Positions 1 through 58,374 of a stretch of DNA of 58,374 bases are shown here, piece by piece. The position numbers and the translations under genes are program-made. Under the pieces are notes generated by a model. That model was not told the origin of the DNA, made no database searches, and worked only from the letters and a program-made list of their open reading frames with translations. Numbering within the stretch: the first letter of the stretch is position 1; each line of letters opens with the position of its first letter. The DNA comes from Lysobacteraceae bacterium (GTDB taxonomy: Bacteria; Pseudomonadota; Gammaproteobacteria; Xanthomonadales; Xanthomonadaceae): contig JBQCJG010000306.1 in NCBI GenBank assembly GCA_051952955.1, positions 1 to 58,374 of the forward strand. The letters run 5' to 3'.

Positions 1-1080
1 GATGCGGTGGTGGCGCTGCCCTCGGGCCGGCGCTCGCGCGTCGCGCGCGTGGTCGCCGGCGACGGCCGGGACCTGCCGCACGCGGTGCGCGGGCAGGCGA
101 TCACGCTCACGCTGGAGGACGAGATCGACATCAGCCGCGGCGACGTCATCGCCGCCGCCGATGCGCCGCCGGAGGTCGCCGACCAGTTCGCCGCGCACGT
201 GCTGTGGATGGGCGAGCACACGCTGCTGCCGGGCCGGCCCTACTGGCTGAAGCTGGGCACGCGCACGGTGGTCGCCACGGTCACCGAGATCAAGCACCGC
301 GTCGACGTGAACACGCAGGAGCACCTCGCCGCGAAGCACCTCGAACTCAACGAGGTCGGCGCGTGCAACCTGCACCTGGACCAGCCGATCGCGTTCGAGC
401 CCTATGCCGAGAACCGCGAACTCGGCGGCTTCATCCTGATCGATCGCCAGACCCACGCCACCGTCGCCGCCGGCACGCTCGACTTCGCCCTGCGCCGCGC
501 CGGCAACATCCACTGGCAGCATCTGGAGGTCGACAAGGCCGCGCGTGCCCGCAGCCTCGGCCAGGACCCGCGCTGCCTGTGGTTCACCGGCCTCTCGGGC
601 TCGGGCAAGTCGACGATCGCCAACCTGGTCGAGAAGCGCCTGACCGCGCTCGGCCTGCACACCTACGTGCTCGACGGCGACAACGTCCGCCACGGCCTCA
701 ACAAGGACCTCGGCTTCAGCGACGAGGACCGCGTCGAGAACATCCGCCGCGTCGCCGAAGTCGCGAAGCTGATGGTCGACGCGGGCCTGATCGTGCTGGT
801 CAGCTTCATCTCGCCGTTCCGCGCCGAGCGGCGCATGGCGCGCGACCTGTTCGACGCCGGCGAATTCGTCGAGGTGTTCGTCGACACGCCGCTGGAGGAA
901 GCCGAACGCCGCGACGTGAAGGGCCTCTACGCCAAGGCCCGCGCCGGCAAGATCCCGAACTTCACCGGCATCTCCTCGCCGTACGAAGTGCCGGAAGCGG
1001 CCGAGCTGCACCTGCGCACCACCGGCGAGGCGCCGGAAGCGCTGGCCGAACAGGTGGTGGCGCGACTGCTGGAGGGCTGA
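1..1080 (+). CDS. cysNC: Bifunctional sulfate adenylyltransferase subunit 1 / adenylylsulfate kinase, C-terminal part (5' end outside window)
   Basis: CysN domain II/III sequence ([16 protein letters not shown]) fused to APS kinase ([29 protein letters not shown]); frame open from base 1. Confidence 0.95.
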
Positions 1081-1096
1081 CCTCCGCTCGCCGGCC

Positions 1097-1132
1097 AACG
1101 AAGACGCCCGGCCGAAGCCGGGCGTCTTCGTT
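1097..1132. terminator. Probable bidirectional intrinsic terminator
   Basis: Perfect 16-bp stem AACGAAGACGCCCGGC-CGAA-GCCGGGCGTCTTCGTT between convergent genes. Confidence 0.75.
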
Positions 1133-1154
1133 CATGCGATCGCGTTCCCGCGCG

Positions 1155-1391
1155 TCACTTCTTCTTCCGCATCGCCTCGTAGACGAACAGCAGCACGATC
1201 GCGGCGAGGATCGCCACGACCCACGTCAGCCAGCCGTGGCCGGGATAGAGGTAACCGCCGGCCACCGCGCCGCCGATGCCGAGCAGGATCGTCAGGATCC
1301 AGCCCATCGGGTCCGCACCGGGCTTGAACAGGCGGGCGAGCAGGCCGATGACCGCGCCGCCGAGGATGCAGCCGAGGATGCTCTGGAACAT
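1155..1391 (-). CDS. GlsB/YeaQ/YmgE family (transglycosylase-associated) small membrane protein
   Basis: 78 aa, three hydrophobic segments, GLLARLFKPG..MGWILTILLGIGGA pattern; GGAGG upstream of ATG. Confidence 0.85.
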   Translation of the reverse strand: MFQSILGCILGGAVIGLLARLFKPGADPMGWILTILLGIGGAVAGGYLYPGHGWLTWVVAILAAIVLLFVYEAMRKKK

Positions 1392-1481
1392 GCGAGTCCT
1401 CCGTAGCCGGCGCCGGACTGGCGCAGGCACAGGCTACGCCCGCCGTCGCAGCGCAGCATGGGCGCGGCCCCCCGGACACGA

Positions 1482-1508
1482 CGACGCCCCGGACGGGCCG
1501 GGGCGTCG
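1482..1508 (-). terminator. GC-rich hairpin downstream of M20 peptidase
   Basis: CGACGCCCCGG-N5-CCGGGGCGTCG about 25 bp after the stop; weak U-tract. Confidence 0.5.
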
Positions 1509-1531
1509 CGTCTGCAGCCGGTCGGGGCGGA

Positions 1532-3040
<1,509 letters not shown>

Positions 3041-3298
3041 GGAAGGGGTCCGGTTCGGAAACAGGCCCGCATTGTACGCCCCGCCCGACGCGGGGTCGGA
3101 ATTTCCCGACCCCCGCATGCGCCATCGCCCGATGCGTTCACGGGCGATCCGGCGATGTGGCCGACCCCCGCGGATCCGGAAACTGTCCCTGTCGACGCAG
3201 CGCAGCCCCACGGCCCGCACCGTCAACGACGCAGGACCCGCGGCAGCGCCGCACCGACCTTCATATCCGACATCCATTCCATTCCGAGGAGATCCGCC

Positions 3299-3640
3299 AT
3301 GTTCGCCACCAAGACCCTGAACGCCATCATCGCCGCCGCCACCCTGTCGATCGCCCTCGTGGGCAGCGCCTTCGCCGCGGAGCGCGTCAACATCAACACC
3401 GCCGACGCCGCCACGCTCGATCGCGTGCTGGTCAACGTCGGCCCGGCCAAGGCCGAGGCGATCGTCGCCTACCGCAAGGCGCACGGCCCGTTCCGCAGCC
3501 CCGAGCAGCTCGCCCAGGTGCAGGGCATCGGCCTGAAGACGGTCGAGAAGAACCGCGAGATGATCCTCGTCGGCGGCGGTGCGCCCGCCGCGGCGCCGGC
3601 CGCCGCCAAGCCGGCGATGGCCGCGCCGCGGGCCCGCTGA
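3299..3640 (+). CDS. comEA: ComEA-family helix-hairpin-helix DNA-binding protein with signal peptide
   Basis: VNINTADAATL..VGPAKAEAIVAYRKAHGPFRSPEQLAQVQGIG; GAGGAG RBS; real gene is the C-terminal end of track ORF 1544..3640. Confidence 0.9.
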   Translation: MFATKTLNAIIAAATLSIALVGSAFAAERVNINTADAATLDRVLVNVGPAKAEAIVAYRKAHGPFRSPEQLAQVQGIGLKTVEKNREMILVGGGAPAAAPAAAKPAMAAPRAR

Positions 3641-3784
3641 TCCGGCCTCCTCTCGTCACCCGTGCAGGCATGCAGGCCGCGCTTCCCGCGCGGCCTGCGT
3701 GCGTTCGCGCGTCGCGTGCCCGTCCTCCGTGAGGCGGGCATTCGATGCCCTCCGCTACACTGCGGCGTCGCCACGGAGCCCCGC

Positions 3785-4384
3785 ATGTCGTCCTTCCTTC
3801 GCCCGCTCACCGCCCACGAATATCGCCGCGAGCGCTGGCGCAACGGCCACGGCTGGACCCGCGAAGTGCTGCGCATGCCCGAAGGCGCGGACGACTGGGA
3901 CTGGCGGCTGTCGATCGCGGAGATCGAGCGGGACGGTCCGTTCTCGGCGTTCCCGGGCATCGACCGGGAACTGGTGCTGCTGCACGGCAACGGCGTGCGG
4001 CTGCGCTTCGACGACGGCGAGCTGCGCGAGGTGCTGCCGCCGCACGGCCGCGTGCGTTTCGCCGGCGAGCGCGCGCTCACGGGCGAGCTGATCGACGGTC
4101 CCACGCACGACCTCAACCTGATGTGGCGGCGCGATCGCATCGACGCCGAGCTGTGGCATCGCCCGCTGGTGGGTTCGATGGTGCTGTTCGTCGAGCCCGG
4201 CGAGCAGTGGCTGGTGTACCTGCTGTCCGGGCGTGCGCAGTGCATGCACGGCGACGACGCGGTCGCCATCGCGATGGGCGATAGCCTGCTGCTATCGGCC
4301 GATGCGGCGCGCAAGCGGTTCGCGATCGATGGCGGCGGCGAAGCGCTCATCGCGCGATTGCGCGGTCGCGCGCCGGAAACGTGA
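3785..4384 (+). CDS. HutD/Ves family protein
   Basis: WRNGHGWTREV, WRLSIAEI, GPFSAFPGIDR, DLNLM motifs. Confidence 0.85.
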   Translation: MSSFLRPLTAHEYRRERWRNGHGWTREVLRMPEGADDWDWRLSIAEIERDGPFSAFPGIDRELVLLHGNGVRLRFDDGELREVLPPHGRVRFAGERALTGELIDGPTHDLNLMWRRDRIDAELWHRPLVGSMVLFVEPGEQWLVYLLSGRAQCMHGDDAVAIAMGDSLLLSADAARKRFAIDGGGEALIARLRGRAPET

Positions 4385-4539
4385 TCGCGGGCGGTTCGCA
4401 TCCGCGATCCCCGGCGAAGAACGCGGCATTCAACCAAGGTCCCGGTCCTGCATGACGCGCGATGTTGAGCACGATCAAGAACGCGGCATCGCCGTCTCCT
4501 TACCCTGCGCGCTCTTCATTTCGCGCAGGGGCGATCCAC

Positions 4540-5343
4540 ATGGGATTCGTGCTTTTCGATTCGGACGGACATCGGTGCGTCGCCTACAACGATCTGGTCC
4601 GCGGCGACGACGGCGTCCAGGCCAACCAGTTCCTGGTCAGGCACGGCGAACGCTCGGCGCTGATCGACCCCGGCGGCGCGCTGCTCTACAACCCGCTGGT
4701 GCTGGCGCTGGGCCGCGACGTCCGCCCGCACCAGATCGACCTGGTGCTGTGCTCGCACCAGGACCCGGACATCATCGGCTCGGTCGACAAGTGGCTGCTC
4801 TACACCCAGGCCACGGTCGTGTGCTCCAGGCTCTGGGGCCGCTTCGTGCCGCACCTCGTGCCGCACTACATGGAGAACGCGGGCCGCGAGCGCTACCTGC
4901 TGGTCGACGACGAGGGCGCGCGCATCCCGCTGGGCGAGGGCGCCGAGCTGATCGCGCTGCCCGCGCATTTCCTGCACTCGGTCGGCAACCTGTCGTTCTT
5001 CGACCCGGTGAGCCGCATCCTGTTCTCGGGCGACGTCTGCTCGGGGCTGGTCGCCAGCGGCACGCCGTACGGATTCGTCGAGGACTTCGACCGCTACCGG
5101 CCGTGCATGGAGGCGTTCCACCGCCGCTACATGGCCAGCAACCGCGTGCTGAAGCTGTGGGTGGACATGGTGCGCGAACTCGATCCGGAGATGATCGTCC
5201 CGCAGCACGGCATGCCGTTCCGCGCCGCCGCGCAGCGGTCGCTGCTGGACTGGCTGTCGGGCCTGCAGTGCGGCGTGGACCTGGTCGGGCCGATGAACTT
5301 CCGGCCCGACGTCACCCGCTTCGCCACGCCGGCGCAGTATTGA
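4540..5343 (+). CDS. Metallo-beta-lactamase-fold protein, oxygen-binding di-iron (ODP/FprA N-domain-like)
   Basis: LIDPGG, SHQDPD, AHFLHS, ILFSGD, PQHG; no flavodoxin domain. Confidence 0.8.
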   Translation: MGFVLFDSDGHRCVAYNDLVRGDDGVQANQFLVRHGERSALIDPGGALLYNPLVLALGRDVRPHQIDLVLCSHQDPDIIGSVDKWLLYTQATVVCSRLWGRFVPHLVPHYMENAGRERYLLVDDEGARIPLGEGAELIALPAHFLHSVGNLSFFDPVSRILFSGDVCSGLVASGTPYGFVEDFDRYRPCMEAFHRRYMASNRVLKLWVDMVRELDPEMIVPQHGMPFRAAAQRSLLDWLSGLQCGVDLVGPMNFRPDVTRFATPAQY

Positions 5344-5364
5344 CCGCGCCGGCGTCGGCGGCGA

Positions 5365-6048
5365 TCAGAACAGGTTCGGCACCAGCACCAGCAGCGTCGC
5401 CACCGTCGACGCGCCGAACACGCTCAGCACCATCTGCTTCGGCGTGCGGTTGCGCGCCCACAGCAGCAGGCCGGAGATGCCCAGCAAAATCATGCCGATC
5501 GCGAAGCTGTCGCCGAGCAGGCGCCAGCCTGGGCCGCCGCCCACCGCCTTGTGCAGGCGCGAGAACGCGGCGAGCGTGCTGTGCTGCGTGCGCTTGAGTT
5601 CCGCCGTCTCCGCGCCGGGCACGTACTCCACCGACCAGCTCTCGCTCGCGGTGCCGCCGCCCAGCGACCAGCCCGCCGGGCCGCGACGCTCGCCGCCGCG
5701 CGCGCCGGCGCCTTCTGCCTTGCGCTCGCCGCGGCCTTCCGGCTTCGGCTTGCGGATGGTCTGCGCATCCAGACCCTGGCTGTCGCGCAGCCACAGCGAC
5801 AGTTCCTCGGCGCTGGTCCGCGCCTCCGCGGGCACCGCGAGCGTGGTGCGCCCGATCTCGCGGCTGTCGCCCTGCGGCCAGGCGTTGTCGCCGAAGCGAT
5901 GGCTCATGATCAGGCCGGTGGTGCCATAGAGCACCGCGGCCAGCGCGCCCCAGGCGCCGATCCACAGGTGGAGCTGGCGGATCCAGCGATGCATCGAGGC
6001 GCGGGGACGAGCGGCGGGGCGGTTCGGAGCGGTCGCGGGAACGGACAT
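5365..6048 (-). CDS. PepSY-associated TM helix protein (iron-regulated membrane protein)
   Basis: IRQLHLWIG, TGL, RLHK, GISGLLLW; directly downstream of piuC-like gene; start may be 5994. Confidence 0.8.
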   Translation of the reverse strand: MSVPATAPNRPAARPRASMHRWIRQLHLWIGAWGALAAVLYGTTGLIMSHRFGDNAWPQGDSREIGRTTLAVPAEARTSAEELSLWLRDSQGLDAQTIRKPKPEGRGERKAEGAGARGGERRGPAGWSLGGGTASESWSVEYVPGAETAELKRTQHSTLAAFSRLHKAVGGGPGWRLLGDSFAIGMILLGISGLLLWARNRTPKQMVLSVFGASTVATLLVLVPNLF

Positions 6049-6112
6049 GGGATGCGGTCGTGAAAGGGCGTGAGGCGCGGGGAACGGACAGGCGGGCGAG
6101 CCGGTTGACGAC

Positions 6113-6799
6113 TCAGGTCTCGGCCCACTGCCGCAGGAGGTTGTGGTACACGCCGGTCAACCGCACCAGCGCATCGTGATCGTGCAGTTCGGCCGTGAGC
6201 TGCCGGATCGACACGTCGAGTTCGAACAGCATGCGGCGCCGCGTGTCGTCACGGACCATGCTCTGCATCCAGAAGAACGAGGCGACGCGCGCACCGCGGG
6301 TCACCGGCAGCACGCGATGCAGGCTGGTGCCCGGATACAGCACCATGTGGCCCGCGGGCAGCTTGATGCGCTGCGTGCCGTAGGTGTCCTCGATCTCCAG
6401 TTCGCCGCCGTCGTATTCGTCGGGATCGGCGAGGAACAGCGTCGCCGACAGATCGGTGCGCACGGGATCGACGCCGCCGCGGCTGCGGTCGTAGCGCACC
6501 GCGTTGTCGACGTGCCAGCCGAAGGTCTGGCCGTCGGCGTAGCGGTTGAACAGCGGCGGATAGATCCGCTTCGGCAGCGCGGCGGCGAAGAACGTGCTGT
6601 TGCGCGACAGCGCCGCCAGCACCCGTTCGCCCAGCGCCTGCGCCGTCGCCGAGGTTTCCGGCAGCTGCGCATTGTCCTTGGCGATCGCCGACTGGTGGCC
6701 GGCGGTGATGCGTCCGTCCGCCCAGTCGGCGGCGTCGAGCGCGGCGCGGAACTCGGCGACCTGCGCGGCGTCGAGCACGTCGGGAATGGCGAGCAGCAT
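6113..6799 (-). CDS. piuC: PKHD-type Fe(II)/2-oxoglutarate hydroxylase (PiuC/YbiX)
   Basis: [41 protein letters not shown]. Confidence 0.92.
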
Positions 6800-6819
6800 G
6801 GCGTGGTCCCTGCGTCCGG

Positions 6820-9204
6820 TCAGAAGCGCCAGGTGGCCGTCAGCGTGGCCGAGCGGCCGTCGCCGGGCGTGGCCCAGCCGTTGCCCCCGGTCACCGTCGC
6901 GCCGGTGAAGGTGATGTTGTTGCGGATGCGGGTGTAGTACTCGGCGTCGGTCAGATTGTTGACGTTGAGCTGCAGGTCGAGGCGATCGTTGACGGCGTAG
7001 TTCACCATCGCGCGCTGCACCCAGTACGCGTCGGTCCAGTACAACTGCCGGCCGTCCAGCGTGTTGTTCTGCACCACGAAACGGCCCTGGTAGGTCGCGC
7101 CGTAGCCGAACGTCCAGTCGCCGGTCTGGTAGGTGGTCCAGAGGCTGCCCGAATGCTTCGGCGTGTTCGCCAGCGGATTGCCGGCGAACGGATCGCGGTC
7201 GGTCGCGCTGTTTCCGCAGGCCGCGCTCGGATTCTCCAGGCAATGCGACGACACGCCGCGAATCACGGCGCTGTCGAGGTAGGTGTAGTTCGCGAACACC
7301 TGCCAGCCCGGCAGCAGCGTGCCGGCGATGCCCAATACCGCACCGTCGACGCGGGCGCGGCCGTCGAGCTGCTGCTCGCCCGCGGGATTGTCCGGATTGC
7401 CGGGGTCGGCGACGCGGTAGTTGCGGCGCTCGTTGCGGAACACGGCGGCGGTGAGCGCGAGGTTGCGGTTCGGCAGCTCCCACTTCGTGCCGAGCTCGAT
7501 GTTCACCGCGGTCTCGGCGCCGACGTCGCAGTTCGCGGTGCCCGTGGTGCTGGTCAGCGTGCAGCTGCCGTTGACCGACGCGCGCGACGGCGTCTTGCTG
7601 TTCGCCCACGCGAGGTACACGGTGCCCGCCTCGACCGGCTTGAACACCAGCCCCGCGCGGTACGACAGCAGGTTCTCGTCGTTGCGCGCCAGCGGATTCA
7701 CGCCCAGCAGCTGGCCGCGCGTGGCGTTCGCGGTGGAGACGATCCACGTCTTGGTCGCACCGCGGTTGCGGTCGTAGCGCGCGCCGAGGTTGAGCATCCA
7801 GCGGTCGCCGAACTTGAGCGTGTCGAACAGGTATACAGCGGTGGTGTCGAGGTCGCCTTCGGTCCTGCCGCTGCGGAAGTAGTGGAGCGGGCCGCGCCAC
7901 ACGTTGTCCGGATTGCGGAAGGTCTGCAGCGGATAGCCGGCGTCGGTGTTCGGCAGCGCGCTGCCATCGGCGTTGAAGAACACGCCGCCGGTGTCCAGGT
8001 CGAAGGATTCCGTGGAGAAGGCCACGCCGCCGACCAGTGCATGCCGCACTGCGCCGGTCGAGAAGCGCGCGGTCACGTCGGTCTGGCTGATCGCCAGCGT
8101 GTTGCGGGTGTCGCGCACGTAGCCGCGCGGTCCCGCGACCGGCGACCAGGTGCCGGCCGGCTGCCCGCCCGCGCAGGCCTGGCCGGTGTAGGGATTGGTG
8201 CCGTCGAAGAGGCACCAGTTGCCCTGCAGCGCGGTCACGTTCGACACCTGGTCGACCCGCTGGAAGCGCGCAAGGCTGCGCAGCGTCACCGCGTCGCCGA
8301 AATCGTGCTCGAACACGCCGGTCAGCATGTCGACGTCGCTGGTCTGGCGCGACACGTTGCGATAGCCGAAGTAGGTGCTCGGGTCGATGCCGGGCAGCGG
8401 GCCGTCGTGGTAGCCGTTCAGCGCGAACGGCACGCCGTACTGCGGCAGGTTGTCGTCGTGCTGGTGCAGGTAGCTCAGGGTGATGCGCGTGTCCGTGCCC
8501 AGCCCGAACGCGACCGATGGCGCGACGCCCCAGCGGCGGAAGCGCTCGACGTCGCGGCCCGGCACGTCGTTGCGGTGGTTCATGACGTTCAGGCGCACCG
8601 CGGTGCCGTTGCCGAAGTCGTGGTTCACGTCGGCGGTGGCGCGCGCGTAGCCGTCGGTGCCGACACCGAATCCGTAGGCCTGCGCGTCGCCCTCGTGCGC
8701 GCGCTTGCTCACCAGGTTGATGTTGCCGCCGACCGAGCCGGCGCCGGACATCGTCGAGTTCGCGCCGTTCACCAGCTCGATCGATTCGAGGTTGAAGGTG
8801 TCGCTGCGGGTGTACTGCGCGCTGTCGCGGACGCCGTCGGTGGTGATGTCGCTGCTGGCGGTGTAGCCGCGCAGGGTGATGCTGTCGCCGTAGCCGCCGC
8901 CGCCCTCGCCGGCGCCGAAGGTGATGCCGGGCAGGGTGCCCAGCACGTCGCGCAGGCCGAGCAGGTTCTGCTGTTCGATCACCGCGCGGTCGACCACGGT
9001 GATGGTCTGCGGCGTGTCGTTCAGCGATTCGGTGTACTTCGGCGATTCGGCCTTGCGGACCGTGGCGCCGACCACTTCGACGGTGTCGATCTCGGCGACG
9101 CCGCCGGCGGCGTCCGCGACGGGTTCGGCGAGGGCGGGGCCCGCCGCGAGGGTCAGGGCGATGGCGAGGGGGGAGAGGCGGGCAGGGGAGGCGCGATCGT
9201 TCAT
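6820..9204 (-). CDS. TonB-dependent siderophore receptor (Fiu/PiuA-like)
   Basis: Signal peptide, DTVEVVG TonB box-like, [27 protein letters not shown]-terminal WRF. Confidence 0.93.
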
Positions 9205-9265
9205 GGGAAGGAATCGGTCGGTGCGACCCGCACGGCTTGCGGGCGCTTCAGGAGAGTGAACGCAT

Positions 9266-9284
9266 AGTAATGAGAATCATTATC
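9266..9284. promoter_or_regulatory. Fur box
   Basis: AGTAATGAGAATCATTATC matches 16/19 of GATAATGATAATCATTATC, about 60 bp upstream of the TonB receptor start. Confidence 0.85.
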
Positions 9285-9423
9285 AAATGAAAGATGCCTG
9301 GGGCCTTCCGATCGCTTGGACGCGATCCGCCGTCGCCTCTACGATGCCGGGCCCCCTCCGGAATCCCGCCTTGTCCTCCCTTTCCCCTGCGACGCGTCCC
9401 GCTCCGGCCGCGAAGGCCGCGTC

Positions 9424-10107
9424 ATGAGCCTGCTGCTGGTCCGCCACGGCCAGGCGAGCTTCGGCACCGACGACTACGACCGCCTGTCCGATCGCGGCCG
9501 GGACCAGTGCAGCCGGCTCGGCGAGTGGCTCGTCCGCGGCGGCCACCGCTTCCGCACCGTCGTGGTCGGCGGCATGCGCCGGCACCACCAGACCGCCGAG
9601 GCCATCGCCGACGCTTTCCGCGCGCACGGTACGCCGCTGCCCGAGCCCGTCGTCGACGAAGGCTTCGCCGAGTTCGACCACCACGCCGTGTTCCAGGCGT
9701 ACCTCGATCGCGATCCGCACGATCCGGTCGCCGTCGCCAGCCGCAGCGGCGACCCGCGCGACGTCGGCGCGATGCTGCGCGCGGCGCTGCTGGCGTGGGC
9801 GCGCGACGAACTGCCCGGCGTGCCCGAGTCGTGGGACGTTTTCGGCCGCCGCGTGCAGGCCGCCGGCGAACGCCTCGAAGCGCTGGCCGGCGACGACGAA
9901 GCGCTGGTGCTCACGTCCGGCGGCGTGATCTCGCGGCTGGCGCAGCAGGCGCTGGACGTGCCGATCGAGCGCGCGGTCGAACTCAATCTGTCGCTGCGCA
10001 ACAGCGCGCTGTCCGAATTCCACCCGCACGGCGGCCGCCTGCGCATGGGTTCGTGGAACGCGCTGCCGCACCTGCACGGCGAACGTGCGCTGTGGACGTA
10101 CTATTGA
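9424..10107 (+). CDS. Histidine phosphatase family protein
   Basis: LVRHGQAS at the N-terminus, TSGG motif. Confidence 0.88.
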   Translation: MSLLLVRHGQASFGTDDYDRLSDRGRDQCSRLGEWLVRGGHRFRTVVVGGMRRHHQTAEAIADAFRAHGTPLPEPVVDEGFAEFDHHAVFQAYLDRDPHDPVAVASRSGDPRDVGAMLRAALLAWARDELPGVPESWDVFGRRVQAAGERLEALAGDDEALVLTSGGVISRLAQQALDVPIERAVELNLSLRNSALSEFHPHGGRLRMGSWNALPHLHGERALWTYY

Positions 10108-10130
10108 AGGCCCGTGCCGCGCTGCCGACG

Positions 10131-11369
10131 ATGACGCCCGACGCCCCCGCCACGCTGTTTCCGTTTTCCGATCGTTCGCGCCGCCTGCAGGCCGAGGTCC
10201 GCCGCTTCCTCGACGACAGGATCCTGCCGGCCGAAGCCATGCTGCAGGCGCATGCCGCCGATCCCGCGACGCGCTGGACGATCCCGCCGCTGATCGAGGC
10301 GCTGAAGGACGACGCGAAGGCGCAGGGACTGTGGAACCTGTTCCTGCCGCCGCACGCCGCGCATGGCGACGCCGCGCACGGCGCCGGCCTCTCGAATCTC
10401 GACTACGCGCCGATCGCCGAGACCACGGGCCGCAGCCTGTTCGCGCCGGAAATCTTCAACTGCAGCGCGCCGGACACCGGCAACATGGAAGTGCTGCTGC
10501 AGTTCGCCACGCCCGGACAGCAGGCGCCGTGGCTGCCGGGCCTGCTCGACGGCCGCATCCGCTCCGCGTTCGCGATGACCGAACCGGCGGTCGCCAGCTC
10601 CGACGCCACGAACATCGCGCTGCCGATCGTGCGCGACGGCGACGACCTCGTCCTCGACGGCCGCAAGTGGTGGACCACCGGCGCCGGCGATCCGCGCTGC
10701 AAGCTGCTCATCGTGATGGGCGTGACCGATCCCGACGCGCCGGCGCATCGCCGCCAGTCGATGGTGCTGGTGCCGATGGACACGCCCGGCGTGCGCGTGC
10801 TGCGGCCGCTGACCGTGTTCGGCTACGACGACGCGCCGCACGGCCACGTCGAGATCGAATTCGCGAACGTGCGCGTGCCGGTCGCCAATCTGCTGGGCGC
10901 GTCCGGCAGCGGTTTCGAGATCGCGCAGGCGCGACTCGGGCCTGGGCGCATCCACCACTGCATGCGCCTGATCGGTCTCGCCCAGCGCGCGCTGGAGGCG
11001 ATGGTCGCACGCGCCCGCAGCCGCGAGGCCTTCGGCAGGCCGCTCGGCGGCCACGGCATGGCGCAGGAAGCGATCGCGCTGTCGCGCTGCGAGATCGAAC
11101 AGGCGCGGCTGCTCACGTTGCAGGCCGCGGCCGCGCTCGATGCGCACGGCAACAAGGGCGCAAAGGACCTGATCGGCATGATCAAGATCGTCGCGCCGCG
11201 CATGGCCTGCGCGGTACTCGATCGCGCGATGCAACTGCATGGCGCCGGCGGCCTGTCGCAGGACCACTTCCTCGCCCAGGCGTATGCCGGCGCGCGCTCG
11301 CTGCGCCTGGCCGACGGCCCGGACGAAGTCCACCTCGCCGCGCTCGCGCGCTCGATGCTCAAGGAATGA
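10131..11369 (+). CDS. Acyl-CoA dehydrogenase (ACAD10/11-like)
   Basis: FNCSAPDTGNME, AMTEPAVASSDATN, AQARLGPGRIHHCMR, LRLADGPDEVH. Confidence 0.93.
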   Translation: MTPDAPATLFPFSDRSRRLQAEVRRFLDDRILPAEAMLQAHAADPATRWTIPPLIEALKDDAKAQGLWNLFLPPHAAHGDAAHGAGLSNLDYAPIAETTGRSLFAPEIFNCSAPDTGNMEVLLQFATPGQQAPWLPGLLDGRIRSAFAMTEPAVASSDATNIALPIVRDGDDLVLDGRKWWTTGAGDPRCKLLIVMGVTDPDAPAHRRQSMVLVPMDTPGVRVLRPLTVFGYDDAPHGHVEIEFANVRVPVANLLGASGSGFEIAQARLGPGRIHHCMRLIGLAQRALEAMVARARSREAFGRPLGGHGMAQEAIALSRCEIEQARLLTLQAAAALDAHGNKGAKDLIGMIKIVAPRMACAVLDRAMQLHGAGGLSQDHFLAQAYAGARSLRLADGPDEVHLAALARSMLKE

Positions 11370-11373
11370 GGCC

Positions 11374-12402
11374 ATGACCCATCCGCTGGACCTGCCGGCC
11401 GACGCGCTGGCGACGTACCTCGAAGCGCACGTCGACGGCTTCCGCGGCCCGCTGGTCGCGACCAAGTTCAAGGGCGGGCAGTCGAACCCGACCTACCGCA
11501 TCGACGCGGCCAGCGGCACGTACGTGCTGCGGCGCAAGCCGCCGGGCGCGCTGCTGCCGTCGGCGCACGCGGTCGACCGCGAATTCCGCGTGCTGCAGGC
11601 GCTGCACGGCGGCGCGGTGCCGGTCGCGATGCCGCTGCACCTGTGCGAGGACACGGCGGTCATCGGCTCGATGTTCTACCTGATGGCGCACGTCGACGGC
11701 CGCATCTTCTGGGATCCGTCGCTGCCGGACTTCGAGCCCGCCGCGCGCAGCGCGCACTACGACGCGATCGTCGACACGCTGGCCGCACTGCACGCGATCG
11801 ATCCCGCGGCGGTCGGCCTCGTCGACTTCGGCAGGCCGGGCAACTACTTCGAGCGCCAGCTGCGACGCTGGAGCGAACAGTACCGCGCCAGCGAGACGCG
11901 CCCGATCGCGGCGATGGACGCGCTGATCACCGCGTTGCCGCCGCGCTGTCCCGCCGACGACGGCAGCGTCGCGCTGGTCCACGGCGATTTCCGCATCGAC
12001 AACCTGATCTTCGCGCCCGATGCAGCGGGTGCGCCGCGCGTCGCCGCGATTGTCGACTGGGAGCTGTCGACGCTGGGCCATCCGCTCGCCGACCTCGGCT
12101 ATTTCTGCATGGCGCTGCGGCTGCCGCGCAACCCGGCGCTACCGGGACTGGCCGGTCTCGACCGTGCGGCGCTCGGCATTCCCGACGAAGCGGCGCTGCT
12201 CGCGCGCTACGCGGCGCGCAGCGGTCGCGCGATCCCCGCCGACTGGCCGTTCGTGCTGGCCTTCAGCTTCTTCCGCCTCGCCGCGATCGCGCAGGGCGTG
12301 GCCAAGCGCGCCGAGCAGGGCAACGCGTCGAGCGAGCAGGCGGTGCAGGCGGGGCGCATGGTCGAGATGCTGGCGGGGATGGGGCTCGACGCGCTGGGAT
12401 GA
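11374..12402 (+). CDS. APH-fold phosphotransferase (ACAD10/11 N-domain-like)
   Basis: GGQSNPTY, VLRRKP, SAHAVDRE, HGDFRIDN, DWELSTLG. Confidence 0.92.
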   Translation: MTHPLDLPADALATYLEAHVDGFRGPLVATKFKGGQSNPTYRIDAASGTYVLRRKPPGALLPSAHAVDREFRVLQALHGGAVPVAMPLHLCEDTAVIGSMFYLMAHVDGRIFWDPSLPDFEPAARSAHYDAIVDTLAALHAIDPAAVGLVDFGRPGNYFERQLRRWSEQYRASETRPIAAMDALITALPPRCPADDGSVALVHGDFRIDNLIFAPDAAGAPRVAAIVDWELSTLGHPLADLGYFCMALRLPRNPALPGLAGLDRAALGIPDEAALLARYAARSGRAIPADWPFVLAFSFFRLAAIAQGVAKRAEQGNASSEQAVQAGRMVEMLAGMGLDALG

Positions 12403-12426
12403 TCGTGGCCGGCGTGCGCCGCACTG

Positions 12427-12507
12427 TCCTGTGGGAGCGACGGGAGTCGCGACGGACTGCGGAAAGGTTTTCTTCGCTTCGTCGCGACTTCCGTCGCTCC
12501 CACAGGA
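12427..12507. repeat. REP-like inverted doublet (GTGG-tagged)
   Basis: TCCTGTGGGAGCGACGGGAGTCGCGACG (12427-12454) and near-perfect reverse complement (12480-12507); each arm holds a GCGAC-N4-GTCGC hairpin. Confidence 0.8.
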
Positions 12508-12564
12508 ACGACTGCGGCGTGCGTCGCGTGTCGATGCCGCGCAAGACAGAAGCCGCTCCTGCGA

Positions 12565-12888
12565 TCACTCGCGGTCGTCGCGGGTCCAGACGCCGCCGTG
12601 TTCGATCTTGACCGGGAATTTCGCGACCGGTTCGTAGGCCGGGGCGCACAGGGCGCGGCCGTCGCGCAGGTCGAAGCGGGCGCCGTGCAGCACGCAGGTG
12701 ATGCTGCCTTCGGCGACGTCGACCGTGCCGGAGGACAGGTCGAATTCGTCGTGCGTGCACTTGTCCTCGACCGCGTACAGCGTGCCGTCGAGGTTGACGA
12801 CGAGGATCGGCGTGTCGTCCGCCCACACCGTGGCCTTTTCGCCCGGCAGCAGCTGCGCCGTCGGGCACACGAACACCCAGTCGCTCAT
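12565..12888 (-). CDS. Rieske [2Fe-2S] ferredoxin
   Basis: CTH...CVLHGARFDLRDG Rieske ligands; last gene of the suf operon. Confidence 0.9.
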   Translation of the reverse strand: MSDWVFVCPTAQLLPGEKATVWADDTPILVVNLDGTLYAVEDKCTHDEFDLSSGTVDVAEGSITCVLHGARFDLRDGRALCAPAYEPVAKFPVKIEHGGVWTRDDRE

Positions 12889-13445
12889 GCGGCGGTCTCC
12901 GTCAGCGGTTTCTCGAGGACTTCGAAGCGCAGGTCGGGCCGTTTCGGCACGCCGTAGCGCGCGTCGCCGTAGGGGAACGGCTTGTACACGCCGGTGCGGA
13001 CGTAGCCGCGACGCATGTAGTAGGCGACGAGTTCCTCGCGGCAGTCGATCACCGTCATGCGCATGCGCGCGGCGCGCCGCGTCTCGCGCGCGACGCGCTC
13101 GGCCTCGGCCAGCAGCATCCGGCCGAGGCCGCTGCCCTGCATGTCCGGGCGGATCGAGAACATGCCGAACGTCGCCGTGCGCACGCCGTCGCCCGCGGGC
13201 ACGATCGCGACGTGCGCGCAGCCGATCGCGCGGACGTCGTCCCCGGCTTCCGACGCGAGCAGGATGAGGCTGTCGGGCGCGTCGAGGTCGGCGCGCAGCA
13301 TGTCGGCGTCGATGCGCTGGCCGTCGAGCAGGTCGGCTTCGGTGGTCCAGCCCTGGCGGCTGGCGTCGCCGCGGTAGGCCGCAGTGACCAGCGCGATCAG
13401 CGCGGGGATGTCGTCGTGCGTGGCGAAGCGGTAGACGGGCGTCAT
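12885..13445 (-). CDS. GNAT family N-acetyltransferase
   Basis: SRQGWTTEADLL, QGSGLG acetyl-CoA motif, YYMRRGY. Confidence 0.88.
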   Translation of the reverse strand: MTPVYRFATHDDIPALIALVTAAYRGDASRQGWTTEADLLDGQRIDADMLRADLDAPDSLILLASEAGDDVRAIGCAHVAIVPAGDGVRTATFGMFSIRPDMQGSGLGRMLLAEAERVARETRRAARMRMTVIDCREELVAYYMRRGYVRTGVYKPFPYGDARYGVPKRPDLRFEVLEKPLTETAA

Positions 13446-13467
13446 CGTGTGGCGGGAAGAGTCGAGT

Positions 13468-14697
13468 TCAGCCGAGCAGGCGACGGACCTTGCGGATCGC
13501 CTCGGCGAAGCGCTCGATCTCGTCGTGGGTGTTGTAGAACGCGAGCGAGGCGCGGCAGGTCGCCGGCACGCCGTAGGACTGCAGCAGCGGATGCGCGCAG
13601 TGCTGGCCGCTGCGCACCGCGACGCCTTCGAGGTCGAGCAGCGTCGCGAGGTCGTGCGCGTGCGCGCCGTCGACCAGGAAGCTGATGACAGCCGCCTTTT
13701 CGGGCGCGGTGCCGAGGATGCGCAGGCCGTCGATCGCGGTCAGCGCTTCGGTAGCGTGCGCGAGCAGTTCGGTCTCGCGCGCCTCGATCGCGTCCATGCC
13801 GATCGCCGACAGGTAGTCGACCGCGACGCCGAGGCCGACGTGACCGGCGATGTTCGGCGTGCCGGCCTCGAAGCGGTGCGGCGGGTCGTTGAACACCGAG
13901 CCTTCGAAACGCACTTCCCGGATCATTTCGCCGCCGCCGAGGAACGGCGGCATCTGCGCCAGCAGCTCGCGCCGCGCCCACAGCGCGCCGGTGCCGGTGG
14001 GGCCGCACATCTTGTGGCCGGTGAGCGCGTAGAAGTCGCAGCCCAGCGCCGGCACGTCGACCGCGCGGTGCGGCACCGCCTGCGAGCCGTCGACCACGGT
14101 GACGATGCCGCGCCTGCGCGCTTCGCGACAGATCTCGCGCACCGGGTTCACCGTGCCCAGCACGTTGCTGACGTGGGCGAGGCCGAGCAGCTTCACTTCG
14201 CCGGTCATGGCGGCGTACAGCGCGTCGAGGTCGAGCGACCCGTCGGGCTGCAGTTCGGCGACGCGGATCGTCGCGCCGGTGCGTTCGGCGACGAGCTGCC
14301 ACGGCACGATGTTGGCGTGGTGTTCCATCCGCGTGAGCAGGATGACGTCGCCGGCCTGCAGCCGCGGCAGCGCCCAGGAATACGCGACGAGATTCAGCGC
14401 GAACGTCGTGCCGCTGCACAGCACGAGTTCGTCGCGATGCACCTTGAGGAAGCCGGCGAGCTTCGCCCGCGCGCCTTCGTAGGCCTCGGTGGCCTCGGTG
14501 CCCAGCGCGTGTACGGCGCGGCTGACGTTCGCGTTGTGGCGGCGGAAGAAGTCATCGACGGCGTCGATCACCGCCGCGGGCTTCTGCCCGGTGTTCGCCG
14601 AATCGAGGTAGACCAGCGGCTTGCCGTGCACTTCGCGCTGCAGCAGCGGGAAGTCGGCGCGGATGGCGGTCCAGTCGGGACGCGTCGCGGTGCTCAT
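13468..14697 (-). CDS. sufS: Cysteine desulfurase SufS
   Basis: YLDSANT, EHHANIVPW, GHKMCGPTG (PLP Lys), RSGQHCA. Confidence 0.95.
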   Translation of the reverse strand: MSTATRPDWTAIRADFPLLQREVHGKPLVYLDSANTGQKPAAVIDAVDDFFRRHNANVSRAVHALGTEATEAYEGARAKLAGFLKVHRDELVLCSGTTFALNLVAYSWALPRLQAGDVILLTRMEHHANIVPWQLVAERTGATIRVAELQPDGSLDLDALYAAMTGEVKLLGLAHVSNVLGTVNPVREICREARRRGIVTVVDGSQAVPHRAVDVPALGCDFYALTGHKMCGPTGTGALWARRELLAQMPPFLGGGEMIREVRFEGSVFNDPPHRFEAGTPNIAGHVGLGVAVDYLSAIGMDAIEARETELLAHATEALTAIDGLRILGTAPEKAAVISFLVDGAHAHDLATLLDLEGVAVRSGQHCAHPLLQSYGVPATCRASLAFYNTHDEIERFAEAIRKVRRLLG

Positions 14698-15994
14698 GCC
14701 GCGTCGCCCGCGATCCGCGCCAGCGCGGCGTCGAGGGTCGCCTCCAGCGACGCGCGCAGCGCGGCGTCGTCGATGCGCGACAGCGTCTCGCGGCAGAACG
14801 CGGCGGTCAGCAGCGCGCGCGCCTGCGTCTCCGGGATGCCCCGCGAGCGCAGGTAGAACAGCGCGGTCGGATCGAGCTGGCCGACGGTCGCGCCGTGCGC
14901 GGCCTTCACTTCGTCGGCGTGGATGACCAGTACCGGCTGGGTGTCGATCTCGGCGTTCGCCGACAGCAGCAGGTTGCGGTTCGACAGGTCGGCGTCGCTG
15001 CCGTCGGCCCCCGCGCGGATGGTGATGCCGCCGTGGAAGACCGCGCGGCCGCGGTCCGCGCCGAGGCCGCGCCAGCGCAGCGCGCAGCCGGTATCGCGGG
15101 CGATGTGCTCGATGCCCAGCCGGGTGTCGAGGTGGCGCTTGCCGTCGGCCAGCAGGACGCCGTCGGCGGCGAGCCGCGCGCCGTCGCCTTCGAGCCGGAC
15201 GTTGAGTTCGTGCCGCGACAGGCCCGCGCCGAGTTCGAGATCGAGCCGGCGGTAGTCGGCGTCGCGCGCGAGCACCGCGTCCGTCCGCGCGAACACGCTG
15301 GCGGCGGTGGCCTCGTGCTGCACGCGTGCGTGCACGAGGCGCGCGCGCTGGCCGAGATGCACGTGGGCGACGTGGTTGCGCAGGCCGCGGTGTTCGCCCA
15401 GCGCGACGTGGTGCTCGACCAGCCGCAGCGAGGCGTCGTTGCGCAGATCGACGAAGTGGCGCAGGTGCGCGGCGGTTTCGCCGGCCGCGGTCGACACGAA
15501 CACGAGGTGCAGCGTCGCATCGCCGCCCGCGCCGTGGTCGAGGCGCAGCACCAGCCCGTCCTCGGCGAGCGCGGCGTTGACCGTCGCGAACACCGCATCG
15601 GCGCCGGCATAGCGGTACTGCAGGAAATTGGCGTCGCGCGGCTCCTGCTCGCGCAGCACGCGCGACAGCGGCAGCGCATCGACGCCGGCCGGCAGCGCGG
15701 ACACGTCGCTGCGCGGGGCGTCGAAACGGCCGTCGACGAAGACCATGCGCGGTGAAGGGATCGCCGCGAGCGCGGCGTCGAGCGCGTCGGCATCGGCGGT
15801 GGCATCGCCCGCCGGCGCGAACGCGCGGCGCTCCAGCGCGCGCAGCGACGTGTATTTCCAGGCTTCGCTGCGCGGCCCGGGCAGGCCGTCGCGCAGCGCG
15901 GTGTCGAGCGCCGCGCGCCGGGACGGCCCCAGCGCCGCGGCGTCGGGCTGCGCGAGGCCGGCGAACGCGGCCGCGAACGAATCGAGCAGCGCGC

Positions 15995-15998
<4 letters not shown>
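14694..15998 (-). CDS. sufD: Fe-S assembly protein SufD
   Basis: EAWKYT, ADEVKAAHGATVG, FYLRSRGI; position in operon. Confidence 0.93.
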
Positions 15999-16777
<779 letters not shown>

Positions 16778-16835
16778 GTCGGGATCTTCGGAAGTGGGCA
16801 TCGCGCCGCGGGGCGCCGGTCGATGGAGAGGACGG

Positions 16836-17081
16836 TCATTGCGCCGATTGCGGACGCCAGCGCAGCAGGCCCCAGCCGGCGACCGCGACCCAGACGCTCT
16901 CCAGCACCACGAACGGCATGAAGTGCACCAGCCACGCGGACCAAGCGCACAGGGCCGCGCCGACCATGTTCATCGCCAGGAACGTGCGGGAGTGCTCCGA
17001 CAGCAGCCGGCGCTGGTTGAGCACGAAGGCCACCAGCAGGAGGCTCACGCCGAGAGTGCCGATGAGGTCGCTGGCGGTCAT
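16836..17081 (-). CDS. Small membrane protein (CBU_0592-like)
   Basis: 81 aa, three TM segments, IGTLGVSLLLVAF..NMVGA..LESVW pattern; ATGA overlap with upstream gene. Confidence 0.7.
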   Translation of the reverse strand: MTASDLIGTLGVSLLLVAFVLNQRRLLSEHSRTFLAMNMVGAALCAWSAWLVHFMPFVVLESVWVAVAGWGLLRWRPQSAQ

Positions 17082-17469
17082 GCCCGGCTCCTCGCGACGA
17101 GCGCATGCAGGGCGTCCATCGCGTCTTCCCGCCTGGCCCACGGCACGAACAGGTGGTCGTGGTAGTAAGCCGAGATGGCGTTGCAGGGAATGCCCGCATC
17201 GGTGAGCGCGGCCGAGATCGCGGCCATCATGCCGACGGCGTCGAGGCTGGAATGGATGCGCAGCGTGACCTGCGCCCACAGCGGTGCGGCCTCGCGGTCG
17301 TCGGTGGCGACGATCACGGTCGTGCCTTCGTCCTCGCGGAACAGCAGGATCGCGTCCGCGGGCACCGGCGCATCGTGCGCCTGCGTGCGGATCGCGCGCG
17401 GCGTCGGCGCCAATTCCGGCGCCAGGCCCGCGAGCAGCCGCGACAGATCGGTTTCGCCGGTGGGTGCGC

Positions 17470-17473
<4 letters not shown>
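17078..17473 (-). CDS. ACT-domain protein (DUF2241-like)
   Basis: [44 protein letters not shown]; ATGA overlap with sufB stop. Confidence 0.85.
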
Positions 17474-18939
<1,466 letters not shown>

Positions 18940-18947
18940 GGCGGTCC

Positions 18948-19421
18948 TCAGCCGGCAGTGAGGGCGAGGGGAATGGCGCGATGCGGGGCGAGGTCGCCGT
19001 CGCGGTCGCCGTCGGCCGGAGGCGGCAGCGCCATCTCAGCCAGGCTCACGCGGCGCAGGGCGTCGGCGACCACGTCGTTGATCCGCCGCCAGTTGGCGCG
19101 CGCACCGCAGGAGTGGGCGATGCCGCATTGGCCTTCGTGGCCGCTGCATTCGGTCATCGCGAGCGGGCCTTCCATCGCCTCGACGATCTCGACCAGCGTG
19201 ATCTCGGCCGCCGGGCGGGCCAACCGGTAGCCGCCGGCGACGCCGCGGAAGGCCTGGACGAGGCCGGCCTGGGCCAGCGGCTTCAGCACCTTGGCGACGG
19301 TCGGCGCCTCCAGCCCGGCGCGCTCGGCCAGCCCGGCGGCACTGAGTACCGCGCCCGCCTCGGCGGCGAGCACGGTCAGCACCACGGTGGCGTAGTCGGT
19401 AAGCCTGGTGACGCGGAGCAT
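18948..19421 (-). CDS. Rrf2-family SUF system regulator (IscR/SufR-like)
   Basis: [22 protein letters not shown]-x6-C-x5-C cluster ligands; first gene of the operon. Confidence 0.9.
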
Positions 19422-19450
19422 GGGCGGGGTGCGCGGCGGCGTGGGGGCAA

Positions 19451-19492
19451 AAAGAGGACCGAAATTGTACGCTTTCAGTCCGGGCGGCTCAA
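19451..19492 (-). promoter_or_regulatory. Putative sigma70 promoter of suf operon with overlapping palindromic operator
   Basis: Minus strand TTGAGC-N17-TACAAT (19492-19464); imperfect palindrome AAAGAGGAC-N7-GTACGCTTT (19451-19475) covers the -10. Confidence 0.6.
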
Positions 19493-19622
19493 ATCCGCCT
19501 GGACGGTGTCGGCCCGTCGCCGGGTGACGGCTGTCATTCGCGATCGCTGACGCCCGTGCATGGTCCGGGGGACGCCGCTGCGGAGAATGGGCCGCGTCCA
19601 CTCCCGGACGCAGGAGCCCGCC

Positions 19623-19880
19623 ATGCACACCCGTACCGCCGCCCCGTCCCCGGTCGAAACCGCGCTGCACGTCGCCGTCGGCCAGCTGGTCGAGCGCGCG
19701 ACCGCTGCGCCGGCTGCGTCCGCCGCGTCAGGCCGCACGCCGTGGCTGCGCTGGCTGGTCGCGCTGGGCGCGGTGTTCCAGGCGTGGAAGGCGTGGCGTG
19801 GCCTGCGGTCGCTGTTCTGGACCGCGTTGGGCCTGGGCATGGCGCTGTTCTGGAGCGGCGCCTGGCACCGGATCTTCTGA
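19623..19880 (+). CDS. Hypothetical small membrane protein
   Basis: AGGAG RBS; 85 aa; Trp-rich hydrophobic C-terminal half. Confidence 0.55.
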   Translation: MHTRTAAPSPVETALHVAVGQLVERATAAPAASAASGRTPWLRWLVALGAVFQAWKAWRGLRSLFWTALGLGMALFWSGAWHRIF

Positions 19881-19993
19881 GGCGCGGTCTGCCGACGCGA
19901 TCGTCCGTGAGATCCTCGCAAGCGCGCCCGCGCCCGCATGGGGCGGATCGGCCATAATCGCCGACTCCGCCCTGTCGTCCCGGATCCGCGTCC

Positions 19994-20479
19994 ATGCCGA
20001 AGAAGAAGATCGTCGCCCGCCTGTCCCCCATCCACGGCAACGGCGTGTTCGCCGACGAGGCGATCCGCAAGGGCGACCGCATCGTCCGCTACAAGGGCAA
20101 GGTGCGCACCCACGCCGAGGTCGACGAACTCTACGGCGAGCAGCAGGAGAACGGCCACACCTTCCTGTTCACGCTCAACGACCAGTACGTGATCGATGCC
20201 AACGAGGACGGCAACATCGCGCGCTGGATCAACCACAGCTGCGCGCCGAACTGCGAGGCGGTGCAGGAAGAGAACGCCAAGGGCAAGACGCACAAGGACA
20301 AGGTGTTCATCGAGGCGATCCGCGACATCGCGCCGGGCGAGGAACTGACCTACAACTACGGCATCGTGCTGGACGAACCGCACACCGCGAAGCTCAAGAA
20401 GCTCTGGGGCTGCCGCTGCGGGTCGAAGCACTGCACCGGCACCATGCTCCAGCCCAAGCGCGGTCGCGGCAGGGACTGA
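19994..20479 (+). CDS. SET domain protein (putative lysine methyltransferase)
   Basis: SPIHGNGVFA, RWINHSCAPN, GEELTYNY, post-SET CRCGSKHC. Confidence 0.93.
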   Translation: MPKKKIVARLSPIHGNGVFADEAIRKGDRIVRYKGKVRTHAEVDELYGEQQENGHTFLFTLNDQYVIDANEDGNIARWINHSCAPNCEAVQEENAKGKTHKDKVFIEAIRDIAPGEELTYNYGIVLDEPHTAKLKKLWGCRCGSKHCTGTMLQPKRGRGRD

Positions 20480-20653
20480 CGCCCTGCCGGCGCCGCAGCG
20501 CCCGCACGCGCGGCGGCCCGTTTCCCGCCGGTCTTCCCGCCAACATCGGCAAAGCCGCCGGTGACGGCGGATGCGCGGCGGCATGACCAAAGACAGTCGT
20601 CGACCGCCCGCGGATCGCGCAGGATGCGCGCACTTCAACGCGGGAGAGCCCCG

Positions 20654-22906
20654 ATGCGTATCCGGCTGCTGCCCGCGGTCCCGTTCCTGTTCGCGCTCCT
20701 GTGCCTCCCCCTGCGGGCGTTCGCCGTCGACATCGACGGCCGCATCGACGCCGCCGAATGGGCCGGCGCGAAGCACATCGACGATTTCCGCCTGACCCAG
20801 CCGCTGAGCCGCGCGCCCGGTCCGTATCCCACCGAGGCCTGGGTGCTGTCGACGCCGGACGGGCTGGCGATCGCGTTCCGCAGCCACCAGCCGGTCGAGG
20901 TGCCGCGCACGCGGCAGCGCTTCCAGCGCGACAACAACGGCAGCGTCGACCGCGTGAACGTCTACGTCGATTTCGACGGCGACGGCCGCACCGGCTACAA
21001 CTTCATGCTGGCGATGTCCAACGGCATCGGCGACAGCACGATCGCCAACGAAAACCAGTTCAATCCCGACTGGGACGGCGCCTGGCGGCATGCGGTGTCG
21101 GAAGACGCCGAGGGCTGGAGTGCCGAGCTGCTGATCCCGTGGCACATCGCGCCCATGCGCGAGGTCCCGGGCGACATCCGCACGATCGGGCTGTCGCTGG
21201 ACCGCGTGATCGGGGATACCGGCCAGCGCATGTCGTGGCCGGCGATCAGCTTCACCGAGCAGCGGTTCCTGGCTGCGCTGGAAAGGATCGAGGTGCCGCG
21301 GTACGAGCAGTCGCTGCTGGCGATCACGCCCTACATCGCCGCCCTGCAGGACGTGCAGCACGGCGCTCGCGACGTCGACGCCGGCGCCGACGTGTTCTGG
21401 AAACCGAACGGCCGCTTCCAGCTCAGCGCCACGCTCAATCCCGACTTCGGCCAGGTCGAGAGCGACAGCATCGTCGTCAACTTCAGCGCGATCGAGACCT
21501 TCTTCGGCGACAAGCGGCCGTTCTTCACCGAGAACCAGGGCTATTTCGACATCCCGTTCGGTTCGCTCGGCAATGCGCAGCAGCTGATCTACACCCGCCG
21601 CGTCGGCGCAGCGTCCGACGACGGCAGCGGCTCCGGCGACGTGGCCGCGGCGGTGAAGATCAACGGCAGCGCCGGCGGCTTCGGCTACGGCGTGTTCGCG
21701 GCGAGCGAGCATGGCGAGGTCGGTCGCGATTTCTACGCCCTGCGCGCCACCCGCGATTTCGCCGGGCAGGGCATCGGCGCGACGCTGACGCGGGTCGAGC
21801 GCCCGTTCCTCGACCGCGAAGCGACCGTCGCCGCACTCGACCACCGCTGGTCGCCGACGCCGGCCTGGAACGTGCGCACGACGCTGGTCGGCTCCGACAT
21901 CGCGCAGCACGGCGCGCACGTCCGCGATACCGGCGGGCAGATGCGCATCGACCACCAGATCGATACGGTCTGGCGCCAGCAGCTCTTCCTGCTGCACACC
22001 GGCGGCGACCTGCAGCTCAACGATTTCGGCTTCCTCGACCGCAACAACTTCAACTACGCGCGCTACGAACTGTCGCGCCGCATCACCGACCTACCCGAGA
22101 GCTCGCCGTATGCCTCGCACCTGTGGCGCTATGCGGTCTCGCGGCGGCAGAACGACGACGGCGTGAAAATCGCCGACGCCTTCGCGTTCAACCGCCAGAG
22201 CGACCGTCGCGACGGCGGCAACCAGTTCTTCGAGATCGCCGGCTGGTCGGCCGGCCACGACGACCTGATCACCCGCGGCCACGGCGTCGTCGATCTGCCG
22301 GCGCGACTCTACGCCTTCGCCGAGCGCTCGTTCCCGAAGAAGCGCCACTGGGCGTTCTACGGCAACGTGAATTTCGATTCGCAGGGCCTCGAAGGCGTGC
22401 ACGGCGGCAGTTGGACGGTCTACATGGAGCCGTCGTACGCGGTGAACGACGACCTGAGTTTCTTCGGTGGGCTGCAGGTGCAGCGCAACGCCGACTGGCT
22501 GCTGTGGCGCGGCGACGATCGGCTGGGCAGCTTCGCGTCGCGACAGGCGCTGCTCAGCGCCGGCACGGTGTGGCTGATCGGCGGCAAGCAGGAACTGCGG
22601 GTGAGGCTCGAAGCGCTCGGCCTGGATGCGCAGGCCCGCCAGTCCTGGCGGGTGGCGGCCGACGGCCGGCCCGTGCGCAGTGCCGATCCTCTCGACGATT
22701 TCGCGCTGCGCAACCTCGGGTTCCAGGTGCGCTATCGCTACGAATTCGCGCCGCTGTCGTACCTCTACGTGGCGTACGTGCGCGGCGGTTCGCGGTTCGG
22801 CGCGGGCGAGGGGCCGTACAGTGCGCGCGAGGAACTCGCCGATGCGTTCGACCTGCGCGACAGCGAGCAGCTGCTGGTGAAGCTGTCCTACCGGTTCGAG
22901 CTCTGA
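20654..22906 (+). CDS. DUF5916 / CBM9-like domain outer-membrane protein
   Basis: Signal peptide, IDGRID..EW, AELLIPW, LNPDFGQVESD, DKRPFFTEN, C-terminal beta strand KLSYRF. Confidence 0.8.
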   Translation: MRIRLLPAVPFLFALLCLPLRAFAVDIDGRIDAAEWAGAKHIDDFRLTQPLSRAPGPYPTEAWVLSTPDGLAIAFRSHQPVEVPRTRQRFQRDNNGSVDRVNVYVDFDGDGRTGYNFMLAMSNGIGDSTIANENQFNPDWDGAWRHAVSEDAEGWSAELLIPWHIAPMREVPGDIRTIGLSLDRVIGDTGQRMSWPAISFTEQRFLAALERIEVPRYEQSLLAITPYIAALQDVQHGARDVDAGADVFWKPNGRFQLSATLNPDFGQVESDSIVVNFSAIETFFGDKRPFFTENQGYFDIPFGSLGNAQQLIYTRRVGAASDDGSGSGDVAAAVKINGSAGGFGYGVFAASEHGEVGRDFYALRATRDFAGQGIGATLTRVERPFLDREATVAALDHRWSPTPAWNVRTTLVGSDIAQHGAHVRDTGGQMRIDHQIDTVWRQQLFLLHTGGDLQLNDFGFLDRNNFNYARYELSRRITDLPESSPYASHLWRYAVSRRQNDDGVKIADAFAFNRQSDRRDGGNQFFEIAGWSAGHDDLITRGHGVVDLPARLYAFAERSFPKKRHWAFYGNVNFDSQGLEGVHGGSWTVYMEPSYAVNDDLSFFGGLQVQRNADWLLWRGDDRLGSFASRQALLSAGTVWLIGGKQELRVRLEALGLDAQARQSWRVAADGRPVRSADPLDDFALRNLGFQVRYRYEFAPLSYLYVAYVRGGSRFGAGEGPYSAREELADAFDLRDSEQLLVKLSYRFEL

Positions 22907-22931
22907 GTACAGTGGCCGCGGGCCGCGATGT

Positions 22932-23507
22932 TCAGCGATCGAGCTCGATCACGATCCGCCCGTCCTGCACCCGCGTGCCGGCGATCCGGCGCTCGCCCAG
23001 CTGCGCCTTGAGGCCGGGATCGACCCTGTACACCGGCTCGCTGCGGGCATAGTCGCGCAGCCAGCCGTTGATGAACTCGCGGCCGGTCGCGTTCATGCGG
23101 TTGCCGAGCACCGGCAACTCGGCTGATTCCAGTTGCGGCTCGTCGAGATACAGCGCGTTGGCCCGGGCGTCGTAACGCAGGCCGCTGGTCAGGGCGAAGT
23201 GGCCGGCCGGGCTGTCCCCGTCCAGGCCGAGGCCGTCGATACCGACGTCGAAATCCACGTGCAGCCGGGTGTCGGACTTCGGGATCGCAACGCGCGGGTT
23301 CATCACCCGCAGTGTCGCCAGCCCACCGAGCTGCGGGTAGTCGCGCGGATACTGGCGATCGAGATAGGTCTGCAACTGTGCCGCGGACACGGCGACCTGA
23401 TGGCCGAGCAGCGCCTGGGTGGTGTCGAGCGCGGCGCAGCCGGCCAGTCCTGCCGTGAGCGCGATGGCGGCGAAGCGCAGCAGCAAGCGACGGTGCGAAA
23501 CGGACAT
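22932..23507 (-). CDS. DUF1439 (YceB-like) lipoprotein
   Basis: Lipobox LAGC, LQTYLDRQYP, SGLRYD, PVYR. Confidence 0.75.
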   Translation of the reverse strand: MSVSHRRLLLRFAAIALTAGLAGCAALDTTQALLGHQVAVSAAQLQTYLDRQYPRDYPQLGGLATLRVMNPRVAIPKSDTRLHVDFDVGIDGLGLDGDSPAGHFALTSGLRYDARANALYLDEPQLESAELPVLGNRMNATGREFINGWLRDYARSEPVYRVDPGLKAQLGERRIAGTRVQDGRIVIELDR

Positions 23508-23601
23508 GGTCGATCTCCGGAAGGCGCGGTGCAGCATTGCCGCGCGGCGTTGAACGCGGGGTGATCGCAGATCGATCATCGGCGACGACCGTGCGCTTCA
23601 C

Positions 23602-23889
23602 TCAGTCCCGGCCGAGCAGGGCCTTGCGCTCGGGGGTGTAGTGCCACCAGGGGCGGGCCGGTGCGCCACGCATGAAATCCAAGGCGGCGAGGAACACGTC
23701 GATCACGCAGGGATCGTGGCGCACGCCGTCGATGTCGCACAGTCGGCGGTACAGCGCGAAGGCCTCGCAGCCGGCGAGTTCCGCCGGTGTTCGCAGCCCG
23801 AGCCGGGCGAAATCGTCTGCGGTGGCGGGGCCGACATTCGGGATGTCGGTGAAGCGGCGGACCTCGTCGGCGTGGCGGGCCTTGGCCAT
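23602..23889 (-). CDS. Helix-hairpin-helix protein, Cdd1 / mitomycin-resistance-like family
   Basis: DIPNVGPA, LYRRLC, HDPCVIDVF, PWWHYT. Confidence 0.8.
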   Translation of the reverse strand: MAKARHADEVRRFTDIPNVGPATADDFARLGLRTPAELAGCEAFALYRRLCDIDGVRHDPCVIDVFLAALDFMRGAPARPWWHYTPERKALLGRD

Positions 23890-23976
23890 GGCGATCGTTC
23901 CCGGCATGCGCTTGTGGCGCGGAAGCGGCAGAGGATTGCGTTGCGTCGAGGCGGAGCGATCGGCCCCAATGGACAA

Positions 23977-24003
23977 GGCCGGATTCCGACAGGAAATCCG
24001 GCC
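23977..24003 (-). terminator. Hairpin after HU gene
   Basis: GGCCGGATT-N9-AATCCGGCC about 50 bp downstream of the stop. Confidence 0.45.
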
Positions 24004-24050
24004 CTTCGTGCGTCGCCGCGGACGGGCCGCGGCGCTGGACCCGACGGCGA

Positions 24051-24425
24051 TCAGGCCGTGGCGGCATCCTTGAGCTTCTTCATCGGGCGCACCTTGACCT
24101 TGACCGTGGCCGGCTTCGCGGCGAACACGGTTTCCTGGCCGGTGAAGGGGTTGATGCCCTTGCGCTTGGGCTTGGCCGCGACGCTGACCGAGGTGATCTT
24201 CAGCACGCCCGGAAGCACGAACTGGCCGGCTCCCTTCTTGCCGATGGAGGCGTGGATGGCGGCCTCGAGCGCAGCCATCACGGCGCGGACGTCCTTCGCG
24301 GCGACGTCGGTCGCACCGGCGATGTGCGCGACCAGCGCGGACTTGCTCATCACGTCCTTGATCGGCTTGGCGGCGGCGGGTTTGGCCGCAGTCTTCTTGG
24401 CGGCGACTTTCTTCTTGGTTGCCAT
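24051..24425 (-). CDS. HU-family DNA-binding protein with Lys/Ala-rich N-terminal tail
   Basis: MSKSALV, RKGINPFTG, FAAKPA, KLKDA; N-terminus MATKKKVAAKKTAAKPAAAK. Confidence 0.9.
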   Translation of the reverse strand: MATKKKVAAKKTAAKPAAAKPIKDVMSKSALVAHIAGATDVAAKDVRAVMAALEAAIHASIGKKGAGQFVLPGVLKITSVSVAAKPKRKGINPFTGQETVFAAKPATVKVKVRPMKKLKDAATA

Positions 24426-24486
24426 GAGAATTCGTTTTCCTCGTCGGATGGTTGATCAGTCTTCGGGCCGGTGATCCGGCATGCGC

Positions 24487-24515
24487 ACTGTAGGCCAAGG
24501 TCCGGGCGACGCCAA
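24487..24515 (-). promoter_or_regulatory. Possible sigma70 promoter of HU gene
   Basis: Minus strand TTGGCG-N17-TACAGT about 60 bp upstream of ATG. Confidence 0.4.
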
Positions 24516-24662
24516 GTCCTTTCCGGCTTTTTCCGCGTGTTTTCAGGACTTTCTTGAGCGGTGGGTGCGTTTTGGCCGGCCGCGGCCGCGGTTTTCCTCG
24601 CCGATGCCGGAAATCGCCTGAAAAACGCACGTCCTGCCGTGGGCAGGACATGTCCGTTTCCG

Positions 24663-25700
24663 TCACTGGCCATTGGCGAGGACGTTCGCGGCGGCGCCGA
24701 CGATCAGCGGATCCGCGGGCCGCGCGATGCGCGGGTCTTGCCCGGATAAGGCAGGGTGCTGAGGAAGTGGCGCATGCAGTCCAGGCGCGCCTGTTTCTTG
24801 TCGTCGGACTGATCACCCCCCCATGCGCGTCTGCGGTGTCGGTGTGGAAGGACATCGCCGTCTCGCCTCGGTGTACTCCGGCCACTTGTCCAGCGACTGC
24901 AGATCGATCGGCGCGAGCTTCCAGTGCTTGAGTGGATCGTTGCGCCGGGACTTGAAGCGCCGCAGCTGCTCCTCGCGGCTGACCGAGCACCGGAACTGTG
25001 CAGGCGCACGCCGCTGCGCACGAGCATGCGTTCGACGTCCGGCGCTTCGCGCAGGCATTCCAGGTATTCCGCGGGTGTGCAGAACCCCATCGCGCGTTCG
25101 ACGCCGGCGCGTTTGTATCCGCTGCGGTCGAAGAACACGAGTTCGCCGGTGGTCGGCAGGTGCTCGATGTCGCGCTGGAAGTACCACTGGCCGCGCTCCC
25201 GGTCGTTCGGTTTTTTGAGCGTCACGACGCGCACGCCGCGCGGATTGGGGTGCTCGGTGAAGCGCTTGATGGTCCCGCCCTTGCCGGCGGCATCGCGGCC
25301 CTCGAACAGGATGACATGCGCTGGCCGGTGTCCTTCACCAGCTCTGCACCTGAGCAGTTCGATCTGGAGCTTCTTCTTCTCCGCCGCGTCGTCGCGGCGG
25401 CGCTGGCGGGTGCGATAGGGCTAATCGGCCGGGAGCGGTGCGCTGGTGCTGTCCTCGTCGCCACGGAACCGCCGCCATCGCAGGGCGGCTTGGGTGGACA
25501 GCCCGGACTCAGGACCCGGCTCCACGATGGGTGCGGCATCGGGGAAGGTTCGGGCGATGCCGTGTCGACCGCGGAGGGCACCGGGTCAACGGCCGGTGGC
25601 GGGGTCGGCCCGGTCGCCGTGATCGCGAAACACGCCCGCGGGACGCAGCGGCAGGACGTGCAGCGGAAGTGCTCTTGCGACGCGGACGCATCGCGGTCAT
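24663..25700 (-). pseudogene. ppk2: Polyphosphate kinase 2, disrupted (several frameshifts and an in-frame stop)
   Basis: PPK2 segments spread over three frames: KLQIELL, VKDTGQR, ILFEGRDAAGKGGTIKRF, GQWYFQR, FDRS, DPLKHWKL, SDDKKQARL; TAG within D*PY. Confidence 0.85.
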
Positions 25701-25860
25701 GACGGCTCTTGTCGGCCGAGGGGACCCCGCGACGCCAGTCGCGGCCATCCCGGCATTGTCCGCCGGCGGCATCCGTGCGCTTGCCTCCGGTCAAGTTCGT
25801 GCATCGCATCCCGGGCCGGTCTTCGCGGCCCGGGGCGCCTGCCCCGCTCGGGCGGCGACC

Positions 25861-26820
25861 TCAGGCCGCTTCGTACGCGCCGTAGCCGCGCAGGCGGCGG
25901 TAGCGGCGGTCCAGCAGTTCGTCGACCGGCACCGCTTCCAGTGCGTCCAGTTCGTTGAGCAGCACGGCCTTGAGGCGCTTGGCCATCTGCACCGGGTTGC
26001 GGTGCGCGCCGCCGATGGGTTCACGCACGACCTTGTCGATCAGGCCCAGCGATTTCAGGCGCGGTGCGGTGATCGCCATGGCCTCGGCCGCCTCCTGCTT
26101 GCGCTCCGCGGTCTTCCACAGGATCGAGGCGCAGCCTTCGGGCGAGATCACCGAATACGTGCTGTATTCCAGCATCACCGTGCGGTCGCCGACGCCGATC
26201 GCCAGCGCGCCGCCGGAGCCGCCTTCACCGATCACGGTGCAGACGATCGGCACCTTCAGCTCGGCCATTTCCATCAGGTTGCGCGCGATGGCCTCGGACT
26301 GGCCGCGCTCCTCGGCGTCGATGCCCGGCCATGCGCCGGCGGTGTCGATGAAGGTGAGGACCGGCAGGCGGAAGCGCTCGGCCATCTTCATCAGCCGCAG
26401 CGCCTTGCGGTAACCCTCGGGGCGCGGCATGCCGAAGTTGCGGCGGACCTTGGCCTTGGTGTCGCGGCCCTTCTCGTGGCCGATCACCATCAGGCTGCGG
26501 CCGTCGATGCGGGCCAGGCCACCGACGATGGCGCAGTCGTTGGCGAAGGCGCGGTCGCCGGCCAGTTCCTGGAACTGGTCGCACATCACCCGCAGGTAAT
26601 CGAGCGTGTACGGCCGCGCGGGGTGACGCGCGAGCTGCGAGACCTGCCAGGCGCTGAGGTCGCGGAAGATCTGGGCGGTGCGCAGGCGCAGCTTGTTTTC
26701 CAGCGCGCGCACTTCGGCATCGATGTTCACCGCGGGACCGGTGCTGGCCTGCCGCAGTTCGCGGATGCGACCTTCCAGGTCGGCGATCGGCTGTTCGAAA
26801 TCGAGGTAGTTCGGATTCAT
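25861..26820 (-). CDS. accA: Acetyl-CoA carboxylase carboxyltransferase alpha
   Basis: [44 protein letters not shown]. Confidence 0.97.
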
Positions 26821-26911
26821 GCGAAGGGAGCGTTCCGTGGCTCGGGAACGGGCAGTCTAGCCGACGAACCCGCGAAACCGCCGTACCGCACGGTACGCCC
26901 GGGCGCCGGGC

Positions 26912-30472
<3,561 letters not shown>

Positions 30473-30602
30473 CGGCGGGCCGGCGGGCGCAGACCGGCAG
30501 GGTAGGGCCCGGGGGCGGTGCGGACAAGGCTTGACGGCCGGATTTCCTGCCGTCTCCGCGGCCCGTGCGATCATCCGCCGCCGTGTATCCGCCTGCCGTC
30601 CC

Positions 30603-31043
30603 GTGACCGCTTCCCCGATCCGCCTCACCGGCATCTGCCGCTTCTCGCCGCCGCTCGAGCCGCGCGGCGGTCGGCTGCGCCGCGACGGCGGCAGCACCGA
30701 GCACTGGCTCATCCTCGCCTGCGACCCGGAGCTGGGGCGCTACCGGCGCCACCTCTACCTGCTCGACGTCCGCCGCACCCGGTCGCTCGGCGACCCCCTG
30801 TGGGGGCCGCACGTGTGCGTCGTCCAGGGCGAGGTGCCGCCGCGGCCGGCGCCGTGGAAGGACCGCGAGGGCGCGGAGATGGCGTTCACCCTGCGCCATC
30901 CGCCGCAGGAGATCGGCGACTACGTGTTCTTCCCGGTCGATTGCGAGGTCGCGCTCGACTACCGCGAGGCGCTGGGCCTGCCGCGCGAACCGCGCCATTC
31001 GCTGCACCTGACGATCGGCAACCGCAAGCGCCCGTCGCGCTGA
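30603..31043 (+). CDS. Hypothetical protein, possible 2H phosphoesterase fold
   Basis: About 146 aa from GTG; paired His motifs PHVCV and LHLTIG; coding-like codon pattern. Confidence 0.55.
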   Translation: MTASPIRLTGICRFSPPLEPRGGRLRRDGGSTEHWLILACDPELGRYRRHLYLLDVRRTRSLGDPLWGPHVCVVQGEVPPRPAPWKDREGAEMAFTLRHPPQEIGDYVFFPVDCEVALDYREALGLPREPRHSLHLTIGNRKRPSR

Positions 31044-31083
31044 CGCCGGCACCGCGCGGGTGCCGGCGCCATGCCGCGCGCGA

Positions 31084-31458
31084 TCAGAGGATGATCGGTC
31101 CGCCGTTGCACTTGAACGTCCGCGAGCGCGAGGCCGAGCCCGAGGCGTTGGTCACCGTCACGGTGACGGTGAGGGTGCTGCCGATGCTGCACTGGCCGTA
31201 GAAATCGCTGTGGCCGGTGTCGTTGATGACGGTGCCGCCGCCGGACCAGCCGACCGTGGTCGTGCCGTCGGAGGTGTAGTCGATGAAGCAGTAGAAGCGG
31301 CCGCCGCCGTTGTCCAGCGGGCAGGCGAAGGTGGTGATGGTCGGGACGGCGGCATGCGCGGTCGCCGGCGCCAGCAGGCCTCCCGACACGGTGGCGGCGA
31401 GGGCGGCGGCGAGGCCGAGGCTGCGAAGCGGGTCGAAGCGCACGAAGGGCTGGTGCAT
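31084..31458 (-). CDS. Small secreted beta-rich protein of unknown function
   Basis: AGGAGGAG RBS, signal peptide ending AHA, four Cys, Thr/Val-rich strands. Confidence 0.7.
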   Translation of the reverse strand: MHQPFVRFDPLRSLGLAAALAATVSGGLLAPATAHAAVPTITTFACPLDNGGGRFYCFIDYTSDGTTTVGWSGGGTVINDTGHSDFYGQCSIGSTLTVTVTVTNASGSASRSRTFKCNGGPIIL

Positions 31459-31611
31459 GGTCTCCTCCTGAGGATTCCGTTGCGTCGGTGCGGCACCGCC
31501 GCGGGCGCCGCGGGCCGGTCGCGTTCCCGCGACCCAGGGAGCATGGCGGGTGCCCGTCTCGCGGACCGTGACCGCTTGCGCGTCGCCGATCGATGCCGCT
31601 GTCCGGGCCGT

Positions 31612-32271
31612 TCAGGCGCCGACGCGGGCCAGCGCCTCGCGCACCGGCGCGTAGCTGCGCCGGTGTTCCGGGCAGGGGCCGTGTTCGCGCAGCGCGGCCA
31701 GGTGCACGGAGCTGGGATAGCCCTTGTGCCGGTCGAAGCCGTAGGCCGGCCACTGCGCGTGCAGCTCGCGCATGCGCGCGTCGCGGGCGACCTTGGCGAG
31801 GATCGACGCGGCCATGATGGCCGGCTCGATCGCGTCGCCGCCGACCAGCGCCTCGGCCGCGCAGGGCAGCGCCTTCGGCAGGCGGTTGCCGTCGATCCGC
31901 GCCAGGTCCGCGACCGGCGACAGCGCCGACAGCGCGCGGTGCATGCCGAGCAGGGTCGCCTGCAGGATGTTGAGGCGGTCGATCTCCTCGCGCTCCACGA
32001 ACTCGATCCGCCACGCCAGCGCGCGCTCGCGGATCAGCGGGAACAGCGCCTCGCGCGCCGCTCCGGACAATTGCTTGGAGTCGTTCAGGCCGTCGATCGG
32101 GCGGTCGGGATCGAGGATCACCGCCGCCACCGTCACCGGTCCGGCCAGCGGGCCGCGACCGGCCTCGTCGACACCGGCGATGCGCAGCGGCCGCATCCGG
32201 GCGAGGACGGCCAGCGGATCCTCGAACAGGCCGTCCGTGTCCGCGGCGGGCGTGGCGCGGCGCCGGGTCAC
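31612..32271 (-). CDS. rnhB: Ribonuclease HII
   Basis: [37 protein letters not shown]; GTG start overlaps lpxB stop. Confidence 0.95.
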
Positions 32272-33434
32272 GGTGTCGGCGTGCCGGTCGCCGGCATCGC
32301 GGCGAGTTCGGCCACGACGTCGGCGGCGCGCGCCGAGGCGTCGCGGCGCAGGGATTCGTGCAGTTCGACGAACCGCGGCAGCAGCGCCTCCACCGCCTGC
32401 GGCTGGCCCAGCCAGCGCAGGCAGGACGCGGCCAGCTTCTCGGGCACGCAGTCGTCCTGCAGCAGTTCGGGGATCAGCGGCGCGTCGGCCAGCACGTTCG
32501 GCAGGCTGACGTAGCGGGTCTTCAGCAGCCCGAGCTTCGTGACGATGCGATAGGTCGTGGGCGAGATACGGTGCCCGACCACCATCGGCCGCTTGCACAG
32601 CATCGCCTCCAGCGCCGCGGTGCCCGAGGCCAGCAGCACCAGGTCGGACGCGATCATCGCCCGCTGCGCGTCGCCGTCGAGCACGCGCACCCGCGCGGCG
32701 ACGCCGGGTTTCGTCGCCAGCTGCGCGCGGATCGCGTGTTCGCAGGCGTCGTTCGCGGCGGGCAGCACGATGCGCAGCGCCGGCACGCGCCGGGCGACGA
32801 GATCGACCGCATCGAGGAACACCGGCAGCATCTTCGCGATCTCGCCCAGCCGGCTGCCGGGCAGCAACGCCATCACCGGCACGTTCGGCTCCAGCCCCAG
32901 CGCGGCGCGCGCGGCGGCGCGATCGGGCTGCAGCGGGATCGCGTCGGCCAGCGGGTGGCCGACGAAGCGCGCGTCGACGCCGTGCTTCGCGTAGATCGGC
33001 GGCTCCATCGGGAACAGGCACAGCACGCGATCGGCGCTGCGGCCGATCTTCGCCGCGCGGCCCTCGCGCCACGCCCACACCGACGGGCTGACGTAGTGCA
33101 CGGTGCGCACGCCGCGGCGTTTCAGCCATTTCTCGACGCCGAGGTTGAAGTCGGGCGCATCGATGCCGACGAAGACGTCCGGCTTCCACGCCAGCACGCG
33201 CCTGCGCAGGTCCGCGCGCAGGCGCAGCAGCCGCGGCAGGTGCGACAGCACTTCCGCGAGGCCCATCACCGCCAGGGCCTGGCTGTCGTGCCACGCCTCG
33301 AAGCCCGCGGCGCGCATCGCCGGGCCGCCGATGCCGGCGAATTCGGCCTCGGGGAACCGCGCCTTCAGTTCGGCGATGAGGCCGGCGCCGAGCTGGTCGC
33401 CCGATGCCTCGCCCGCGACGAGCGCGATGCGCAT
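32268..33434 (-). CDS. lpxB: Lipid-A-disaccharide synthase
   Basis: [35 protein letters not shown]. Confidence 0.96.
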
Positions 33435-33447
33435 GATCGTCGCAGTC

Positions 33448-34233
33448 TCAGCGCAACAGCGGCCGTTCGCCGCGTTCGATGAACGCGAGGAACGCACGCA
33501 CGTCGTCGCTCTCGGTCGCGATCTCCGCCAGCTGGCGCTTGGCGTCTTCCAGCGGCGCGCCGGAAACGTACAGCGCGCGGTAGGCGCGCTTGATCGCGGC
33601 CACGCGCGCGGCGTCGAAGCCGCGGCGCTTCAGGCCTTCGCTGTTGATGCCGCGCGGGCGTCCGTAACCTTCCTGCGCGACCATCAGGAACGGCGGCACG
33701 TCGCCGTTGACCAGCGCGCCCATCCCGATGAACGCGTGGTCGCCGATCCGGCAGAACTGGTGCACGCCGGCGAAACCGCTGAGGATCACCTGGTCGCCCA
33801 CTTCGACGTGGCCGGCCAGCGTTGCGTTGTTCGAGAACACGCAGTCGTCGCCGACCCGGCAGTCGTGCGCGACGTGGGTGTAGGCGAGGAACCAGTTGCG
33901 GTGGCCGATGCGGGTGATGCCGCCGCCGCCGCCGGTGCCGCGGTGGATGGTGACGAACTCGCGGACGACGTTGCCGTCGCCGATCACCAGTTCGGTGCGC
34001 TCGCCGGCGTACTTCTTGTCCTGCGGATCGCCGCCGATCGCGGCGTGGCCGTGGAAGCGGTTGTCGCGGCCGATGCGGGTCGGGCCGATGATGCTGCAAT
34101 GCGGGCCGACGTGGGTGCCGTCGCCGATCTCGACGTCGGCGCCGATCGTCGCGAACGGCGCCACGACGACGCCGTCGCCGAGCTTCGCGGACGGATCGAC
34201 GTGCGCCAGCGGGCTGATCGAGGCTGCGCTCAT
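33448..34233 (-). CDS. lpxA: UDP-N-acetylglucosamine acyltransferase
   Basis: Hexapeptide repeats, [20 protein letters not shown]. Confidence 0.96.
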
Positions 34234-34240
34234 GCCCGCC

Positions 34241-34723
34241 TCAGTCCCGCGCTTCCGCGCAGAGGATGTCGGCGCAGGCCGCTTCCTCGCCGTCGACGCG
34301 GGCCACGCCCGAATACAGCGCCATGTTGCGGATGCGGCGCTTGATCGACACGTCCAGTTCCAGCCGGTCGCCGGGCACGATCATGCGGCTGAAGCGCGCG
34401 TTCTCCACCTTCACCAGGTAGAAGAGCTTGTCTTCGACGTGCACGCCGTTCATGCGGCTGGTGAGCTGGTACAGCACGCCGCCGGCCTGCGCCAGCGCCT
34501 CCACCACCAGCACGCCGGGCATCACCGGGCGGCTGGGGAAATGGCCCTGGAAGAACGGCTCGTTGATGGTGAGGTTCTTGAACGCCAGGATGCGCGCGCC
34601 GGCCTCGAACTCGACCACGCGGTCGATCAGCAGGAACGGGTAGCGGTGCGGCAGCAGCGACTGGATTTCGGTCGCGCCGAGCGGCAGCCGGGGGGGCGAG
34701 GCAGGGATCTCGGTCGAGCTCAT
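34241..34723 (-). CDS. fabZ: 3-hydroxyacyl-ACP dehydratase
   Basis: [32 protein letters not shown]. Confidence 0.96.
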
Positions 34724-35745
34724 CGGGGTTCCTGGTTGCGCCCGCCGACCTGCCGCGCCAGGGCGTCGAGCTGTTTGAAGCGGGCGGCGCTCTTGCGCCA
34801 GCTGCGGTTGTCCATCAGCGGCGTGCCCGACGAATACTCGCCGGGTTCGCGGATGGCGCTGGTGACCAGGCTCATCGCCGTGACCACGACGCGATCGCAG
34901 ACTTCGAGGTGGCCAAGGATACCCGCGCCGCCGCCGATCAGGCAGTAGCGGCCGATCGTGGCGCTGCCGGCCACCGCGGAACAGCCGGCCATCGCGGTGT
35001 GCGCGCCGATGCGCACGTTGTGGCCGATCTGGATCTGGTTGTCGAGGCGCACGTCCTCCTCGAGCACGGTGTCGTCCAGCGCGCCGCGGTCGATGGTGGT
35101 GTTCGCGCCGATCTCGCCGTCGTCGCCGACGACCACGCCGCCGAGCTGCGGCACCTTCAGCCAGCGCCCGTGCTCCATCGCCAGGCCGAAGCCGTCGGCG
35201 CCGAGCACCGCGCCGGGATGCACCAGCACGCGCTTGCCCAACCGCACCCGGCGCACCAGCACGACCCGGGCGACCAGCTCGCAGCCTGCGCCGACCACGC
35301 AGTCCTCGCCGATGACGCAGCCGGGGCCGATCGTGGCGCCGGCCTCCACCCGCGAGTTCGGACCGATGCTGACGAACGGGCCGACATGGGCCTCGGGCGA
35401 GACGGTCGCGGTCGGATCGATCGCGGCGGACGGATGGATGCCCGGCGCCAGCGCCGGGCGGTGGTCGAACAGCGCCGAGATCTTCGCGAACGCGGCGTAG
35501 GGGTCCTTCGCGACCAAGGCGGTGCCGGTGTGGTCGGCGGCGTCGTCCTCGCGCATCACCACCGCGCCCGCGGCGCTGGCGGCGAGCTGGCTGCGGTAGC
35601 GCAGGTTGGCGAGGAAGGCGACCTGCGTCGCGCCAGCGCGGGCGAGGGTGGCGACGCCGTCGATCGGGCGGTCCGCGTCGCCGCGCACCGCCAGACCGAA
35701 GCGTTCGGCGAGGCTGGCGACGGTGAAGGTGGGAGGCGTGGGCAC
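34720..35745 (-). CDS. lpxD: UDP-3-O-acylglucosamine N-acyltransferase
   Basis: Hexapeptide repeats, GADGFG, KVPQLG, LDNQIQIGHNV; GTG start inferred. Confidence 0.94.
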   Translation of the reverse strand: MPTPPTFTVASLAERFGLAVRGDADRPIDGVATLARAGATQVAFLANLRYRSQLAASAAGAVVMREDDAADHTGTALVAKDPYAAFAKISALFDHRPALAPGIHPSAAIDPTATVSPEAHVGPFVSIGPNSRVEAGATIGPGCVIGEDCVVGAGCELVARVVLVRRVRLGKRVLVHPGAVLGADGFGLAMEHGRWLKVPQLGGVVVGDDGEIGANTTIDRGALDDTVLEEDVRLDNQIQIGHNVRIGAHTAMAGCSAVAGSATIGRYCLIGGGAGILGHLEVCDRVVVTAMSLVTSAIREPGEYSSGTPLMDNRSWRKSAARFKQLDALARQVGGRNQEPR

Positions 35746-35857
35746 GGGCGACCTCGGCGGGGCGAAGCCGGGATTATAGGAGCCCCGCGCCGCGGACCGC
35801 CGGATTCGGGACGGTTTCGTACATTCCCGCTTTGACGTCACGCTACGGCCAGGCCGC

Positions 35858-35898
35858 AAAAACGCGAAGGCCCCGGCGATGCGGTGCCGGGGCCTTCG
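35858..35898 (-). terminator. Intrinsic terminator after bamA
   Basis: 13-bp stem CGAAGGCCCCGGC/GCCGGGGCCTTCG followed closely by T5 on the minus strand. Confidence 0.75.
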
Positions 35899-35933
35899 GG
35901 GAAGCGAGGTGCTGGATCAGCGGGTGGCCGCGA

Positions 35934-38399
35934 TCAGAACGCGCCGCCGAAGGTGAACTGCAGGCGTTCCAGCTCGTCGTCCGGCTGGTCGCGGAACGGG
36001 AAGGCGTAGCTGATCGAGATCGGGCCGACCGGCGCGCGCCACAGCAGGGCCACGCCCGCGGAGCCGCGCAGTTCGGACGAATCGAAGCTCTTCCAGTCCT
36101 TGAACACGTTGCCGACGTCGACGAACGCCGAGACGCGCGCCGCCGGGGTGTCGAGCAGGGTCGGGAAGAACATTTCCAGCGAGCCGACGGTCTTCACCGC
36201 GCCGCCGATCGGCTGGCGCAGGCTGCTGTTGGCCGCGAAGTCGACCGGGCCGAGGGTGTTGTCGCGGTAGCCGCGCACCGAACGCACGCCGCCGGCGTAG
36301 AAGTTCTCGAAGAAGGGCAGGCCGGTGGCGACGAGCTCGCGCTCGAAGGTGCTGCCCGGGCCGCAGGCGGAGTCGTTCAGCGTCGCCTTCGGGATGCGCG
36401 GTCCGCCGCCCTGCAGGGTACAGGTGATGCGGGTCGTGTCGCCGCCGTAGCTGTCGCCGTAGCCGAGCTGGAAGCGGGTGTTGAGCACCAGCGCGCGGTT
36501 GAGCGGCCAGTACTTCGAGAACTCGTAGTTGAGCTTGTAGTACTCCGCGGTCGAACCGGGCAGGGTGATTTCCGCCGACAGGCGCTGGTAGGTGCCGTAG
36601 GTCGGGGTGAAGAAGTCGTTGCGGGTGTCGCGCGCCCAGCCCAGCTCCGTGCGCCAGGCGTGGAACGTGCTCTTGTCGTAGGCGTCGATGTAGTCGACCA
36701 CCGACTGCGGCGACGAGCCCGGGTAGGCGAGGATCTGGTTGCGGTCCAGGCCGAACACCACCGAGATGCTGTCGTTCTCGGTCAGCGGGATGCCCAGCAC
36801 GGCCTGGCCGGCGGCGCTGGTGGTCGAGTACTGCGCGGTGTTGAAGTCGGAGTTGTCGAACTCGCGCCACCACACGTTGTAGCCCAGCGACATGCCTTCG
36901 TCGGTGAAGTACGGGTTGAGGAACGAGAACGAATAGCGCTGCAGGTAGCTGTTGCGCTGCACTTCGGCGCTGATCTGGTTGCCGGTGCCGAGGAAGTTGT
37001 TCTTCGTCAGCTGCAGCGTGGTGGTCAGGCCCGACAGCTGCGAGTAGCCGAAGCCGAAGGTGAAGCTGCCCGAGGTGGTTTCCTTGACGCTGAAGACCAC
37101 GTCGACCTGGTCGTTGGTGCCCGGCACCGGCTTGGTCTCGACCGCGACCGAACCGCTCTCGAAGAAGCCCAGGCGCTGCAGGCGCACCTTCGAGCGGTCG
37201 ATCGCGGCCTGCGAGTACCACGAGCCCTCGAACTGGCGCATCTCGCGGCGCAGCACTTCGTCGGTGGTGCGCGTGTTGCCCTTGAAGGTGATCTGCCGGA
37301 CCATCACGCGCGGCCCGGGCACGACCTGCAGGTTGATGCCGACAGTGCGCTTCTCGCGGTCGATGTTCGGGATCGGGTTCACCTCGGCGAAGGCGTAGCC
37401 GATGTTGCCCAGCGAATTGGTGATCGCGTCGGACGTGAGTTCCAGCAGCGCGCGCGAGAAGGTCTGGCCCTTCTTCAGGAACACGTAGCGCTGGATCTGC
37501 TCCTGCGACAGCACGGTATCGCCGGTGATCTTCACGTCGTCGATGGTGTACTGCTCGCCCTCGGTGAGGGTGGCGGTGACGAACATGTCGCGCTTGTCGG
37601 GGCTGATCGCGACCTGGGTGCTGTCGACGCTGAAGTCGACGTAGCCGCGGTCGAGGTAGAACTCGTTGAGCTTCTCGAGGTCGCCGGTGAGCTTCTCGCG
37701 CGAATACTGGTCGTCGCGGCGGTACCAGCTCAGCCAGTTGCTCTCGTTCGACTCCCAGCCGTCGCGGAGCGTCTCTTCCTCGAACTTGTCGTTGCCGATC
37801 AGGTTGATGTGGCGGATCTTCGCCGCCTTGCCCTCGTTGACGTTGATGGTGACGTCGACGCGGTTGCGGTCGAGGCGGGTGATGGTCGGGGTGATCTGGA
37901 CGTTGTACTTGCCGCGGTTGTTGTAGGCGCGGTTGAGTTCGAGGGTGACGCGGTCCAGCGCGAGCCGGTCGTAGGTCTCGCCCTCGGCGATGCCGATCTC
38001 CTTGAGATTGGTCATCAGGTCTTCGGTCTTGATGTCCTTGTTGCCGGACAGCGTCAGCGTGTTGATCGCCGGGCGTTCGGTGACGTTGACGACCAGGATG
38101 CTGCCTTCGCGATCGAAGCGGATGTCCTCGAAGAAGCCGGTCTTGTACAGCGCGCGCATGGCCTCGGCGATGCGGGTCGAATCGACGGTGTCGCCGCGCT
38201 CGATCGGGAGGTAGGTGAAGACGGTGCCGGCGCCGATGCGCTGCAGGCCGTCGACGCGGATGTCGGAGACGGTGAAGCTGGAGGCGGTGGCCGGGGACGC
38301 GGTCTGCGCCTGGGTCGGCGCGGCGTGGAGCGAGGCCAGGCTCGTGGCGAGGGCGAGTGCGAGCAGGCGGCGATGGGGCGTGCGCGTCATCAAGGACAT
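35934..38399 (-). CDS. bamA: Outer membrane protein assembly factor BamA
   Basis: POTRA domains (IRVDGLQRI, LYKTGFF), VRGY motif, C-terminal F. Confidence 0.96.
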   Translation of the reverse strand: MSLMTRTPHRRLLALALATSLASLHAAPTQAQTASPATASSFTVSDIRVDGLQRIGAGTVFTYLPIERGDTVDSTRIAEAMRALYKTGFFEDIRFDREGSILVVNVTERPAINTLTLSGNKDIKTEDLMTNLKEIGIAEGETYDRLALDRVTLELNRAYNNRGKYNVQITPTITRLDRNRVDVTINVNEGKAAKIRHINLIGNDKFEEETLRDGWESNESNWLSWYRRDDQYSREKLTGDLEKLNEFYLDRGYVDFSVDSTQVAISPDKRDMFVTATLTEGEQYTIDDVKITGDTVLSQEQIQRYVFLKKGQTFSRALLELTSDAITNSLGNIGYAFAEVNPIPNIDREKRTVGINLQVVPGPRVMVRQITFKGNTRTTDEVLRREMRQFEGSWYSQAAIDRSKVRLQRLGFFESGSVAVETKPVPGTNDQVDVVFSVKETTSGSFTFGFGYSQLSGLTTTLQLTKNNFLGTGNQISAEVQRNSYLQRYSFSFLNPYFTDEGMSLGYNVWWREFDNSDFNTAQYSTTSAAGQAVLGIPLTENDSISVVFGLDRNQILAYPGSSPQSVVDYIDAYDKSTFHAWRTELGWARDTRNDFFTPTYGTYQRLSAEITLPGSTAEYYKLNYEFSKYWPLNRALVLNTRFQLGYGDSYGGDTTRITCTLQGGGPRIPKATLNDSACGPGSTFERELVATGLPFFENFYAGGVRSVRGYRDNTLGPVDFAANSSLRQPIGGAVKTVGSLEMFFPTLLDTPAARVSAFVDVGNVFKDWKSFDSSELRGSAGVALLWRAPVGPISISYAFPFRDQPDDELERLQFTFGGAF

Positions 38400-38525
38400 C
38401 CGGTGAATGGGTACGGTGGAGCGGTGGCGGAAGATGGAGCGAAGCGGAGCGGTGGCCGGTCCCGGGCCGTCAGCTCGCCGGCCCGGCGTCGAGCGACGGC
38501 CGGCGGCGGTCCGGATTGGCGGATG

Positions 38526-39908
38526 TCATCGAATCAGCCCCTGAAGGTCGTTGTAGAACGCCAGGCCCATGAGTCCCAACAGCAGGGCGAGCCCCACATA
38601 TTGACCGGCGGCCATGGCACGTTCGCTTAACGGTCCGCCCTTGAGCAACTCGATAAGGTAATACAGCAGGTGCCCGCCATCCAAGACCGGAACCGGCAGG
38701 AGGTTGAGCACGCCGAGGCTCAGGCTGAGCAGCGCGAGCAGGCTCAGGTACCACGCCAGCCCGTTCTTGGCGTACGCATTGGCGGCCCGGGCGATGCCGA
38801 TCGGCCCGGAAATCGTGTTCTGGACCGCCAGCCGGCCGTCGAAGGCCCGCTTGAACATGCCGAAGAGTTCGCCGATCTGGAACTTCGTCTCGCGCAAGGC
38901 AGCCGGGACGGCCTCGAGCGGGCCGTAGCGCAGCAGCGCGTCCTTCGGGGCCTTGGCGACGTCCCGGGCCGCGCCGATGCCCAGTTGCCAGGCTTCGCCG
39001 CCGCCGGCGTCCTTCGGGCGGACGCCCCAGCGGGGCGCGAGGGTCACGGTGCGGCGGGCCCCGTCGCGTTCGATCTCGACCGGACCGCCCCCGGCCTCGC
39101 CCAGCCGGGCGACGAGCGGGGGCAGGTCGGCCCACAGCGCCACCGGCGTGCCGTCGACGGCGACGATGCGGTCGCCCGGCTTCAGCACGCCGTCGGCGGC
39201 GCCGCCCGCTGCGACCGAATCGACCAGCGGCACCTGCATCTCGTGCCGCGGCAGGATGCCGATGTGGCGGGCGGCGACGTTGAGGTCGTTGCCGGCCGGG
39301 AGCGTCGAGAAATCGAGGGTGCGGACGGCGGTCGCGCCGCCGGCCGTGCGGATCTTCACCGGCGTGGGGCCGCGGTCGATGGCGGCGGGCAGCAGCGCCA
39401 TGCTGGCCTCGGTCCAGGTCGGCGTCTCGCGGTCGCCGATCGCCAGCAGAGTGTCGCCGCGCTTGAGGCCGGCGGCCGCGGCGACGCCGTCGACCTGGCC
39501 GACCACCGGGGCGTAGTCCGGGCGGCCGATCACGAACATCAGCCACAGCAGGGCGACGCAGAGCACGAGGTTGGCGAACGGGCCGGCGACGCTGATCAGC
39601 ATGCGCTGGCCGACCGGCTTGTGGTCGTGCGACTGGCTGCGCTCGTCCTCGGACACCGGGGTCTTGCGGTCGACGAGGTCGTGCTCGCCCAGCATGCGCA
39701 CGTAACCGCCCAGCGGGATCGCGGCGATGGCCCATTCGGTGCCGTGTCGGTCCTTGCGCATCCACAGCGGCTTGCCGAAGCCGACCGAGAACCGCAGCAC
39801 CTTCACCCCGCACCAGCGGGCGGCGAGATAGTGGCCGAGTTCATGGATGGTGACGAGCACGCCGAGGGCGACGATCAGCCACCAGGCAGAGCCGAAAAAG
39901 TCGTTCAT
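38526..39908 (-). CDS. rseP: RIP metalloprotease RseP
   Basis: HELGH, FSVGFG, PDZ domains, [11 protein letters not shown]. Confidence 0.95.
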
Positions 39909-41077
39909 GCGTGCGCCTCGCGGGCGATCGCCGCACGGGTGGCCGCGCGCGCGGCGGCGTCGGCGGCGAGCAGGGCGTCGAGCGATCCGGCATCGGCGTG
40001 CGGCATGCGGTGCAGGGCGTCTTCGACGAGAGCGGGAATGGACAGGAAACCGATGCGGCCCTGAAGAAAGGCTGAAACCGCCTCCTCGTTGGCGGCGTTG
40101 AGCACCGCCGTCGCCGCGCCGCCCGCGGCCAGCGCGTCGTAGGCCAGGCGCAGGCAGGGGAAGGCGTCGGTGTCGGGCGCCTCGAAGTCGAGTCGCTCGT
40201 GCTGCAGCAGGTCCAGCGATCCAACGCCGGATGCGATGCGCTCCGGCCAGCCGAAGCCCACCGCCAGCGCGGTGCGCATGTCCGGCAGGCCCAGTTGGGC
40301 AAGGGTGGAACCGTCGATGAACTCGACCAGCGAATGCACCAGGCTCTGCGGGTGCACCAGCACGCCGATGCGGTCGCCGGGCAGCCCGAACAGGTGGTGC
40401 GCCTCGATCACTTCGAGGCCCTTGTTCATGAGCGTGGCCGAGTCGACCGAGATCTTCGGGCCCATCGACCATTTCGGATGCGCCACCGCCTGCGCCGGGG
40501 TGACGCCGGCCAGTGCGGCGCGGGCCCGGCCGCGGAACGGGCCGCCCGAGGCGGTGAGCCGGATCCGCGCCAGCCCGGCGTGGGCCTCGGCGTTCGGCAG
40601 GCACTGGAAGATCGCGTTGTGTTCGCTGTCGATCGGCACGATGGTCGCGCCGTGGGCGCGGACCGCGGCCATCAGCAGGTCGCCGGCCAGCACCAGCGAT
40701 TCCTTGTTCGCCAGCAGCAGGCGCTTGCCGGCGCGGGCCGCGGCCAGCGTGGACGACAGCCCGGCCGCGCCGACGATCGCCGCGACCACGGTGTCGCTGC
40801 CGGCGTCGGCGGCGAGCGCGTCGATCGCCTCGGCGCCGGCGTGGGCCTCGGTGGCCAGGCCGGCGTCGCGCAGGCCTTCGCGCAGGGCCGCGTAGGCGGC
40901 CGGATCGGCCACCGCCGCGTGCGCCGGCCGATGCCGGCGGCAGAGTTCCACCAGCGCCGCGGCATTGCCGCCGGCGATCAGCGACTCGGCGCGCAGGCGG
41001 TCGGGGTGGCGGGCGATGACGTCCAGTGCGGACGTGCCGATCGACCCGGTGGCGCCGAAGACGGCGACCCGCTTCAT
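39905..41077 (-). CDS. dxr: 1-deoxy-D-xylulose 5-phosphate reductoisomerase
   Basis: [30 protein letters not shown]. Confidence 0.96.
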
Positions 41078-41173
41078 GGGCGGGCTCCGATCCGGCGTGC
41101 TCCGGCGGCGGAGGGCATGGCGGGAACGGCGGCGGAAGGCATCACGCCCTTGGACCGTGGCGCGGGCATGGCG

Positions 41174-42040
41174 TCAGAAGCCGAACAGCAGCTTGCCCAG
41201 CGCGAACACCGGCAGCGCCGCGAGCTGGCTGTCGATGCGGTCGAGCACGCCGCCGTGGCCGGGGATCAGGTTGCTCGAATCCTTGGCCCCGACATGGCGC
41301 TTGAGCAGGCTCTCGAACAGGTCGCCGACCACCGAGAACAGGATGGTCCACAGCGCGACGATGGCGACGTACGGCAGTTGGCCGAGGGTGGCGCCGGCGA
41401 ACGGCGCGGCGCCCACCGCCAGCACCATGCCCGCGACCACGCCGCCGAACAGGCCCTCGATGGTCTTGTTGGGGCTGATCCGCTGCGCCAGCTTGTTCCG
41501 GCCGAAGGCGCGGCCGGCGAAATAGGCGCCGGTGTCGGCCGCCCACACGATCGCCAGCGCCAGCAGCAGCCAGCGGTGGCCGCCGGGGATGCCGGTGGTC
41601 ACCGGCGTCGCGCCGACCTGGCCGGCGTGGATCAGCACCAGCGCGCACCAGGCCGGGACGATGCTCAGCGTCGCCGCCGCCAGCTTGAACATGCGGGCGT
41701 GGGTGTCGTGGTCGGACGCGAAGTCGTAGCGGCGCAGCCACAGCAGCGCGAGCAGCCACCAGATCCCGCCCAGCAGCACGGCGATCTTGAACAGGATGAA
41801 CGAGCCGCCGCTGTTCGAGCGCGAGGCCCAGACCAGCGCGACCATCACCAGCAGGTTGACCAGCAGCAGGACGCCGCGGGCGATCGGGTCCTCGATCTCG
41901 GTCAGGCGCAGCCACTCCCACAGCCCGATCAGGAAGGCGGCGGCGGCGAGCACCGCCAGCCACGGCGTGGGCAGCAGCAGTACCGCGGCGATCGCCAGCG
42001 GGGCCATGACCAGCGCGGCCAGGAGGCGGGTCCGGGTCAT
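41174..42040 (-). CDS. cdsA: Phosphatidate cytidylyltransferase
   Basis: ISPNKTIEG, GDLFESLLKR, KDSSNLIPGHGGVLDRIDS. Confidence 0.95.
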   Translation of the reverse strand: MTRTRLLAALVMAPLAIAAVLLLPTPWLAVLAAAAFLIGLWEWLRLTEIEDPIARGVLLLVNLLVMVALVWASRSNSGGSFILFKIAVLLGGIWWLLALLWLRRYDFASDHDTHARMFKLAAATLSIVPAWCALVLIHAGQVGATPVTTGIPGGHRWLLLALAIVWAADTGAYFAGRAFGRNKLAQRISPNKTIEGLFGGVVAGMVLAVGAAPFAGATLGQLPYVAIVALWTILFSVVGDLFESLLKRHVGAKDSSNLIPGHGGVLDRIDSQLAALPVFALGKLLFGF

Positions 42041-42816
42041 GCGTCGGTCCTGTCGGGAAGGGAGGCGGGCGGCAGGGCCGCATCGGGGGCGACCTGGGCG
42101 CTGGTCAGGCCGAACCGGCGTTCGCGGCCGGCGAAATCGGCCAGGGCGCGGTCCAGCGTGGCCTCGTCGAGGTCCGGCCACAGCAGGTCGGTGAACCACA
42201 GTTCGGTGTAGGCCAGCTGCCACAGCAGGAAGTTGCTGATGCGGTGGTCGCCGCCGGTGCGGATGAACAGGTCCGGCGGCGGCAGCTCGGCCAGCGCCAT
42301 GTGCCGGGCGACGGCGGCTTCGTCGATGGCGTCGACGCCCAGCCGGCCGGCCGCGACCTCGGCGGCGATGGCGCGCGCGGCACGGGCGATGTCCTGGCGG
42401 CCGCCGTAGCTGGCGGCGACGGTCAGGTGCAGCGCGTCGTTGCCCGCAGTGCGGGCCTCGGCCGCGGTCATCCGCGCCAGGATGTCCGGCGCGAAGCGGT
42501 CGCGCTCGCCGATGAAGCGCAGGCGCACGCCGCGGCGGTGCAGTTCCTCGACCTCGCGCTCCAGCGCGTTGAGGAACAGCTTCATCAGCGCGCCGACCTC
42601 GTCCTGCGGACGGCCCCAGTTCTCGCTGGAGAACGCGAACAGGGTCAGCGCCCCGATCCCGCGGCGCAGGCACCAGTCGATGCAGAGGTTCACCGCCCGG
42701 GCGCCGGCACGGTGGCCCAGCACGCGCGGACGGTGGCGGCGCTCGGCCCAGCGGCCGTTGCCGTCCATGATGACGGCGAGGTGGCGCGGGACGCCGGGCT
42801 GCGGCGGCGAAGACAT
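42037..42816 (-). CDS. uppS: Undecaprenyl diphosphate synthase
   Basis: IMDGNGRWA, FSSENWGR, RTGG..RISNFLLWQ. Confidence 0.95.
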   Translation of the reverse strand: MSSPPQPGVPRHLAVIMDGNGRWAERRHRPRVLGHRAGARAVNLCIDWCLRRGIGALTLFAFSSENWGRPQDEVGALMKLFLNALEREVEELHRRGVRLRFIGERDRFAPDILARMTAAEARTAGNDALHLTVAASYGGRQDIARAARAIAAEVAAGRLGVDAIDEAAVARHMALAELPPPDLFIRTGGDHRISNFLLWQLAYTELWFTDLLWPDLDEATLDRALADFAGRERRFGLTSAQVAPDAALPPASLPDRTDA

Positions 42817-42827
42817 GCCGGCAGGCC

Positions 42828-43385
42828 TCAGACGGCCATCAGTTCCTGTTCTTTCGCCTTCACGACCTCGTCGACGTCCTTGATCGCCTTGTCGGTCAGC
42901 TGCTGGATGTCCTGCTCGCTGCGGCGCTCCTCGTCTTCCGTGATCTTCTTGTCCTTCAGCAGTTCCTTGACGTGCTGGTTGGCGTCGCGGCGGATGTTGC
43001 GGATCGCGACCTTGGTGTCCTCGCCTTCGGCGTGCACATGCTTGGAGAGCTCGCGGCGACGCTCTTCGGTGAGCGGCGGCAGGTTGATGCGGATCACGGT
43101 GCCGGCGGTGTTCGGGGTCAGGCCCAGGTCGGAGGCGTAGATCGCCTTCTCGACCGCGGCGACCATCTGCTTCTCCCACGGCGTGATCGTGAGCGAGCGG
43201 GCGTCGGCGACCGCGATGCTGGCGACCTGCGACAGCGGCATGTCCGAGCCGTAGTAGTTCACCTTGAGGTGCTCGACCAGCGACGGCGACGCGCGGCCGG
43301 TGCGGACCTTGGTCAGGCTGTGGCGCAGGGATTCCACGCTTTTCGCCATGCGGGCCTGCGTGTCTTTCTTGATGTCGTTGAGCAT
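42828..43385 (-). CDS. frr: Ribosome recycling factor
   Basis: RTGRA, PPLTEERR, RNIRRDAN. Confidence 0.96.
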   Translation of the reverse strand: MLNDIKKDTQARMAKSVESLRHSLTKVRTGRASPSLVEHLKVNYYGSDMPLSQVASIAVADARSLTITPWEKQMVAAVEKAIYASDLGLTPNTAGTVIRINLPPLTEERRRELSKHVHAEGEDTKVAIRNIRRDANQHVKELLKDKKITEDEERRSEQDIQQLTDKAIKDVDEVVKAKEQELMAV

Positions 43386-43519
43386 GCCGGTTCCTGGTAT
43401 CGGTCTGGTGGTGGCCGCGCGGGACGCTGGTGCGGCCGGAACGCCAAGACCGCCGATTATATGCGATGCCGCCCGCGCGCCGGTCCGGGCCGATCCGGCC
43501 GCTGGGTCCCCGCGGCGCG

Positions 43520-44593
43520 TCAGGCCGTGCGGCCGTCGCCGTGGGGCGCCCGGCCGCCGCAGTCGTGGTCGCAGCGCGTGCCGTGCTCGATCTGCAGGGT
43601 CGGGTGGTTGATGCCGAAGCGCGCGTCCAGTGCCTGGTGCAGTGCGTCGAGGAACGCGTCGTGGTCGTCCGCCGCGGCCCGCACCAGGTGCGCGGTCATC
43701 GCGATCTCGCCCGCGCCCAGCGACCAGATGTGCAGGTGGTGGACCGCGCTCACCCCCGGCTGCGCGGCGAGGAAGGCCTCGACCTCGGCCCGGTCCAGCC
43801 CGCGCGGCACGGCGTCCATCGCGGCGTCGAAGGCATCCCGGAGCAGGCGGAACGAGCCCACCGCCACCACCGCCGCGACCAGCGCCGCGGTCGCCGGATC
43901 CAGCCAGCGCCAGTCCAGCCACAGCATGCCGGCGCCGGCCAGCACCGCCGCCAGCGACACTGCGGCGTCGGCCATCAGGTGCAGGAAGGCGCCGCGGCGA
44001 TTGAGGTCGTGCGCATGCGCGTGGCCGCCGTGGACGAACCACGCCGCGCCGAGGTTCACCACGATGCCGATCGCGGCCACCACCATCACCGGCACGCCGG
44101 GGATCTCCGGCGGCGCGGCGAAGCGGCGCAGCGCTTCCCAGCCGAGCGCGCCGCTGAAGCCGACCAGCATCAGCGCATTGCCCAGTGGCGAGAGCAGGGT
44201 GGCGCGACGCCAGCCGTAGGTGTGGCGGGCGGTCGGCGCGCGCCGCGCCATGACCATGGCGCCCCAGGCCAGCGCCAGCCCGAGGACGTCGCCGAGGTTG
44301 TGCACGGCATCGGACAGCAGCGCCAGCGAATCCGTCGCGAAGCCGTAGCCGGCCTCCAGCGCGGTGTAGGCGAGGTTGATCAGCGTCGCGAACGCGAACG
44401 CGCGGGTGCCGGAAGCGGCCGCATGCCCATGGCCACCCGGGCCATGCGCGTGGCCGTGATCGTGGTCGTGGTCGTGGTCGTGGTCGTGACTGTCGTCGTG
44501 GCGGTCCACGCGACCGTGGACGTGGTCCCGAGGATGGTCGTGGTCATGGTCATGCGCGTGGTCATGACCGTCATGGGCGTGCGGGAGCGTCAT
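43520..44593 (-). CDS. Cation diffusion facilitator transporter with long His/Asp-rich N-terminus
   Basis: SLALLSDAVHNLGD, AFLHLMAD, HHLHIW, HPTLQIE; (HD)n tract. Confidence 0.92.
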   Translation of the reverse strand: MTLPHAHDGHDHAHDHDHDHPRDHVHGRVDRHDDSHDHDHDHDHDHGHAHGPGGHGHAAASGTRAFAFATLINLAYTALEAGYGFATDSLALLSDAVHNLGDVLGLALAWGAMVMARRAPTARHTYGWRRATLLSPLGNALMLVGFSGALGWEALRRFAAPPEIPGVPVMVVAAIGIVVNLGAAWFVHGGHAHAHDLNRRGAFLHLMADAAVSLAAVLAGAGMLWLDWRWLDPATAALVAAVVAVGSFRLLRDAFDAAMDAVPRGLDRAEVEAFLAAQPGVSAVHHLHIWSLGAGEIAMTAHLVRAAADDHDAFLDALHQALDARFGINHPTLQIEHGTRCDHDCGGRAPHGDGRTA

Positions 44594-44647
44594 GCTCGGG
44601 ATTTTCACATGCGTGCCGAAGCGGACACTATCCGTCCCGGCATGGGC

Positions 44648-46639
44648 TCACTTCACCCCGTGCATCATCCGCCGCAGCAGCGGCGAGGCCGCGAACGCGA
44701 CCACCGCGCAGCCGATCCCCATCCACATCAGCAGCCAGAACAGGTCGGCGTACTTGGCGCCGGCCACGGCCATGTCGATGGCGGTGCCCTCGGGCACGTC
44801 CAGTGCCGCCAGCTTGCCCAGCAGCGCGGCCAGCGTTTCCGAGAACGCCGTCGCGAGGAACCACGTGCCCATCATCAGGCTGACCACGCGCGGCACCGAC
44901 AGCTGCGTCACCGCCGACAGCCCGACCGGCTGCAGGCACATCTCGCCGATCTCGAGGATCAGGTAGGCCAGCACCAGCCACCACACCGTGGCCATCTGCC
45001 CGCTTGCGCCGGCCTGCTGCGCCGCCAGCGCCAGCGGCACGAAGCTCAGGCCGCCGAACAGCAGGCCGAACGCCGACTTCGTCGGCTTCGACGGGTCGCG
45101 GCCGCGCTTGTCCAGCCACGTCCACACCACCGAGAACAGCGGCGCCAGCAGCACGATGAACAGCGCGCCGAGGTAGGTCAGCGAGCCCGCGGTCTGCGGC
45201 AGCACCAGCGCGTCGCGCAGCAGGAACACCAGCATCAGCAGCATCGCCGCGCCGAACAGCCACTTCGGTGCGGTCGAGGCCGCGTTGCGGTCCGACAGCG
45301 ACGCCGACACCACGAACGCCAGCGGCGCCATCAGCAGCGAGACGATCGACCAGGGCGCGCTGCCGACGAACGTCGCCAGGTCGGAGGCGAAGCCGCCGCT
45401 CCAGTCCAGTGCCGGCGTCGGCTGCACCAGCACCGGCACGATGTCCTTGGTCAGCATGCGCTCGGTGAAGGTCACCCACGAACCGTAGGTCTGCTCGTAC
45501 AGCGTGTAGAACACCAGCGCGGCGAAGATCAGCGCCATCATCGCGCCCATGCGCTGCGCCTCGACGCGCGAGCAGTGGCGGGTGACGAACCACACGTACC
45601 AGAAGCCCACCAGCAGGAACACCACCGACATCAGGATCAGCGCCAGCGTCGATTCCTCGATGAAGAACGCCAGCACGCCGGCGTTGGCCGACAGCCAGAT
45701 CGTGCCGAGGCCGAGCAGCGCGAACACCGCCATCGACGGCGCGTAGCGCAGCAGCGGCTTCGGCGCGGCGTCGTCGCGGCGCGCGGACTGCCACATCGAC
45801 CACACGATCGCCGCCAGCGCCATCACCACGATGCCGAACGTCCAGCGCACGAGGTCCGGGCCGAGCTTGATGCGGGTCACCGCTTCCATCAGCCACGCGA
45901 CCGCGAACACCGCGGCCAGCGCGATGGCATAGATGCCGAACTCGCGGCCCTTCGCCAGCGGCGCTGGCGGCTCGCCGATGCCGCGCAGGTACTTGCGGCC
46001 CCACAGGAACTGCACCAGGCCCAGCACCATGCCGATGCCCGCCGCGCCGAAACCGTAACTCCAGCCGAAGGTCTGGCCGAGGTAGCCGCAGACGATCGAC
46101 GCGAACAGCGCGCCGAGGTTGATGCCGGCGACGAACAGCGAGAAGCCGGAGTCGCGGCGCGGGTCGTCCTCGCGGTACAGCCGGCCGACGATCGTCGACA
46201 CGTTCGGCTTGAGGAAGCCCACGCCCATGATGATCAGCGCCAGCGACAGGTACATCGCGCGCAGCGCGCCGTCGTCGCGGGTGACGACGCCGTTCGCGAC
46301 CGTGGCGGCGTGGCCCTCGATGCTCATGCCCGCGTGGCCCAGCACCAGCAGCAGTCCGCCGAAGATCACCGCCCGGCGCATGCCGAGGAAGCGGTCGGCG
46401 AGCATGCCGCCGAACACCGGCACGCAGTAGACCAGCCCGCCGTAGGCGCCGAGCAGGTCCAGGCCCGCGCGGTCGCCGAACTTGTGGTGTTGCAGCAGGA
46501 ACAGCAGCAGCAGCGCCTTCATGCCGTAGAAGGAGAAGCGCTCCCACATCTCGGTGAAGAAGCAGACGTAGACGCCCTTGGGGTGTCCGAACAGCTCGTC
46601 GGAGGACGGCACGGCGACGGTGGCGGCGGTGGACGACAA
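44648..46639 (-). CDS. POT/PTR proton-dependent oligopeptide transporter
   Basis: EMWERFSFYGM (ExxERF), GGMLADRFLG, INLGA, PVGLSAVT; TTG start after GGAG inferred. Confidence 0.92.
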   Translation of the reverse strand: MSSTAATVAVPSSDELFGHPKGVYVCFFTEMWERFSFYGMKALLLLFLLQHHKFGDRAGLDLLGAYGGLVYCVPVFGGMLADRFLGMRRAVIFGGLLLVLGHAGMSIEGHAATVANGVVTRDDGALRAMYLSLALIIMGVGFLKPNVSTIVGRLYREDDPRRDSGFSLFVAGINLGALFASIVCGYLGQTFGWSYGFGAAGIGMVLGLVQFLWGRKYLRGIGEPPAPLAKGREFGIYAIALAAVFAVAWLMEAVTRIKLGPDLVRWTFGIVVMALAAIVWSMWQSARRDDAAPKPLLRYAPSMAVFALLGLGTIWLSANAGVLAFFIEESTLALILMSVVFLLVGFWYVWFVTRHCSRVEAQRMGAMMALIFAALVFYTLYEQTYGSWVTFTERMLTKDIVPVLVQPTPALDWSGGFASDLATFVGSAPWSIVSLLMAPLAFVVSASLSDRNAASTAPKWLFGAAMLLMLVFLLRDALVLPQTAGSLTYLGALFIVLLAPLFSVVWTWLDKRGRDPSKPTKSAFGLLFGGLSFVPLALAAQQAGASGQMATVWWLVLAYLILEIGEMCLQPVGLSAVTQLSVPRVVSLMMGTWFLATAFSETLAALLGKLAALDVPEGTAIDMAVAGAKYADLFWLLMWMGIGCAVVAFAASPLLRRMMHGVK

Positions 46640-46793
46640 GGCGGACTCCGGGGCGTGCGGGCGACGGAGGAGTATAGCCGCCGCCCCGGGGGCGCCCCGT
46701 TCATGCACGGCGAGCGCGCCCCTGCCTTTCGGGCTATGCCGGTCCGGGGTGTCCGGCCTACCATCGGCGGTCGACCTCACCCAGGACGTTCCG

Positions 46794-48884
46794 ATGTCTC
46801 CGACCCGCCTTTCCCTCTGCCTCGCGCTGGCGCTGGCGCCGCTCGCCGTCCACGCTGCCGCGCCTGCCGAAGCCGCGCGCGGACTGCAGCCGCGCGATCT
46901 GGCCACGCTCGATCGCTACTCGTCGCCTACGCTCTCGCCCGACGGCCGCCTGCTGGTGTTCGCCAAGCGCGTGGTCGACTTCGACGCCAACAAGGGCAGC
47001 AGCGGGCTGTGGATCGAGAACCTCGTCGCCCGCGACGCGGCGCCGCCGAAGCGGCTCACGCCCGAGGGCTGGAACGTGAACTCGCCGGCGTTCTCCACCG
47101 ACGGCAGGACCGTGTACTTCCTCAGCGCCAAGTCCGGCAGCCAGCAGCTGTACGCGATCCCCGCCGCCGGCGGCACGCCCAGGCAGATCACCGACCTGCC
47201 GCTCGACGTCGGCACCTACAAGTTCTCGCCCGACGGCAAGCAGGTCGCGCTCGGCCTGGAAACCTATCCCGACTGCGCCGGCGACCTCGGCTGCACGAAG
47301 CAGAAGGCGGACGCGGCCGGCAAGCGCAAGACCACCGGCGTGGTGTTCGACCGCATGTTCATCCGCCACTGGGACGCGTGGAACGAGGGCAAGCTCAACC
47401 GGATCTTCGTCGCGCAGATCGGCGATGCCGCGATCAGCGCGCCTATCAAGGCTGCGACGCTGGTCGGTGCCGACGTGATCGGCGACGTGCCGTCGAAGCC
47501 GTTCGGCGGCGACGACGAATTCGCCTGGTCGCCCGACGGCAAGTCGCTGGTGCTGTCGGCACGCAAGGCCGATCGCACCGAGCCGTGGAGCACCAACTTC
47601 GACCTGTACCTCGTCGCCGCCGACGGCCAGGGCAAGGCGCGCAACCTGACCGAGGCGAACCAGGCCTGGGACACCGGACCGGTGTTCTCCGCCGACGGCA
47701 AGACGCTGTACTACCGCGCAAAGGCGCGCCCGGGCATCGAGGCCGACCGTTTCGCGCTGATGGCGATGGACCTCGCGTCCGGCAAGACCCGCGAGATCGC
47801 GTCGAAGTGGGACGCCTCCGCGGACGGCATCACGCTGTCGGTCGACGGCCAGTCGATCTACACCACCGCGCAGGAACTCGGTCGCCATCCGCTGTTCTCG
47901 GTGTCGCTGAAGAACGGCGAAGTCACTTCGATCTGGAAGGACGGCTCGGTGTCGTCGTTCGCGCTGGCCGGCGGCACGCTGGCGATCGCGTCGAACTCGA
48001 TGAAGACCGGCGACGTGATCCTCACCACGACCGCCGACGGCAAGGGTAAGGCCCGCGCGATCACCCCGACTGCCGGCGAGATGCTGCCGGCGGTGCGCTT
48101 CGGCGACTACGAGCAGTTCGCCTTCCCCGGCTGGAACGACGAGACCGTGCACGGCTACGTGGTCAAGCCGTGGAACTACGAGGCCGGCAAGAAGTACCCG
48201 GTCGCGTTCCTCATCCATGGCGGCCCGCAGGGCAGCTTCGGCGACGGCTGGAGCTACCGCTGGAACCCGCAGACCTACGCGGGCCAGGGCTACGCGGTGG
48301 TGATGATCGACTTCCACGGTTCGACCGGCTACGGCCAGAAGTTCACCGACGCGATCAGCCAGCACTGGGGCGACCGCCCGCTGGAAGACCTGCAGAAGGG
48401 CTGGGACGCGGCGCTGAAGAAGTACGCGTTCCTCGACGGCGGCCGCGCCTGCGCGCTGGGCGCCAGCTACGGCGGCTTCATGGTCAACTGGATCGCCGGC
48501 AACTGGAACGCACCGTGGAAGTGCCTGGTCAGCCACGACGGCGTGTTCGACCAGCGCATGATGGGCTATGCCACCGAGGAACTGTGGTTCACCGAGTGGG
48601 AGCAGGGCGGCACGCCGTTCGAGGTCGCGAAGAACTACGAGAAGTTCAACCCGGTCGACCACGTGTCGAAGTGGAAGGTGCCGATGCTGGTCATCCACGG
48701 CCAGCAGGATTTCCGCATCCCGGTCGAGCAGGGCATCGGCGTGTTCACCGCGCTGCAGCGCCAGGGCATCGAGTCGAAGTTCCTGTACTTCCCCGACGAG
48801 AACCACTGGGTGCTGAAGCCGCAGAACAGCGTGCAGTGGCACGAGACGGTCAACGGCTGGCTGAAGCAGTACATCGGCAACTGA
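46794..48884 (+). CDS. Secreted S9 family peptidase (dipeptidyl peptidase V-like)
   Basis: Signal peptide, SPDG propeller repeats, IHGGPQ, GASYGG nucleophile, DFR, ENHW. Confidence 0.93.
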   Translation: MSPTRLSLCLALALAPLAVHAAAPAEAARGLQPRDLATLDRYSSPTLSPDGRLLVFAKRVVDFDANKGSSGLWIENLVARDAAPPKRLTPEGWNVNSPAFSTDGRTVYFLSAKSGSQQLYAIPAAGGTPRQITDLPLDVGTYKFSPDGKQVALGLETYPDCAGDLGCTKQKADAAGKRKTTGVVFDRMFIRHWDAWNEGKLNRIFVAQIGDAAISAPIKAATLVGADVIGDVPSKPFGGDDEFAWSPDGKSLVLSARKADRTEPWSTNFDLYLVAADGQGKARNLTEANQAWDTGPVFSADGKTLYYRAKARPGIEADRFALMAMDLASGKTREIASKWDASADGITLSVDGQSIYTTAQELGRHPLFSVSLKNGEVTSIWKDGSVSSFALAGGTLAIASNSMKTGDVILTTTADGKGKARAITPTAGEMLPAVRFGDYEQFAFPGWNDETVHGYVVKPWNYEAGKKYPVAFLIHGGPQGSFGDGWSYRWNPQTYAGQGYAVVMIDFHGSTGYGQKFTDAISQHWGDRPLEDLQKGWDAALKKYAFLDGGRACALGASYGGFMVNWIAGNWNAPWKCLVSHDGVFDQRMMGYATEELWFTEWEQGGTPFEVAKNYEKFNPVDHVSKWKVPMLVIHGQQDFRIPVEQGIGVFTALQRQGIESKFLYFPDENHWVLKPQNSVQWHETVNGWLKQYIGN

Positions 48885-48906
48885 GTCCGCCGTCATCGCA
48901 ACTACG

Positions 48907-48940
48907 CGAAGCCCCGGTCCGCGCCGGGGCTTCGTCGTTT
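48907..48940. terminator. Intrinsic terminator between convergent S9 peptidase and modB
   Basis: CGAAGCCCCGG-N6-CCGGGGCTTCG followed by TCGTTT. Confidence 0.7.
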
Positions 48941-48959
48941 CAGGCGTCGCGCGCGATGC

Positions 48960-49649
48960 TCATTCCGGCGGGCGGCGATATGCCGAGCGACGCACCATCC
49001 ATTCCGACAGCAGCAGCGCGCCGAACGCCAGCGCCAGCGACACCGCGGCGAGGCGCAGCATGCCGTCGCCGCCGTCGGGGCGTTCGATCAGTGTGTACAT
49101 CGCCAGCGCGATTGTGCGCGTCTCGCCGGGGATGTTCGACACGAAGCTGATCGTCGCGCCGAATTCGCCCAGCGCCTTCGCGAACGCGAGGCTCATGCCG
49201 GCGACGATCCCGGGCAGGCTCAGCGGCAGCGTCACCTGGCGGAACGCCGCCCACGGCCGCGCGCCGAGGCCCGATGCGGCTTCGTGCACCTCGCGCGGGA
49301 TCGCTTCCATCGACAGCCGGATCGCGCGCACGAACAGCGGGAACGCCATCACCGCGGCGGCGATCACCGCGCCCGCCCAGCGGAACGCGAAGCGGATGCC
49401 GAACCACGCGTCGAGCCAGTGTCCGATCTCGCCCTGCCGGCCCAGCAGCACCAGCAGCACGTAGCCGGTCAGCACCGGCGGCATCAGCAGCGGCAGGTGG
49501 ATCAGCGCGTCGAGCAGCGCCTTGCCGCGGAACCGGCCGCGCGCCAGCACGTGCGCGGCCAGCACCGCGAACGGCAGCGACACCGCGACCGCCAGCGCGG
49601 CGACGCGCAGGCTGAGGAAAATCGCCGAGGTTTCCTCCGGCGCGAACAC
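48960..49649 (-). CDS. modB: Molybdate ABC transporter permease
   Basis: LPLLMPPVLTGY, EAA motif, LGEFGAT, NIPGET. Confidence 0.93.
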   Translation of the reverse strand: MFAPEETSAIFLSLRVAALAVAVSLPFAVLAAHVLARGRFRGKALLDALIHLPLLMPPVLTGYVLLVLLGRQGEIGHWLDAWFGIRFAFRWAGAVIAAAVMAFPLFVRAIRLSMEAIPREVHEAASGLGARPWAAFRQVTLPLSLPGIVAGMSLAFAKALGEFGATISFVSNIPGETRTIALAMYTLIERPDGGDGMLRLAAVSLALAFGALLLSEWMVRRSAYRRPPE

Positions 49650-49650
49650 G

Positions 49651-50430
49651 TCAGGGCGCGGTGAACCCGGCGCGCGCGAACGCGGCCTGCGCCTCGCGTC
49701 CGCGCAGGTACGCGAGGAAGCCCGCGCTGCGGCGCGCGTCGGCGGCGCGCACGCGCGCGGCCGGGTACACGATGCGCGGATGTGTGCGCGCGGGGAACGT
49801 CGCGGCCACGCGCACGCGCGGTTCGGCCCGCGCGTCGGTGGCGTAGACGATGCCCAGCGGCGCCTCGCCGCGGGCGACGAACGCCAGTGCGCCGCGCACG
49901 TTGTCGCTCTGGGCGAGGTGCGCGGACACCGTCGTCCACAGGTCGAGCGTCGTCAGTGCGGCGCGGCCGTAGCGGCCTGCCGGGACGGTGGTCGTTTCCG
50001 CCATCGCGAGGCGGCCGCTGCCGAGCGCCTGCGCCAGCCCGCGCTGCGTGAGCGCGACCGCGCGCGGGCCGCCGTCCGCGGGCGCGATCAGCACCAGCCG
50101 GTTGCCGACGAGGTCGAAGCGCGTCGCGGGATCGATCGCGCCCTGCGCCTGCAGCGTGTCCATCCACTGCTCGTCGGCGGAGACGAACACGTCCGCCGGC
50201 GCGCCCTGCGCGATCTGCTTCGCCAGCGCGGCGCTGCCGGCGTAGCTGATCTTCACCTGCTGTCCGCTGCGTTTCGTCCACGCAGCCGCGACGTCGTCGA
50301 GGCTGCCCTGCAGGCTGGCGGCGGCGAAGACGAGGATGGGTTCGGGCGCGGGTTTCGCCGGTGCGGCGATGGCGGTCGCGGCGACCGCGAGCATGAACAA
50401 CGACAGCAGGGCGACGATCCGGCGACTCAT
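49651..50430 (-). CDS. modA: Molybdate-binding periplasmic protein
   Basis: FAAASL, LAKQIAQGAPADVF, VPAGRY, GIVYATDA. Confidence 0.93.
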   Translation of the reverse strand: MSRRIVALLSLFMLAVAATAIAAPAKPAPEPILVFAAASLQGSLDDVAAAWTKRSGQQVKISYAGSAALAKQIAQGAPADVFVSADEQWMDTLQAQGAIDPATRFDLVGNRLVLIAPADGGPRAVALTQRGLAQALGSGRLAMAETTTVPAGRYGRAALTTLDLWTTVSAHLAQSDNVRGALAFVARGEAPLGIVYATDARAEPRVRVAATFPARTHPRIVYPAARVRAADARRSAGFLAYLRGREAQAAFARAGFTAP

Positions 50431-50500
50431 GCGTGGGGACCAGGGGCGGGCGGTCCAGCCTACACCAGCGGCACGACCGGCCGCGCTCTGCCTGCCGCGC

Positions 50501-50713
50501 TCAGCAGCAGCGCGAGCTTCCGCGTCCGTAGCGCGCCTGCACGCGATCGGCGAAGAACGCCTCGCGGGTCATCGGCACGCGGTCCGGATGGCGACGCCGC
50601 AGGTGCGCGACGTACAGGTCGTAGTCCGGCACGCCGACGATCAGCCGGCCGGTCTGCGCCAGCCAGCGCCACGCCGCGCGCAGCGGCTCAACGAACGGCG
50701 TCGAGCGCGACAT
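50501..50713 (-). CDS. YbdD/YjiX family small protein (cstA partner)
   Basis: GVPDYDLYVAH..HPD..M..EAFF..RY..RCC; overlaps cstA end. Confidence 0.9.
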   Translation of the reverse strand: MSRSTPFVEPLRAAWRWLAQTGRLIVGVPDYDLYVAHLRRRHPDRVPMTREAFFADRVQARYGRGSSRCC

Positions 50714-52745
50714 GCGGCGTCTCCTGCACGCTCGGCTGCGCCTGGCGGCGCGCGGCCAGCGCGGCGCGCAGCCCCAGCACCAGCATCAGCACCACCACGC
50801 CCATGAACAGCACGCACAGCGCGGCGTCGAGCTGGTTGTTGGACACGATCCGCTGCATCTCCTGCAGGCTCTTCGCCGGTGCGACCAGTTCGCCCTTCGC
50901 CAGCGCGTCGCCGTACTTGCGTGCGTTGGCGAGGAAGCCGATCTTCGGATCGTCGTGGAAGAGCTTCTGCCAGCCCGCGGTCATCGTGCAGACCAGCAGC
51001 CACGTCGTCGGCAGCAGCGCCACCCACAGGTAGCTGTCGCGCTTCATCTTCACCAGCGCCACGCAGACGAAGATCATCGCCATGCCGGCGAGCATCTGGT
51101 TGGCGATGCCGAACAGCGGCCACAGCGTGTTGATGCCGCCGAGCGGATCGGCCACGCCCTGGTACAGGAACCAGCCCCAGCCGGCGACCGCCAGCCCGGT
51201 GCAGACGAGGTTCGCGGTCCAGCTCTCGGTGCGGCGGAACGGCGCGTAGGCCACGCCGATCACTTCCTGGATCATGAAGCGCGCCACGCGCGTGCCGGCG
51301 TCGATCGTGGTGAGGATGAACAGCGCCTCGAACAGGATCGCGTAGTGGTACCAGAACGCCAGCATGCCGTCGCCGCCGAACAGGCCGTGCAGGATCTGCG
51401 CCATGCCCACCGCCAGCGTCGGCGCGCCGCCGGCGCGCGACAGCACGGTGGTCTCGCCGATCTCGCGCGCGGCCGCGGTCAGCGCGTCGGGCGTGATCGT
51501 GAAGCCCCAGGCCGAGATCGCCTGCGCCGCGGATTCGGGCGTCGTGCCGATCAGCGCCGCCGGCGCGTTCAGCGCGAAATACAGGCCCGGGTCGAGCACG
51601 CAGGCCGCGATCAGCGCCATCACCGCGACGAACGCTTCCATCAGCATGCCGCCGTAGCCGATCAGGCGCGCGTCGCGCTCGTTCTCCAGCATCTTCGGCG
51701 TGGTGCCGCTGCTGATCAGCGCGTGGAAACCGGAGATCGCGCCGCAGGCGATGGTGATGAACAGGAACGGGAACAGCTTGCCCGCGAACACCGGGCCGGT
51801 GCCGTCGGCGAAACGGGTGATCGCCGGCATCCGCAGATCCGGCAGGGCGACGCAGATCGCCAGCGCCAGCAGCACCACGGTACCGATCTTCAGGAACGTG
51901 CTGAGGTAGTCGCGCGGCGCCAGCAGCAGCCACACCGGCAGCACCGCGGCGACGAAGCCGTAGCCGATCAGCATCCACGCCAGCGCTTTCCCGTCGAAGG
52001 TGAAGCGGGCTGCCCAGTCCGGCGACGCGGCGACGTGGCCGCCCGCCCAGATCGACAGCAGCAGCAGCGCGAGGCCGATCAGCGAGACTTCGAGGATGCG
52101 GCCCGGCCGCAGCCAGCGCAGCCACACGCCCATCAGCAGCGCGATCGGGATGGTCGCCGCCACCGTGAACGTGCCCCACGGGCTGGTCGCCAGCGCCTTC
52201 ACGACGACCAGGCCCAGCACCGCGAGCAGGATCACCATGATCGCGAGGATGCCGACCATCGCCACCAGCCCGGCGGTGTGGCCCAGTTCGCTGCGGATCA
52301 TGTCGCCCAGCGAGCGACCGTCGCGGCGCACCGACAGGAACAGCACCAGGAAGTCCTGCACCGCGCCGGCCAGCACCACGCCGAACAGGATCCAGAGCAT
52401 TCCCGGCAGGTAGCCCATCTGCGCTGCCAGCACCGGCCCGACCAGCGGGCCCGCGCCGGCGATCGCGGCGAAATGGTGGCCGAACAGCACGCGCCGGTCG
52501 GTCGGCACGTAGTCCAGGCCGTCGTTGCGCCGCCACGCCGGCGTCGCCCGGGTCGGGTCCAGCCGCAGCGCGTGGTCGGCGATGTACTTCGAGTAGAAGC
52601 GGTAGCCGATCGCGAACACCGACACCGCCGCCGCCAGGATCCAGAACGCGCTGATCGTCTCGCCTCGGGACAGGGCCACCGTGCCCAGCGCGAAGGCGCC
52701 GAAGATCGACACCGCGCCCCAGCCCACCGCCTTCATCGCCGTCAT
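50688..52745 (-). CDS. cstA: Carbon starvation protein CstA / BtsT-like pyruvate or peptide transporter
   Basis: FGHHFAAIAGAGPLVGP, APRDYLS, CGAISGFH, LWPLFG; start at MTAMKAVGW. Confidence 0.95.
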   Translation of the reverse strand: MTAMKAVGWGAVSIFGAFALGTVALSRGETISAFWILAAAVSVFAIGYRFYSKYIADHALRLDPTRATPAWRRNDGLDYVPTDRRVLFGHHFAAIAGAGPLVGPVLAAQMGYLPGMLWILFGVVLAGAVQDFLVLFLSVRRDGRSLGDMIRSELGHTAGLVAMVGILAIMVILLAVLGLVVVKALATSPWGTFTVAATIPIALLMGVWLRWLRPGRILEVSLIGLALLLLSIWAGGHVAASPDWAARFTFDGKALAWMLIGYGFVAAVLPVWLLLAPRDYLSTFLKIGTVVLLALAICVALPDLRMPAITRFADGTGPVFAGKLFPFLFITIACGAISGFHALISSGTTPKMLENERDARLIGYGGMLMEAFVAVMALIAACVLDPGLYFALNAPAALIGTTPESAAQAISAWGFTITPDALTAAAREIGETTVLSRAGGAPTLAVGMAQILHGLFGGDGMLAFWYHYAILFEALFILTTIDAGTRVARFMIQEVIGVAYAPFRRTESWTANLVCTGLAVAGWGWFLYQGVADPLGGINTLWPLFGIANQMLAGMAMIFVCVALVKMKRDSYLWVALLPTTWLLVCTMTAGWQKLFHDDPKIGFLANARKYGDALAKGELVAPAKSLQEMQRIVSNNQLDAALCVLFMGVVVLMLVLGLRAALAARRQAQPSVQETPHVALDAVR

Positions 52746-52879
52746 CGTCGCGCTCCGCCTGGTGTCGTCCCCGGTCGCCTCGACCGTGCGGAAAGGGTGT
52801 CGCCGAACAGCCCCGCGGTCACTGCGCGGTGCGGCATGGGACGCTTGCCGCCGCGGGGGGGCGGCAGCGGACCGCGCGG

Positions 52880-53575
52880 CCCCCCCCCGCCCCGGGGGGG
52901 GGGGGGGGGGGGCCCGCCGGGGGGGGGCGGGGCGCTCGGAGCGGTGGAAGGCGATGCGCTCGTGACCATGGAGCGGCCCGCGATTCCTGCGTGCGGCATG
53001 TGCGCGCCTGCCGCCACGTCGCCCCTCATCCGGCCTTCGGCCACCTTCTCCCCGCAGGCGGGGAGAAGGAACAACGACGACCTTCTTCGCGTTTGACTTT
53101 CCCTCAAGCGGAAAGAAGGATTGCTGCAGGCGGGACGCAAAGGACGTCGGCGCTTCGCTTGTCCCTCTCCCCGCGTGCGGGGAGAGGGTGCCCGCAGGGC
53201 GGGTGAGGGGAGCGATCGGAGCGGTGGAAGGCGATGCGGTCGTGACCATGGAGCGGCCCGCGATTCCTGCGTGCGGCATGTGTGCGCTTGCTGCGGCTTC
53301 GCCCCTCATCCGGCCTTCGGCCACCTTCTCCCCGCGGGCGGGGAGAAGGAACAACGACGACCTTCTCCGCGTTTCCCTCACCCACGGGCGGGAAGAAGGA
53401 TTGCTTCCAGCCGTGATGCGAGGAACGTCGCCGCTTTGCATGTTTCTGTTCCCGTGCGTGGTGCGAAGTAACGCCGACGGTATTGCCTGCGCGTCGTGTC
53501 GACCTTTCCGCGATCACTCCGCGTCGTCCCTCTCCCCGCTTGCGGGGCGAGGGTGCCCGCAGGGCGGGTGAGGGG
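52880..53575. repeat. Array of five alternately oriented 48-bp BoxC/intrastrand-triplex-like elements, including a 280-bp tandem duplication
   Basis: Type A CCCTCTCCCCGC-NN-GCGGGG(A/C)GAGGG-T-GCCCGCAGGGC-GGGTGAGGGG at 53163-53210 and 53528-53575, with a degraded copy at about 52883-52930; inverted type B CCCCTCATCC-GGCCTTCGGCC-A-CCTTCTCCCCGC-NN-GCGGGGAGAAGG at 53022-53069 and 53302-53349. Confidence 0.9.
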
Positions 53576-53918
53576 CGGCGAGTGCGGCCACGATCGCCGT
53601 CAGGACGTCGTCCATCCGGAGCAGGACATCATCGTTCCGGAAGCGGATCACGCGGAATCCCTGTGTTTCCAGCCAGCGCGTGCGGGCGTCGTCGTACGCT
53701 GCGCGATCGAGATGCTGGCTGCCATCGACTTCGACGATCAGCCTGGCTTCAAGGCACACAAAGTCCGCGACGAATCGGCCGATGGCGTGCTGTCGTCGGA
53801 ACTTCCGGTCGAGCAGGCGCCGGTCGCGCACGTATTGCCACAGCGCACGTTCGGCATCGGTCTGCTGCCGGCGCAGAGTGCGCTCGTGATGACGGGGGCG
53901 GGGTCCGCGCATGGGCAT
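53514..53918 (-). CDS. DUF559 / YcjD-like endonuclease domain protein (Vsr-like PD-(D/E)XK fold)
   Basis: LRRQQTDAERALW, KFRRQHAIG, ADF, IVEVDGSQH, D..R..WL..QGFRVIRF.N. Confidence 0.9.
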   Translation of the reverse strand: MPMRGPRPRHHERTLRRQQTDAERALWQYVRDRRLLDRKFRRQHAIGRFVADFVCLEARLIVEVDGSQHLDRAAYDDARTRWLETQGFRVIRFRNDDVLLRMDDVLTAIVAALAAPHPPCGHPRPASGERDDAE

Positions 53919-54059
53919 GTTCCGGATCGATGCCGGAAGGATGCTGTGGTGGATGATGTGCGGAGATCGGGATTGTCCGAACGCAATGTCGGTGAACGGC
54001 GTGGCGTGCGGGGTCCAGTACCGATCGATGCGCGGAGGCGGGTTGCGAGCGTCTCAGCC

Positions 54060-55073
54060 CTACAGCCACTTCACCTTCTTCAGATAGCGGTACAGCACGA
54101 TGCAGATCGTCGCGACGACGAGGATCATCACCGCGTAGCCGTGGCGGGTGTGGATCTCGGGCATGAACTCGAAGTTCATGCCGTACCAGCTGGCGAGCAG
54201 CGTCGGCACGGCGAGCAGGCCGGCCCAGCCGGCGAGTTTCTTGACCACTTCGCCCTGGTGGATGGCGACCATCGACAGGTTCACGCTGAGCGCGGCGCCG
54301 AGCATCTCGCGCAGGGTGTCGATGCCGTCGTTGACGCGGACCACGTGGTCGAGCACGTCGCGCAGGTAGAGCTTGGCCTCGTCGGAGAACAGCGCCATCG
54401 GGCTGCGGCTGAGCTGCGCCAGGATGTCCTGCAGCGGCGCGACGGCGAGCCGCAGTTGCGTGAGTTCCTTCTTCAGCTCGTACAGCTTGACTATGGTGTC
54501 CTTGCGCCAGGTCTCGGCGAAGATCTCCTGCTCGAGGTCGTTCAGTTCGTCGCGGAAGTCGTTGACGATGGGCTGGTAGTTGTCGACGATGAAATCGAGG
54601 ATGCCGTACAGCGCGAACGCCGGGCCCTGCGCGAGCAGCTCCGGTTCGCGCTCGAAACGGTCGCGCACCAGCCGGTACGACAGCGACGCGCCGTGGCGCA
54701 CGGTCACGAGGAAGCGCGGGCCGATGAAGACATGCGTTTCGCCGAAGCGCACGTGGCCGTCGACCAGCTGCGCGGTGTGCACGGCGATGAACAGCGACTT
54801 GCCGTAGGCCTCGATCTTCGGGCGCTGGTGCGCGTGGTGCGCGTCCTCGATCGCGAGGTCGTGCAGGCCGAATTCCTCCTGCAGCTTGTCGAGCAGCGGC
54901 TCCTCGGGTTCGTACAGGCCGACCCAGACGAAGCTGCCGTCGTCGACCGCGAGCGCGTCGCTGATGTCGTCCAGGCCGATGTCGGTGCGCACGCCCTGGC
55001 GGTACACGGCGCAATTGACCACGCAGGCCGGCAGCGAGGGCGCGGCGGCGGGGGCGGGAGACGGCGTCTGCAT
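54060..55073 (-). CDS. corA: CorA family Mg/Co transporter
   Basis: HQRPKIE, YLRDVLDH, YGMNF, MPE. Confidence 0.93.
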   Translation of the reverse strand: MQTPSPAPAAAPSLPACVVNCAVYRQGVRTDIGLDDISDALAVDDGSFVWVGLYEPEEPLLDKLQEEFGLHDLAIEDAHHAHQRPKIEAYGKSLFIAVHTAQLVDGHVRFGETHVFIGPRFLVTVRHGASLSYRLVRDRFEREPELLAQGPAFALYGILDFIVDNYQPIVNDFRDELNDLEQEIFAETWRKDTIVKLYELKKELTQLRLAVAPLQDILAQLSRSPMALFSDEAKLYLRDVLDHVVRVNDGIDTLREMLGAALSVNLSMVAIHQGEVVKKLAGWAGLLAVPTLLASWYGMNFEFMPEIHTRHGYAVMILVVATICIVLYRYLKKVKWL

Positions 55074-55137
55074 GCGCGGCATCGTGCCGCGATCGGCCGG
55101 CATCGGCAAGCGCGATGCGGCCCCGCCGCGCGGACGG

Positions 55138-56367
55138 TCAGGCCGCGGCCGGCGTGCGGCCCGCGCCGCGCCACAGCGCGACGTGGATCGGCACCAGCAG
55201 CGCGATCCAGTGCGCGTCGGCCTGCGGCGGATTGGCCAGCCAGTAGACGAACACGGCCAGCGTGGCGGCCGCGGCCTGCAGCGCCAGCACCCGGTCGAAC
55301 AGCCGTCCCGGCGCGCGTCCGCGCAGCCCGCGCCACAGGCCGGGCAGCAGCAGCCACGCCGTCGGCATGAACAGCAGCAGGTTGCGGTTGGCCCAGGCGA
55401 AGCGGTGCTCGGTTCCGATCCACAGCAGCAGCATCACGCTGCCGAGCAGCGCGGCCGCCAGCCAGAAGCCGCCGGCGATCACCAGCGCCGTGCGCGGCGC
55501 GCGTGCGTGCAGCAGGCGCCATGCGAGCGCGATGCCCAGCCCGGCCAGCAGCCACGGCGACCACGGCTGCGGCTGTTCGCCCGGTTCCGGTGCGAGTCGA
55601 TGCGGCACGACGACCTCTTCGGACGCCACCAGCGGCCGGCCGTCGGGCAGGCGCGTCTCGCGCAGGCCTTCGGCGAGGCGCATCGGCACGTAGGCTTCTT
55701 CCCACAGCGACATCGGTGCGTCGGCGGCCGGCCCAAGGCCGACGTCGAAGCCCCAGCGCATCCACCACGCGGGGCGCGCGAGGCGCACGGCCTCGCTGCG
55801 ATAGGTGTTGCCGCGCGAGCGCGAAGTCAGCTGCCGGCGCAGGTCGCCGCCGAGCGCGCGGTCGATCGCGTCGCGCACGCGCGTGGCGCAGTTGTCGGTG
55901 AAGTACTCGTAGCGGTAGCGCGCGTGCTGCGGCTGGGCGTTCTCCGCCAGCGCGCGGGCCATCGCGTCGGCCTGCGCGGGCGCGAGGTCCAGCCACTGGA
56001 TGCGCACGCCGCGGCCGGTCTCGCGGTAATAGCGCAGGTCGTCGTTCCACGGCAGCTCGGCCAGCCGGTAGACCATGTCGCCGTGCACGAAGCGCCCGAC
56101 GAAGCCGTCCTCGCCGGGATCGAAGATGCCGAAGTTGTACGACACCGGCTCCAAGCCGGGATATTCGACGACGATCGCGTTGTGGCCGAAGCGCTCGAAG
56201 AAGATCTCGCCCGGCAGCATCGTCGCCACGCCGATGCGCGGCGCGGGCGCGGTGACGGGCACTGACACTGGTATGGGCGCCGCGGCCTGCGCGACGGCCA
56301 CGCAGAGCAGCGCGAGCATCGCCGCGCACAGGGCGACGAGGCCGGCGCGCGCGCGCCTAGCCCGCAT
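55138..56367 (-). CDS. DUF4105 / Lnb-like membrane protein (putative lipoprotein N-acyltransferase)
   Basis: Signal peptide, FGHNAI, YNFG, YRYEYFTDNCATR, four C-terminal TM helices. Confidence 0.75.
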   Translation of the reverse strand: MRARRARAGLVALCAAMLALLCVAVAQAAAPIPVSVPVTAPAPRIGVATMLPGEIFFERFGHNAIVVEYPGLEPVSYNFGIFDPGEDGFVGRFVHGDMVYRLAELPWNDDLRYYRETGRGVRIQWLDLAPAQADAMARALAENAQPQHARYRYEYFTDNCATRVRDAIDRALGGDLRRQLTSRSRGNTYRSEAVRLARPAWWMRWGFDVGLGPAADAPMSLWEEAYVPMRLAEGLRETRLPDGRPLVASEEVVVPHRLAPEPGEQPQPWSPWLLAGLGIALAWRLLHARAPRTALVIAGGFWLAAALLGSVMLLLWIGTEHRFAWANRNLLLFMPTAWLLLPGLWRGLRGRAPGRLFDRVLALQAAAATLAVFVYWLANPPQADAHWIALLVPIHVALWRGAGRTPAAA

Positions 56368-57241
56368 GCACGCTCACGTGCAGCGTGTGCAGCCGGCGCG
56401 CATCCGCGCGGGCGACGCGGAAACCGAAACGCGCCAGCGTCAGTTCCTCGCCGGCTTCCGGCAGGTGGCCGATCGCTGCGGTGACGAGGCCGCCGATGGT
56501 GTCGTACTCGTCGTCGGCGAAATCGGCGCCGAAGCGCGCGTTGAAATCCGCGATCGGGGTGAGCGCATCGACCAGGTACTGGCCGTCGGCCTGCGCCGCG
56601 ATCAGCGCGTCCGGGTCCTGCGCATCGTCGTGCTCGTCGTCGATCTCGCCGACGATCTGTTCCAGCACGTCCTCGATGGTGACGAGGCCGGAGACGCCGC
56701 CGTATTCGTCGATCACGATCGCCATGTGGTTGCGCGACTGGCGGAACTCGCGCAGCAGGATGTCCAGGCGCTTGGTTTCCGGCACCAGCACGGCCGGACG
56801 CAGCAGTTCGCGCACGCTGCCCGGGCCGTCGTCGGCGACCACGCCGCGCAGCAGGTCCTTCGCCAGCAGGATGCCGAGGATCTCGTCCTTGTCCTCGCCG
56901 TGCACGGGGAAGCGCGAATGGCCGGATTCGACCACCTGCTTCATCAGCGGCACGAACTTGCCGTCGACCGGCAGCGCGACCATCTGCGCGCGGGGGATCA
57001 TGATGTCGCCGACGGTGAGGTCGGAGATGGCCACGGCGCCTTCCATGATCCGCAGCGTGTCGGCGTCGATCACGCCGTCGGCCTGCACGTCGCGCAGCAG
57101 CTCGACCAGATCGTCCTGATTGTCGGGCTCGCCGGAGATCGCGGCCGTCAGGCGGGAAAACCAGGAGCGCCGCTTCTCGGGGCCCTTCTCCTGCGGTTTC
57201 GCGGCGCCTTCCGGCGCGCGGGTACTGTCGTCCTCGGACAT
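56357..57241 (-). CDS. corC: CBS-domain HlyC/CorC family protein
   Basis: SGHSRFPV, HMAIVIDEYGG, TIEDVLEQIVGEIDDEHD. Confidence 0.93.
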   Translation of the reverse strand: MSEDDSTRAPEGAAKPQEKGPEKRRSWFSRLTAAISGEPDNQDDLVELLRDVQADGVIDADTLRIMEGAVAISDLTVGDIMIPRAQMVALPVDGKFVPLMKQVVESGHSRFPVHGEDKDEILGILLAKDLLRGVVADDGPGSVRELLRPAVLVPETKRLDILLREFRQSRNHMAIVIDEYGGVSGLVTIEDVLEQIVGEIDDEHDDAQDPDALIAAQADGQYLVDALTPIADFNARFGADFADDEYDTIGGLVTAAIGHLPEAGEELTLARFGFRVARADARRLHTLHVSVHAG

Positions 57242-57328
57242 CGTCGTCTTGGGGGCGCCCGTGCGGGCGGTGGGCCAGTGTAACGCGTCCGGCCGGAGGG
57301 CGTCCCGGCGCCGCGGGGACGGACCGGT

Positions 57329-57820
57329 TCAGTCCTGCACGCGGTAGGGATCGTCGATGCCCAGTCCGGCGAGGATCTCGCGTTCCAGCCGTTCCATGCA
57401 TTCGGCCTCGCGCTCGTCCTGGTGGTCCATGCCCAGCAGGTGCAGCACGCCGTGCACGGTCATGTGCGCGTAATGGTGCGCGACCGCCTTGCCCTGTTCG
57501 GCGGCCTCGCGCGCCACCACCGGCGCGCACAGCACCAGGTCGCCCATCAGCGGCAGGGTCACGCCCTTCGGCAGCTTCACGCCTTCGGGCATTTCGCCCG
57601 GGAAGCTGAGCACGTTGGTCGCGTAGTCCTTGCCGCGGTAATGGCGGTTGAGCGCGCGGCCCTCGTCTTCGCCGACGATGCGGATCGCGATGTCGGCCTC
57701 GCGGATGCGGCCCTGTGCCGCCGCCGCGACCCAGCGCCGGAAACTCGGCGCCGCCGGCACCCCGGCGCGCCCGGTCGCGTAACCGACCGCGACGTCGAGG
57801 CGGACCGGGCCGCGGGTCAC
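57329..57820 (-). CDS. ybeY: rRNA maturation endoribonuclease YbeY
   Basis: YRGKDYATNVLSFP, HGVLHLLGMDH. Confidence 0.96.
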   Translation of the reverse strand: MTRGPVRLDVAVGYATGRAGVPAAPSFRRWVAAAAQGRIREADIAIRIVGEDEGRALNRHYRGKDYATNVLSFPGEMPEGVKLPKGVTLPLMGDLVLCAPVVAREAAEQGKAVAHHYAHMTVHGVLHLLGMDHQDEREAECMERLEREILAGLGIDDPYRVQD

Positions 57821-58374
57821 GGCGTCTCGCCCCAGTCGGACGGGTCGTAGTCGATGACGACGATCGTGGCGTCCTTCGGCTCCTCTTCGATCGCCTCGTC
57901 CCGACTGTCGAAACAGTGGCGTTCGATTCCCGCGTCCGATCCGCCGATGATCTGCAGCAGCAGATCGCCGACCGATCCGCCTTCGTCCATCGTGTTCGGG
58001 TCGATCGAGATCGACGTCTGCGAACAGCCGCCGATGTTGGACACCACGATCGCGGGGACCAGCGATCGCATGGTCCGATCGGCCAGCGATTCGAAGGTCG
58101 CCTGATCGATCTTCGACTCCGGGGCGGAGATGCGGCCCTTGACGTAGTAGAGCTGGCGATGGAACAGATAGCCGCGTGAATACGTCGGTACGGGCTCGCC
58201 GCCGGCTTTCGCGGGCATGCGGTAACGGAGGTCCATGCGCCGTCCGATGATCGGTTTCGACGCAACGGCCGCGAGCATCGCCTCGAATTCGGAGCCTTTC
58301 GCCGTCTTGCCGGGGGTGCCCGCTTCCGGATCATAGGACGTGGACGGGAGGCTCGACGAAGCAGGGGGCGCGTC
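57817..58374 (-). CDS. Hypothetical protein, 5' end outside window
   Basis: Frame open to the window edge; stop overlaps the ybeY GTG (GTGA); no recognisable motif. Confidence 0.6.
   Translation of the reverse strand, partial: DAPPASSSLPSTSYDPEAGTPGKTAKGSEFEAMLAAVASKPIIGRRMDLRYRMPAKAGGEPVPTYSRGYLFHRQLYYVKGRISAPESKIDQATFESLADRTMRSLVPAIVVSNIGGCSQTSISIDPNTMDEGGSVGDLLLQIIGGSDAGIERHCFDSRDEAIEEEPKDATIVVIDYDPSDWGETP

Follow-up and report, generated by a model that had tools for sequence, protein, structure and literature searches.

A stand-alone DUF559 nuclease gene and its flanking BoxC/TM-type repeats in a Lysobacteraceae genome: a candidate enzyme for a widespread repeat family

A DUF559 gene and its adjoining repeat array

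Does the small nuclease gene that lies between corA and cstA in a Lysobacteraceae genome belong together with the array of short structured repeats beginning in its last codons, and, if so, what might the enzyme do to the repeat? The window analyzed is a stretch of 58,374 nt (contig JBQCJG010000306.1 of assembly GCA_051952955.1), and features of the locus are listed in Table 1. A preliminary description had placed a stand-alone DUF559 gene between the two host genes, with its C-terminus (PHPPCGHPRPASGER) read from the first repeat copy. Both points were confirmed, the former by the open reading frame and by Pfam matches for all three genes. The same description counted five 48-bp copies in alternating orientation. 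Four are readable as such, whereas the fifth is a poly-G/C stretch that cannot be read as written.

Table 1. Features of the corA–cstA locus in window coordinates
Feature	Position	Strand	Remarks
cstA (PF02554), host gene downstream of DUF559	50688..52745	minus	Pfam
Probable copy 5, garbled to G/C runs	52883..52932	minus	68% to copy 3; inferred
Two tandem units, each an inverted copy pair plus spacers	52883..53405	.	Period 280 nt, 243 nt at 84%
Repeat copy 4, inverted	53022..53069	plus	10/10 valid triads, triad 8 = T-A.A
Repeat copy 3	53163..53210	minus	10/10 valid triads, triad 8 = C-G.G
Repeat copy 2, inverted	53302..53349	plus	10/10 valid triads, triad 8 = T-A.A
DUF559 (Vsr-like PD-(D/E)XK) nuclease gene	53514..53918	minus	ORF, 134 aa, stand-alone
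Repeat copy 1	53528..53575	minus	C-rich strand in gene sense; overlaps last DUF559 codons
DUF559 leader, 140 nt	53919..54059	minus	Gene-proximal half aligns with leader of intact cassettes
Slot of upstream inverted copy, now decayed	about 53996-54050	.	Weak alignment, inferred
corA (PF01544), host gene upstream of DUF559	54060..55073	minus	Pfam

The garbled stretch occupies the slot of copy 3 within the 280-nt duplicated unit, and differs from copy 3 mostly by A or T changed to C or G. Given that the assembly contains 39 runs of at least 12 G or C, many of them close to contig ends, copy 5 is probably a real copy with miscalled bases. The low-complexity runs themselves (window positions 52860-52935 and 38 other places in the genome) suggest base-calling failure at strong hairpins, and repeat counts from this assembly are probably a floor. 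Alternating copies in the window pair as inverted repeats of 51–56 nt with 80%–83% complementarity, and the tandem units read as a local expansion of the array comprising copies 2–5.

An HMM built from the copies matched nothing but the array on this contig (E ≤ 0.01), and the triplex detector run over the window found no repeat outside it, in agreement with the initial impression that the element is absent elsewhere in the window. It is not rare in the genome, however, as the same long-linker variant was detected by HMM on 7 other contigs. Three Rfam matches to the window all fell far under gathering scores, and a promoter and terminator scan of positions 52700-54200 found none. Among sequencing runs matching the window, one DNA run contained 0.58 of the words and others small shares, with no RNA run listed. 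The mechanically called cstA frame (50688-53441, minus strand, 917 aa) starts at an ATG at 53441 and extends upstream through the array, an extension that is probably due to chance, since the CstA match in Pfam lies only downstream of the ATG at 52745 and the DNA is 70% GC.

On its G-rich strand, the repeat consists of a 10-nt pyrimidine arm, a 6-nt loop, a complementary purine arm, a 12-nt hairpin linker, and a 10-nt tract mirroring the purine arm. Purine-motif triads are valid throughout copies 2–4, and 9/10 are valid in copy 1, where a single substitution disrupts one triad. Triad 8 alternates along the array, with C-G.G in the odd-numbered copies (1 and 3) and T-A.A in the even-numbered ones (2 and 4). 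Across 121 distinct long-linker copies from loci and genome, a set whose search pattern constrained five triads fully and two others in part, it was C-G.G in 18 and T-A.A in 97—that is, one or the other in 115/121, with all three strands switched—and a single ancient event may account for this switch. Folded with DNA parameters, either strand forms both hairpins. Each intact copy fits a predicted purine-motif intrastrand triplex that may form in vivo, and appears to be a long-linker variant of the BoxC/PIT/TM_ECO repeats. The repeats are not due to chance, because a detector for the hairpin plus third tract returned 59 matches in the whole genome, compared with none in two shuffled versions and 3 in a third. 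Forty-eight of the 59 are clustered.

The likeness to BoxC/PIT repeats proposed at the outset holds for architecture, namely a pyrimidine arm, a purine arm and a mirror purine tract giving C-G.G, T-A.A and T-A.T triads, and fails for the loop lengths of TM_ECO. Elements of both kinds are mostly intergenic, lie on either strand, form two types of inverted pair and vary in copy number, and one K-12 copy lies beside ycjD, a DUF559 gene. The window repeat nonetheless has 10 triads and a second loop formed by a 12-nt linker with its own hairpin, compared with 3 nt in TM_ECO, and this longer loop puts it outside the TM_ECO consensus: against loops of N3-6 and N3, the first loop of the window repeat is 8 nt when the 9-nt consensus is applied and the second is 12 nt, and the pattern failed. 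The long-linker form would escape published triplex searches (loops of 1–6 nt). TM_ECO oligonucleotides fold into a triplex (CD/NMR), with a stable triplex undetected in vivo (Holder et al. 2015, PMC4666352). In the passages concerned, the same authors report no linked mobility gene, leave the origin of BoxC/PIT/TM_ECO open, and describe repeats known since the 1990s and present in hundreds of genomes, with no known origin or partner (PMC4666352); the words "ycjD" and "endonuclease" are absent from the main text of that article. BoxC is likewise listed without a partner in the relevant part of Cozzuto 2008, and CIR repeats are, as far as the passage on them goes, a different element carrying GANTC (PMC2229807).

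Co-occurrence of DUF559 genes and repeats

Every one of the four DUF559 genes in the window's genome has the repeat, in a variant peculiar to that gene, and the three outside the window are each bracketed by an inverted pair whose variant differs from gene to gene. The background for a repeat in a 1.3-kb window of this genome is 1.1%. Enrichment of the motif within 500 bp of DUF559 genes, an expectation of the preliminary description, was borne out: using two detectors, a repeat was found within 500 nt at 30/30 top-scoring DUF559 loci of the family vs 0/30 GIY-YIG loci from the same genomes. Repeats also accompanied 29/30 DUF559 loci in the genus and, with the strict detector, 21/27 phylum-wide, the six misses showing the motif by eye in longer-linker or shorter-stem forms. 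In a set of seven loci, six from plasmids and one from E. coli K-12, the repeat was detected at 3/7; visual inspection of the four misses, which come from Deinococcus and cyanobacteria, shows related motifs. One Caulobacteraceae genome had the repeat at 3/4 of its DUF559 loci, and 15 of 22 full-length relatives in named genomes had it nearby, the remaining seven having none within 450 nt.

The arrangement around the gene was scored over 103 loci. Hairpins were outermost at 65, while 20 loci had one-sided repeats of the same polarity, 6 had the other polarity, and 12 had none; at 13 loci the upstream copy was the only one. The 3′ end of E. coli K-12 ycjD is built like that of the window gene: a degenerate copy occupies its last codons, and about 170 nt farther downstream lies TM_ECO 9 in inverted orientation. 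At the Deinococcus plasmid loci (L298 and L301), the repeats flank DUF559 in opposite polarity, with the third tract outermost. There are 1–6 DUF559 paralogs per genome (4 in the window's genome), and only 18 of 72,556 plasmid records match.

Genome-wide counts, in which kin are not independent, point the same way as the individual loci. Across 149 of the 151 genomes of the family set (G066 and G076 were left out), the median number of hairpin cores was 63 in genomes with a strong DUF559 match (n = 87) vs 1 in those without (n = 62), and five or more cores were present in 83/87 vs 17/62. Within genera containing both classes, genomes with DUF559 had more cores in 18/20, such that repeat copy number tracks the presence of the gene, as had been anticipated. 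There were exceptions in both directions, with at least 10 cores (up to 65) in 13/62 genomes lacking a strong match and fewer than 5 in 4/87 genomes possessing one.

Protein identity also predicts repeat similarity (Mantel rho 0.33, above all 2000 permutations, over the 64 rows left once 4 redundant ones and 7 lacking a repeat were dropped), although co-variation of a protein and its flanking repeats can be explained by linkage alone, and the nearest protein neighbor beat the same-genome paralog as a predictor of the repeat in only 17/24 cases. A variant-specific count over whole genomes is a stronger test, and the window locus makes one available, with one protein subclade, one repeat variant, and the genome as the field of comparison. 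Among 43 genomes of the genus, the median long-linker count, which includes copies beside a DUF559 gene, was 33 in genomes with the subclade of the window gene (12), 3 in those with other DUF559 genes only (23), and 0.5 in those with none (8). Subclade carriers are scattered over a corA tree of 29 genus genomes and exceed their sister genomes in 5/5 comparisons. The expected co-variation of protein and repeat is therefore upheld, by the Mantel correlation and by a variant count that tracks the subclade. Three genomes (G168, G166 and G169) hold 35–40 long-linker copies with no subclade gene detected, G166 and G169 being 85%–86% complete. The idea that the long-linker variant vanished after gene loss in G165 and G182 was weakened, as related copies remain: G182 has lost the window gene and kept related long-linker copies.

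History of the locus and turnover of repeats

At the same corA junction, G164 carries an orthologous DUF559 gene (84.5%), whose array differs from that of the window and whose in-frame copy has decayed. An unrelated gene occupies the site in G165, G168 shows repeats but no DUF559 gene, and in G182 a junction of 238 nt retains the leader together with half a repeat. Because the window's genome (G000) branches outside (G164,(G165,G182)) in the corA tree, the DUF559 gene is best regarded as ancestral at corA and later lost or replaced. Neither the G182 junction, a deletion relic by virtue of its leader and half repeat, nor the G165 junction, which holds the unrelated gene, was accepted as a pre-insertion site, and the search for a clean empty site at corA–cstA in relatives thus came back without one. 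An upstream copy was seen by eye at 9/11 aligned subclade loci, being absent in the window and in G164. The decay of this copy marks the locus as an old, partly collapsed cassette rather than a fresh insertion. We suggest that the gene would have been at corA before the four close species split, with the upstream copy subsequently lost and the downstream copies expanded as a 280-nt unit. Twenty-nine corA junctions in the genus extend into downstream sequence, and 3 of these have DUF559 within 1.5 kb. The 3′ end of corA (window 54060; L099-L127) is also an insertion hot spot of the genus, holding unrelated genes, R-M clusters, Fic-type genes and other repeat arrays.

Twelve subclade loci were located: four after corA, two after a PDZ-hydrolase gene, one each after tsf, scpB, DUF938 and IS110, and two at contig ends. 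The subclade occupies five or more chromosomal addresses within one genus. Restriction genes lie within about 3 kb at 9/12 of these loci, and in seven of the nine cases further repeats stand at the distal end of the cluster. In G161, the order is corA, three ORFs, a bracketed DUF559 gene, hsdR-S-M, repeats and cstA. As cassette and far repeats bound such cargo in relatives, R-M cargo has likely been lost here when repeats recombined with each other, and the locus in the window would be the remnant left after removal of G161-like cargo. Clusters of type I R-M, GmrSD or Mrr genes with the DUF559 cassette at one end and repeats at the other were observed at L209, L210/L130, L211, L213/L229, L214/L231, L216/L230 and L217. 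Two further loci are unusual, with a subclade gene carrying an internal stop beside IS110 (L190, in G158), and a whole gene-plus-repeat cassette duplicated in tandem (L135, in G123).

At orthologous sites of the four close species, repeats were found to be present, absent, expanded, or swapped for REP-type doublets, and these differences and swaps indicate that the repeats are mobile. The ileS-lspA site (L223:3165-3330; L304-L306) has a triplex-repeat doublet in G000 and G182 and a REP doublet, which we take to be GTAG-type, in G164 and G165, a distribution that conflicts with the corA tree. An inverted long-linker pair also lies in frame inside a gene of the methylmalonyl-CoA-mutase family (L226:192-332, G000:C171), and in relatives this loop may hold a different triplex variant or REP-type repeats of other kinds, or be empty, with 34–35 aa between anchors in 4 genomes. 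Since both sites also collect unrelated REP-type repeats, they appear permissive for any repeat. The idea that variant overwriting at the mutase loop is specific to DUF559 was rejected, given that the loop takes other repeat families (2/35 loci unparsed), and pntA was discarded as a comparison site because its flanks are not orthologous. Comparison of corA–cstA, the mutase loop and five other orthologous sites, all between different species, yielded no clean empty site, cut position or target-site duplication.

The nuclease and a candidate mechanism

The window protein matches PF04480 over profile positions 6-108 of 109 (E 3.1e-40; 136.9 bits vs a gathering cut-off of 20.6), with the DUF559 domain at residues 11-113 of 134. 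It scored 105 bits against NCBIfam PRK09767 (YcjD equivalog; curated cut-off 218), and is classed on this sequence score as a YcjD homolog, not an equivalog. Residues E23, D52, E63, D65, H69, D76 and R79 are kept; across 42 sequences, E23, D52, E63, D65, G66, D76 and R79 are invariant and H69 is at least 90% conserved. The Vsr catalytic set (E, D, H/x, H, D) is present, as mapped via the VsrA and I-Bth0305I papers, and the spacing of E23/D52/D65/H69 equals that of VsrA E73/D102/D115/H119. A fold search with the structure model (mean pLDDT 83.9) ranked 3HRL first (E 3.4e-9) and the I-Bth0305I catalytic domain 3R3P second (5.4e-5), with Vsr weaker. The Vsr-like nuclease fold attributed to DUF559 from the start is therefore supported by Pfam, by the model matches, and by Vsr/EDxHD catalytic residues. 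Median dN/dS was 0.14 over 54 of the 55 pairs among 11 subclade genes, indicating purifying selection.

A lone Vsr-like domain can nick DNA and makes no covalent intermediate. DUF559/YcjD has previously been grouped with Vsr, in passages that mention no repeat (PMC3424549, PMC1189080). Vsr and Caulobacter VsrA belong to the same Pfam family as the window protein, with the first four catalytic residues equally spaced and no linked cytosine methyltransferase; VsrA differs in its length of 177 aa and in being proposed to act on T:G mismatches, and "repeat" appears twice in the main text describing it, one passage being about the LexA box (PMC12907096). The EDxHD homing endonuclease I-Bth0305I has the same catalytic set, is the second-best structural match, and, according to the passages concerned, offers a precedent for a Vsr-like fold in selfish spread via host recombination, Vsr itself recognizing distortion (PMC3239194). 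In contrast to I-Bth0305I, the window protein has no separate DNA-binding domain—its domain starts at residue 11 of 134, with no N-terminal NUMOD region—and its gene is intergenic and free-standing between repeats, with no intron or intein host.

The system had also been likened to REP-RAYT. As summarized in part by Bertels and Rainey (bioRxiv 10.1101/2021.07.10.451892), REPIN-RAYT systems resemble the present one in that a small enzyme gene on the chromosome has its cognate short folded repeats on either side, dispersed copies number from tens to hundreds and mostly cluster, each enzyme lineage has a separate repeat population, and occurrence on plasmids is rare. Membership did not hold, as there is no HUH/tyrosine enzyme; the resemblance is one of manner of working, with an enzyme gene flanked by its cognate repeats. 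DUF559, being a nuclease of the Vsr-like PD-(D/E)XK kind rather than an HUH/tyrosine (IS200-like) transposase, would be unable to rejoin strands itself. Its repeat is three-tract rather than a simple palindrome, and the gene is not single-copy at a fixed address, with 4 paralogs here and a subclade at several sites, nor is it wholly absent from plasmids.

The DUF559 gene bracketed by inverted BoxC/TM-type repeats would thus constitute a widespread cassette, of which the window holds a partly collapsed copy. In the mechanism that we favor, repeat DNA would transiently fold into the predicted triplex, the DUF559 protein would nick its own repeat variant when folded, and host repair and recombination would then copy or swap repeats between sites. 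Nicking with host copying is preferred because a lone Vsr-like domain nicks, Vsr reads distortion, and I-Bth0305I uses host recombination, and copying is assigned to the host because DUF559 has no strand-transfer chemistry. We give this predicted activity roughly an even chance, and rank it ahead of a role in repair, a cargo or helper role, an RNA partnership, and coincidence. A stronger version is possible, albeit tentative: DUF559 proteins may be triplex-specific endonucleases of a transposase-free selfish element, each paralog nicking its own repeat by shape and triad code, with host recombination copying repeats, cassette and R-M cargo.

Repeat family and DUF559 were each already known, and the link between them appears to be new. 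We found no literature linking DUF559 to BoxC/TM-type repeats in open full texts, a scope that leaves aside the original BoxC, PIT and CIR papers. Further ORF-flanking repeats are reportedly listed in the work of Chen and Shapiro (2003) on CIR repeats. The link provides DUF559/YcjD, an unassigned family of nucleases, with a candidate substrate and the BoxC/PIT/TM repeats with a candidate enzyme, and DUF559 is likely, as a predicted role, the missing partner that spreads this repeat family. If the link is catalytic, it would amount to a system that resembles REP-RAYT but relies on unrelated chemistry, and one that possibly reads three-stranded DNA and reshuffles defense islands. Were the stronger, triplex-specific version true, an enzyme would have an intrastrand DNA triplex as its natural substrate, and the origin of BoxC/TM repeats would be explained. 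The link is testable in E. coli K-12, where ycjD lies beside TM_ECO 9.

Among the alternatives, the strongest is that DUF559 is a Vsr-like repair nuclease, resolving mismatches or stalled forks at folded repeats, or T:G mismatches as proposed for VsrA, with the repeats spreading by other means. This could account for the genome-level correlation, with repeats persisting where the enzyme makes them tolerable, and fits the restriction genes near most subclade loci. It also fits the literature, in which VsrA, the one DUF559 protein for which we found genetic work, drives an SOS response in cells without a cytosine methyltransferase and is a proposed VSP enzyme (PMC12907096), and in which the repeats act in vitro as blocks to polymerase and serve as markers of variable loci (PMC4666352). 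Nonetheless, we consider repair unlikely, as it leaves the fixed-polarity bracketing, the paralog-specific variants and the tracking of variant with subclade unexplained; no linked cytosine-C5 methyltransferase adjoins the window gene, whose neighbors are corA and cstA, and the methylases near relatives' DUF559 genes are of the N6 type.

Somewhat more doubtful is that the repeats are IS/MITE-like cassette ends moved by another, unlinked enzyme, with DUF559 as cargo or as a TnsA-like one-strand helper. The inverted terminal arrangement of the repeats, the multiple addresses of the subclade and the number of paralogs per genome are compatible with such ends; however, no transposase adjoins the cassette in 11/12 subclade loci (IS110 at one), paired ends should also enclose non-DUF559 cargo, the gene has kept its place at corA in four species, and plasmid matches are few. 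A repeat transcript acting as RNA partner of the protein, whether guide or scaffold, was raised in the preliminary description and is improbable. Copy 1 does lie within the mRNA, alternating copies can pair at length, and both hairpins fold on either strand, yet no Rfam family reached its gathering score, repeats occur on both strands genome-wide, no variable guide slot is evident, and the loci with an upstream copy only are not explained. The proposal was not sustained, given that a purine-motif triplex, to which the conserved mirror tract conforms, is DNA-only according to Holder et al., who state that it cannot form in RNA (PMC4666352). Coincidence, whereby gene and repeats gather in the same insertion hot spot, draws on the highly variable corA 3′ junction in 29 congeners, with its unrelated genes and other repeats, and is largely refuted and very improbable in view of the GIY-YIG controls, the fixed spacing and polarity, and the variant-specific pairing.

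The repeat-encoded tail of the protein was compared across the 75 loci that have a downstream copy: the gene runs through the copy at 60 (22/19/19 by frame), ends ahead of it at 10 and within it at 5. Because the repeat is read in all three frames or the tail is absent, the tail is taken as incidental read-through, and a functional protein-repeat fusion, as implied by the earlier wording "physically fused," was rejected; the tail of the structure model has a pLDDT of 55–61. At four loci (L013, L016, L083 and L147), DUF559 frames run 1.0–1.5 kb beyond the downstream repeat, and are possible in-frame fusions to neighboring genes.
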